DNA of 63,252 bases, filler included, from Octopus bimaculoides (GCF_001194135.2; 4 parts of 3 records of this genome joined end to end with filler, not necessarily neighbours in it), one strand, 5' to 3'. Positions 1-63,252 are shown, counted from the whole stretch's first letter. The notes: generated by a model from the sequence alone, not told the origin. A program made the numbers and translations.

Positions 1-32
1 TGTTAAACTTCCCCGGTGTAGTCTTGTTAAAC

Positions 33-81
<49 letters not shown>

Positions 82-93
82 CATCATTATTAA

Positions 94-285
94 GGCGGTG
101 GGTTGGCAGTATGGTTAGCGCGCCGGGCAAAATGCTTAGCAGTATCACGTCCGTCCTAATGTTCTGAGTTCGCCTTTGTCCTTCATCCCTTCGGAGTCGA
201 TAAAATAAGTACCAGTTGAACGCTGGTGTGGGTGCAATCGATTAATCCCCTCGCCCGAAATTGCTGAGTTTATACCAAAATTTTA
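94..285 (+). mobile_element. tRNA-derived SINE family A (GGCGGYGAGCTGGCAGAA...TTCTGAGTTCAAATTCC...GTCGATAAAATAAGTACCAG)
   Basis: A/B-box-like head; more than 20 diverged copies in the window in both orientations. Confidence 0.85.
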
Positions 286-911
286 TATCATTGTGCCTAT
301 TATTATCTTCTTCATGTCCCTATATTACCTCACTGTGTTTCAGTTTCTGTGAATTTTTCTGTTTTTAGCCTACGTGGGGGCTATACATCAACGAACAATT
401 ACCATCCAATACCAAACAAATACATGAACCAGCTGCTTGCAGCTCATCAGCAAACGAAATGCTAATTCATTACGACCTCTCTTTTAATGGATGCTTAAAA
501 CTATCAGGTATCATCAATGGATTTAGAAATGGCTGACTTCAAGTAGGCTTGTAGCGATTTTCAAGCCTAGTGTCACTTTGGATAGGATTACTAGCTAATC
601 CTATTCATCACCTTTAATTTTTATGATTGTAATTCCTACAGTTGCTTAACGCTTTCAACCGCAGACACTCTTGATGCAATTCATCATAATAAGATTTGTC
701 CGATATTTAAACTAATTTCCAGTAATTCAATGACATTTATTTAACTGGTATTTACACTCTTCGTAAAATATTTCTCTCTCTTGCTTCGAATTGGCTGACA
801 GCACTTCAGCACATGTTAAAGTACTGCAATGTATATGTGTTTCGTAGTCTGCTTTTGTCACCAAATCCCGCAACAAACAAAAAAAGTACAGACCTTACAT
901 TCCTCCCAAAT

Positions 912-971
<60 letters not shown>

Positions 972-1067
972 NNNNNNNNNNNNNNNNNNNNNNNNNNNNN
1001 NNNNNNNNNNNNNNNNNNNNNNNNNNNNNNNNNNNNNNNNNNNNNNNNNNNNNNNNNNNNNNNNNNN

Positions 1068-1129
<62 letters not shown>

Positions 1130-2481
1130 ATGTAACAGTAGTAAAATATATCAATAATATAACTTACATAGTGCAAGCATTATCTTGTTTAGAACTCAAA
1201 ACACCAGGAAAAGTGGATGTATGTATAGTTATCATATCAAAGTTGACTTCTATCTAATCTGACTTCTATCCTCATCCGGTTGTTCCCGACCGTGGGAAAC
1301 AGCCTAGGTAAAGATAAAACTCAGAGTACACGGTCAACTTCGATACAGTAAATATCTCACTCTTTTACTCTTTTACTATTTTACATGTTTCAGTCATTTG
1401 ACTGCGGCCATGCTGGAGCACCGCCTTTAGTCGAAGAAATCGATTGTCAAGCGATGTTGGGGGACAAACACAGACACACAAACATATACACACACACACA
1501 TATATATATATATGTATATGTATGTATATATATATGTATGTATATATATATATATGTANNNNNNNNNNNNNNNNNNNNNNNNNNNNNNNNNNNNNNNNNN
1601 NNNNNNNNNNNNNNNNNNNNNNNNNNNNNNNNNNNNNNNNNNNNNNNNNNNNNNNNNNNNNNNNNNNNNNNNNNNNNNNNNNNNNNNNNNNNNNNNNNNN
1701 NNNNNNNNNNNNNNNNNNNNNNNNNNNNNNNNNNNNNNNNNNNNNNNNNNNNNNNNNNNNNNNNNNNNNNNNNNNNNNNNNNNNNNNNNNNNNNNNNNNN
1801 NNNNNNNNNNNNNNNNNNNNNNNNNNNNNNNNNNNNNNNNNNNNNNNNNNNNNNNNNNNNNNNNNNNNNNNNNNNNNNNNNNNNNNNNNNNNNNNNNNNN
1901 NNNNNNNNNNNNNNNNNNNNNNNNNNNNNNNNNNNNNNNNNNNNNNNNNNNNNNNNNNNNNNNNNNNNNNNNNNNNNNNNNNNNNNNNNNNNNNNNNNNN
2001 NNNNNNNNNNNNNNNNNNNNNNNNNNNNNNNNNNNNNNNNNNNNNNNNNNNNNNNNNNNNNNNNNNNNNNNNNNNNNNNNNNNNNNNNNNNNNNNNNNNN
2101 NNNNNNNNNNNNNNNNNNNNNNNNNNNNNNNNNNNNNNNNNNNNNNNNNNNNNNNNNNNNNNNNNNNNNNNNNNNNNNNNNNNNNNNNNNNNNNNNNNNN
2201 NNNNNNNNNNNNNNNNNNNNNNNNNNNNNNNNNNNNNNNNNNNNNNNNNNNNNNNNNNNNNNNNNNNNNNNNNNNNNNNNNNNNNNNNNNNNNNNNNNNN
2301 NNNNNNNNNATATATATATATATATATATATACATATATACGACGGGCTTCTTTCAATCCAGAGCGTCTTTTATGTCATTAAATATGGTTATTTAAGCAT
2401 TTAGAAACATTTTAGAATGACAGTTATATGGAATGTCTGTATATTACATGAATGTTTCTCTTTTTTATTTTCCTTCTGCAG

Positions 2482-2572
2482 ATTGATGTCATTGGTCAAT
2501 CAATGTGTAACTTAATCCATCCAGACGATACCCAAGTATTCTCGGAACAATTCTGCATGACTGATGTAAAAG
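2482..2572 (+). CDS. bHLH-PAS (Met/CLOCK-like) gene, internal exon: PAS-A core IDVIGQSMCNLIHPDDTQVFSEQFCMTDVK
   Basis: Acceptor ttttccttctgcag; translation matches the PAS-A motif D-x-x-G-Q-S-x-x-N-L-I-H-P-D-D; a phase-1 end, needed to join 3031, is available only at the GC donor AAAG|gcttgt. Confidence 0.85.
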
Positions 2573-3030
2573 GCTTGTACTATATATGAACTATATCTTT
2601 CACTGTTCCTAAAATTGTCTTATCTCTTGTTTTTGATTTAAAAATAAAATGACAACCTAATACTTCGTCTTCTATAACTTCATAACTTTAATTCCCCAAA
2701 TTGTAACATTATTACACAGAAACTAAGGCGGCGCGCTGGCAGAAACGTTAGCACGCCGAGCGAAGTGCTTCGCGGTGTTTCGTCTGTCTTTACGTTCTGA
2801 GTTCAAATTCCGCCTTGCATCAAAATTTGGAATCAATATTTACAGAAATATTATCCCTGATATTGACCAGTCGACTGAATATATCTGTTTGACCTTGGTT
2901 CTTTAGGTTGTAGGATATACTCGAGATTGATACGATTTCAAAAGACTTTTCAATCCGTTATCGGCGTCCAAAATAATTGTTTTTAAGTTAATCACAATAT
3001 ATATATATATATTTTTTCTTTTGTTTTTAG

Positions 3031-3171
3031 ATAAAGCTCATCTACAAAACCACAAAGAATTTACGATTCGATTGAGCAAGAAAAATAAGTTCCATCCAAC
3101 ATCATACGAAACATTTCATGCCATGGGTCAAATTAAGTATTGTAAAACTGAAAGGAAAATCGAAATGAAAG
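3031..3171 (+). CDS. bHLH-PAS exon: PAS-A C-terminal strands (D)KAHLQNHKEFTIRLSKKNKFHPTSYETFHAMGQIKYCKTERKIEMK
   Basis: ttttctttttgtttttag acceptor, AAAG|gtaaat donor, open 141 nt, phase 1-1; EFTIRL and YETFHAMGQI fit the PAS-A motifs F-x-x-R-L/M and V/F-H-x-x-G. Confidence 0.85.
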
Positions 3172-3721
3172 GTAAATATTTTCAAAACCAATGTACGAAA
3201 CTGAGGCAATGTTAAATTAAAATAGCTCTCTACGTATCATACTTAATAAATATACACAGATGATAGGCCAGTTTCCGACCTAAATTGCGAATACCAAATT
3301 TCTATTCAGCCGGGCGACTATTTGTAATATCAGGTTGTTTTATTCATTATTCATTATATCGTAGGCAACGAAAACTCATCCAAACATATTGTTGGCTGCA
3401 TGTACACGCCATTCAAAAAACCTGAAAAGGCCGAAATGTATACTGAGTTCATACTGTCCGCTGCTGGGGCAATTTTTTCGACTTCCTCCAATCTTTACTC
3501 TATTTTTAACGCAACACGTCCATAAAAAGATGTTATCTCACAACGAATAGTACAGCAATGGCCCATCAAAGGTGAATATAACTTACACATAACACATAGA
3601 TGACTACTTCATTTTCAAGTCTCTTTTAACTAGTAAAATGTAATACGAAGTCGTGTGGTTTCTAGTGATTTATCTTAAAATCTGTATAATCGAATAAACT
3701 CCCAATAAATAGCCTTCTGTA

Positions 3722-3914
3722 TATAATACAAACAATGGGCTATACACTTGTTGTAATTTAGTCATCCATAGTCTGATGATATTTCGGAATAAAATTCCTT
3801 CTTCAGATATTATTAGATGAAGAATATCTGAGGAAGGAATTTTATTCCGAAATATCATATCGGACTATGGATGACTAAATTACAACAGGTACATAGCCCA
3901 ATGTTTGTATTATA
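3722..3914. repeat. about 90-bp near-perfect inverted repeat with an 11-nt loop; each arm carries an HHR motif
   Basis: 3722-3811 is the reverse complement of 3823-3914 with few mismatches. Confidence 0.95.
3824..3860 (+). ncRNA. minimal type I hammerhead ribozyme fold (PLE-type)
   Basis: Stem I ATAT/ATAT, core CTGAGGA plus extra A, stem II GGAAT-TTT-ATTCC, GAAA, palindromic stem III ATAT, cleavage triplet ATC (3854-3856). Confidence 0.7.
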
Positions 3915-4457
3915 GTACATTGTTGTCCCATTCAAAACTTTTTATTCTTTACAAACAATACACAATGCTTCAAGCGAACTACAATACTCTCCTAGCCTTC
4001 TGTAAATTTAACTCAGGTTCTTTTAGCTTTATTTTGAAAATACAAGTGATTCTCCTGATTATTTAACTGTACCCCTACATAGCAAAACTCAAATAATGTT
4101 CTATCTCAAACTCCTTTTAAATATTTTTTCAATAATTCCAAAGATTCTGTAAATAACTTTCAACAAAACTACAAAATAAGTGCTAAACTCTCAAGAAGTC
4201 GAATTTGCGCATTCAATTTACTTATGTCAACCGATACCCTCACAATATCTAATATACATTTGTTTTAAGAATGTAAAGGCTTTAAAAATATTGACATAAG
4301 GCCCTATATATTTAACTCGAGAATCCTCCTCCTTTAGAATAGTGTTTTGTCAACCATTTTTTGCTTATGGGCCCTTTAATTTTTGTTTTACTCCAGTGGA
4401 CCCGCATACCCATTCAATGTTTGTATTTTTATAATTGAATATTAATAGGACTTGTAA

Positions 4458-5762
4458 GAGAGAAAAGTCGATTTGAACATCCTCGAGTGCTCAACTAGTA
4501 CGTATATTATCGAACCTAAAATGATGAAAGGCAAAAATTGACTTCGGTGGAATTTGAACGCAGAACCTAGAGGACGAAATACCGCTCAGCACTAAATGCC
4601 CGATGTGCTAATGATTCTGCCAGCTCACCACCCTTTTCATAATACAATATATTACATACTAATACCTATAAATGTATCTCCCCACCCACCCACCAATTCA
4701 CTAAGATTGTTATAAGATCCTGCAGTCTTGCAAGGAACTGTAGTGACGGGTGAGGTGGGAGTAGAGAGAATGACGGGCAAAGGAAAAAATTGATCGTCAG
4801 CATCAAAGAACATGCATATCACGAGGGGGTGTCTCAAGTAATTGTTAAATCGTTAAAATATTTCGCATACTTAAAATGTATAACCTATTTATTGCACAAA
4901 TTTTAACAGCAACTTCTTATGTGTTTCCTCAAAGGTTATGTGGACCCCGGATGAGAACCATTACACGAGATCTTAGGCTAAGGCTCTGGGTCTGTCATGA
5001 GACCTAGGAATCACAAAGGTGGAACTTAATCCGGTTTCCATGGATCATCAGTGACTTAGATTACAACCCTTGCTATCATCCGTCACACGGTTAATTTTCC
5101 AGCTGTTGCTGGAACGCATTTTACGGCTGAGTGGTGGTCTGGAGCAACGTGAAATGAAGTGTTTTATTCAAAACAACGTGCTGCCCGGTCTAGGAATCGA
5201 AACCACGATCTTAAGATTGTGTATGCAACAACCTAACCACCAGGTTACGCACCTTCACTAACTTAAGGAAAGAATCGATTAAATACATCTCAGTACATAC
5301 CCGATATTCGTGGTGCTTGCTTACTGACTGCTGACATGACTGTTTAGCTTCTGATTGTGTGTACATCCATCTTCCACAGCTGTCGAGATTACTTGAGACA
5401 CCCCCTTACGATATACATGTTCTTTGATGCTGACGATCAATTTTTTCCTTTGCCCGTCATTCTCCCTACTCCCACTTCACCCGTCACTACAGTTCCTGGC
5501 AAGACTGCAGGATCTTATTACAATCTTATTGAATCGGGGAGAAGATAGATCTATAGGTATTAGTATGTAATATATTGTATTATGAAAAGGGTGGCAAGCT
5601 GGCAGAATCATTAGCACATCGGACAAAATACGCAGCGGTATTTGGTCGTTTAGGTTCTGCGTTCAAATTCCACCAAAGTGTATTTTTGCCTGTCATCATT
5701 TTGAGTTCGATAAAATACGTACTAGCTGAGCACTCAAGGGTGTAGAATTTGACTTTTCTCTT
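4458..5762. repeat. local inverted duplication with about 380-bp arms (4458-4842 and 5388-5762), each containing unique sequence plus a SINE copy
   Basis: The arms are reverse complements, e.g. gtgacgggtgaggtgggagtagagagaatgacgggcaaagg vs cctttgcccgtcattctccctactcccacttcacccgtcac. Confidence 0.9.
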
Positions 5763-6667
5763 TCCTTGAAATTACTGGCCTTGAAACCAATGCATTGCGT
5801 TAAAACCCTTTGTAAGGAAAAACGGTTCAAGTCCAGCAGGTAGTCTTCGACTTTTAATACCCCAAGGAGTTTTTTTAAGCCAATATATTACGTACCATTA
5901 TTTACCACTTTGAGACTCACCCTAAATATATTTTTGTGATACATTTTGTTAAGAAAGCAGTTTTTTATTTCATATTTAATCAGAAATTATCTTTGTCATA
6001 ATTAGTTCTGCACGTTCATTTTGTTTTGCCCTCATGTCTGTTTTGATTGAGTTGAACAATGATAGCAGACAGTCAGCCACTAAGTATCACATGCTTTCCC
6101 CTACCCAGAAGTATAGTCTGTTCATCTCTTTAAGACAGAGTTATTTTTGGAGAGATTTGGTTGTTATTTCTTTCAGATCGAGCGACCATATAGAGACCTT
6201 CTCCTTGACTCGCCAGCATTTCATTAGACAATTTAACCTTTCTATACTCCATGGTTTTATGTAAGGTCAACAGCTCGTAGCTTCTTCGTTCTTTCTGTAG
6301 TAGAATCATTGTTCAGCGCGTCTATTTATATTACTATCATAGTTATGTATGTATGTATGTATGTATGTATGTATGTATGTATGTATGCATGTATGTATGT
6401 ATGTGAAACAAAGAAGCTGAACGAAAATTCAAGGAGTGAAAGATAAAAGAGTTGGACTGATTTCAGGGTGAGATGATTGAATTTACAGGCAAAATATAAT
6501 TACACAGTGCCAGCTTTATGAGTTGTGATTAGTTTACATTGGCACTATTGCTCCTTAGGATGTAGTAATCGCCATTTATAGCTGATACTGTGAAATAGAT
6601 GCTAGGAAATATCATGACTTTAAGTAGATATGTAAAGGAAACTATAATAACGAAGTAATTCTTTTAG

Positions 6668-6721
6668 AGAGAATATTGTCCAGTGCGGAATTTCAGCAAA
6701 ATGGAGAAGCGTCTCTCGACG
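6668..6721 (+). CDS. possible small linker exon (E)RILSSAEFQQNGEASLD
   Basis: ttcttttag acceptor, GACG|gtaatt donor, 54 nt, phase 1-1 and open in the required frame; no domain motif to confirm it. Confidence 0.5.
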
Positions 6722-6941
6722 GTAATTAGACGCCATTGTTTAGCAGCACATCCTCCATTCTTTACTGAGATCAAATTATCATTTAACAGTGAGAAATATG
6801 ACAGCCAATGTAAATATCAATCATTCATCAATGTAAGTTATGTGAAATTAGTTTTAGTCTTATTATTGACTGTCTAGTATTAGTCACCAACTATAATTAT
6901 TACCATCTTTTTTTTATTATTATTATCCGTTTTACTGCCAG

Positions 6942-7080
6942 AGGAGACTTGGCTCATTGCCATTCTTAAACCCGTCCTTCAACCTCTTTATAAGGAAATA
7001 TCTATATTTGCTGAGACAACGCAGATTCAATACATTAGTAGACACGACTTCAATGGCAGATTTCTTGATATTACATTAAG
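6942..7080 (+). CDS. bHLH-PAS exon: end of PAS-A and start of PAS-B (E)ETWLIAILKPVLQPLYKEISIFAETTQIQYISRHDFNGRFLDITL(R)
   Basis: ccgttttactgccag acceptor, TAAG|gtaggt donor, phase 1-2; YISRHDFNGRF matches the PAS-B start F/Y-x-S-R-H. Confidence 0.9.
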
Positions 7081-8479
7081 GTAGGTTATTATCTTAACTT
7101 TTTACTCTTTCCATGTCTACTCCATTATTAAACCACTGTAATTCTCTCTCCCTCAGAAATCTTTTCCATTCACTATTTATCTAAGACAGAACCACACTGT
7201 TCATTATCAGAAACTACCAACAAGATAGATAACAATTTGAATTATTACTGAAATGTGTTATGTTCAGTAATAAAGAGGACAGCAGGTAGTTTATTGGCTA
7301 CAAACTATGTTTGTATTCATATTTTCAACACTGATCTTTCAGAAAGCATGTTCGGAATTTCTCGACTGTCTTTAAAGAATAAAGACTCGATGTCCGGTAA
7401 TTGTCTGTTTCGCCAGTACAGTTCATGATTATTTACAGTGTCTAAGATTCATGCTAGAACATTCAGCATCTTCTTCCCTCATCTCCGTGTTCCCTGAAAT
7501 CACTAAAGATAAAATAATACAATGAGGGTATGTAAATACTTCTTATTTTGTTAAACAAATATGCAAAATTCATGCATGTTTTGTTATACAACACGGCTAT
7601 AATTATAAGGTGATCGATTGTCAGAATTGGTAAAGCATTGGACAAGAATTTCTGCAGCATCTTTATGACTCTTTGCATTTTGAGTTCAAGTCCCAGCGAG
7701 TTCAACATTATTTTGTATGCATGCGAAGCCGATAAGAAAAGTATTTCAAATTGTCGAAGCAATGGAGAAATTATTTCGCGAGGAGGTTACGGATTTTTTC
7801 CACCTCTTTACATTTGAGAATACATGCGATGACATAATATCGACATTACTCATTCCATCGGAGAGAAGGTACATGTTGGATAGACAACTACCAGCATTAC
7901 TTAAGAAAAAAACAAGACCCCCAGTACATGCTTTGAATGAACTTTTCAGACGTAGAGATATGGTCAACCTGACGGACAGAGATGTTAGGTAACATATAAA
8001 TCGTATAAGGCGGCGAGCTAGCAGAAACGTTAGCATGCCAGGCAAAATGCTTAGCGGTATTTCGTCTGTCTTTACGTTCTGAGTTCAAATTCTGCCTTTC
8101 ATCCTTTCGGGTTCGATAAATTCAGTACCATGGCTAAGTAAAATAATTGCTGCTCATGCGGCTACTGGACATTATCAAAAAACTTCAACAGTCCTAAATT
8201 CGAACGCAACTTTCACCTTTCGCAGCTATTGTTCTGAGTGTCGTCATATGACATGTCTACATAGCAAAGACTTCGACCTGACTTTACTGCGCGGCTCTCA
8301 CATGACTTTAATACGCAGGCGCAAAAGAAAACTGTCCGAAAGTTCCCTTACAAAACCATGTGACCATTCTCAACTAATCAATTTGGATTAGCTTATAATG
8401 TCTTCATGTATTCTTTGCGCATTTTCAACTTCATTTTTTTCTATTTTGCTAAAACTTGTTTTGATTAGTAACGATGTAT

Positions 8480-8503
8480 GCATATGTATGTATGTGTATG
8501 CAT

Positions 8504-8551
<48 letters not shown>

Positions 8552-8763
8552 GTGTCTGTGTGTGTGTGTATGTGTGTGTGCGTGCGTGTGTGTCTGTGTG
8601 TGTGTCTGTGTCCGTGTTTGTGTGTGTATACTTACCTGAGTGCATGTTTTGATTTATATATGTATGTAATGTATGTATATGCAAATATATATAAAGGGAG
8701 AGAGAAGGAGGGAGAGAGAAGTAAAGAGGTAGCGACACAAACAGACAGACAGACAGACAGATG

Positions 8764-8826
<63 letters not shown>

Positions 8827-8830
8827 GAAT
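8480..8830. repeat. compound (GT)n / (GACA)n / (GATA)n microsatellite, representative of many in the window
   Basis: Direct inspection. Confidence 0.95.
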
Positions 8831-9636
8831 GGATTCACGGCTAGATAGATAGACAGATCTACTGTAACGCACATATATTTTACAGAACTATTTCTTCGAA
8901 TCTACAGAGGGAACGTATTCAGCAAAAAGTCCTACAGGAATTCACAAAGCAAAATTAATATTTTCAGAAACATACTTTTGCTGTCAGCTGCTTCAAGAAT
9001 TTGTTTGATTTCTTTTTATTATTTCCATTCTATATGAAATATTTTCCATCATTTCGGAAATCCCTATCGCCGGAAAAAAATTAAATGATTTTGTGAATCT
9101 CATGAGGGGAGAAAAACTGAAGACCGTCTTATCATACTAAGCTGTACGCTTCTTTTCCGATTGAAGCTACCACAAGAAATGTTGTGCTGTGTCTCCGGCG
9201 TGTTGATAAAACAGTCACTTAAGAAAATATCTTCATATACTATTGAAGACCGTATTGCAACTTGGCCACAGTCTAGTGAGCGAAACTAGTACAGTTTGAT
9301 ATACAGTGCTTCATGAGTCATTCCCTTAGACAATCTGGACAAAAAGTATGAAGTGAAAGAGAGAAAGCAGTCAAATGCGTCTATGAACTGACAACATCAA
9401 AGAATGGATTGGAAATAGGAATCTGGGTGATTGGATGCATGCAGCTCAACACAGAAGGAGCTGGAGAGTTTTAAGATATTTAAGATACGCTTTGAAATCA
9501 AGGCACAATGCATCGATTTATATCGTCAACTCAAAACATAAAACATATAGACACCCATTGGTCAGATTTAATCTTGCAACACAAATTCATAAATGCGTGT
9601 GTGTGTGTGTGCATGTGTGCGTGTAGACATATATAC

Positions 9637-9682
<46 letters not shown>

Positions 9683-9934
9683 ATATATGTATGGATATAC
9701 ATGAATGTGTATATACTATCATGTATACAAACACACGCAGCTGGTGAGACGCTCCAGATTTTGCAATCACAGTAACGTTGAACCCGAGGTGCATCGAATT
9801 ATAGAAACATGTATAAGGAAGTGAATATTTTATCTTCACAACTGTGTCTATTCCTGTGATTTTCAATATGAACGACTTGTTTTTAAACAAATCGTAAGAT
9901 TAGCAAGAAAAATTTCAACTTACGAATTCATTAT

Positions 9935-10151
9935 ACGAAGTGTGTTGAAAAGTTCCGGGTTTTGGTTGAAAGAAAAATACAGGAAGATCAGTTAATTATG
10001 ATTTTATTCCACATACTCCCCTCTCAGATTCATACACTTATCGTAGCGGTCCTTCAGGTTTTCTAAGCTCTGTAAAAGAACTCAGAAGATTGGGCCCCTA
10101 ACCAAGCCTTTTGCGACACCCTTAAAGCCAGGAACTTTTCAGCACTCCTCT
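9935..10151. mobile_element. mariner-type MITE (about 220 bp; TIR ACGAGG..GCTGAAAAGTTCCTGG, TA context)
   Basis: Terminal inverted repeats; further copies at 16297-16517 and, truncated and reversed, 28173-28315. Confidence 0.8.
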
Positions 10152-10459
10152 TAGTTTGTTCTTTATTAAGAACTTACAAATCAGACTCCTTTGTTTCTCG
10201 TTAATACAAATGAATCTTAACGTAGCAAAAGATCTTTCCGTAACTGAGTGACTTCTACTTTATGTAATCCATAGTCCAGTATAACGTTATCACAAAATGC
10301 CTAGGTACATTTTAGCGACGTCTATAATATTGCAGCCATTCGAAACAGGTCTCAGGTTTGAGAATAATTCCTTCTTTCCTCATACTTACGCTTTAAGCTT
10401 TGAAATGAATCACAGGCATTGCTTTCTTCCACTGAGTAAGCTTTATAAAAATATTATTT

Positions 10460-11990
10460 TCATATTTTGGCAAAAGGCCAGCTATTTCGAGGGAGCGGGT
10501 AAGTCGATTACATCGACCCTGGTGCTCAACTAGTACTTATTTTATCGATCTCGAAAAAAGAAAAATGACGGGCAAAGTCGATCACGGCGGAATTTGAACT
10601 CAGAAAGTAGAGTCGAGACGAAATACCGACAAGCATTTTGTCCGGGGCAGTAACGATTCTGCCAGCTCACCACCTTACGTGTTTTGAGTAGATTGAAGCC
10701 TATCAATATATAATGTAGTCCTAAATATACATTATGAATAAAAGGCTTTCCTGTAATGAATTTTCATTCCTGAAAAACTTTACATCACAGGTTTGTATGA
10801 TCAGCGCTAACTTGGGACTAAACAAGTACAAACTACATAACTATATGAAGATACAGCAAAAATCTTTAAAAATTTATTGGCCATTTAAACAAAAGGGAAG
10901 TCTTTGGGATTCTCAAATCATTTCTTAGTTTATTTCCAGATTACAACGATATAATGATAACTGATTTATCTGAAGTTAATAATTAATTACACTCTGGAAT
11001 ATTTTCAAGTATAATTTCAATTTTTTATCATGATATAATTAATTGTCTTTCATTACAATATTGTAATTTAAGGCGACGAACTAGTGGAATGCTTGGCAGG
11101 ATTTCGTCGGTCTCTGCTTTCTGAGTTCAAATTCCATCGAGGTTGACTTTGCCTTTCGTTCTTTTGGGGTCGATAAAATAAGAACCATTTGAACACTGGG
11201 GTCTATTTAATTGATTTACCCTTTATTCTAAAATTGCTAGCCTTGTGCCAAAATTTTAAATCTCTTTAAAATAACAATTTAATTTTTCTTATTATATAAA
11301 ATAATTAATTTTTATTATAATATAATAAATCAACTTATTTATTATATTCTAATTGAAAATTTTTATTATAATTCTATGTTGGTGGATAAGCAGAATCGTT
11401 AGAGCGTCGGATAAAATGCCTTAAGGAATTTATCCCAGCTCTTTATATTCTGAGTTCAAATCCCATTATTCCTGCCTCCTGAGTCAATAATATTCCTTTC
11501 TGCTATAGGCACAAGGCCTGGAATTTGTGGGGAGGGGACTCACAGCACTCGACTGGTACTTAATTTGTCGACCCCGAAAGGATGAAAAGTAATGTCGACC
11601 TCGGCGGAATTTGAACTCAGAATGTAGGGCCGGACGAAATGCCGCTAAGCGTTTTGCCCGGCGTGCTAGCGATTCTGCCAGCTCACTACCTTATCTGGAG
11701 TCGATAACGATAAAGTACCAGTTTAGTACTGGGGTCGATGGTATCGACTACTACCCCTCCGCTGAAAATTGCTGGCCTTTGCTTAAATTAGAAACTATTA
11801 TTTAGAGAAATGACGGCTATGAATCGGTAAAGCATCGGGAAAAAATAACTTGTGGTATTCGTTCTGATTCTTACGGCCTGAGATCAAACCCTTTTAGAGA
11901 CAATTTTACTGTTCATCCTTCCAGTGTCGATAAAATAAAGTGCCAGTCAATAAGTGGGTCGATTTGACCGGCTAATACCCCTCCCAATAT
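10460..11990. mobile_element. cluster of family A SINE copies in mixed orientation
   Basis: Copies near 10460-10678(-), 11071-11265(+), 11380-11465(+), 11490-11690(-), 11690-11790(+), 11810-11990(+). Confidence 0.8.
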
Positions 11991-12250
11991 ATATTTTCTT
12001 GTACCTATGAAAGAAATGAATATTTAGGGATATGTTTTTATTGTTATTCATTTTCTTTTATATTTCAGTTCTTTTGCAAATGACGAAACATGTTCACCTT
12101 CAGACGAATGGTAAATGTGTTTCTTTTCTTTAATACATTCATCATTTCTTCAATTAGCTGAGTAATTGATAAACTACATTACTGACTGCTACTATTGCAG
12201 ATGGACTTTAAACCATAGACTGCTATTATTGCATATAGGCTTTAAAACAT

Positions 12251-12589
12251 AGGAATGGCTGTGTGGTAAGTAGCTTGCTTACGAACCACATGGTTCCGGG
12301 TTCAGTCCCACTGCGTGGCACCTTGGGCAAGTGTCTTCTATAGCCTCGGGCCGACCAAAGCCTTGTGAGTGGAATTAGTAGACTGAAACTGAAAGAAGCC
12401 CGTCCGTTGACTGAACACTATTCAATTTTTTTTTCTCCGTGTTTTTCTCCTTGTCTCCGTATTCTTTCTGTTGAAGAGCGTAGCTCGAAACGTCAAAGAC
12501 TTTCCGTATTCCCGAGCGTCATACTAATATATACTTTTGTTATTTACACCACCTGTCCTCGTCTGTTGTTATTATTTGTATATTCTCCC

Positions 12590-12623
<34 letters not shown>

Positions 12624-12822
12624 GTCCCCCCCCCCAACATCGCTTGACAACAGATGCTGGTGTGTTTACACCCCCGTAACTTAGCGGTTCGGCAAAAGAG
12701 ACCGATAGAATAAGTACTAGGCTTACAAAGAATAAGTCCTGGGGTTGATTTGCTCGACTAAAGGTGGTGCTCCAGTATGGCCACAGTCAAATGACTGAGA
12801 CAAGTAAAAGAGAGTAAAAGCG
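12251..12822 (+). mobile_element. SINE family B copy interrupted by an HHR-bearing repeat (about 12410-12590)
   Basis: Family B head to aagcccgtc, then foreign sequence, then family B 3' half. Confidence 0.85.
12463..12499 (+). ncRNA. variant minimal type I hammerhead fold (core CUGUUGA, A6->U)
   Basis: Stem I TCTTT/AAAGA, CTGTTGA plus A, stem II GAGC-GTA-GCTC, GAAA, palindromic ACGT stem III, GTC site; related copies at about 16623-16655(-) and 47536-47562(-). Confidence 0.5.
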
Positions 12823-13487
12823 AGTGCTACTATTGCATATGGGCTTTAAACCATAGACTGTTACTATTGCAAAAGGCTCTAAAACATAGACTGCTACTAT
12901 TGCACATGGGCATTAAACCATAAACTGCTAAACGTGAGAAAAATGAAACATTTATACACATTGATACACTTCACTCATAAACCAGGCTTTCTTTATTGTT
13001 TAATATAAGCAGAGAACTGATTGAAGAAATATACAGCATTTCATTTTTTGATAATTAATGATCACTTTTATTGAATAAGTAGTTAACGAGCTTACTCTAA
13101 CTAATCTGAATTATAGATGTTGAGCCTCAGGTTAATCTTAATGAATCTGAATCTCAGACTTGAACGCTTTATTTGTGATAATCCATTTCTAAGACAGGAA
13201 ATTTTTCTCTCATTACAAAACCAATCCCTTCGACCTGGATGAAGGGCAATGTGGACATCGCCAGCATTTGAACCTAGAATGCAGAGAACTGGAAAGAGAT
13301 TGTAATGCATTCTACATGACGCTTTAACGGTTACACCAAACGACTGTCTTCACATACACACGCGCAGCGCATATGTACACTCTTTATATGCGTATATGTG
13401 TATGAATATATCTGTATATACAAATTTTTATGTGCATGTAAATCTATTTGTATGCATGAAAATATTCATGTACACACACACACACAC

Positions 13488-13547
<60 letters not shown>

Positions 13548-13673
13548 GTCTATGTATGCATTACGAGTGTTTGTGTATATATACATACACACATATATGT
13601 GTGTGTCTGTGCACATTGACTTGCGCTCACACACGCACACATATATATGCGTGCGTGCACATAGACTTACGAA

Positions 13674-13704
<31 letters not shown>

Positions 13705-15225
13705 CAGTAATGCTCCAATAGTAATGTTTCGATGTGGCCTTACCAACAGTTTCTGTAAAGAATCGATAATTTAAATTCTATGGCTTGAAGCTCAACTGTT
13801 GTCAAATACTTATAGAACGCAAAGTGGAAAATCTGTACCTGGGAAGTGTATCTTTTGAAGGAGCTGTCCTATGACGAGGAGAGAAAGAGAATGCAGCTAA
13901 AATCGTTGAAGCTCTTTTAATAGCTTCTTTTCTTAATGTTTAAGTGGTGCTTATTTCAGTGTGATAGAGTGATACATTTATGCAGCTGAAATATGTGAAA
14001 GTAAAACTTAGTAAATCTGAAAATATAATAAAAAATAAATGAAGAGCAGTTCTGTTTGCACGTTTAGCACTTTAATTATTCATATTTATTCAAGTATAAA
14101 TTGCAACATCTAGTTGAAGTGGGTTTAATATTTCCATTGTTATATGCAAAAAGATGCGATTTTCTTTGTAGAAATTTCGATATTTTTCACGTATTGTAGT
14201 TCCTATGGTATAGAAAAGGTCTATGCGATATGAATATATATGTATATATATTTATTTATTTAAGCAATAGCGGGTACGCATATGAATAAATTTACACATT
14301 AGTCATGATAAAATCTTTTAAACAAATATATGAATAGACTCCACAACCACACAACACACACTCGATCTCTTCAACCATTGGCAACCTGCGTTTGAGAATT
14401 TATAACATCCTGTTTTTATAAATGTTTTAAGCTGAATTATATAATATGTTCTGTAAAGGATACATTAATTCATGACTATGGAATGAGAAAAAGCATACCA
14501 ATATAGGCGCAGGTATGGCTGTGTGGTTAAGAACCTCGCTTTGCAAGCACTTTGTTTTCGGGTTCAGTACCACAGTGCGGCACTTTGGGCAAGTGTCTTT
14601 TACTATAAGCCCCGACCAATTCCTTCTGAGTAAATTTGGTAGACTATAACTATGTAGGAAACCGTTGTATTCATGTGTGTATGTGTGTGTGTGTGTGTGT
14701 GTGTGTTTGAGTTTGTGTTTGTATCCCTCCATCACTTGATAACCAGTGTTGGTTTGTTTACGTATACGTAGTGAGCGATAGAATAAGTACTGGGGTTCAA
14801 CTTTGAGAATTAAACCCGTCGTGGTGGTGCCCATATGTGGCCACAGTCTAATGACTGAAACAAGTAAAAGACCAATGTTAATTTGGTTATTAGTGCCCTA
14901 CATCCAAAAGATCAATTTATTTCATTGGGCCTATCACTTTTGCTCGCCATTGTCACTGTTTATTTTTCGTTTGTTTTGCTTTCAAGGATCAAACTATGCA
15001 AATCTTGTGTCAACAGTGAACTGCATCAACTCCAATAAAACGAGAACGTTTGCACAGCCGCTGGTTGGGGGGGGGCCTTGCAATCAAAAAACAAACACGA
15101 AATACGAAATATACATACATGCAAACACACGTGCAAACATACATAGACGCATACGAACATATATATACATTTGTATACATGTGTGTGCGAGTATATATAT
15201 ATATATATGTATGTATGTGAGTATA

Positions 15226-15272
<47 letters not shown>

Positions 15273-15273
<1 letters not shown>

Positions 15274-16136
15274 GCGGTCTGACCAATAAGTATCCGGACT
15301 GTTGCTATAGTAACGAAGCTAAAGCACGGAGAGTAAAGTCGCTTGGCACAGATTGACCTTGAACTTTGTTGTGCATGCGCACTAAGTTTTAATGTTTTAA
15401 CTTACTTCCGCTATTTGCAGCAGTGCTCGGAAGGAACATGTGTAGCGTGTGATCGTCGCATTGACAGTGACAGACCAAGTTGAGCAGAAAATATGCATCA
15501 AATTTTGCCAAAAGCTTGGCGATACCGGCTCAGAGGCCTACGCAAAGTTTTCAAAAGCTTTTCACCGTTCTCGACACAATCAATATCGTATGCAACTGCA
15601 ACCGGGTGTCTTTTTGTTCAGCTGAAATCAGTTTTGGCACAGACTTGGCAGACACGCGTCTCATACCCAAATCTTCTCTGATAATGGACTGAACTGAACA
15701 GTGACTAATCTGCACATCCTATGATAACACATGGATGGTGATTCGACGATTTCCCCTCACAGCTGTACGCACATACGCGATGTTTTTCTCAGTTCTGCTG
15801 GTTGCAGTCCTCCCAGAACGTTGGTCAATATCGACAGTTTTTCGGCCATCTTGGAAACGTCTGAACCACTCGTACACTTGTTTACGGATCATACACTTCT
15901 CTCCATACAATTTCTGTAACTTTGCCTCTGAGCACGTATCGCCATGACAATTTTCTTTGTTATGGTCAATGTGACGATTACACGCTACACACCTTATTTC
16001 CAAGCACTGCTGTAAACAGCGGAAGTGAGCTAGAACGTTAAACTTAGTGCACATGCACAGCAGAGTTCAAGGTAAATCTGTGCCGAGCGGTTTTACTCTG
16101 CGTGCTTTAGCTTCGTTACTATGAGAACAGTTCAGA
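15273..16136. mobile_element. non-autonomous mariner derivative: two inverted copies of the element 5' end around a degenerate transposase N-terminus
   Basis: Minus-strand ORF contains VYEWFRRFQDGRKTVDIDQRSGR (mariner HTH-type); 15297-15547 is the reverse complement of about 15920-16131. Confidence 0.85.
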
Positions 16137-16296
16137 TCTGACCTCGTATATATCCATTTGTTCTCTGTCAGCATAATGTAGTAATGTTTCTCTGAAGAAC
16201 CGTTGTAGCCGGCATCTAATTCGTTTATGGACCCACACCGTAAAGAATACAAATAACCACCATGGAAAAACGTGCGTCAATTTTTCCCTATATTTA

Positions 16297-16517
16297 CAAC
16301 GAGGTGCTGAAAAGTTCCTGGTTTTGCGTAAAAGGAAGTACAGGAGGATCAGTTAATTATGATTTTATTCAGCATTTTATTCCCTTCTCAGATCCACACA
16401 CTTATTGCAGTGATCTTTCCGTTTTTCTAAGCCCTGTAAAAGAATTCGGAAGATTGGGCCTCAAACCAGGCCTTTCGTGATACCCTTAAAACCAAGAACT
16501 GTTCAACACTCCCTCGT
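16297..16517. mobile_element. mariner-type MITE, second copy
   Basis: gaggtgctgaaaagttcctgg ... ccaagaactgttcaacactccctcgta. Confidence 0.8.
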
Positions 16518-16519
16518 AT

Positions 16520-16950
16520 ATATATATGGAGAATTCACAAGAAGAAAAAACAAAAGACGAAGACAGGTGGAGTAAAAAAAAAACATGAATTTTTATAACG
16601 CTCAGGAATTAAAAAAGTATTTAACGGTTCGAGCCTACGCTCTTCCACAGAAAGGAACACAGAAAGAAACAAGGAGAAAAACAAGCAGAGAAAAAAATGT
16701 GTGTAGTGGTTAGAATGCCGGACAGAAGGGTCACACAGGAGAGCTAAGAAGAAGAGGAGATAACAAAGTAGTTGTGATCCCAAAACGAAGGTGCGCGTGT
16801 GTAAGAGAGAACGTATGTGCGTGTGAAAGAGGGCTGGCGATCTTGACGCATGTGTGTGTGTGTATGTGTAGGTGTGAAAATGTGTGGATGGGAATTGGTC
16901 AGTGCTGGTGTGTTCGTGTGTTGTGATGTAATGTGTTGTGTGGTATGGTG
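16520..16950 (-). mobile_element. PLE-pLTR-like repeat (same family as 12410-12590, 47480-47620 and 49908-49990)
   Basis: Shared motifs gagcctacgctcttc and gacgaagacaggtgg; degenerate HHR motif. Confidence 0.55.
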
Positions 16951-16982
16951 TAGTGTATATATATATATCTTGTTTTTCGTAG

Positions 16983-17089
16983 GTTTCTTCAGCTGACTGG
17001 TTTCAACACAAAAGACGTTCTCGGAAAATCGGCTTATCTATTCGTTCATGGAGGAGACATGGAATATGTCGCTAAAGCTCACAAAGAAA
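16983..17089 (+). CDS. bHLH-PAS exon: PAS-B (R)FLQLTGFNTKDVLGKSAYLFVHGGDMEYVAKAHKE
   Basis: cttgtttttcgtag acceptor, GAAA|gtaagt donor, 107 nt, phase 2-1; PAS-B motif G-x-x-x-x-D-V-L-G-x-S-x-Y-x-F-x-H. Confidence 0.92.
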
Positions 17090-18899
17090 GTAAGTTACTC
17101 CCAACAAAACGCTTATAGTGTATAAGTTATCTGCTGCTAGTTCGTGAGTCTTCAATTCGTAAGTAGTCCACTGCAGATTATTCGCGTTTTGGCAACTCCC
17201 ATTTCTTTCTTTGTTTTTTTCTTTTGGTATACATTTATTCTTATTTATTACAGCGATTGGAGGTGTGTGATCAAAATACACAGACATAAATTAATCTTGT
17301 CCCCGCATTTTGTAAATCAAACGAATGATAAATTTATTGACACCAAACTCGTGGCCTACAGCAACGAAGCTTCATCAGTCACGTATTTTCTTGATCATCT
17401 CCATTTTTCCTGTCGAGAATGCACTCGTCTCTGCCTTTCGTTTCGATCAAGTGCCTTCATATTCTTTCGGTTCAGATGGATAAAATGACATAAACCCGAA
17501 TGGAAAATATACAGAATCGTAACGCGGTCAGAATCAGAGTATTCTTAGTTGATGAACTTTGTGGATGGTAACTGGGAGGCGTTTTTGCGGTACAAGCAGA
17601 ATCTTTGATTGGTTATTGACCCGTGTTATCGCAGATCAATCTGATAAGGACTGCCCACATGGCATTTACAGGAACGTCAATACTTTGGCGTGATTAATGT
17701 CACTCTTGAAATTTTTCACGTTCACAGCTAAGGAAAATACATAGGCAAGGGGATAGAAATTCCAGATGGTTGACATTCAGAGGAGAGAAAATAAGTAGCT
17801 AGTTGAGGGTCTTTGGATGAAGAAAAAGTCCACAAATTTATATATTTTGAGATGGACCATTAAAGCGATTTATTTCCTATCTGCTGAAATTTCTAAAATT
17901 GAGAAAATTAATGAGTAAAAATTTTTTTAATTTAAAATTAATGAGAATAATTATTAGAGGGAAGAGCAAGCTCATTACCCCATCAGCAGGAAGGAACACG
18001 GCTGGTGCTGCAGTAGGAGGACTGGGTTTTAGGCGCAGGAGTGGCTGTGTGGTAAGTAGCTTGGTTAGCAACCACATGGTTCCGGGTTCAGTCCCACTGC
18101 GTGGCACCTTGGACAAGTGTCTTCTACTATAGCCACTGGCCAACCAAAGCCTTGTGAGTGGACTTGGTAGACGGAAACCGAAAGAAGCCCGTCGTATATA
18201 TGTATATGTATANNNNNNNNNNNNNNNNNNNNNNNNNNNNNNNNNNNNNNNNNNNNNNNNNNNNNNNNNNNNNNNNNNNNNNNNNNNNNNNNNNNNNNNN
18301 NNNNNNNNNNNNNNNNNNNNNNNNNNNNNNNNNNNNNNNNNNNNNNNNNNNNNNNNNNNNNNNNNNNNNNNNNNNNNNNNNNNNNNNNNNNNNNNNNNNN
18401 NNNNNNNNNNNNNNNNNNNNNNNNNNNNNNNNNNNNNNNNNNNNNNNNNNNNNNNNNNNNNNNNNNNNNNNNNNNNNNNNNNNNNNNNNNNNTATATATA
18501 CATATGTGTGTGTGTGTGTGTGTGTGTGTACATATATATATATCTATATGTATGTATGTATGTATGTATGTGTGTGTGCGCGCGCGCGCGTGCGTATGTT
18601 TTTGCTTGTATAAGTGCACATAAGTGCGTTAATATACATGTGTACAAATATATTTATATCTGTGAGTATGTATGTATGCATGCATGTATGTAAGTATGTA
18701 CATGAATGCATAGGTCATTGACGCAGTTCTATTTCTACCAAATTACACTCAAGAATTACTGACCAATCCGTTGTCAGATAGAATCCAAGTTTCCAATATG
18801 TTACCCAGTGGGTTTCAACACGGAAGCACATATTTGCTAAATGATTTTTCCTATCACCGCCATACCTGCACCCATATAACATTGATCTTTTTTCTTTAG

Positions 18900-19047
18900 T
18901 GGTTGAAAAAAATATTGTCATGGAAATTGTATTTCGGAGCACCACTAAAAGCCAAGGGATTTATTTCACTAGTAGCAGGACATTTGTTATACGAGACAAC
19001 TGGACAGAAAAGCCGAAAATGATTATTGCTGTGAATCACGTCATCAG
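18900..19047 (+). CDS. bHLH-PAS exon: PAS-B C-terminal part (M)VEKNIVMEIVFRSTTKSQGIYFTSSRTFVIRDNWTEKPKMIIAVNHVI(S)
   Basis: cttttttctttag acceptor, TCAG|gtactt donor, 148 nt, phase 1-2; WTEKPKMIIAVNHVIS resembles CLOCK/BMAL-type W-x-x-x-P-E-F-I-V-x-x-N/H-x-V-x-S. Confidence 0.92.
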
Positions 19048-19285
19048 GTACTTTTTTTGTTCTTTTTGCTTTTTAATTTTGTGCTGCTGTTGACGGGTTA
19101 ACCGAAGTAGTCGTCCTATCTACTTCAAAACTGTAATGTCTTAAACAACAATACTTAACTGTAAAGAGCCATTCATTTTGCTGTACATAAGTGCTATGAA
19201 TTTCAAAGCTCACCACTATACTTTCAACCCAGTGATTTCAAAATTTAGAGAAATCAACACGCATTTATGCACACGCACATACACG

Positions 19286-19327
<42 letters not shown>

Positions 19328-19416
19328 TATGCATACACACACACACTCACACATTAACACACGCACACGCGATACATATATGTATGCTTATATATACATA
19401 TATATGTTTATATATG

Positions 19417-19464
<48 letters not shown>

Positions 19465-21229
19465 TATTATTATAATTATAGTTATGATAATTAAAAAGTG
19501 ATACATGTTATAATTTAGAACAAACTATAAGTTGTCATTATAGTGAACAGAGTTTCGAATGTCGGAGCGAAGAGCTACGATGCATTCTCGTAGGCTATTA
19601 ATGGCAACAGAGGCTATGAAAAACTGCTGAATAAAAGTGAAAGTTACGCTAATAGGTAGAAAAAGAAAAAAGAAAAAAGAAAAAATACACGCAACTATAT
19701 TCTCACAATACAGACATAATCCACCTGCGTTCATAACGTCTACATACGTACACACTTACACAAACATCTATACGTACATGCATATACACACACACACAAG
19801 CATATATGTGCTTGTACGTACTCATACGTACACACTCCCGCAAACACGTATACACATATATATTTGTACATATATATATATATATANNNNNNNNNNNNNN
19901 NNNNNNNNNNNNNNNNNNNNNNNNNNNNNNNNNNNNNNNNNNNNNNNNNNNNNNNNNNNNNNNNNNNNNNNNNNNNNNNNNNNNNNNNNNNNNNNNNNNN
20001 NNNNNNNNNNNNNNNNNNNNNNNNNNNNNNNNNNNNNNNNNNNNNNNNNNNNNNNNNNNNNNNNNNNNNNNNNNNNNNNNNNNNNNNNNNNNNNNNNNNN
20101 NNNNNNNNNNNNNNNNNNNNNNNNNNNNNNNNNNNNNNNNNNNNNNNNNNNNNNNNNNNNNNNNNNNNNNNNNNNNNNNNNNNNNNNNNNNNNNNNNNNN
20201 NNNNNNNNNNNNNNNNNNNNNNNNNNNNNNNNNNNNNNNNNNNNNNNNNNNNNNNNNNNNNNNNNNNNNNNNNNNNNNNNNNNNNNNNNNNNNNNNNNNN
20301 NNNNNNNNNNNNNNNNNNNNNNNNNNNNNNNNNNNNNNNNNNNNNNNNNNNNNNNNNNNNNNNNNNNNNNNNNNNNTATATATATATATATATATATATA
20401 TATCATAAAAGAAGGAAGATGCTCACAGTTTACATAGTTTTAATATATTTTAAATGAAAGAATATTTTGTTTGTCGACCGGTTTCGCTCTTGCTAATCAT
20501 GTCATTGAAATTATTGCAATTTCGTATTTTCTTAAGAAGATTTTAGTCCGTGTTCTTGTGTGAAAGTTTGTGAATGAATAAAAAAGTAGAAAAATCTAAG
20601 GGGAGGTAATTGGTGATAGTTATTTCTCGGGACAGGGGAGGTAATTACTCATTTTTTGAATGAGTTAAATAGACACACAAAAACTTATAAGCTAAAGTAG
20701 TGAGATGAAATATGTACAGTGATGGATATGTAATCATGAATTAAAACATATACTGAGGCCAAAGTTTGTTATGCGTTCATATTTAGGAGTGTTCTGTATT
20801 TTTCAATTAATAAATTTTCTTTATTTAAACGTTCTTGTACAGAAATTGTTTCTTTAAACTGATAGATGGGGAAAACAGAAATTTGGTTTGAGATTCCCTG
20901 CACATAGGAGTGACAGACATTTAATCTTGGTTTAGATATCTATCTAGGAGAAAGAAATTCCGAAGTAACACCCACCTCATTGCGAAACCGGAGATTTTGC
21001 TCTTGCTTGTTTCTGAACTTCTTAGCTTTGTAAGTGAGAATCTTAGCAGTGTTTTGCAAGCTGTTGTTGAGTTTAGATATCAGCACAGACATTGATAATG
21101 GCCTGTCTTTAACATCTAGGATAATATCATTTGTCAGTGATCGTCACACTCGTCTATGAGTTGAGAGCTACTATGATACATGTATGTACTTCATAAATAT
21201 ATTACTCATGAAAATTTTAATTTTCATAG

Positions 21230-21344
21230 CGAGAAACAAGGAAAATCCATGCTGATTAATCAAATAGAAGGTTTACAGAGTACCATGCCTATGAATACGG
21301 AAAATTATCTACAGGAATTATACCAAGTCGGAATTTGTACATAA
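21230..21344 (+). CDS. bHLH-PAS probable last coding exon (S)EKQGKSMLINQIEGLQSTMPMNTENYLQELYQVGICT*
   Basis: ttttaattttcatag acceptor in phase 2; open to TAA 21342-21344; joining exons without 6668-6721 gives 741 nt (247 codons including the stop) in frame; donor CAAG|gtaaac lies 10 nt after the stop. Confidence 0.7.
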
Positions 21345-23094
21345 ATATATCAAGGTAAACTATGTGTCCTTGGACATATCTTTATGCTTACTAGAACACA
21401 TTTCAGATCCTTCATCTTCATTACATAGAGATGTTATAAGAAATTCGTTGCAATTCTCCACGAAGAAATTGTATCATTGCACCGAAAATGATCGGCAGAT
21501 ATGAAGTTGAAGGTGAATTTGATGTGCCATTTTTCCTTTAAATATATGAACACAATAAAGGGAATTCGTGGTGTGGCATTTATACGAGAGAAAGCTTAAT
21601 CGCAACATACTAACATTGCAAAAAAAAAAAAAGATAATAAAGAAAAAAAAAAACACTTGCTAATTACACAGCACTTACGTGTGGCTTAGTCGTTAGAGCA
21701 TTGCACTCACAGTCGCGTGATCGTTGTTTCGACTCCCATATCAGTTTCGACTCCCAGATCAGGTGCTGCGTAGTGTTGTTGATCAAAACGCTTCATCGCG
21801 CTTTCCTTTGTGATCATTTCGACATCTGATGCGTGATGCATCATGCACCAGTACAAGCAATGTCGATTAGATGGAGAAAGGGAGCTAATGCATAGCATAA
21901 ACATTTAATCACAAATATTCTGTGCAATTTGTCGAACAAGAAATTACGGCGCCCCCATCTGTCGTCTGAGCCAGGAAAACATACGACTCACGCAGCATGT
22001 TTTCTGTAGGGACATCTTTACAGTAAAATTGAATGGTTGCTACAAATACAATTAGTGTCTTTCTGACTCTCATCTTTTTAGCTACAAAACGTGAAGTATC
22101 AGTTGATAGAAATAGCCAAGTAGATGGGATACCGAATGTTTAGAAGGACGAGAGGTGCATGTTCATGGCCAACATACTAGGTTCTCAACAGCTTAGCTTA
22201 TCTAGCTCCACGTCGATATAATCCAGTTATGCGTTATAATCCAGTTACGTAAGCAAATAGTAGATGCATAAAGTTCACGAATATTTCGTTTATTCGTCGT
22301 GAAGAATTACTGTTCTGTTATCTTGGATCTTATAAGGATGCGTTAACAACGCATTTCTACGTTAAACTTGATCACTACCACAGCAAAGTCAAGTCAACAA
22401 TGAATGAAATTTTCCATAGATACACAAGATCGTGCCTCAGTAGAATTGGTTTTAACAACTCAATGCAATAAAGTCAAGGGTTTTAAATTATATATACTCT
22501 ATCAATAACTAATTAATCCTAATTAAAAAAGTAGTGATTAGTCTGATTTTAATTCCTGTCGTGGTTTGTCTTTCAACGTCTGAAGTTCGATAAAATATAG
22601 TTGCAGTCAAGTAGTGGGGTCTGTATAATCAATTGTATCTTCTCCCATGAATCTCTGGCCTTGAACTCAAGACAGAGGTAATATTCGTTCTAAAAAAAGA
22701 AAGTAAGCATACCACGTATCGTAAGACTCACAGGGCCGGCCACCCACATTTCATGGAATATAAATGGCTGAGATCACAGCATTCTCTCTGAACGGGACGT
22801 CAGTCCGTCGCATTGCTAGTCATTTAGAGCTGTGTGAGATGGAACAACGTGAAATGAAGTGTTTTGCTCAAGAACACTGTCCGGTCCGGGAACACGAAAC
22901 CACGATCTTCCAATCGTGATTGCAACACCATAACCAGAGAGCCACGCGTCTTCCCTACAGACATGGTACTCCTATCACTATATGGAAGACAGCAACATAA
23001 CTTCAACGTACATTAAAATACATGATCCACTAATTACATGTAAACAAACAGAGCCAGTAAGATAAACAGTTTTAACAGTTTATTATTATGAAAT

Positions 23095-23522
23095 AAGGGT
23101 TTCAAATTTTGGCACCAGATCAGCAACTTTAGGGGATAAGGTAAGTCGATTATATCGACCCCAGTTCAAAACTGGTACTTGTATCGATTCCGAAGGGACG
23201 AAAGATAAATTGGAAATCAGTGGAATTTAAACTTTAAAAAAAGGAGAAATGTTGCTAAGCCATTTGTCCAACGTGGTAAAGATTCTGCCAGCTCACCGCC
23301 TTATTGTAAAATTATCATTGTTTCTGCTTCAGACACAAGGTTTGAAGTTTTGAGGGGAGGGGCAGTGGATTACATTTGACTCCAGTGCGTGACTGGTACT
23401 TATTTCATCGACCCTAAACAGGGACGAGAAGCAAAGTCGACTCAGCGGAATTTGAACTCAGATCGTAAATGCCGTTAAACATTTTTGTACGACATCGTAA
23501 CGATTTAGCCAGCTCACCGCTT
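23095..23522 (-). mobile_element. two tandem family A SINE copies
   Basis: Reverse-complement family A motifs gattctgccagctcaccgcc occur twice. Confidence 0.8.
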
Positions 23523-26500
23523 TCTTGTTATGAAATGATGACAACAACCTATAACAGCCTTCTTTAGTAGGTTGACATCCCATCCTTATGCACGCGGTCA
23601 TTTGCCATTTAATGCTGCAAGTTTAAGAAACATTCATTACTTGTTAATTGCTTCTTGCTTTGTTTGTTTTTGTAATTACTATGTCCTGATTCTGAAGTAT
23701 CACTTAGTTGATTTGTCTGTGTAATTTCCTGTAATAGACTGTCTAATTTAGAATCTTTCTACCCAAGTGTTTTGCTGTTTCAAAAGCCTGTTTATAAATA
23801 TGTTATTAAAATCTTAAGTGACTATGTGGTAACGAGCTTGCTTCCCAACCACGTGGTTTTAGGTTCAGTCCCATTGCGTTGCACCTTTGGCGAGTGTATT
23901 CATTATAGCCTCGGGCCGATCAATACATTGAGAATGGATATAGCTGTGTGTGTGTAAGTGCGTGAGTGAGTGTGTATGTTTGTGCGTGCGTGTGTGTGTG
24001 TGCNNNNNNNNNNNNNNNNNNNNNNNNNNNNNNNNNNNNNNNNNNNNNNNNNNNNNNNNNNNNNNNNNNNNNNNNNNNNNNNNNNNNNNNNNNNNNNNNN
24101 NNNNNNNNNNNNNNNNNNNNNNNNNNNNNNNNNNNNNNNNNNNNNNNNNNNNNNNNNNNNNNNNNNNNNNNNNNNNNNNNNNNNNNNNNNNNNNNNNNNN
24201 NNNNNNNNNNNNNNNNNNNNNNNNNNNNNNNNNNNNNNNNNNNNNNNNNNNNNNNNNNNNNNNNNNNNNNNNNNNNNNNNNNNNNNNNNNNNNNNNNNNN
24301 NNNNNNNNNNNNNNNNNNNNNNNNNNNNNNNNNNNNNNNNNNNNNNNNNNNNNNNNNNNNNNNNNNNNNNNNNNNNNNNNNNNNNNNNNNNNNNNNNNNN
24401 NNNNNNNNNNNNNNNNNNNNNNNNNNNNNNNNNNNNNNNNNNNNNNNNNNNNNNNNNNNNNNNNNNNNNNNNNNNNNNNNNNNNNNNNNNNNNNNNNNNN
24501 NNNNNNNNNNNNNNNNNNNNNNNNNNNNNNNNNNNNNNNNNNNNNNNNNNNNNNNNNNNNNNNNNNNNNNNNNNNNNNNNNNNNNNNNNNNNNNNNNNNN
24601 NNNNNNNNNNNNNNNNNNNNNNNNNNNNNNNNNNNNNNNNNNNNNNNNNNNNNNNNNNNNNNNNNNNNNNNNNNNNNNNNNNNNNNNNNNNNNNNNNNNN
24701 NNNNNNNNNNNNNGTGTGTGTGTGTGTGTGTGCATTTGTGTATTTGTGTCTGTGTTAGTCCCTCCACTATTGCTTGACAACCGATCTTGGTGTGTTTACG
24801 TCCCCGTAAATTAGCGGTTCGGCAACAGAAACCGATAGAATAAACACTAGGCTTACAAAGAATAAGTCGAGAGGTCGATTTCTTCGACCAAAAGGCGGTA
24901 CTCCAGCATGGCCACAGTCAAACTGACTGAAACAAGTAAAAGTGAAAAAGTGTTAGCAATAAAGATCTTTTTAATATTTTCTTCGTTTCAGTCATTGAAC
25001 TACGACCAAGCTGGGGCACCAGTTGGAAAGGTTTAGTTAAAAAAAATCAGCCGTAGTACTTATTTTAAGAAAAAATTTATACTTATTCTATCAGTCGTTT
25101 TTTCTGGAACCGCTCCGCTACAGGGACATAAATAAACCAACACCAACTGTCGTGCATCGGGGATGGGTAACACACACATTACAGGCTTTCGCACGGTTTC
25201 TGTCAACAAAGGTATTAGTTGGCATAAAACCAAATAACAAGAGACTTACTGAAGGTGCCGCGCAGCGGTACCGAACCTGAAATCAAAAGTTTGCGAATTG
25301 AACATGTTAACTACACAGCCATAGCCATGCGTGCACCAATGTTACATTAATATAATATGAGAAGTATTTTACCACTGAGACACAACAGAAAAACTTGAGA
25401 AAACACATTAAAGTTTAAAATGTAATCTAACTGTGTTACATATTTATTTCCTGTAGGAAGAAACACGTTTGAATGATTGAACAAAATGTGTTCTACTTGT
25501 TTTTGGTCATTTTGATGCTATTTTCTTTTTACTTTGGTGATGCCATTATTCAGTGGAGAATGGCAATAGTCAGTCAACAGACTATTACCATTCTTCAACG
25601 TGTTTCTCACATTGTGCTAATGTTAATACTATATATATATAGANNNNNNNNNNNNNNNNNNNNNNNNNNNNNNNNNNNNNNNNNNNNNNNNNNNNNNNNN
25701 NNNNNNNNNNNNNNNNNNNNNNNNNNNNNNNNNNNNNNNNNNNNNNNNNNNNNNNNNNNNNNNNNNNNNNNNNNNNNNNNNNNNNNNNNNNNNNNNNNNN
25801 NNNNNNNNNNNNNNNNNNNNNNNNNNNNNNNNNNNNNNNNNNNNNNNNNNNNNNNNNNNNNNNNNNNNNNNNNNNNNNNNNNNNNNNNNNNNNNNNNNNN
25901 NNNNNNNNNNNNNNNNNNNNNNNNNNNNNNNNNNNNNNNNNNNNNNNNNNNNNNNNNNNNNNNNNNNNNNNNNNNNNNNNNNNNNNNNNNNNNNNNNNNN
26001 NNNNNNNNNNNNNNNNNNNNNNNNNNNNNNNNNNNNNNNNNNNNNNNNNNNNNNNNNNNNNNNNNNNNNNNNNNNNNNNNNNNNNNNNNNNNNNNNNNNN
26101 NNNNNNNNNNNNNNNNNNNNNNNNNNNNNNNNNNNNNNNNNNNNNNNNNNNNNNNNNATATATATATATATATATATATATACACTAGCTTAAAAGCCGC
26201 CCTCCGATGGAGGGCTCTTCATTACGCCTTGGGACCAACAGTGACACTTCATGTATTGAGTACATATAAAATTTTGCTATACTTGAACAATATTTTTCAA
26301 GCTGTGTCTTTGAGTAAAAGTGTATTTTCCCCTATTCTGTTTTTATCCTCTCTTCTTCTGTGAAGCTATAAAGATTTCTGTTGGTAATAATTTCAAGGAC
26401 ATAGGACAGCGAGGTAGCACAGTCGTTAGCACGCTGGACAAAATGCCACTAAGCATTTTGTCTGTGTTTACGTTCTAAGTTCAAATGCCGCCGGGGTCGA

Positions 26501-26744
26501 CTGAGCTTTTTATCCTTTCGGAGTCGATGAAACAAGTACTATTTGAGCACTGTGGTCGGTGTCAACCCACTTAGCTCAGTCTGCTGGCCCTGCACCAAAA
26601 TTTGAAACCAATAATTTCAAGGTCAAAACAGAACGTCGTCATCGTGCTGAAACCTAGGATCTAAGGACTTCATATTATCACACTCTCAGTTGCGAATGGT
26701 ATCACAATTTTAGAAATATATTTATTACCATTAATATTTTTCTC

Positions 26745-26796
<52 letters not shown>

Positions 26797-28315
26797 AAGA
26801 GAGAAAGAGAGAGATAGACAGACAGACAGAGACAGGGGGCAGGGAGGAAGTTAGAGGAAGGAATAATAATAATAATAAATCCTACGAGTTGACTGCAAAG
26901 AAGAAAACAGTTAATAAGAATGAGAGCATATAAGGTGTACAGATAAGAAGGGATGAGTAGAACAAGAAATGGAGATTATTCGAGAGGAAAAAAAACCAAT
27001 CACTGCTACTAGGCTGGATTCGATCAATTAAACGTTCTTGTTCAATGAGTTTGGAGAAATTCTCTGTGGAGTTTTGCTTCGGAGAAAAATTTCTCTAAAA
27101 GTTTTCACATCGAACCGACCTTTAAGAACATCAGCACACTACCAGAGAAGCTGTCTCTGTGTGATTTCGCCTCTTCAGTGGAAGAAACATCCTCGGTCAT
27201 TCGGAGCTAGGCCGTGATTTGTGTTCCATTGTACAGAAAATAATAAAATATATATTTGTTTAGTGCGTACAAAGCTTGCCAAATTGGAATTAATTTAGTG
27301 TAAGTATACGAAACAGCAAGAATCAAAATCAATTGGTATACTTTTATTTTTAACAAGTTTTTGTACCCTAGAAAGTATTCACCGCCGTATTTTGTTTTAG
27401 GGAAAAACTTCTTTGTTAAAGATTTCGTGTGTTAAAACACATCGAGTCTTATTCCTAGTGATGTCCACAGATTACCAAACACGATGTTTCGGTGCGTTTC
27501 ACCAACTCAATGACAAGTACAGTACTGCCTTGATCATTTCTCACAGCACACCTATAGCTAAACCATTTTATTTCTTCTCTTTCTATCAATCTATCAATCT
27601 ATTTGTCTGTCTCTCTACCCATCTATCTTACGAGTTAGTTCTCTAACTTTCTCCTTCTATCACGTTAAGCAAGCGGTCTGTTTTTTTCTGTAGTTTTAGT
27701 CTCCATTTAGCTTCCATTTTAATAACATGTACGTTATCTATTTTTTTTTTTCTCTCATACATATTTTCACTCTACAAAATAAATTATTCTATTGACACGA
27801 AAACATGAAAATATCTATGTACATTTTCTTTTCACATATTTCTACAACACAAATTATCTAACTGACTTATGAATACACGCTTACACAGAAACATTCAAAT
27901 AGAGCCTGCCTTATTTGTTATTGTGAAATAAGATCTGTTATCTTTGTTTCAATCTGTCGTTTAAAATATCATATCTAACGTCTCAATCACGTCCTACTAC
28001 AACCAGCGATCACAAACTTCGTGCTTTTTAAATAATTACTACAGTAATGTACGAAGACATCACAAATGACCCACGTTTTGTATGTCTTTCGAAAATGAAA
28101 TGTATTCCTATCCATAACCAATTTCTGCTGTTATAAGTCAGCAAACAATCTCTTGATTTTGAATATATCATAAACGGTAAGTTGCCGAAAAGTTCCTGGC
28201 TTTAAGGGTATCGTGAGAGGTCTGGTTGGAAGCCTAACCTTCCGAGTTCTTATACAGGGCTTAGAAACACTGAAGGACCATTGCAATAAGTGTGGGAATC
28301 TGAGATTGGAACACG

Positions 28316-28600
28316 TTGTCTCATCAATAAGTAGCCAGACTGTTGCTATAGTAACGAAGCTAAAGCACGGAGAGTGAAGCCGCTTGACACAGATTGACCT
28401 TGAACTCTGCTGTGCATGTGCACTAAGTTTTAAGGTTCTAGCTCACTTCCACTATTTACAACAGTGCTTGGAAGAAACGTGTGTAGCATGTGATCGTCGC
28501 ATTAACAATGACAAAGCAAGTTGAGAAGAGAATCTGCTTCAAATTTTTCCAAAATCTTGGCGATATCTGCTCAGAGGCCCACGCAAAGTTTTCAAAAAGG
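28316..28600 (+). mobile_element. mariner 5' end fragment, same family as 15273
   Basis: Near-identical to 15280-15560, including the junction gcaaagttttcaaaa. Confidence 0.85.
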
Positions 28601-29142
28601 TTTCACACTCACACACACACACACATATATATATAATTTTCCTTTTTGATGAAACATTACAAACTGCTGTCTACAATAATTTTCTGTATACACATCAGCT
28701 ATTCGCTAAATCATCCATAGGTTTTTATGATGAAAGCATAATCTCAGAGAGAACTAAGTCCGGAATCAGTCGAAGTCGTGCCAGTCTTTACTGATGGGGC
28801 AACGGAAATAGCCGAAACCGATTGTCAGTATAAGGAATTGGCGAACGGTGTTTTCCGACAATTACAATCCCTGTCAGTATATATGTATACAACTATTTGC
28901 TTTGACTAGAGCGATAGAGCATTTTAGCTCTTACTTCTAGCCATGTAGGTTTTTTCCAACACACTAGTCACATGAAGTGACCGACTATAGTTTTCCTTTC
29001 TGATGAAACATTGTAAACTGCTGTCCGCATTAATTTTCGATATACATGCGTACATATATACATACATCATATATATATATGTATGTATATATATATATNN
29101 NNNNNNNNNNNNNNNNNNNNNNNNNNNNNNNNNNNNNNNNNN

Positions 29143-29154
29143 TTAATTAATTAA
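29143..29154. other. assembly linker TTAATTAATTAA inside an N run
   Basis: The identical 12-mer, with stops in all six frames, is centred in N runs here and at 47310-47321 and 59281-59292. Confidence 0.95.
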
Positions 29155-30160
29155 NNNNNNNNNNNNNNNNNNNNNNNNNNNNNNNNNNNNNNNNNNNNAA
29201 TCATTAGCATGCTGGATGAAATGTTTAATGTTATTTCGTCCATTACTATGTTCTGGGTTCAAATTCCGCTGAGGTTGACTTGCCTTTTATCCTTTCAGGG
29301 TCAATAAATTAAGTACCAGTGAAACACTGGGGGTAGGGGGGGGGGCTGATATAATCGACTAGTCCTAGTCCCCTCCACCAAATTTCAGGCCTTGTACCTT
29401 TAGTAGAAAGGATTATTATTATTATCATTATATGAAATGGAACAAAACAGGTGAAACATTGGTATGAAGGAGGTAAATCAAGTGATTTTTGCTTACGACC
29501 CAGAGTTAGGTCTCTTTGTTTTAATATTGTTCCGACCACTGAGACCACAGAGAAAAGGCTTAAATGTCCTCCGACAGCTGTTTAATAGCCAACACTGATG
29601 TCATTGCGACTTAATAAGAGATCAATAGGTGCAGAAAAAAACATTAGACAAGTGCAATAATCTTGTTTAAACTATGAGTAAAGAGAAACAGTACGATGTT
29701 ATGATAATATTATTTACTTTGAACATGAACATTTTAAAAACAATGGAAATACATTGTCCCAAGAAGAAAAGACAGTATGCAGCTACTGTATGGAATCCAG
29801 ACAGACACACTGTGCACATATTGAGGATATTGACACAGCCCAGGTTAGTGAAACAATGGAAGCTAACACAAGTGGGATTTTGTCTGTTAAACCCTGATGC
29901 TGAAATGCAAACATATTTAAAGTAAATGAGAATGCAAAGCTTGCATGTGCAATAGTGATGTTAGATTGTATAGGTTTCTGCAAGCATTGCTGTATGATTA
30001 AGAAGTTTGCTTCATGAACATGTGATTCCGGGTTCAATCCTGCTACCCAGCACTGGACTGGACAATGATCTGTTAGTAGAGTTTATAAAATAGGAACTGA
30101 AGCTAAAGTCCTTCATATATATATTAACTCACATATCTTGATGAAATTTTATAGAGGAAA

Positions 30161-30577
30161 TATTTATCTCACTTAAATGTGGATGTTCTGTTTGAACAAA
30201 CTATACTTTGGTAGATACCATGAGAGAAACTTTCGTATTGGTGTTTGGTGCAAAATGCATTCTTGTTGATATTGCTAGCGAACAAACTCATTAGCAAATC
30301 CCGACACCAATGTCTGTTCTGGCACTGTTTTCCTATATCGCTGGCAGGGAGATGAGTCACTGCTATCTCTATCAGTTGAGTGTCCATCACTGATGAGACC
30401 AAGGAAGGTTGAAATCATGTGATCTGGTGGTCATAGCACTGGTGGTTGCAGACATTTATCTCCCCACCAACAAGAGTGCATTTTGTAACAAAAGCCAATA
30501 TAAGAGTTTCTCTCATGGTATCAACTGCAGTATAGTTTGTTCTAACAGAACATCAGTGTTTAAGTGGAGATAAATAT
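30161..30577. mobile_element. fold-back element with about 110-bp inverted arms (30161-30268 and 30468-30577) around an HHR-containing spacer
   Basis: The arms are reverse complements at roughly 80% identity by eye. Confidence 0.8.
30384..30430 (+). ncRNA. type I hammerhead ribozyme fold
   Basis: Stem I CCATCA/TGGTGG (6 bp), CTGATGA, stem II GACC-AAGGAA-GGTT, GAAA, stem III ATCA-TG-TGAT, cleavage triplet ATC (30422-30424). Confidence 0.85.
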
Positions 30578-30817
30578 AACCTCTTGGCATTTACCCTTTG
30601 AGCCCGTAACACCAGTTTACCGGTGGATGGCTTAGTTTTTCTCTATACTGAAGCACCGCTGTACCAGTGGAGTGCATCTTGAAGCCAGGTATATGGTCAA
30701 ATAAGGTTCAAGAGGTCAGAGCTCTTAATATTACCTCTGTTGCTAATAAGTATTTTTTACGGAAATAGGTTTTTGATGGAGTAGACTGCAATTATGTAGA
30801 TAACATTTAGTAAAATC

Positions 30818-31190
30818 CTCATCATCATCATCGTTTAACATCTACTTTCCATGCTGGCACGGGCTGAATGGTTTGACTGAGGACTGGCAAGCCAGGAGGC
30901 TGCACCAGGCTCCAATCTGTTCTGGCAAGGTTTCTACAGCTGGATGCCCTTCCAAATGCCAATCAGTTTGAGAGTGTAGTGGGTACTTTTAACATGTCAC
31001 CGGCACAAGAGCCAGTCAGGCAGCACTGGCATCGACCACACTCAAATGGTGCTTTTTACATGCCACCAGCACAGAAGTCAGTCAGGTGGCACTGGCATTA
31101 ACCACCTTTGGATGGTGCTGTTTATGTGCTACTAGTACAGAAGCCAGTCACACAGTATGGGCATCGACCATGCTCGAACGGTGCTTTTTC
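30818..31190 (+). mobile_element. repeat family C ((CAT)n start, ttccatgctagcatgggttggac, internal about 60-bp tandem units), probably related to a LINE 3' end
   Basis: Copies at 41143-41365(+), 44190-44630(+), 39310-39610(-), and 42600-43170(-, split by a family A SINE). Confidence 0.75.
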
Positions 31191-31941
31191 AACATATATT
31201 TATTGCAAATACATGAATGAGGAATTTAATTTTAACTTAAGATGATAAAATACTTTTCTTTTGAAAATCAATATTCAATTCACCATTTTGTATAAACATC
31301 AAGAAATTTGATAAGAGTTGAAATATAATTATTTTCTGATGTTTACATACATAGTTGTAAAAGTATTCTTCCAAAGTTAAATGGTTCTCCATCAGTTACG
31401 ACGATAAGGGTTCCCATTGATCCGATCAATGGGACAGCCTGCTCGTGAAATTAATTTTCAAGTGGCTGAGCACACCACAGACATGTATACCTTTAATGTA
31501 GTTCTCAGAGAGGTTCAGTGTGACACAGAATGTGAGAAGGCACCTTTGAAAAACAGGTGCTACTAGCTGAGTGGACTGGAGCTATGTGAAATCAAGGACG
31601 CAATGCATTGAACTCATGACCTAATGATCAGGAGACAAATACCTTTAACTGACATGCCTTCACCTTCAAAAGTTACTGGTCATATGACAGCAGTACACTA
31701 ATATACATATTTATGAATGTAAAAATGTTAATAAAAGATAGATTGTACATGCTTTATTGTAATCAAGCATGTTCAATCGGGATAGGAGTGGCTGTGTGAT
31801 AAGTAGCTTGCTTACCAACCACATGGTTCCGGGTTCAGTCCCACTGCGTGGCACCTTGGGCAAGTGTCTTCTACTATAGCCTCGGGCCGGCCAAAGCCAT
31901 GTGAGTGGATTTGGTAGACAGAAACTGAAAGAAGCCCGTCG

Positions 31942-31992
<51 letters not shown>

Positions 31993-32516
31993 ATNNNNNN
32001 NNNNNNNNNNNNNNNNNNNNNNNNNNNNNNNNNNNNNNNNNNNNNNNNNNNNNNNNNNNNNNNNNNNNNNNNNNNNNNNNNNNNNNNNNNNNNNNNNNNN
32101 NNNNNNNNNNNNNNNNNNNNNNNNNNNNNNNNNNNNNNNNNNNNNNNNNNNNNNNNNNNNNNNNNNNNNNNNNNNNNNNNNNNNNNNNNNNNNNNNNNNN
32201 NNNNNNNNNNNNNNNNNNNNNNNNNNNNNNNNNNNNNNNNNNNNNNNNNNNNNNNNNNNNNNNNNNNNNNNNNNNNNNNNNNNNNNNNNNNNNNNNNNNN
32301 NNNNNNNNNNNNNNNNNNNNNNNNNNNNNNNNNNNNNNNNNNNNNNNNNNNNNNNNNNNNNNNGAGCTTTGGGAAGCACGCTACAAGGTTTTTTTTTTTT
32401 TTACCCAGGTTAAATACATACAAGTGTGTGTGTGTGTGTGTGTGTCTTTAAGGATTTCGTAATGAGATAAAAAAAAAACAACGCTGTATATAATATAGAA
32501 CATTTATAAATAGAAG

Positions 32517-32564
32517 GTCTTACAGCTGTTTCCAGGATATTTATTATATCCCTTCATCAGAGAC
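32517..32564 (-). ncRNA. type I hammerhead ribozyme fold (PLE-type)
   Basis: Minus strand: stem I GTCT/AGAC, CTGATGA plus A, stem II GGGATAT-AATAA-ATATCCT plus G, GAAA, perfect palindromic stem III ACAGCTGT, cleavage triplet GTA. Confidence 0.85.
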
Positions 32565-32689
32565 AGTGTGATAGGATGGTTAAGCAATAGTTAGTTTACA
32601 TAAGATAAGAAACAGAGAGTGAATGTAGGGATATTGTATTTGTAAATCCATTGTTCAGGCAGTATGTATGTATATATAAACTGGCAGTC

Positions 32690-33000
32690 CATTGGTTGTG
32701 CTGATGAGGGTTCCAGTTGACCCGATCTATGGAACAGCCTGCTCATGACATTTAACATTGAAGTGGCTGAGCACACCACAGACACATGTACCCTTAATGC
32801 AGTTTTCTGGGAGATTCAGCTTGACACAATATGATATGGCTAGCCCTTTTAAATCACAGCTACTACTCAGTTTTGTCAGATAAATGCACTGGAACAACAT
32901 GAAATAAAGTGTCTTGCTCAAGGACAAAATGTGCTGCTAGGAATCAAACTCATGACCTTGCAATCACAAGCTGAATGCCCTAACCACTAAGCCACACACA
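32690..33000 (+). mobile_element. SINE family D (gggttccagttga.ccgatc...aagtggctgagcac...gtgtcttgctcaaggac)
   Basis: Copies at 31395-31650, with 3' parts at about 5095-5258, 22735-22930 and 61865-61970. Confidence 0.7.
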
Positions 33001-33698
33001 CACACACACGCACACACAAACATGTATGTTGTATGTCATTAATCGGTGGAGGATACAAAAGTCAGTGACAAAACAAGTCAAAATAGTCCTTTGCAAAAAG
33101 AAAAAAAAAAGTAACTTGAAATATTTGTTCTTCTCCAGATGGCAGACACTCCCTTGTCTCTATTGTCATGACAAGTGCATTGAACAAAAGACTGACCCAT
33201 TAATAAACCAGTAACCAATGACAATATTGTGACCCAACTGAGATATAAGTCAGCGATGCACGACAATGTTGTTTACTGCTGACTGCAACCCATCCAGTGT
33301 CAACAGAGTGTAACAGGTAAAAAGCCAATGAACAACAAAACAAAAATTTAATCCAGGTGCACTGAAAACAAATTAGAAAAAAAAAAAGAGAAAAAAACCC
33401 CACAGAAAACAAAAATGAACAAAATATTCTAGAAATACCAGAAGGGTGAAGATATAAGATTTGGAGAACAAAAATTAAATTGTGCAATCATGAAAAACTC
33501 ACAATCAAGGCACAGATCACATTTAGTTAAACATATACGTCACTGTGGCCCACTAGATGTTTAATGTGACCCACTTTTCAGTCATCTGGCTCACCTTGTG
33601 CACTAATAATACAAATAACAACAAATGCAGAATTTGAGAGGTACAGGGTGTAATTTTCTGCAACTGCTTGCTGGCTATGTTTTCCCCAACTTCTAAGG

Positions 33699-34012
33699 CA
33701 GGGGTCGCAGAACTTTTTTAACCAATTACCCCAAAATATATTTATTTACACTGACATTACCCCTTTGATTTGAAAGAAAAAGAATCATAGACTCTTTGAA
33801 TTCCAAAGTTCTATTGAATCTATTTGGCATGATGTCTCCTAAACGCGTCCATTACATCGGACAGATGCAGTGTGGCCAAAAGAAAAATTTCTGTCATAAC
33901 AAGGAACACGTTTTTTTACATAATTTTACTTATAACTAATGAGTCCTCATTACCCAGAAAAATTTCATTTTTACCCCACTTGGAGTAATTTATTCTGGTT
34001 CGCCGACCCCTG
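33699..34012. mobile_element. hAT-type MITE, 314 bp
   Basis: TIRs CAGGGGTCG.../...CGACCCCTG flanked by a perfect 8-bp TSD TTCTAAGG (33691-33698 and 34013-34020). Confidence 0.9.
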
Positions 34013-34747
34013 TTCTAAGGGTTTTGACTCAATCTGCATAATATCAGATGCCTCTTTATCTGTCTTTACGTTCTGAGTTCAAATTCTGCTGAGATTGACT
34101 TTGCCTTTCATCCTTTTGTGGTCGATAAATTAAGTACCAGCTGAATACTGGGGTCAATCTAATCGACTGCCCCCACCTGCCCCAAAATTTCGGGCCTTGT
34201 GCCTAGAGTAGAGAAGGATATCAGATGCATCTTACTCAATGAAGAATGTATTAAGAAATGCAACATAAAATGAATATCAGCCACTAGTGTAGATAGAGTG
34301 TGTGGCCCTTCCGTTTGCCACCCCCGGACCCCACAAAAAGCCAGATATTGCCTACAGCAGACCCAAAAGTACTGCCCCTTTAAAAGTGCCGCCTAGGGCA
34401 GACCGCTCCTATCCCTAGCTATGCTAGTGATGTCAGCCTTCTGTTATACATCAAACAAGATTATAATAGATGTTTGCAGTGAAGAAGTCCCAATCCAAAC
34501 ACACAATATCAAGAATTCATTTAGCCATACACACAGCAAAGGCAGCAATAGTTATAATATTTCTACCACTATTTAAAACGACAACTCAAGCCAAATGGGG
34601 AAGCTTTTACATGGTCATTCAATCTGCTAAAAATAATAGCCAAATGTCTCAGTTCGTATTCTACTGTGTTAGAGAAGGATGTATTTCAAGGGTGGAATAC
34701 TGTTGATCATATGTCTGCTTGTTTGAGGCTGAGCTGGGGTTAAGAAG

Positions 34748-34778
<31 letters not shown>

Positions 34779-34939
34779 AACAACCACCACCACTACTACT
34801 ACCACCACCACTACTACTACCACCACCACCACTGCTACTACTACTACTACGACGACGACTACTACTACTACTACCACTACTACTACTACCACTACTACTA
34901 CTACTACTACCACTACCACTACCACCACCACCACCACCA
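34748..34939. repeat. compound (TAC)n/(CAC)n trinucleotide microsatellite
   Basis: Direct inspection. Confidence 0.95.
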
Positions 34940-35296
34940 AGATTAAAAGATCACGAAGGAAAAAATACATTAGTGATTATTCTTTTGAACACCAATTCAT
35001 GACTGGTATTTATTTCAATAAATGTTAAAGCAGACTTCAGCTGGATTTGAAACCAGAACATTAGTGTGTTACATAAACTGCACACTTCAGTTTACCTCCA
35101 TTTCAGCTGATGTCCATTTATTGCCAACTCGTTCACAACAATCAATACATAAAAATATTAACTGTACATATTTCACTAAACCTTTAACATCTAATCTTAA
35201 CCCCACCTCTAAAGCCAACAGGGCTTCAACACATCCAAAACAATCATGCTAACCTATCCTTCAACTTTGACCCCAAATTTACCTGAACACACACAC

Positions 35297-35715
35297 AGGA
35301 GTGGTTATGTGGTAAGTAGCTTGCTTACCAACCACATGGTTCCGGGTTCAGTCCCACTGCGTGCACTTTGGGCAAGTGTCTTCTATTATAACTTTGGGCC
35401 GACCAAAGCCTTGTGAGTGGATTTGGTAGACGGAAACTGAAAGAAGCCCGTCGTGTATATGAGTATATATATATATGTATGTGTGTGTATATGTTTGTGT
35501 GTCTGTGTTTGTCCCCCCCACCATCACTTGACAACCGATGCTGGTGTGTTTATGTCCCCGTAACTTAGCGGTTTGGCAAAAAGAGACCGATGGAATAAGT
35601 ACTAGGCTTACAAAGAATAAGTCCTGGGGTTGATTTGCTCGACTAAAGGCGGTGCTCCAGCATGGCCGCAGTCAAATGACTGAAACAAGTAAAAGAGTAA
35701 AAGAGTAAAAAAAGA
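35297..35715 (+). mobile_element. tRNA-derived SINE family B, near full-length copy (about 420 bp, internal TA/TG microsatellite, (GAGTAAAA)n tail)
   Basis: Head ggagtggytgtgtggtaagtagcttgc...ggttcagtcccactgcg; similar copies at 12251, 14505, 18031, 23815, 31784, 37961, 51360, 62940 (+) and 1363, 36255, 37520, 45825, 48512, 53380 (-). Confidence 0.9.
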
Positions 35716-36194
35716 GTATATATATACACATGCACACAAATACATATTCAAAAATTATTACATCATTGAAGCATACTTCATACACTGTTTGACATCGAGT
35801 ATAGGTCAGTCACTTCACATATATACAAAAACGCTGTTATTTCATAGAAGCATTTCTGCGCTATACTCTTTGACATTGGGTGTAAGTCAGAACGTTCTCT
35901 TAGCTACAGCTACGAGTGACTAACTTGTAAATAAATACCTCTTTTTGTAAATATACAGAAATAGAACTAATGCCTGATATTACGCACAATGACCTGTGCT
36001 GCTAGCATTCACAGGCACTATGGTTAAATGAAAATACTAACTTATCGACCCATACAGATACACTACATCTTGAGAATGATTTCCACACACACACATACAT
36101 ACACATAAGTTAACTATTCTCAGAGATTATAAGGAAGAGTGGAAACTAGACATAAAGGAATCAAGGTTGTGTTTCAGGACTTATTTCTGTTATA

Positions 36195-36229
<35 letters not shown>

Positions 36230-36254
36230 GAGCATTGCAGTGCACTTTATACTC

Positions 36255-36652
36255 TCTCTTTTTACTCTTTTACTTGTTTCAGTCATTTGACTGTGGCCAT
36301 GCTGGAGCACCACCTTTAGTCAAGCAAATCGACCCAAGGACTTATTCTTTGTAAGCCTAGTTCTTATTCTATCGGTCTGTTTTGCCGAACCGCTAAGTTA
36401 CGGGGACATAAACACACCAGCATCAGATGTGGGGAACAAACACAGACATACACATACATATACATGTATATATATACATATACATATATACGACGGACTT
36501 CATTCAGTTTCCGTCTACCAAATCCACTAACAAGGCTTTGGTCGGCCCGAGTCTATAGTAGAAGACACTTGCCCAAGGTGCCATGCAGTGGGACTGAACC
36601 CGGAACCATGCAGTTGGTAAGCAAGCTACTTACCACACAGTCACTCCTACGC
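36255..36652 (-). mobile_element. SINE family B full copy
   Basis: Reverse complement of the 35297-35715 copy. Confidence 0.9.
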
Positions 36653-36872
36653 CTAAATTATTCGTTATAATTTATTGCTATTATTATTAGACTTGTGAGT
36701 CGGAGAGAAGGAATTGGAGAGGGCACTTGCTTCTGGGGTTTCAGGGAAATCTCGGACAGTAAAGGATATAACATACTGCAAATAGACAATCATTATCCTA
36801 TGCAAACATGAACTTTATATTACGGGCGTTCTCATACAAACTTTATAAGTCTGAGCATATTTATACACTAGA

Positions 36873-36905
<33 letters not shown>

Positions 36906-37054
36906 GCTATACATGCACATACACATAAATAAACAGTTAAACATACACAAACACATACACAGGTATACATACATGTAATTGCATATACACAGTACACAAT
37001 ATATATGAAATAGGACACATACCTTTCAAAGTACCTTCTCTAAAAAAAAATGTG

Positions 37055-37093
<39 letters not shown>

Positions 37094-37960
37094 TCATATG
37101 TCACCACACTCCTGCTTTGACATAAATTTACATATGAATACATATCTAAAGATGAACATAGATTATTTATATATATATGTATATAGATATATACATTTAT
37201 GCACAGCCATTCAAACACACAGTCATACATACATACATACATATATATATATTTACACACAGTCATACATATATGTACATGTATACTTATATGTACATGT
37301 ATACTTACACATATATATGTATGTATACATACGCACAGGCATACACTTGCACATACACATTTAGACGAAGTCTAGCAGAGGCAAATATATCAACTGTCAT
37401 GTGAACATATTCAATAAAATGTAAAGCAATACATCATCATCATCATTTCAATGTCCAGTTGCAAAAGTACACATTACATTAAAAAGTAAATATTTATGGC
37501 TATAAAAATAGTATGGATTCTTTTATTCTTATACTTGTTTCAGTCATTTGACTGCGGCCATGCTGGAGCACCGTCTTTAGTCGAACAAGTCGACTCCAGG
37601 ACTTATTCTTTGTAAGCTTAGTACTTATTCTCTTTTGCTGAACCGCTAAGTTACGGGGATGTAAACACACCAACATTGGTTGTCAAGCTCAAGCAATGGT
37701 GGGTGGTTGGGACAAACACAGACAGACGAATACATACATGTACATATATATACTTAAAATAATATAGGGTAGCAAAATTTTAGAAATTTTTCTACCAGTG
37801 ATACCATGGTAAATGTTTTTATTTTTCATTCCCTGCGAAATTGTCCTTAACTGTGGTTTTGGACGTTTGACTGCTCCTTCTAGCATGTAAGGTGGCCTGT
37901 TGAGGATCACCTCTTTTTGTGTTTAAATGTACACTAATTTTTATACGTACATATATATAT

Positions 37961-38126
37961 AGGCGCAGGAGTGGCTGTGTGGTAAGTAGCTTGCTTACCG
38001 ACCACATGGTTCTGGGTACAGTCCCACTGCGTGGCACCTTGGGCAAGTGTCTTCTACTACAGCCTCGGGCCGACCAAAGCCTTGTGAGTGGATTTGGTAC
38101 ACGGAAAATGAAAGAAGCCCATCATA

Positions 38127-38173
<47 letters not shown>

Positions 38174-38390
38174 GTATATGTTTGTGTGTCTGTGTTTGTC
38201 CCTGCCAACATCGCTTGACAACCGATGCTGGTGTGTTTATGTCCCTGTCACTTAGCGGTTCGGCAAAAAAGACCGATAGAATAAGTACTAGGCTTCCAAA
38301 CAATAAGTCCTGGGGTAGATTTACTCGAATAGAGGCGGTGTTCCAGCATGGCCACAGTCAAATAACTGAAACAAGTAAAAGGGTAAAGAG
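37961..38390 (+). mobile_element. SINE family B full copy
   Basis: Head aggcgcaggagtggctgtgtggtaag through tail caagtaaaagggtaaagag. Confidence 0.9.
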
Positions 38391-40299
38391 TATACATACA
38401 TACATACATATAAACACACACACACACATAAAATGAAGTAGATGTATAGCTGTTAGGTGACTATTTTTATAAGCAATCTTGTGTTAAAATACACACATAC
38501 CTTGCTGGAAATTAGCTAAATTATCAACTCTAATTGGAAAGCTGAATTAATTGTAAAGTTTTACGATGAGAGAGTAGCAGAGATAACATGAATACAATGT
38601 ACACCAACACACACAATCTCAACGCATAAACTGTCTGAATGCATGAACAAGTGCACATTATCAAAACCCATTGCAGTCATGAAACATTAAAAGCCATCAT
38701 TATGGATATAGGAAATAGAAGGAAATGGCTTGATTTATAAATTTTCTTCTGTTTTAACAAAATAATTTTATATTAAAAGATGGTGGACTGGTAGACTCGT
38801 TAGCGTGTTGGACAAGGCAACTTGTGGTATTTGTTCTAAATTTCTATATTCTGAGTTCAGATCCAGCTGAATTTAGTTTTGTCTTTCATCCCTTGAAGGT
38901 TGGTAAAATAAAGTACCAGTTCTGTACTGGGGTCAATGTAATCGACTCACTGCTTCCCCTTAATTTCTAACCTCGTTAAGTGTTAAAGACATTTATGTGA
39001 ATTTTTTTTTTTATGGAAATATGCACTACAGACTGAAATTATTCTTTTCTACTCTAGGCACAAGGCCTGAAATTTTTGGGGAGGGGGGGGCCAGTCGATT
39101 AGATCGATCCCAGTACACAACTGGTACTTAATTTATCGACCCCCAAAAGGATGAATGGCAAAGTCGACCTCGGCAGTATTTGAACTCAGAACATAAAGAC
39201 AGACGAAACACCGCATCACATTTCACCTGGGGTGCTAACGATAATGCCAGCTCACTGCCACAGTTTGAAATTATTGAAGAGATAGGATTTAAGTAAGATA
39301 TAATTACTTGGTTACCCTGCCAGTGTTGGTGCCACGTTAAAAGCATCCAGTCCACATTGTAACATGGTTGGCATCTGGAAGGACATCCAGCTGTAAAAAT
39401 CTTACCCAAACTAATTTTGTCTGTGCTAGTGCCATGTAAAAAATACTGAGTCCACTCTGCAGTGGTTGGTGTTAGGAATGGCATCCAGCTGTAAAAATCC
39501 TGCCAAAACAGACACAGTAGCCTTGGGTAGATTTTCTACCTCACCGGTTCCTGTCTACCATCCTACCCATGCATGCATGGAAGATGGATGTTAAACAAAG
39601 ATGATGGTGATGATGGTGATGATCTTTTACTTTTTATTCCTTGTTTCAATCATTGGAGAATGGCCATGCTTGAAGGATTTTAGCTCAATAAATTGACCCA
39701 CATACTTATTTTCCTTTGTAAATCTTGTACTTAATCTATCAGTCTGTTTTACCAAACAACTAAGTAATGAGGAGATAAACAAACCAACATCAACTGTCAA
39801 ATGGCATGGGGACAAACACACACACACACACACACACGTCATGTTTACAGATGTGGATTTGTGTCCTACAGGCAGCCCTCAACCTTTTCTATCCAAAGGG
39901 TTTTCTAACTCAATATTCACACGCTTTTATTTATAGCTTTATCTGCTTCAAGATACACTGTTCTAAAAAAGAGTCATATACTATACACAGTTTCCATATT
40001 CCAAATTCACTGACAGGGCATTAGTCAACCTGGGGCTATAATAGAAGACTCTTGCTCAAGGGGCTGCACAGTGGGGTTGAAACCAAAACCACATCATTAC
40101 AAAGCAAGCTTTGTAACTACACAGTTATACCTTTGCCTATAATGTCAATTACGAGATAAATTCTGATCTTCTTTAATTGAAAGATGATCTTTCAGTCTAT
40201 TGTACTTTACAGCTCACAGCTGATAATGCCTGTTTCTTAGAAACTATAAACAACACTCTTCAACCTTGACATATGTGTCAAGTAAATGCTGGAGAGAAA

Positions 40300-40850
40300 A
40301 ACTTTCCTGACTTGTGAACAACACAGAATCTACCTCTACATGCATGAGGATAATAATAGAACTCCCATAAAGTTGGTTTATTATTGCACTATCAAGAAAT
40401 ACAAGTGGGTAGGTAACACACTGATTCAAGATAAGATATGACATCTTGCTCAGAATCAAGAGTAAGATTATATGATGTTTGTATGAGAAGATCAATGCTG
40501 CTTGGTAGTAAATTTCGAGGAGATTTGGGAAGAACAGAGAGGAGTAAAGTGAACATGTTTCACTGGGAGCATATTGTTAGTGTGCTTGAGTTATAAGGCA
40601 AGAATGGGATGAAAGAAAAACTGGATATATAGAGGAATATATGCAACAGAAAAGACTGAGCTGCTACAGATGAAATTGATATGATGAATTGCTAAGAGTT
40701 CAGAATTAATGAAATTGTGGGAGGGAAAGAGAGGAAGAGCGGGGGAGAAGTAGTGAAGACTGATTTCAAGATATTGTCTCTTATAAAGAAAATTAAGGGC
40801 TATGGCAATTGGCTGCTTGCAGTGCTGCAGATGACCCAACCAACCTTAAA
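40300..40850 (+). mobile_element. highly degenerate non-LTR (RTE-like) 3' end
   Basis: Purine-rich remnant reading ...EVVKTDFKILSL..K..GNWLLAV, reminiscent of RTE C-termini; many stops. Confidence 0.35.
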
Positions 40851-40909
40851 AGTATGGCAAAATGTATGTTATACATGGGTAATGAAGGAGGCCAAGATAT
40901 AATGATATA

Positions 40910-41659
40910 CAGGGTGGCCCAAAAGTAGGTTTACAGTTAAATTTCTTTTAAAATATTTCATTACATTTAAATTTCTATCTTACAGTTATATTGCTTATGC
41001 ACATCTTAAACAGACAATGTTTAATCTCTCAGATGTGCAAAATGTCCTCCTTCAACATTGCAACATTCTTTAAGCCTCTTCAGAACACTCTGACACACAA
41101 TGCGGCACAAATTCTGATCTCCATCAATTTCAGTGAATGCATCATCATCATCATCATCGTTTAACGTCCGCTTTCCATGCTAGCATGGGTTGGACGATTT
41201 GATTGAGGACTGGCGAGCCAGATGGCTGCACCAGGCTCCAATCTGATCTGGCAGAGTTTCTACAGCTGGATGCCCTTCCTAACGCCAAACACTCCGAGAG
41301 TGTAGTAGGTGCTTTTACGTGTCACCGGCACGAGGGCCAGTCACACGGTACTGGCAACGGCCCATTTACTGTTTTGAGATTCTTTTCATAAACGTTGTTC
41401 TTTACATCTTCCAAAAAAGAAATCCATTGGTGTCAGGTCTCGTGAACGTGGTAGTCATTTGATGCTGCCCTGTATTCCAAACCAATGCTGTGGAAAGGCT
41501 TGGTTAAGGTAGTCTTTTACTGTCACCGCATAATGTGGAGGTGCTCCATCTTGCTGAATAATGGTTTCATATTTTTTCTATAATTAAGATCTAAACTATT
41601 AATATATGAATGCGAAAGAGATAGTTGAATAACTGTAAACCTACTTTTGGGCCACCCTA
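40910..41659 (-). mobile_element. internally deleted Tc1/mariner element with nested family C repeat
   Basis: About 29-bp TIRs CAGGGTGGCCCAAAAGTAGGTTTACAGTT with TA flanks; minus-strand QQDGAPPHY...PRSRDLTPMDFFFW catalytic-domain remnant. Confidence 0.9.
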
Positions 41660-43242
41660 TATATCTGCATCTGGGAGTTGTTTCCCTTTTGTACTAAATA
41701 AGTCTCCACCTTCTGCCTCCTTGCTTATGCATGGCAGTCCAAGTCAGTTCTTATTCAGAGTTACTACTCTCCAAGATGGAGCAGCAGTACACACTATGCT
41801 CTCATGTCTTAGTTTTTGTCATGGTTTCTAAGTCAGGATGTACTACCCAATACCAACCAGTTTATGGAGTGTATTGAATACGTTTGATCATGGCACGAGC
41901 ACAAGAGAGGTTGTTATGCTACATAAGACTAAAGAGTTCTCTCAACTTTATATTATCTCTGCTGAATTAGCCAAACATATTAAACAGTGTTTCCAAGTAA
42001 GGCACTATTTCCTCATGGTTGGATGTGTTCACAAAAGCTTGGAAATGAATAACACCATTTATGTGAAATTGTCATTCATTTAGAACTCTCACAGGATGTC
42101 AAAACAAACACCCACAGAGAGTCTTGGAAACAGCTTGCTAGTCTAGTGCAAGCAGACAGTTGAAAACTCCGCATACTGAATACCAGTAGGTTTCAGGGGT
42201 CATCAGGAGAGAATATGTATCGTTTTGGAGCCTTCCTCTCAACAGCTTTACAGCACATCCCACCCCACTGATATGAGATCCCAACCACTGTTTCATCTGA
42301 CAAGTATTTGACCTCAAGTCCACTTTAGGATCTTTTCCTCCACAGCCAAGTTTCATCATTCCTTTACAACCATATTCAACAGCTGGACCTGAGCTTCTTT
42401 CTGTTTGCATCTACCAAATCCAGTCACAAAGATTTAGTCAGCCCAGTGCTACAGTAGAAGACATTTTGGTCAAGGTGCCATGTAGGGATGGGGATCTGAA
42501 CCAGAAATCATATGGTTACGAAGTCAGCTTCTTAACTATACAACTATACATGCATCGAGAGCCTATAACTTCTGGGTTGCAAAATATAGAATTGTGACAA
42601 CTGTGCTGGTGACACGTAATAAACACCACCTAACTGGCTCCCCATGCCAGTGGCACATAAAAAGCACCATCTGAACATGGTCGATGCCAGTGCCCCACTG
42701 AGTAGCTCCCATGCTGGTGGCATGTAAAAAAACATCATTTGAGCATGGTTGATGCCAGTACTGCCTGACTGGCCCTCATACCGGTGGCACATAAAAAACA
42801 CCCGCTAGACTCTCAGAGTGGTTGGCATTAGGAAGTGCATCCAGTTGTAGAAACCTTGCAGCGAGCCGGCAGAAATGTTAGCACGCTGGGTGAAATGCAT
42901 AGCGGTGTTTCATCTGCCATTACGTTCTGAGTTCAAATTCCGCTGAGGCTGACTTTGCCTTTCATCCTTTAGGGGTCAATAAATTAAGTGCCAGTTACGC
43001 ACTGGGGTCGATGTGATCGACTTAATCCCTTTGTCTGTCCTTGTTGGCAATAAAGGAATAAGAAACCTTGCTAGATCAGATTGGAGCCTGATGCAGCCTA
43101 CTGGCTTGCCAGTCTTCAGACAAACCGTCAAAACCCATGCCAGTATGGAAAATGGACGTTAAATGATAGTGCTGATGATGATCCTGCTTAGATATTGAAC
43201 TCAAAAGAACAGATTGAGAGAAAAAGAGGAGGATAGAATGCA

Positions 43243-43273
<31 letters not shown>

Positions 43274-44189
43274 GAGCAGACTTCTTAACCACACAGCCAT
43301 GCCTGTATGCCTTCATATGAATTAAAAGTGGATTTCAGATGGCGATGTGATTAAATAAACAATGTAGCTAACACTGACAGCAACAGAATAAATAAGGATG
43401 AATTTGATGTGAACCTCCTTGTATTGCATCATAGAATGCCACAAGGGAAAATTTTCTCTAGATATGTGATCAGAATTTTAATGTATGTTTGCAATACCAA
43501 CTATTATAGTTATCAATATTTGAAGCAGTCCTGTTTCTATGTACATACGAATATGAATATATTTCTTCTAGTATTTCAGTTTTTGCATAACTAATGTCAT
43601 TCATCATAAGTCCACCTCATAGCGTAAGCCCCCCAACCCCACTCCACCACAATTGTATGGTTAAATAAGAGCTGGTTTGCAAAGCGAGAGAAATATTTTA
43701 ATAAAAAGAAAAAGAAAACCTCAGTCTGTTTACAAACCACAAAAAAAAAAAAAAAAAAAACAGTTAGACTTTCAAGATCCAACAATATAATCAATGAACG
43801 AAGCAAATGAAAACTCTAAAATAGTATTAGCTGTATGTTTTCTAGTTGGATGTATTGAATCAGGTGAGGAGACTTGCAGTAGTGGTGGGGCACAATGGGG
43901 AATTATAATTATGTGCAACTGAATTAACAATTTTGTTACCAACCTGGCTGAAACCAGGTCTGGCACTGTAATACAAATGTCTTGTTTTCAAAAGTTTTGA
44001 ATTAAAATCTTCCACCAAGCCTTAGTCACAATTTATGTTCCTAACACTAGCTTAATGATAACCAAGTTATTTTACTAAATTCTTTGTTATATTTAAAGTA
44101 ATTGAAAGAAACACAGAGCATCTCAAAATAAATACAGTAACGAAGGTGTTAAATGGTTTTCTAATTATCAGTTTGTTGAGGAGGTATCA

Positions 44190-44630
44190 TCATCATCATC
44201 ATCATCATCATTTAATGTTCGCTTTCCATGCTAGCATGGGTTGGACGATTTGACTGAGGACTGGTGAACCAGATGGCTGCACCAGCCTCCAATCTGATCT
44301 GGCAGAGTTTCTACGGCTGGATGCCCTTCCTAATGCCAACCAGTGTAGTGGATGCTTTTACGTGCCACCAGCACAAGTCAGTCAGGCGGTACTGGCAATG
44401 GCCATGATCAAATGGTGTATTTTACGTGCCACCTGCACAGGAGCCAGTCCAGCGGCACTGGCAACGACCTCGCTCGAATGTTTTTTTCGCATGCCACCAG
44501 CACAAGTGCCAGTAAGGTGATGCTGGTAACGATCACGCTCAAATGGTCTCTTTACGTACCAAGGTATGGAAGCCAGACAGCTGCTCTGGCAATGATCATG
44601 CTCAGATGGTGCTCTTAGCGCTACACTGGC
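44190..44630 (+). mobile_element. repeat family C copy with about 4 internal tandem units
   Basis: Repeated ttttacgtgccacc...cac..agccagt...ctggcaa units. Confidence 0.75.
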
Positions 44631-46306
44631 ACATAATCCTAAACTAAAAGCTGTTTCTAAATAGATTAGTTTTCTCTTCAGAGACTAGAATTGTCATCTT
44701 ATATTAAAGACAATATAGCATGGCTTCCAAATGGCTGATTTTGTCAATGATAGAAAGAATGCAAGAGTAGAGTCGAATGGGATAAATAAAACTGCCGGCT
44801 GGAGACTAAATGACCAATGTGCATATTCTCATGATGTCTGCACTCTTAAGCTGATAATGAACCTAATCATTATTGAATATTTAACCCTTTAACATTTAAA
44901 CAGGGTCTAGCCAACCCAAATATTCTATCTGTTTTAGGTTCAAACTGGTCAGGTCTGGCTTCTAGAATCCACCCAACAATGTCATTCTAAAAATAAACAA
45001 TCATTTCATAAAAACCTCAAAGCTTTGAGATAACGCATGATTAATTCAAAACAAAATGAATAAATAAGCATTATACTTGACAGAATATCTCAATGCTAAA
45101 GATGTGAGCAACTAAGCAACAATAAAGGTTTTATTTATATTATTTACATTTGACAGATATTTGGCCTCATCTTGTTTGTTGTTAACACAATGTTTCAGCT
45201 GATATACTCTCCAGCCTTCACCAGGTGTCCTGGGAGGTTTACGAACCTGGGTTCTCATTCCTAAGGTATTTATACAGCACCAGCAGTGGCACCGTTGCCG
45301 CCGCCACTGCCACCACCACCACCACCAGTGAGTACTGGGGTTGATGTAATCAACTAGTCCCCTCCCACCCAATTTGAGGCCTTGTGCTTCCAGTGGAAAG
45401 GTTTGTCTTGGAAGCATTAATTGGCAGAGTTGTTAATATGTTGGAGAAAATGCTCTGTGGCATTTCTTCCAGATCCTTACATCCTGAGTTCAAATACTGC
45501 TGAGATCAGCTTTGCCTTTTATCCTTTAAGAGTAGATAACATAAAATACCAGTCAAGTACTGGGGTGAGGAATCGATGCAAAATTGCTGGCCTTGTGCCA
45601 AAATCTGAACCCATTATCTTGCAGTATTGTATTCAAAATGTTCCTATTGATCAGAAGGCAGTACAAAACCACTCAAGTGTCTTCTCTCTTTCATCAGCCA
45701 TTGTTGTAAAGTAATAAATCTTTTACTGTTGAATTTCTCGTGAGCAAATGACGCATGTAATGTAATAAGACTTATTTTCACAATGATACACGCTCAACCA
45801 GACATACATTGAAAATATTCTTTCACTTGTTTCGGTCATTTGACTGCGGCCATGCTGGGGTACCACCCTTAGTCGAACAAATCGATCCCATGACTTATTC
45901 TTCGTAAGCCTAATACTTATTCCATCAGTCTCTTTTGCTGAACTGCTAAGTTATAGGGATATAAACACAGCAACACTAGTTGTCAAGTGATGGTAGGGGT
46001 ACAGACACACACACACACACACACATATATATGACAGGCTTTCAGTTTCCGTCTACGAAACTCACTCACAAGGCTTTGGTCAGTCTGAGACTATAGTAGA
46101 AGACACTTGCCCAAGGTGCCATGCAGTGGGACTGAACCCAGAAGCATATAGTTGGGAAGCAAACGTCTTACCACACACCCACACCTATGAATAAAACAAA
46201 ACAATTTACTTTGAACAATTGAAACATTAAGAAAATATAGTTATTCCATTTATAAAGGACCAAAGAGAATTTAATGATGGAAATAAAATTTCAAAAGAAT
46301 ATGTTT

Positions 46307-46500
46307 ACAGGGTGCGTCAGAACTTCCTTTATTTTACATGATTTTTGGTGTGGTGCTTGTAAAGTTAGGCAAGTAATAATGGTGATTTCATGGAGCTAAT
46401 GTTCTACCATTTCTTTTTACAGATATTGTCATGGTTAAGCAGTTAAGTGTAGAATGAGCATCTAGCTGTGAAAACAATTTGTCGAACCAGTAAACCACCC
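46307..46500 (+). mobile_element. possible Tc1-like 5' end remnant
   Basis: TA-CAGGGTGCGTCAGAA start resembling a Tc1/mariner TIR; short degenerate MVKQLSVE frame. Confidence 0.35.
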
Positions 46501-46896
46501 CAGCCATACAAACATAGATTAGATAAACAATGTAAGTAAAACAGTAATTAAGTCGATGAAAAGATTTTTAAAAAGGCAGAGAAAAAAAAAGAAATATACA
46601 AGCTCCATAATATATATAACTTAGAAACGGGGGTGGGGTCTGTAAAGATGTAGGGCATAGATGTTACTATCATTACACTACTACTACTACATATAGTTAA
46701 AGTAAGATGTGTAAATGTATGGGTACGTGTGCATACAATGAATTAATACGTATACATACATATATATAAATACACACACACACACATACACACAAGTGTA
46801 TGCATGTGAATATGTGACTAATATAGAAATTTGTATGTATATGAGAATGTATAGTTGTACATAGACTTAAAACTAAATGTGTATTGTGTATGTATT

Positions 46897-47265
46897 TGTT
46901 GCACCCGTAACGTAGTGTACAGATGCATTATTAGTACAATAACCGAGAATTATATTTACATAGGATGTAGTATTAATGTGAAACAGAGAATATATAACCA
47001 CAGGTCCTCTTTTAGACTTAGACACAAGGCAAATAGTACGACATTGGCAAGTAAAATTTGGGAGTTAAAAGATAATGGTATTAATTTTAGCCTTAAATGG
47101 GAAATTATAAGAAGAGCTCAACCTTATAGAAATAATAGATATGGATGTGAATTATGTTCTATGGAAATATATGAAATTTTTAAACTTAGAAATAATCCTA
47201 ATCTAATCAATAATAGATTAGACCTTAGGGTATCGTGTGTACACTGCTCTACTCGCACTTTTAAA
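46897..47265 (+). mobile_element. Penelope-like element, GIY-YIG endonuclease domain; 5'-truncated, stop-free, running into a contig end
   Basis: NVVYRC...YIYIGCS...KQRIYNHRSSF...STTLASKIWELKD...KWEII...CELCSME...NLIN.R..L...CVH matches the PLE GIY-YIG with C/H motifs. Confidence 0.9.
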
Positions 47266-47309
47266 NNNNNNNNNNNNNNNNNNNNNNNNNNNNNNNNNNN
47301 NNNNNNNNN

Positions 47310-47321
47310 TTAATTAATTAA
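47310..47321. other. assembly linker TTAATTAATTAA
   Basis: Same 12-mer within an N run. Confidence 0.95.
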
Positions 47322-47639
47322 NNNNNNNNNNNNNNNNNNNNNNNNNNNNNNNNNNNNNNNNNNNNCAATCTTGTAAATAATAATAATAATGGTATTTTTA
47401 TATAAGCTTAAAGCTTATGGCGATCACCGTGCAGTGACTAAGGAAAATAGTCTAATAACGGGACAGAAAGAAAAGGCTTCCCTGAAGGAACAACCAGCAG
47501 GTGTATTAAGTTCGATGCTCGGGAAGAATAGAAAAGTCTTTGGCGTTTCGTGCTTACGCACGAAAGAGTTGAGAGGGAAAAAATTGGAGAACAAAAAAAA
47601 AAGTGGAAACAGAAAAAAATGCGTATGGATTAACGGTTC

Positions 47640-47673
<34 letters not shown>

Positions 47674-48110
47674 ATCGATCAGAGTATCAAATGTGATTAT
47701 ACATCGTTAGTCACAATGCGCTTTGGATCGCTTTTTGCTTTCGAATGATGCTACACCCTTATTTTTTTTATGACTGCATCTATTTTCTTTTTTATTAATG
47801 TATATATTTTAAACTTTAATGGTGCTTTGTATTCCTCCTTTTTAATGTTTTCATTATGTTTTAAATATAAATTTCTTTGTACGTCCTTCCCCGAAGACAT
47901 TCTCACTTGTAGTAGATGAATTGAAACAATTGTAGGTCTGATCTTGTCAATGCATTAATAAACTTCTATTAATCTTATCTCCATCTTCTCTCTTGGCTTT
48001 TATAATATTAATAATATATATGTATGTGCTTAAATTGTCAGGTATTCTACCAGTCTAATCTTGGATATTTTTATCCCTCCGAGGTTTATATCCTTACATG
48101 TACTTTGATA

Positions 48111-48191
<81 letters not shown>

Positions 48192-48511
48192 TTCGAAACG
48201 CCGGTGTTGAAACGGGGGTAGCTGATGAAGTAGAATGTTCTCTATGTGGCTTGTGTGTTTTCTCGTCTACGTTTTATTTGCAATGTCCTGTACCCAGATA
48301 TGCACCTATACATACAGGTGGATGTCGGTACGCACATACCTGTACGTATATATGCATATACTCATTTACTATTTGTTTTTATATATATATATAGGTATAT
48401 CCGTGCAAACATATACAAGGTGTTCGGACTAAATTTGACGGCTTTTCTTTTTTTTCATGTTACCTTTTCTATTTCAGGAACTGCTTGATGTATTGGGAAA
48501 CAGTCAAAGGC

Positions 48512-48918
48512 TTTACTCTTTTACTTGTTTCAGTCATTTGACTGCGGCCATGCTGGAGCACCGCCTTTAGTCGAGCAAATCGACCCCAAGACTTATTCTT
48601 TGTAAGCCTAGTACTTATTCTATCGGTCTCTTTTGCCGAACTGCTAAGTTACAGGGACCTAAACATACCAGCATCGGTTGTCAAGCGATGTTGTGTGTGG
48701 GGGGGAACAAACAGACACAAACATATACACACACACGTACATATATATATATACATATATACGATGGGCTTCTTTCAGTTTCCGTCTACCAAATCCACTC
48801 ACAAGGCTTTGGTGGGCCCGAGGCTGTAGTAGAAGACACTTGCCCAAGGTGCCACGCAGTGGGACTGAACCCGGAACCATGTGGTTGGTAAGCAAGCTAC
48901 TTATCACATAGCCACTCC
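48512..48918 (-). mobile_element. SINE family B full copy
   Basis: Reverse-complement head and tail both present. Confidence 0.9.
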
Positions 48919-48939
48919 TAAAAAGTTTGCTGATTTAAA

Positions 48940-49700
48940 GAGTTAGAAGCCATCAGAATATTGGGAAACGAGTAACCTGTATCAAGATGATTAGCGACGG
49001 GTATCAAAATGGCGTCATCATCACTGTTGTACAATGTTGTGAACACCGTAAAGGCTGTAAGACGTGATATAGAAAAGAACACTAAGCAGTCGTAGCCAAC
49101 AGGGAAGGAAGGATGCACCAGACACTCTGACAGCGCCCTCACGCCGAAATAAATCTAACATTTGCGGGAAAAAGTGATGAAAGATCCGAGCAAGGAAATC
49201 CGGGCTTTGGGGAGCGAGATGTGTGTTGGAGTCGCTTACTATGAAGCTAACTCTGAATGAAGAGCTTCGCTACCCCTCGTACAAGAAAAAAATTGTGACA
49301 GCCAAGAATCACTTGACGAAAGCAAAGAAGCTTCGAACAAGCTGAGATATACTGTTCAGAAAGGGATAATCTGTTTCTTCTCAGCTTAAAAAAAAAAGAA
49401 CAAAAAAAAAACCTTTTGAAAGGATACAACATCCAGAACAACATGTAGCTTTTCCTACAATCCATGTAATGTCTCACGTATCATGAGACCCAAGTTCATC
49501 TAAACTGTGATGATCTTTCTGCGCTTCTCCAGTGACGGTGACGTAATGGTATCCCACACTTTTGAACAGGGCCTGAGGCTAAATTCAGGCGGCTATGTAA
49601 AGCTGCTGCAAACTGTGGTAAAACCCTAGTCGAAGAGGGTTGCTACTGCTGGAAGTCTTATATGGTTAGTAGCAGAATTCGGCTGTTTCATCAAGTTTGT
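48940..49700 (+). mobile_element. degenerate Tc1/mariner (maT/DD37D-like) transposase
   Basis: Fragments DPSKEIRAL, EELRYPSYK, SSDGDVM..HTFEQGLRLNSGGYVKLLQTVVKP, with stops and frameshifts. Confidence 0.8.
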
Positions 49701-49765
49701 CCGAGCTGAACGTTGGCAAAGTCAAGGAGACAACGAAGAGAAAAGTGAAATTCTACAATTCCCTC

Positions 49766-49826
49766 ATTATTTCTAATTATTATTATTTCTAATTATTATT
49801 ATTTCTAATTATTATTATTTCTAATT
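49766..49826. repeat. 16-bp tandem repeat (ATTATTATTATTTCTA) x about 3.5
   Basis: Direct inspection. Confidence 0.85.
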
Positions 49827-49873
49827 GAGATGTAACCGTAAAATAATGATTGCATCTAAGAACTAAACACGTA

Positions 49874-49911
<38 letters not shown>

Positions 49912-50883
49912 GAGCGTCATACTAATATATACTTTTGTTATTTACACCACCTGTCCTCGTCTGTTGTTAGTATTTGTATATTCTCCCATATATATATTTN
50001 NNNNNNNNNNNNNNNNNNNNNNNNNNNNNNNNNNNNNNNNNNNNNNNNNNNNNNNNNNNNNNNNNNNNNNNNNNNNNNNNNNNNNNNNNNNNNNNNNNNN
50101 NNNNNNNNNNNNNNNNNNNNNNNNNNNNNNNNNNNNNNNNNNNNNNNNNNNNNNNNNNNNNNNNNNNNNNNNNNNNNNNNNNNNNNNNNNNNNNNNNNNN
50201 NNNNNNNNNNNNNNNNNNNNNNNNNNNNNNNNNNNNNNNNNNNNNNNNNNNNNNNNNNNNACAAAAACATCTCTAAATGATTATTCTGGAGCATATTCAC
50301 CATCCACTTCAATTACTGCTTCCTATTTGCTTGGCAGACCGTCAATTAAAGATGTTTTTTGTTACATATTGCTATTGTTTTTGTTAAATAAAATTTGTTG
50401 AAAAAAAGCCGCAATAATTATGCACCAACCCAATATATATATAGAATTAATAAATTTTGATTTAAAGTACATATACTGTATAACACCCACCTGTGTCACT
50501 TTCCATTATGTTTTATCCTTATTCTGTAGTCGTTTATCATTTGTTTATATTACCGTCTCTTATGTCAGCTCACTTATTCCAGCAGTGTTTTGCAGTTGAC
50601 GCCACCAAACTGAACAATTTTAACGATAATGGTGCGAAATTGTGGTGATTTTTGGTTAATAACTTATGAGGGATGAAAATGTCCAAGTATTGTGCGTGTT
50701 TTTTCTTCGTGGGTTCCTTTGTTGTATTGCTGTGCAATTTTTTAACTACGTGCCCCATCTTGCCTCAAGCAACTGACTGAAATCAATAAAACAATATCGA
50801 TTCCTCCTCGTTTTTCAGTTTTCCTTTCATCGGTGAAGAAATGCCAGTGCAGTGGTCTTAATTTAGGTTGAATCCCGACTTAC

Positions 50884-51178
50884 CAGGAAGTGATCCTTAG
50901 ACTGTGGTCTCGAAGACATCTTCTGCGATACATGTGAAATGTGACACGCAAAATCAACTTGTAATGGACTGCCATCAACCCAGATATTTTTAAAACTATA
51001 CCTTTATAGCCAGTCCGCCTGGCATTGCCTTCGTCTGCCAGTTCATCTATTGACATCAAAGGTTTTCCATCCACTTGTTCCGCTATTGGGGACTTCGGGT
51101 AATTTTTTTGCGAGATATGCCCCTCTAGATCAGTGGGAACAGACTCGACTTTCGAAGGTTTTAGTTGAAACGGTTTTG
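50884..51178 (-). CDS. putative internal exon of an uncharacterised minus-strand gene (KPFQLKPSKV...LADEGNARRTGYKG...RDHSLRITS)
   Basis: cctccgttttgtag acceptor and CTG|gtaagt donor; 295 nt, open in one frame only (phase 1-2); no recognisable domain. Confidence 0.45.
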
Positions 51179-51784
51179 CTACAAAACGGAGGTTCGGGTA
51201 GTTTCCAGAACATGGTTCATCACTTAACGAGCAGAGGACCAGTTTCCGAGGACAAGCTTAGACTACATATTGCGCGTCACACAGTGAGGAATACTAAATC
51301 TACGCAGCATTTGGACCCAGATAGATACTTGAGAAAGAACATATATACATGTACGCTTGTCTGAGTGGCAAAAAGTTGGCTTTGCATCTACATGGTTCTA
51401 GATTCAGCCCCACAGCGCAGCACATCCGGCTAATTTCTTCTACTATAACAACGGACCAACCAAAATCTTGTGAGTGGATTTGGTAGACAGAAACTGAAAG
51501 AAACCCGTTATGTGTGTGTGTGTGCTGTGTTCGGGTGTAAGTATGGCTCTCATTACTGATTTACCACCGGTGTGAGTTTGTTTACTTCCCCATAGCTTAA
51601 ACGTTCGGCAAACGGACGCCCATATAGTAGGTACCATGTTCAGAAATAATAAGAACTGAGGGTGATTTTAACGATTAAAATTCTGAAACCTCAGCCCCAG
51701 CAAGGCCGCATCCCATGTGGGTGTACAAACGCAAATATACACACACACGCACAGACACACATTGGGGATATATGTGCCTGTGTG

Positions 51785-51828
<44 letters not shown>

Positions 51829-52419
51829 NNNNNNNNNNNNNNNNNNNNNNNNNNNNNNNNNNNNNNNNNNNNNNNNNNNNNNNNNNNNNNNNNNNNNNNN
51901 NNNNNNNNNNNNNNNNNNNNNNNNNNNNNNNNNNNNNNNNNNNNNNNNNNNNNNNNNNNNNNNNNNNNNNNNNNNNNNNNNNNNNNNNNNNNNNNNNNNN
52001 NNNNNNNNNNNNNNNNNNNNNNNNNNNNNNNNNNNNNNNNNNNNNNNNNNNNNNNNNNNNNNNNNNNNNNNNNNNNNNNNNNNNNNNNNNNNNNNNNNNN
52101 NNNNNNNNNNNNNNNNNNNNNNNNNNNNNNNNNNNNNNNNNNNNNNNNNNNNNNNNNNNNNNNNNNNNNNNNNNNNNNNNNNNNNNNNNNNNNNNNNNNN
52201 NNNNNNNNNNNNNNNNNNNNNNNNNNNNNNNNNNNNNNNNNNNNNNNNNNNNNNNNNNNNNNNNNNNNNNNNNNNNNNNNNNNNNNNNNNNNNNNNNNNN
52301 NNNNNNNNNNNNNNNNNNNNNNNNNNNNNNNNNNNNNNNNNNNNNNNNNNNNNNNNNNNNNNNNNNNNNNNNNNNNNNNNNNNNNNNNNNNNNNNNNNNN
52401 NNNNNNNNNNNNNNNNNNN

Positions 52420-52452
<33 letters not shown>

Positions 52453-52815
52453 CTGCTATTATGTTAAACTGTTCTATGTCCAAATTTGGCCAAATGCGCT
52501 CTTTTTCAATATTTATTTTTGCTTGCAATAGCTGGTTCTTTTGGTCAAACTATCAGATCTCCAGCTGCTTCAGATGCCAAGATATCAAAAATTGTGAAAG
52601 TGTAGTACAACAGTTTTGCTATGAAATGGTGAAACTATTTTTTCGTTTTCTGAAAAAACAACGTTTTGGACTTACGACAATTTTGCATAATAGCAATGAT
52701 ATATTTTTTAAATATACATATAGGCAGTTATGCTAAGTTTCATTCATTGGGGTATGTAATCCTCATCTTTTCATTTGTCATTTATTTATGACTGAGTGAA
52801 AGTTATGCACTTTAC

Positions 52816-52860
52816 CTGGCCACCATTGCAAAACTCATAAAACCACAAATGCTGAAGGAC
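52816..52860 (-). CDS. candidate 45-nt exon (VLQHLWFYEFCNGGQ in phase 0)
   Basis: ttttttcatttag acceptor and CAG|gtaaag donor; open in two frames. Confidence 0.3.
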
Positions 52861-53833
52861 CTAAATGAAAAAAACGCCAGGCCAATTTGGTGTTACACAG
52901 CGAATCTTGGAAGCTTTACTTCAATTCATAACTCACTTGTGTGTGAACAACGTTTAGTTTTAACGCTTCCAGAAATTTTATGTAATTGGATAATTTTGCA
53001 TAATTGTATAATTAATTATTTCCAGAAATTTTCTATAGAGATATTTATGCAAACAGAAATTTTGCACATCATCATTTCGTCTTCGTTTATGTTCAAATTT
53101 AGCTGAGGTCGACTTTGTCTTTATTTTTTCGGAGTCGTTAACATTATTTACTAATTGAGCATTGGAATTGATGTAATCAACTGACCAAAGTTTACTGTTG
53201 TCTTTGCTATTATTAATGAAGGGTAGTTAGAACATGGCCAAGTTTGTATTATTACACGTAGACTTTCGTTACATATGTTCGAACTACCATTCACGAAATC
53301 TAAGTCGTTGAGTCACTTTGTAAATGCCGCCGATTAAACATAAAATAAGCATACGATACACACACACACACATCTTTATTTTCTTTCTACTCGTTTCAAT
53401 TAGACTACGGTCATGCTGGGGCAACGCCATGATGAAATTCAATCTTGTTTTTAAACCAAACTTGTTTTTGCGAACCGCTAAGTTATGGGAGTGTAGACAA
53501 GCCAACACCGGTTGTCAAGCACATAAAGACACAGTGTGTGTATAGTGTGTGTGTGTGTGTGTGTGTAAATAAGCGACGAGCTATTTCAATTTCCGCCTAC
53601 CAAATCCACTTACGAGGATAAAAGAGGACATTTGCCTAAGGTGCTACGCAGTGGAAATAAACCCGGAAACGTGATTTGAAGCAAACATTTTACCACACAG
53701 CCACATATTCGCCTCACCTATATATGTGCGTGTGTACGTATAAGTACATGTGTATATATATACATACATACATACATACATACATATACATATAAGTACA
53801 TGTGTATATATATACATACATACATACATACAT

Positions 53834-53885
<52 letters not shown>

Positions 53886-54299
53886 GTCCATAAACATGCA
53901 CGCATTATGTTATACATCAGTTGAGATGTAAACTAGTCGTGAACATAGCCATATAGTATTAAAGGAATAATTACAACATGCACACATATGTATTCTTATT
54001 TAATGATACTGAAATAAACACACCGGCACACATAGATTATGTACAGCGCATAATCACATACATAGATGCTTTACTGACACGCACAGAGACAGTGAACCAC
54101 CCACGCACCCTCAATATCCCTCGCTCAAACTCATTCGCTGCGGCGTGTCTTATACTATGTTCATGCTAACGCGTGTACCAGCAGGCGCACGCATTCCAAT
54201 GACCTCAAGACAAAAATCATGCCACCTGTTTTTTCTTTTATTTTCCATTTTTTTTCTCTTCTTTTGTTATATCCGGTAGATTACTGAACGTGCAAACTG

Positions 54300-54335
<36 letters not shown>

Positions 54336-54388
54336 TGCATATACATTTACGTATAAACGCAAATATTCACATATACATACATGTATGG

Positions 54389-54424
<36 letters not shown>

Positions 54425-54991
54425 ATATATATATATAAATGTGTGTGCGCATATATATATATAAATGTGTGTGTATGCGTTTGTAGATAGATACCAAACT
54501 TTTTTCCATTACACTGAAGCAAAAAAATAATTTCTGAATTTCTTTCTTTTCGAAAGACCCCCTCTCATCACCCCTCGGAAAAAATTTTTCCCACAAATTT
54601 CTTTATAAATTTTTGTTCTTATATTCCTTTAATATACATTTAGTTTTTTACACCTATTACACTTCTTTTTTTGGTGGCCGGGTGTTAAAGTAATCATGTA
54701 TGTATGTATGTATGTATGTATGTAATTTCCGCCTATGAAATTCGCTCACAAAGAATTGGTTAGTATGACTAAGGCACTTGTAGTGGGAAACTGCTGCCGA
54801 AGTTAGTGCGTGAGGTATTGAACCATTGACTACGAAAGCCGTGAAGCGATCTTAATCGAACAGCCACGCTTCGGCCGAAAATTTGACAGGATTCCACGAC
54901 TTGAGACTGAACGCAAACTTCGTTATTACGAAGTGAGCAACTTAACCATTTGGTCCTACACACACACATGCGCGCGCGTATATATGTTCAT

Positions 54992-55035
<44 letters not shown>

Positions 55036-55087
55036 TATGTAAGTATAAATCCACATTTACTCATTTTATATATATATATATATATAT

Positions 55088-55125
<38 letters not shown>

Positions 55126-55699
55126 TTGTATATTGTCAACTTAATGTGACAATCCCAATATTCGTTTCTCAAAGATTTCCAAAACTCAGACTATCAACAG
55201 TTATTCCAGAGCCACAATTTAAAGAATATTCTACGTTGGGATTGTCTCCTCATTCTCCTTTTTTTTTCTTCTAAATAAGAACAAACACTCAACCATGAAC
55301 TTTTGCACAGTAACGATCGCACAAACGAACACACATTATATATATATATATACATTATATATATATATACATGCTTTCATACACATACGTATCAGTTGTT
55401 AAGCTGGAGCCTCCGAAGTTATTTGATCACCTGACACCTATATTACGTTTCTTACAGCGAAGAGACACTTGTTTACATGCAGGAAGCATTCGTTGAGAAA
55501 GAGGTTTGCATGTCTAACCAAGAAGATAAATTGTAAACACAATGAACAGATTGATATAACGTTTAACATTGCCTACCTGTAAACATGTAAATCGGTATTC
55601 AGACACACACACACACAAACACACACATTACGTGCATAATGCACTAATATAAAGTATATAACAATAACAACAACAGTAATCATTCTTTCTTCAATGACT

Positions 55700-56056
55700 A
55701 TAATTTTGGCGGAGAGAGAATAGTCGATACGTTGTCGTCTGCCATTAAATGGTACTTTAACCTGACAGAATGAAAGGCAGGGTCGACCTCAACAGCATTT
55801 GAACTCAGGAGGGAAAGTCAGACGAAATGCCGTTAAGCATCTTGATCGGCCAGTTCACTGCCTTAATAATAATAATAATTTCTACTAAAGGCACAAGGTA
55901 TGAAATAGTGGAGGAGGGGATGAGTCGATTACATCGACCCCAGTGTTTCACTGGTCCTTAATTTATCGACCTCGAAAGGATGAATGACAAAGTCGACCTC
56001 GGCAGAATTTGAACTCAGAACGTAGCGACAGAATAATAATAATAATAATAATAATC

Positions 56057-56095
<39 letters not shown>

Positions 56096-57555
56096 GTTTC
56101 AAAATTTGGCACAACGCCTGCAATTTTGGGGGGTGGGGTGGAGTAAGTCGATTATGTCAACCTCAGTGCTCAACTGATAATTATTTTATCAACTCCGGAA
56201 GGAGAAAGTGCCAAGTCGACCTCGGTGAAATTTGAACTCAGAACGTAAAGACGGACGAAATACCGCCAAGCACTTTGACCGGCGTGCTAACGATTCTGTC
56301 ACATAAATGCTTAATATAATAGTTTTAAATTTTGAGACGTGGCTTTTAATTGTAGGATCGATGAAGCTAGTCGATGAAAGGGACCCTGAAAGGATGAAAG
56401 GCAAAGTTGATCCTGGCGGGTTTCGAAATCAGAAAGCAAAGCACCATAGCCAATGACGTAAATCATTGTCTGTTGTTCGAAGAATTTGGAAGTTCTGCGT
56501 CGCTAAACATTTTCATAGAAACTTATCCAAACTGATGATTTTCGATAAGTTTGTATGCCATAGGAAGAAGGAGGCTGACGCTTCTAAGACATTTTACAAC
56601 TTCGGAGAGAAAACATTTTTCAAGTAAGATTAAACATCTCATTTTCTCACAGAGAAAATCAGAAGGGTCAGCACCGAAAAGTCAAATTCCTTCTTTTCCC
56701 CACATGTGAATATATACATTCCAATGTATTTCAATGTGCACGTCTATTTATCCATCCAGCCATCCATCTATCTATCTACACACACGTATATAAAAAATTA
56801 TTATTATTATTATTATTATTATTTTGATCGAGTCAGCCTGTTGCTTCTCTGAGAACCACTTGCAGGCGCACCGGAATTTTCAGGCAACCGGAAGACCCTT
56901 TGCAACCACAGCTGAAACTCAGAATAGCAAGCGGCTGACACGACCATAAAATATCATTGAACTCTACCATGTTATTGAGTACTCTTTTTTTTTTTTTCCA
57001 ACAGTTAATACTTAATGTATGCATATGTGTGTGTAAGTAAAACACACCACAACAACGACAACAATAATAATTTTGACACAAGGCCATCAATTTCGGATGA
57101 GGGGTTAAGTTAATTACATGGACTCCAGCGCTCAACTGGTACTTAATTTATCGACTCAGAAAGGATGAAAGGAAAAGTAGACCACTGCGGAATTTAATAA
57201 TAATAATACTAATACTACTACTACTAATAATAATAGTTATTACTTCTTTATTAGCCACAACGGGTTTATATTAAAAAACATTGTGGGCAACACAGGACAA
57301 ATAGAATGAGGGGGTTACATGAAAGTCGTGTAAACAATGAAAAGCAATCGATTATAAACAACAAAATTCCTCAAAAGGGGGTGCCCTTCAAGGGCTGCTC
57401 CTGGAAACCCTACAAATCTGGGTTCTGATTATGGCACAGTAGCCAGCAGTTTTAGTGGGGAGGGGGTTAGTTGACACCATCGACATCCCCCCGATAATAT
57501 CCAGTCCGAAAGGAATGAAAGACGTAGTTGGCTTCGGCGGGATTTGAACACAGAA
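55700..57555 (-). mobile_element. cluster of about 6 family A SINE copies with (AAT)n tails
   Basis: Repeated gtcgacctcggcrgaatttgaactcagaac motif. Confidence 0.8.
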
Positions 57556-57817
57556 GATTAAAAAAGAAATTGTATTAAAAAAAAAAAAAAAAGCCGGAAG
57601 AAAGAAATTCCGCTAATGTATGTAGGCAAGCAGGCAATTTATTAATAACATTATAGACCAACAACAAACTCTTAAAAGAAAAATAAAGAAACCCCTTTCA
57701 AATGCTTTAGTCAACAACACAAACGTTTTGAACAATACAATACAGAAAACAACAACAGGTGATCGTAACAAAACAAAATAACTAAAACTAAATAAAATAG
57801 ATATCTCGTCAACTTAC

Positions 57818-57862
57818 TTTCCGCCCTTCGCCGGTGGTAGAAGAAAGTTTTTCAGAATGCAT
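57818..57862 (-). CDS. candidate first coding exon MHSEKLSSTTGEGRK of the minus-strand gene
   Basis: ATG with an upstream in-frame stop; GAAA|gtaagt donor; adjoins a CpG- and GA/CT-rich 5'-UTR/promoter-like region. Confidence 0.4.
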
Positions 57863-58181
57863 CCTCAGTCGCAGCAGCCTTCCTTCCGGATAAAGACGAA
57901 GATTACTTGTGAACGTGTGCCTGAATCCAGCACAAGTTCTCTCACACTCCTAATTCCCCTCCCGCAGCCCTTCGCTCCTCTTTTTTTCTTTTCGTTTTCT
58001 CTCTCTGTTTCTCTCTTTCTCTTTCTCTCGTTCTTTCACTCGTTTCTCTTATCTCCCGCCCTGTTGTTCTTTTGTTTTCTTTCTTTCTTTTCTTTTTGGG
58101 TTTTCTCCTCGCGCCCTCGCTTTTCTGCTTTTTTTTTTTTAGTCTTCTTCTGTGACTTGCTTATTAGAAGAAAAAGAAAAA

Positions 58182-58217
<36 letters not shown>

Positions 58218-58600
58218 AAGAAAGGGGGGGGAGTGAAGAGGAAGGAAGGACAAAACAACAACAAACTTGTCTGTTCGTCGTTCAACTGACTGCCTGCCTG
58301 GCTGGTTGGCTAGCTGCCTCACTGCCTGCTCGACTGCCCGACTGTCAACGGGCGGCAAGGACCAGGGGGGGAGGGAAGGACTGCATTTAGATCAGCAGGT
58401 GGAAGGTAGGGGGAGAAGAAGAGAGAGAGAGAGACAGAGAGAGACAGACACACATATATTTATGTATCTGTCGCTCTATCTCTTTTGAAGAAAAAGATAA
58501 ACAGAGAGAGAGAGTGAAAGAGAGAGTGTGAGACAGACAAATATTCAGCGGGAGGGGCAGGAGGAGGAAGGACAAAATATGGAAGGCGTGTGAATTCGGG
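57863..58600 (-). promoter_or_regulatory. probable 5'UTR/promoter of the minus-strand gene
   Basis: Local rise in GC and CpG, (GA)n and (GCCT/GGCT)n tracts, free of transposon copies, ending at a canonical donor. Confidence 0.35.
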
Positions 58601-59280
58601 TGGTGAATAAAAAAAGATAAAAACTACACAAGTCACACACACACACACACATACACACGTACACGCACACAGGCACACACGTACGCGCACACGCTACGCA
58701 CACTCATAGACTCACTGAAACACACACGCAACACACACTCAGTCACACACGTCAACCACACTCTCATACACAATTCACGCATACCTACACATATACATAC
58801 ACACGTCCGCACACACGAACAGAGGACACATTCCCACACGTATCCAAATACATTAAAAAAAAAGTCTAAACAAAATAATTAATAAATAATAAAAAAAATA
58901 AGTTAAAGGAAAAGCGTGCGGTGGTGGCAGTGGCAGTGAGGTGTAGTAAGAGGTATATTTTTTATTGAACGGAATTAACATGGAAGGAAGGGAGGTGTTT
59001 GCTGGAGTTTGTATTCTTTCGGTAGGAGAGGAAAAAGAAATAATGCTGTGATTATTGTTGATGAAACACATTTAATGATCAAAGGCATTCCACCCATGGC
59101 TTTCCCATTTATTTATGGATGGAAATTGGATTGATATAGATGTCAGGAATTGTCATTCGGGTCCTTTTCTTCGAATCAATAAAAAAATTTTTTTCCCGAA
59201 AGACGGTGGTTATTTGGCTGTTGTTTCTAGGATTCTNNNNNNNNNNNNNNNNNNNNNNNNNNNNNNNNNNNNNNNNNNNN

Positions 59281-59292
59281 TTAATTAATTAA
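59281..59292. other. assembly linker TTAATTAATTAA
   Basis: Same 12-mer within an N run. Confidence 0.95.
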
Positions 59293-61798
59293 NNNNNNNN
59301 NNNNNNNNNNNNNNNNNNNNNNNNNNNNNNNNNNNNGTATATATATACTGATAAGATCATTATTTAAAATACCGATCATGTCAAGTGACCGGCATAGGAA
59401 TAAAAAAAAACCCTTATAGGTATTAATTATTATTAAAATTAGAACGATTATATTAAGTACATTGTTTTATGTGCTACAACAAGTTAGGTGCCAAGACGAT
59501 AACGGACAATCTGAAAGATTTAACCGCAATTTCGAGCAAGTCGAGGAATACCTTAAATCCTCCACTGTTGGTTATTTTCATGTAAAACATCACAAATTAG
59601 TATATTGTGGCGTCTATTTACGTTCTGAATTCAGTCTTATTCAAACTCGAATTTGCCTTTCGTTATTCTGGATTCGATAAAAGAATACAGCCAGATATAC
59701 AGCAAGCACAATAATAAGGCTCATTTCAAGCCGAGAAGGTCATCGTCACGTTAAACCTTCATTTGCCGCATACAGTCTGTCACGAATCTCCTCATGAAGG
59801 ATGTGAGCAATTGATGCCTAAGAGAGACCACGGACAGGCAGCTTGATTGTTTGTAGGATGTACTGAGCGAGGTTCAGTACACCAATTTGTGAATATATTA
59901 ATTCATTCTTTTTCTGATTAGTTTTGATATTTCTGAAAATATTTGACAAAAACCAAAGGACAAAGTGTTACAGTTTGTCAATATAGGGCAAACGTTAATG
60001 CAATGAGCTGGCAGAGTCGTTTCTGTGCTAGAAAAAAAATTCCATAACGTCATTACTTTACGTTCTGAGTTCAATTGCTCCGCAGGTTATTTTTTTTCAA
60101 TTTTCAACTTTACATATATTATGTAATTTTGTTACTACTATCAATCAATCGACTGTGGTCATACTGGGACTCTTATCTCAAGGTTATAGTTGATTACATT
60201 AACCCTAGTATTTATATTTTTCTTATCATCAGACACTTATTTTTTGGCGTGAGTTAAAATAAAAATCAAAGTGGAACTGTGAGGACTTGAACTCAGAATC
60301 TAGCGGGAGGCACAATCAAATAACACAAAGTATTCTACTAACGCCTTACCGATTCCGAAAATCAACCGTATGATTTTCTTATGTAATAAGATTATATTCG
60401 TATATACTTCTTTTATCCCATTTGGGATTATTTATACTTTAGCTGTGTCAAGAAAAGCGATATAACGTTAATATTTCGTTTAGCTGAACTAAATAGGGTT
60501 TTTAATTTCAACTCCAAGTGACTTTATACCCACGGGACGATCATACTGAATTTCAACCTTTTCAATAATCACTTAAAATAATGATTTCAGCAAGCACGCT
60601 TGTTGAACTCAGCTTTCAGTACAAGTAAGCCGATAAGAAACTATTTTCAACTGTTCATAGATTGTCTAGATTTTTGCAGATGAATTCCACAGGAAATACA
60701 CCTACTCTTCTCTATAGATATTTAAACGAATGCAATGTAGTGTTAAGCGACCTGTCGAGAGACACAATGATAGCATTGTACAGGATATAAACTAAACAAC
60801 CCATGATATTGTACTTAGAGAGATATATATCACTTCGAAATATCCAAATACTGTTTTATATATATTTTTTTTATATTAAATTATACGTACATATTTCTTA
60901 AGCAATTAATCATTTCCAATCCGCTTCCATTCGATGTATTAGATTTTCTCTCGGTCTAAAAAATTATAAATAAAAGAACAGCGAAAAAAATAATAAGAGA
61001 AAATACTTTCATATTAAATATATATATATTAAGTAAGTTGTTATAATAGTCTGCACTAGAAAATTAATATGAATTCTTAGCAAGCACAACTGTTCACATT
61101 TGTCTCTTCCCTGGTGTGTGAAATAAAAGCTGAAAATAATAGTAAGTACTGAGAATAATAAGAAAAAATATATGCGAAACAGAAGAAAAAAATAACGGCA
61201 TTATATATATATTTTTTATATAAAATCTGCTGAGCGTTGAAGAATATGATTAACAATTTTTTCGCTGGCAACAATGTACACACAAAAGCATACACATACA
61301 AGGCACACACAGGCAAGCAAGCACACAGAATATCCTACCATATATGTTCGTAAAGGTTATACACACACACACACGCACACACACACACACACCCACACAC
61401 ACACATATATATATATACACGTCGATTACGAGACATATATGAGAAGCGGTATGGGAGAAATTTCAATAACTCATCGAAATAACATACGCACGCGCTGACA
61501 CACAACACAGAAACCAACATGTGTTCTAAAGATATTCTTCATTTACTGGTCTCAATCATGAGGTCATATTAGGACATATCTATCGAGGTGTTTTTAGTAG
61601 ATTATATAAACCCAACTAATTTGTAATTGGTTTCTGCATTGTGAGATGCAGAATTCTGAATGAACATTGACATATGAAGGATACAATGCAGTCGTTATTG
61701 AAAGGCAGATCTATTCGAATGAACCTCTTCTAATATCATGGTGATATTAACAAATATAAACACACGGACATACACCTCCATTTTAACCGTGTGCGCAT

Positions 61799-61839
<41 letters not shown>

Positions 61840-61983
61840 TATCCACCCTGTGGTAAATAGAAAAATAAAGTGTCTGGCTCAAGAACACAACACGCAGCCC
61901 GGTCCGGGATTTGAACTCACCATCTCATGATCGTAAGCTCGACGCTCTAACTACTGAGCCATGCGCCTTCACACACACACACA

Positions 61984-62023
<40 letters not shown>

Positions 62024-62428
62024 CACACACACATATATATCGTGAAGTACATTTGCCACCTAAATGTGGCTGACCTGTATTGGACGATGCTACTGTAGCT
62101 TATAGCCCCAGAAAGATATCTCCTCCAGCTGGCTAACGACACACTGTCTGTGCACGATCAATATTTACGAAGGGAAATCATCGTTCCCATCTCTAACCTT
62201 ACGGGCCCGGTTTTCCTGAGTTGTAACGTCTTCAGCGTGTGACAATCACCAGCTAGGAATGGGAAGTGATTCCAATCTCAAGTACTATATGCTTTTTCCA
62301 GTGAAAACCATCTCGCACAAATTATTATTGCTTGTTTCTCCTTTTTCGAGATCAGCGGTGGTTTCTCATTGGAAAAATCATATAGTATTTTGCGTTTGGA
62401 ATCACTTCTCACCCCTAGCCGGTGAATG

Positions 62429-62475
62429 TCACACGCTGATGACGGGTTACTACCCAGAAACCTGGGTCCCTGTGA
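62429..62475 (+). ncRNA. type I hammerhead ribozyme fold (HHR-1 of tandem pair)
   Basis: Stem I TCACACG/CCTGTGA (6 of 7 pairs), CTGATGA plus C, stem II GGGT-TACT-ACCC plus A, GAAA, self-complementary stem III ACCUGGGU, GTC site (62466-62468). Confidence 0.8.
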
Positions 62476-62672
62476 ATCACGTAATGCTAGAGATGGGAAC
62501 AATGATTTCCATTCGCAAATACCGATCGTGCACAGACATAATACTACTGTTGGTTAGACCTAGGAAGCTGCACCGCTTCCTGTCGGCCTTAACATATTTC
62601 CTGAATGCATTTCACTAGAATTATATGTTTACAAGGGTTTGACGGACATCTTCGACTAGCAGCTCATACTAC

Positions 62673-62715
62673 TCCAGACTGATGACGAGCAAAGACTGAG
62701 AAACATGTCTCTGGA
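62673..62715 (+). ncRNA. type I hammerhead ribozyme fold (HHR-2 of tandem pair; weak stem II)
   Basis: Stem I TCCAGA/TCTGGA (6 bp), CTGATGA plus C, irregular stem II, A plus GAAA, palindromic ACATGT stem III, GTC site (62707-62709). Confidence 0.65.
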
Positions 62716-63252
62716 TGCAGGCTTAGCTGGGTGGAGGTGCTTCTCTCCCCTTTGTGAATATAAGGACACAGGAAATGTGTTAAGGCCGACAGGAAGCGGT
62801 TCAGCTTCCTAGGTCTAACCAACAGTAGTATTATTCCCTTTCAGGGGACTCACATTAAGTTGACAGCATACAACTACTTCATCGTATCACTGCTGCATAA
62901 ATCTCTCTGAGAGATTTAGAAATGTATTATTTCTAAATGTTTGTATATGTTTGTGTGTCTGTGTTTGTCCCGCCAACATCGCTTGACAACCGATGCTGGT
63001 GTGTTTACGACGCTTCACCTAGCGGTTCGGCAAGAGAAACCGATAGAATAAGTACTAAGCTTACAAAGAATAACTCCTGGGGTCGATTTGCTGGAGTAAA
63101 GTCGGTGCTCCAGCACGGCCGCAGTCAAATGGCTGAAACAAATAAAAGAAAATGAAACAGAATAAAAAAATATATATAGACCGATATAGATATATATGTA
63201 TATATGTATGTATATATATATATATGTATCTATATATATATATATATATATA

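What the first reader, a model, noticed from the sequence alone, without database searches (positions are those of the whole stretch)
62429..62833. Tandem same-strand hammerheads 241 nt apart: a retrozyme-like or circular RNA unit
Seen: HHR-1 (site after 62468) and HHR-2 (site after 62709) share the unusual CUGAUGA-C...A-GAAA core. They are followed by loosely similar downstream sequence (ccattcgcaaata...gtgcacag vs ccctttgtgaata...ggacacag). HHR-2 sits in the loop of a 65-bp near-perfect inverted repeat that abuts IR1 with no spacer. Established: animal non-LTR retrozymes are tandem units of a few hundred nt delimited by type I HHRs that yield circular RNAs, and short palindromic stem III favours double-hammerhead folding. 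Inference: cleavage would release a 241-nt RNA (62469-62709) that could circularise. I am not aware of this family being described.
Basis: partly seen in the sequence, partly recalled or inferred. Interest (0 to 1): 0.9.

Follow-up and report, generated by a model that had tools for sequence, protein, structure and literature searches.

The report
Decayed hammerhead-like motifs inside two foldback repeats
Two hammerhead-ribozyme-like motifs really are there, but they sit in two unrelated, abutting inverted-repeat elements, and one has lost a helix, so they look like relics of retroelement hammerheads rather than a unit that releases a 241-nt circular RNA.

Summary
The sequence observation holds. 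Two same-strand CUGAUGA-C…A-GAAA cores have predicted cut sites after 62468 and 62709. A 66-nt, 97% inverted repeat surrounds the second core and abuts another inverted repeat at 62538. Such motifs are far rarer in shuffles (3.5e-4 and 3e-3 per piece).

The retrozyme or circular-RNA reading fails every in-silico test I could run:
- The flanks of the two motifs are not significantly similar, so there is no tandem unit.
- HHR-2 has only 2 bp of helix II.
- The two helix III sequences cannot pair with each other (-2.8 kcal/mol, against -11.2 and -6.0 for self-pairing).
- The 241-nt interval folds no better than shuffles (z = -0.64).
- No Rfam hammerhead model reports either motif, even when only 70 nt is searched.
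- HHR-1 lies in the right arm of a 394-nt foldback whose left arm carries a decayed mirror copy on the minus strand.

Best reading (about 0.45): these are relics of minimal type I hammerheads of the Penelope-like-element/retrozyme kind, in 5'-truncated, inverted and abutting retroelement fragments that are probably inactive here. The main rival is foldback or MITE DNA elements with fortuitous cores. No genomic copies could be retrieved, so family membership is untested. Interest is low to moderate.

The parts
62429..62475 (+). HHR-1, a type I hammerhead-like motif. Layout: helix I 62429-62435/62469-62475 (6/7 pairs, C.C at 1.2-2.2); CUGAUGA 62436-62442; unpaired C 62443; helix II 62444-62447/62452-62455 (4 bp, loop UACU); unpaired A 62456; GAAA 62457-62460; helix III ACCUGGGU 62460-62467; C17 62468. 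Predicted cut between 62468 and 62469.
   Evidence: Read directly from the sequence. Found by the descriptor, with 3.5e-4 expected per shuffle. No Rfam hammerhead hit. The hammerhead fold is -5.4 kcal/mol against an MFE of -15.2 kcal/mol.
62672..62716 (+). HHR-2, a degenerate hammerhead-like motif. Layout: helix I 62672-62678/62710-62716 (6/7); CUGAUGA 62679-62685; 62686-62699 where helix II should be (only 2 bp); GAAA 62700-62703; palindromic ACAUGU 62703-62708; C17 62709.
   Evidence: 3.2e-3 expected per shuffle; no Rfham hammerhead hit; only a weak C/D-box-like hit of 15.5 bits.
62203..62241 (-). Decayed mirror copy of HHR-1 in the left arm of foldback 1. The core is CUGAAGA-C...AG-GAAA at 62235-62212. 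It lacks two helix II G's, has C instead of U16.1, and has about 10 nt deleted where the 3' strand of helix I should be.
   Evidence: its fold is no better than shuffles, z = +1.36.
62145..62538 (.). Foldback 1 (FB1), 394 nt. Arms are about 62145-62340 and 62341-62538: 85-88% complementary in the blocks 62145-62203/62480-62538 and 62227-62281/62390-62444, and 73% overall with gaps. The most divergent stretch is the hammerhead region.
   Evidence: I2, I3, I24; E = 7e-63.
62538..62834 (.). Foldback 2 (FB2), 297 nt. It has 66-nt arms, 97% complementary (62538-62603/62769-62834), and a 165-nt interior that is only weakly self-complementary, with HHR-2 near the centre. A TA dinucleotide sits just inside each end, which may be a target-site duplication.
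   Evidence: I1; MFE -165.5 kcal/mol; interior about 55-60% identity with many gaps.
62469..62709 (+). It spans the end of FB1 and the left half of FB2, and it is neither a repeat unit nor self-paired.
   Evidence: z = -0.64; 48 of 200 shuffles fold as well.

Best explanation
The locus is a stack of two old, non-coding repeat fragments in repeat-rich animal DNA. Each fragment carries the remnant of a minimal type I hammerhead of the kind found in the terminal repeats of Penelope-like elements (PLEs) and in their non-autonomous derivatives, the non-LTR retrozymes.

FB1 is a head-to-head pair of 5'-truncated copies of one element. The + copy keeps an almost intact hammerhead (HHR-1), with its cut site 70 nt from the outer, 3' end of the arm. 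The inverted copy has lost its hammerhead.

FB2 is a second, unrelated fragment that abuts FB1. It consists of a 66-nt inverted copy of its own 3' end followed by about 230 nt that contain a hammerhead without helix II (HHR-2), with the cut site 125 nt from the 3' end.

Shown: the motifs, their statistics, the foldback anatomy and the absence of a tandem unit. Inferred: the retroelement origin, the insertion mechanism (target-primed reverse transcription with inverted and tandem copies, and PLE endonuclease re-targeting of PLE ends), and the claim that at this locus neither motif cleaves efficiently. The reasons for that last claim are that HHR-1 would need a second identical copy to build helix III, that it is trapped in a long hairpin, and that HHR-2 is dead. 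Read-through transcripts would instead form two long double-stranded hairpins.
For: The motifs are far above chance.

Both motifs show hallmarks listed for PLE min-HHRs in PMC4209133: an extra nucleotide between A9 and 10.1 (C 62443 and C 62686), a short palindromic helix III (ACAUGU; ACCUGGGU, which self-pairs over 8 bp with two G.U pairs at -11.2 kcal/mol), and no detectable loop-loop contacts. HHR-1 also has a G-C pair at the base of helix II.

The same paper reports dual min-HHRs 100-700 bp apart on opposite strands, and mostly dispersed single motifs from truncated PLEs. FB1 has exactly that layout: cores at 62436 (+) and 62235 (-).

PLE insertions typically include an inverted 5'-truncated copy, partial tandems and a bias for microsatellites (PMC8557442). 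Here (CA)n/(TA)n lies about 100 nt to the left.

In the Anolis PLE, reverse transcription starts roughly 90 nt downstream of the hammerhead cut site, with an optional 30-40 nt tail, and the PLE endonuclease recognises PLE tail sequence (PMC11167929). That fits cut-site-to-end distances of 70 and 125 nt and two elements abutting without a spacer.

Mismatches in the arms show no G.U excess on the + strand. The hairpins are therefore DNA-level duplications, not selected RNA rods.

Retrozyme monomers that cannot transpose are common (bioRxiv 10.64898/2026.07.22.740005).
Against: There is no RT or GIY-YIG remnant anywhere in the 3.9-kb piece, and no other copy of either element in it.

Rfam hammerhead models do not score the motifs.

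Both motifs have an unpaired A between helix II and G12, equivalent to a C.A pair at 10.1-11.1. This is not part of the published min-HHR consensus and lies next to catalytic residues.

FB2's arms are 97% identical outside but only about 55-60% inside, which looks more like terminal inverted repeats than two copies of one template.

The hammerhead region is the most divergent part of FB1, the opposite of what selection on the ribozyme would give.
Confidence: 0.45

Rival explanations
1. FB1 and FB2 are foldback or MITE-type DNA-transposon remnants (or in-situ palindromic duplications). In this reading the hammerhead-like cores are fortuitous, or at least were never ribozymes. The transcripts would matter only as long hairpins, substrates for RNA editing or small-RNA pathways.
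For: FB2 has 66-nt near-perfect terminal inverted repeats, a non-palindromic interior, a size of 297 nt and TA at both ends. Both elements fold as long hairpins, and Rfam only sees generic miRNA-precursor-like hairpins. No hammerhead model hits. HHR-2 lacks helix II. The C.A next to the core is non-canonical. There is no coding remnant of a retroelement. G.U counts are neutral.
Against: Two independent motifs with a core, 6/7 helix I pairs, U16.1-H17 and a palindromic helix III within 241 nt on one strand are very unlikely by chance: 3.5e-4 for the first, times roughly 2e-4 for a second one within 300 nt. The two cores also share non-core bases (p about 0.01). FB1 has no target-site duplication. 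The TA of FB2 is itself part of the palindrome, so it is not diagnostic.
Confidence: 0.25
2. HHR-1 and HHR-2 are both active, possibly as a double hammerhead, and excise a 241-nt RNA (62469-62709) that is ligated into a circle. This would be a non-LTR retrozyme dimer.
For: The two motifs are on the same strand. The 241-nt spacing lies inside the 150-450-nt range of metazoan retrozymes (PMC7229834). Both have a short palindromic helix III and share the C...A flanks.
Against: The units are not repeats. HHR-2 has 2 bp of helix II. Heterodimeric helix III is -2.8 kcal/mol with unequal strand lengths. The interval is not self-paired. Both motifs are sequestered in long hairpins. There is no Rfam hit, whereas retrozyme hammerheads are described as canonical type I.
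Confidence: 0.05
3. The whole 690 nt (62145-62834) is a permuted DNA copy of a rod-like circular RNA, a large retrozyme-like or viroid-like element. Two hairpins that abut without a spacer are what a rod-shaped circle looks like when it is opened in the middle of one strand. HHR-1 and its mirror copy would be the plus- and minus-polarity ribozymes facing each other in the rod.
For: There is zero spacer between the foldbacks. The 690-nt fold is essentially one nicked rod (z = -29). Hammerhead cores of both polarities lie opposite each other in FB1.
Against: There is no G.U bias for either polarity. A 66-bp perfect duplex is unlike natural RNA rods. The minus-polarity motif is dead, and HHR-2 sits at a hairpin tip with no helix II. 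There is no terminal redundancy or tandem copy. The two halves have very different arm identities, which implies different ages.
Confidence: 0.07

Closest known systems
Minimal type I hammerheads (min-HHRs) of Penelope-like elements and their dispersed truncated copies (Cervera & de la Pena 2014, PMC4209133; Craig et al. 2021, PMC8557442)
   Same: Type I topology with an open helix I. An unpaired nucleotide after A9. A very short palindromic helix III that needs a second copy to form. No loop-loop contacts. The motifs are mostly dispersed in non-coding DNA. Pairs occur on opposite strands 100-700 bp apart. Inverted 5'-truncated copies and abutting insertions are typical, and insertions lie near microsatellites.
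   Different: No PLE ORF or pLTR can be shown here. There is an additional unpaired A before G12 (or a C.A pair at 10.1-11.1). HHR-2 has no helix II. No family consensus or covariation is available.
Metazoan non-LTR retrozymes (Cervera & de la Pena 2020, PMC7229834; Li, Clavereau & Pollet 2026 preprint)
   Same: Same-strand type I hammerhead-like motifs a few hundred nt apart in AT-rich animal DNA. Monomeric 'dead' derivatives are known.
   Different: Retrozymes are tandem arrays of near-identical monomers with canonical hammerheads and highly self-paired monomer RNAs. Here the two units are unrelated, the motifs are not canonical, and the interval is not self-paired.
Newt/salamander satellite 2 hammerheads that cleave as double hammerheads
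   Same: A weak helix III with a palindromic loop, and predicted dependence on dimer formation.
   Different: Those dimers form between identical neighbouring repeats. HHR-1 and HHR-2 have incompatible helix III strands.
Foldback elements / MITEs
   Same: Short, non-coding elements with long terminal inverted repeats that fold as long hairpins. FB2 may have a TA target-site duplication.
   Different: MITEs are not known to carry hammerhead cores. FB1 has no detectable target-site duplication.

Membership tests
Hammerhead ribozyme, type I | Conserved core C3-U4-G5-A6-N7-G8-A9 ... G12-A13-A14-A15.1 ... U16.1-H17 | tested here: met
   Both motifs have CUGAUGA, GAAA and UC at the right places.
Hammerhead ribozyme, type I | Helix I closing the motif around the cleavage site | tested here: met
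   6 of 7 pairs in each motif.
Hammerhead ribozyme, type I | Helix II stacked directly on the core (10.1-11.1 pair, usually G-C) | tested here: inconclusive
   HHR-1 has a 4-bp helix, but it is separated from the core by an unpaired C and A (or a C.A pair). HHR-2 has only 2 bp and so fails.
Hammerhead ribozyme, type I | Recognised by curated covariance models (the Rfam hammerhead families) | tested here: not met
   No hammerhead family is listed at E<=10 on 3916, 721, 71 or 69 nt.
Hammerhead ribozyme, type I | Site-specific self-cleavage | not testable with these tools
   Needs in vitro transcription. Thermodynamics are unfavourable for the monomer (-5.4 against -15.2 kcal/mol).
PLE-type min-HHR | Unpaired nucleotide between A9 and 10.1 | tested here: met
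   C 62443 and C 62686. The feature is described in PMC4209133.
PLE-type min-HHR | Palindromic 15.2-16.2 / loop 3, active as a dimer | tested here: met
   ACAUGU is a perfect palindrome. ACCUGGGU self-pairs over 8 bp with two G.U pairs. Homodimer energies are -6.0 and -11.2 kcal/mol. The two motifs cannot pair with each other (-2.8).
PLE-type min-HHR | Located in the pLTR of an element encoding RT plus a GIY-YIG endonuclease | tested here: not met
   No Pfam hit in any of the six frames of the piece. The piece is only 3.9 kb, and truncated copies normally lack the ORF, so this does not exclude a PLE origin.
PLE-type min-HHR | Genome-wide family with compensatory changes in helices I and II | not testable with these tools
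   No animal genome collection is available. The metagenome 17-mer scan gave only chance hits, the viral scans gave none, and the ORF-based look-ups were empty.
Non-LTR retrozyme | Tandem, near-identical monomers of 150-450 bp, each with a hammerhead | tested here: not met
   No direct repeat except the 29-nt core. Flank similarity gives p = 0.09-0.31.
Non-LTR retrozyme | Monomer RNA highly self-paired | tested here: not met
   The 241-nt interval has z = -0.64, and 48 of 200 shuffles fold as well.
Non-LTR retrozyme | Circular RNA in vivo | not testable with these tools
   No transcriptome data are available.
MITE / foldback DNA transposon | Terminal inverted repeats | tested here: met
   FB2 has 66 nt at 97%. 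FB1's arms are 85-88% complementary in blocks.
MITE / foldback DNA transposon | Target-site duplication of fixed length | tested here: inconclusive
   FB2 could be TA-flanked, but TA is palindromic and lies inside the repeat. FB1 and the composite have none. The only flanking 8-mer repeat is at chance level.

The most novel reading that the evidence does not exclude
The two motifs represent an undescribed hammerhead variant with a conserved C.A (or two-sided bulge) between helix II and the core. It would be carried by a family of rod-forming elements, possibly a circular RNA of about 690 nt whose permuted DNA copy is the pair of abutting foldbacks. The variant would be active in dimeric or protein-assisted form.
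Probability: 0.08. Interest if true: 0.6.

Novelty: new member of a known kind. Interest (0 to 1): 0.27.

Why it matters
If the retroelement-relic reading is right, this is one more example of the thousands of dispersed minimal hammerheads that Penelope-like elements and retrozymes leave in invertebrate genomes. That is useful for repeat annotation but not surprising.

It would matter more if genomic copies showed that the C...A flanks of helix II are conserved and that the variant cleaves. That would extend the tolerated hammerhead core and add a lineage to the list of animals with ribozyme-bearing retroelements.

The practical lesson for the scan is that a hammerhead core plus helix I is not enough. 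Helix II, helix III compatibility between neighbours and true repetition of the unit all need checking before a circular RNA is inferred.

Tried and rejected
1. Rfam cmscan at E<=10 on four nested ranges gave no hammerhead family. The only hits were microsatellite or long-hairpin artefacts (mir-297, MIR869 and others) and a weak C/D-box-like hit on HHR-2, all far below gathering scores.

2. A tRNA scan found none.

3. I looked for family copies four ways. The metagenome scan with GTCACACGCTGAWGACG returned 120 loci, all chance 17-21-mers by BLAST. Two viral-contig scans were empty. The exact-protein look-ups of three ORFs found nothing. Two homology searches with ORFs over FB1 and over the SINE-like element also found nothing. 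The organism therefore could not be identified with tools.

4. A six-frame Pfam scan for RT or GIY-YIG remnants gave nothing (one search failed on stop codons).

5. I tested the flanks of HHR-1 and HHR-2 for homology, and the result was not significant.

6. I tested for RNA-level selection of the hairpins through G.U asymmetry and found none.

7. A search for target-site duplications found only a chance-level 8-mer.

8. I used the metagenome loci as a real-sequence background for the descriptor and rejected that control as biased, because every locus was selected for the helix I plus core 17-mer.

9. The energy of a full double hammerhead could not be evaluated with nested-structure energy rules, because it is pseudoknotted for two type I units. 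Helix III duplex energies were used instead.

Full report
WHAT IS THERE. The piece (59337-63252) is AT-rich and non-coding. It is full of (CA)n and (TA)n runs and of SINE-like sequence. No Pfam domain appears in any frame and there is no tRNA. Within it, the pattern CTGANGA-N6-30-GAAA occurs three times against 0.2 expected: at 62436 (+), at 62679 (+) and at 62235-62212 (-).

- HHR-1 (62429-62475) has 6/7 helix I pairs, a 4-bp helix II (GGGU/ACCC, loop UACU) and helix III ACCUGGGU. The predicted cut is after C62468.
- HHR-2 (62672-62716) has 6/7 helix I pairs and the palindrome ACAUGU as helix III, with the predicted cut after C62709. It has at most 2 bp where helix II should be.
- In both, a C follows A9 and an A precedes G12.

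In 20,000 dinucleotide shuffles of the piece, motifs as good as HHR-1 appear 3.5e-4 times per shuffle and motifs as good as HHR-2 appear 3.2e-3 times. The 66-nt, 97% inverted repeat around HHR-2, and its zero-spacer contact with the neighbouring inverted repeat at 62538, are also confirmed.

HHR-1 is not in unique sequence. It lies in the right arm of a 394-nt foldback, FB1 (62145-62538; self-BLAST E = 7e-63; blocks 85-88% complementary).

The left arm, read on the minus strand, is a mirror copy of the HHR-1 unit with the core CUGAAGA...GAAA. It has lost two helix II G's, U16.1 and the roughly 10 nt that form the 3' strand of helix I, and it does not fold. The hammerhead stretch is the most divergent part of FB1.

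FB2 (62538-62834) has near-perfect 66-nt ends, but its interior is only about 55-60% self-complementary, with many gaps. HHR-2 lies near the centre of that interior. The whole 690 nt folds as two long hairpins (z = -29).

TESTS OF THE RETROZYME / CIRCULAR-RNA READING.
1. Tandem unit. Apart from the 29-nt core (72% identity), the sequences around the two motifs are not significantly alike. Whole units give p = 0.085, the downstream parts p = 0.31 (local) and 0.19 (global), and the upstream parts p = 0.95. Self-BLAST finds no direct repeat.
2. Ribozyme quality. HHR-2 lacks helix II. No Rfam hammerhead model lists either motif at E<=10, even when only about 70 nt is searched. The monomeric hammerhead fold of HHR-1 is -5.4 kcal/mol, whereas a competing hairpin (ACCCAG/CUGGGU) gives -15.2.
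3. Double hammerhead. Each helix III can self-pair (HHR-1 -11.2, HHR-2 -6.0 kcal/mol). The HHR-1/HHR-2 heteroduplex is only -2.8 kcal/mol, and the strands differ in length (8 against 6 nt). The two neighbours therefore cannot activate each other.
4. Self-paired monomer. The 241-nt interval folds no better than shuffles (z = -0.64). Retrozyme circles, by contrast, are described as highly self-paired (PMC7229834; PMC7761336).
5. Sequestration. In a read-through transcript both motifs are buried in the long hairpins.

The specific model of a 241-nt excised circle is therefore not supported.

WHAT IT MOST LIKELY IS. The published description of minimal hammerheads in Penelope-like elements lists these features: an extra nucleotide between A9 and 10.1, a G10.1-C11.1 pair, a palindromic helix III that requires dimers, low activity in vitro, thousands of dispersed single motifs from truncated elements, and pairs 100-700 bp apart on opposite strands (PMC4209133).

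PLE insertions characteristically carry an inverted 5'-truncated copy next to the forward copy, form partial tandems and prefer microsatellites (PMC8557442). In the one PLE studied biochemically, reverse transcription starts roughly 90 nt downstream of the hammerhead cut site, with an optional 30-40-nt tail, and the endonuclease recognises PLE tail sequence (PMC11167929). Non-LTR retrozymes are now argued to be non-autonomous pLTR derivatives, with many immobile monomers (preprint 10.64898/2026.07.22.740005).

The locus fits this picture in several ways:
- The extra C after A9 and the palindromic helix III.
- Opposite-strand cores in FB1.
- Cut sites 70 and 125 nt from the outer ends of the arms.
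- Two elements abutting without a spacer.
- A (CA)n/(TA)n tract about 100 nt to the left.

Arm mismatches show no G.U excess on the + strand (FB1 4 against 9, FB2 4 against 1), so the hairpins look like DNA-level duplications that have drifted, not selected RNA rods. I therefore read the locus as relics of PLE/retrozyme-type hammerhead-bearing retroelement ends that are probably inactive here (confidence about 0.45).

WHAT WEAKENS THAT READING. No PLE coding remnant is present. No genomic copies could be obtained, so neither a consensus nor covariation exists. The unpaired A before G12 (equivalently a C.A pair at 10.1-11.1) is not part of the published consensus and sits beside catalytic residues; that judgement rests on my own knowledge of hammerhead structure. 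The sharp drop in FB2's arm identity, from 97% outside to about 55-60% inside, looks like the terminal inverted repeats of a MITE, with a possible TA duplication. The MITE/foldback rival is therefore kept at 0.25.

Against pure coincidence stands the joint rarity of two such motifs within 241 nt on one strand, together with the shared non-core bases (10 of 18, p about 0.01).

A more exotic reading is that the two abutting hairpins are a permuted copy of a rod-like circle of about 690 nt. The anatomy allows it, but the G.U test, the perfect 66-bp duplex, the dead minus-polarity motif and the lack of any tandem redundancy disfavour it.

ORGANISM. The organism could not be established with the tools. 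From memory, the element at 62938-63150 resembles the abundant octopus SINE. If the source is a cephalopod, Penelope elements and 235 Rfam Hammerhead_1 hits have been reported in the giant squid genome (PMC6962438), and remnant PLEs in Octopus (PMC8557442).

VERDICT. I classify it as a new member of a known kind, with interest about 0.27. The decisive step is a search of the source genome for copies of the two units, followed by cleavage assays of monomeric and dimeric HHR-1.

Noticed in passing
window 61862-61968 (minus strand): A tRNA-like stretch with box A-like TGGCTCAGTAGTTAGAGC and box B-like GAGTTCAAATCC, directly next to the (CA)n run at 61970-62035. It looks like the head of a tRNA-derived SINE. 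ARAGORN and Rfam call no tRNA.
   Followed up: partly
window 62938-63150 (+), followed by A-rich and (TA)n sequence to 63252: A SINE-like element (GT-rich start, '...GGTCGATTTGCTGGAGTAAAGTCGGTGCTCCAGCACGGCCGCAGTCAAATGGCTGAAAC', A-rich tail). From memory it resembles the very abundant octopus SINE. Its 72-aa ORF has no match in the protein collection.
   Followed up: partly
window 60256-60340 (minus strand): A second stretch with a box B-like GAGTTCAAGTCC, possibly another tRNA-derived SINE fragment.
   Followed up: no
window 62674-62710 (+): The HHR-2 core also reads as UGAUGA ... CUGA inside a terminal stem and gives a weak C/D-box snoRNA-like hit (SNORD44, 15.5 bits against a gathering score of 40). 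It is much too short for a snoRNA.
   Followed up: partly
window 62228-62443 and 62285-62385: The Rfam plant miRNA-precursor models (MIR869 at 59 bits against 330; MIR6146, MIR4208) match FB1 only because it is a long hairpin. The mir-297 hits at 61341-61410, 61781-61858 and 63171-63252 are microsatellites.
   Followed up: yes
window 62898-62918: A small 21-nt palindrome (ATTTAGAAATGTATTATTTCTAAAT region) between FB2 and the SINE-like element.
   Followed up: no
locus L097 (metagenome contig, chance hit of the 17-mer): The sequence GTCACACG-CTGAAGA-CGCCG...CGGTC-GAAA-...-TT|CGTGTGG passes my hammerhead descriptor (helix I at least 6/7, helix II at least 4 bp). It may be a genuine bacterial hammerhead or a selection artefact of the query.
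   Followed up: no
window 62060-62067 and 62933-62940: An identical 8-mer, CTAAATGT, lies on both sides of the foldback pair, about 85 nt and 99 nt outside it. It is at chance level (about 0.2 expected) but could be a target-site duplication of a larger composite insertion.
   Followed up: partly
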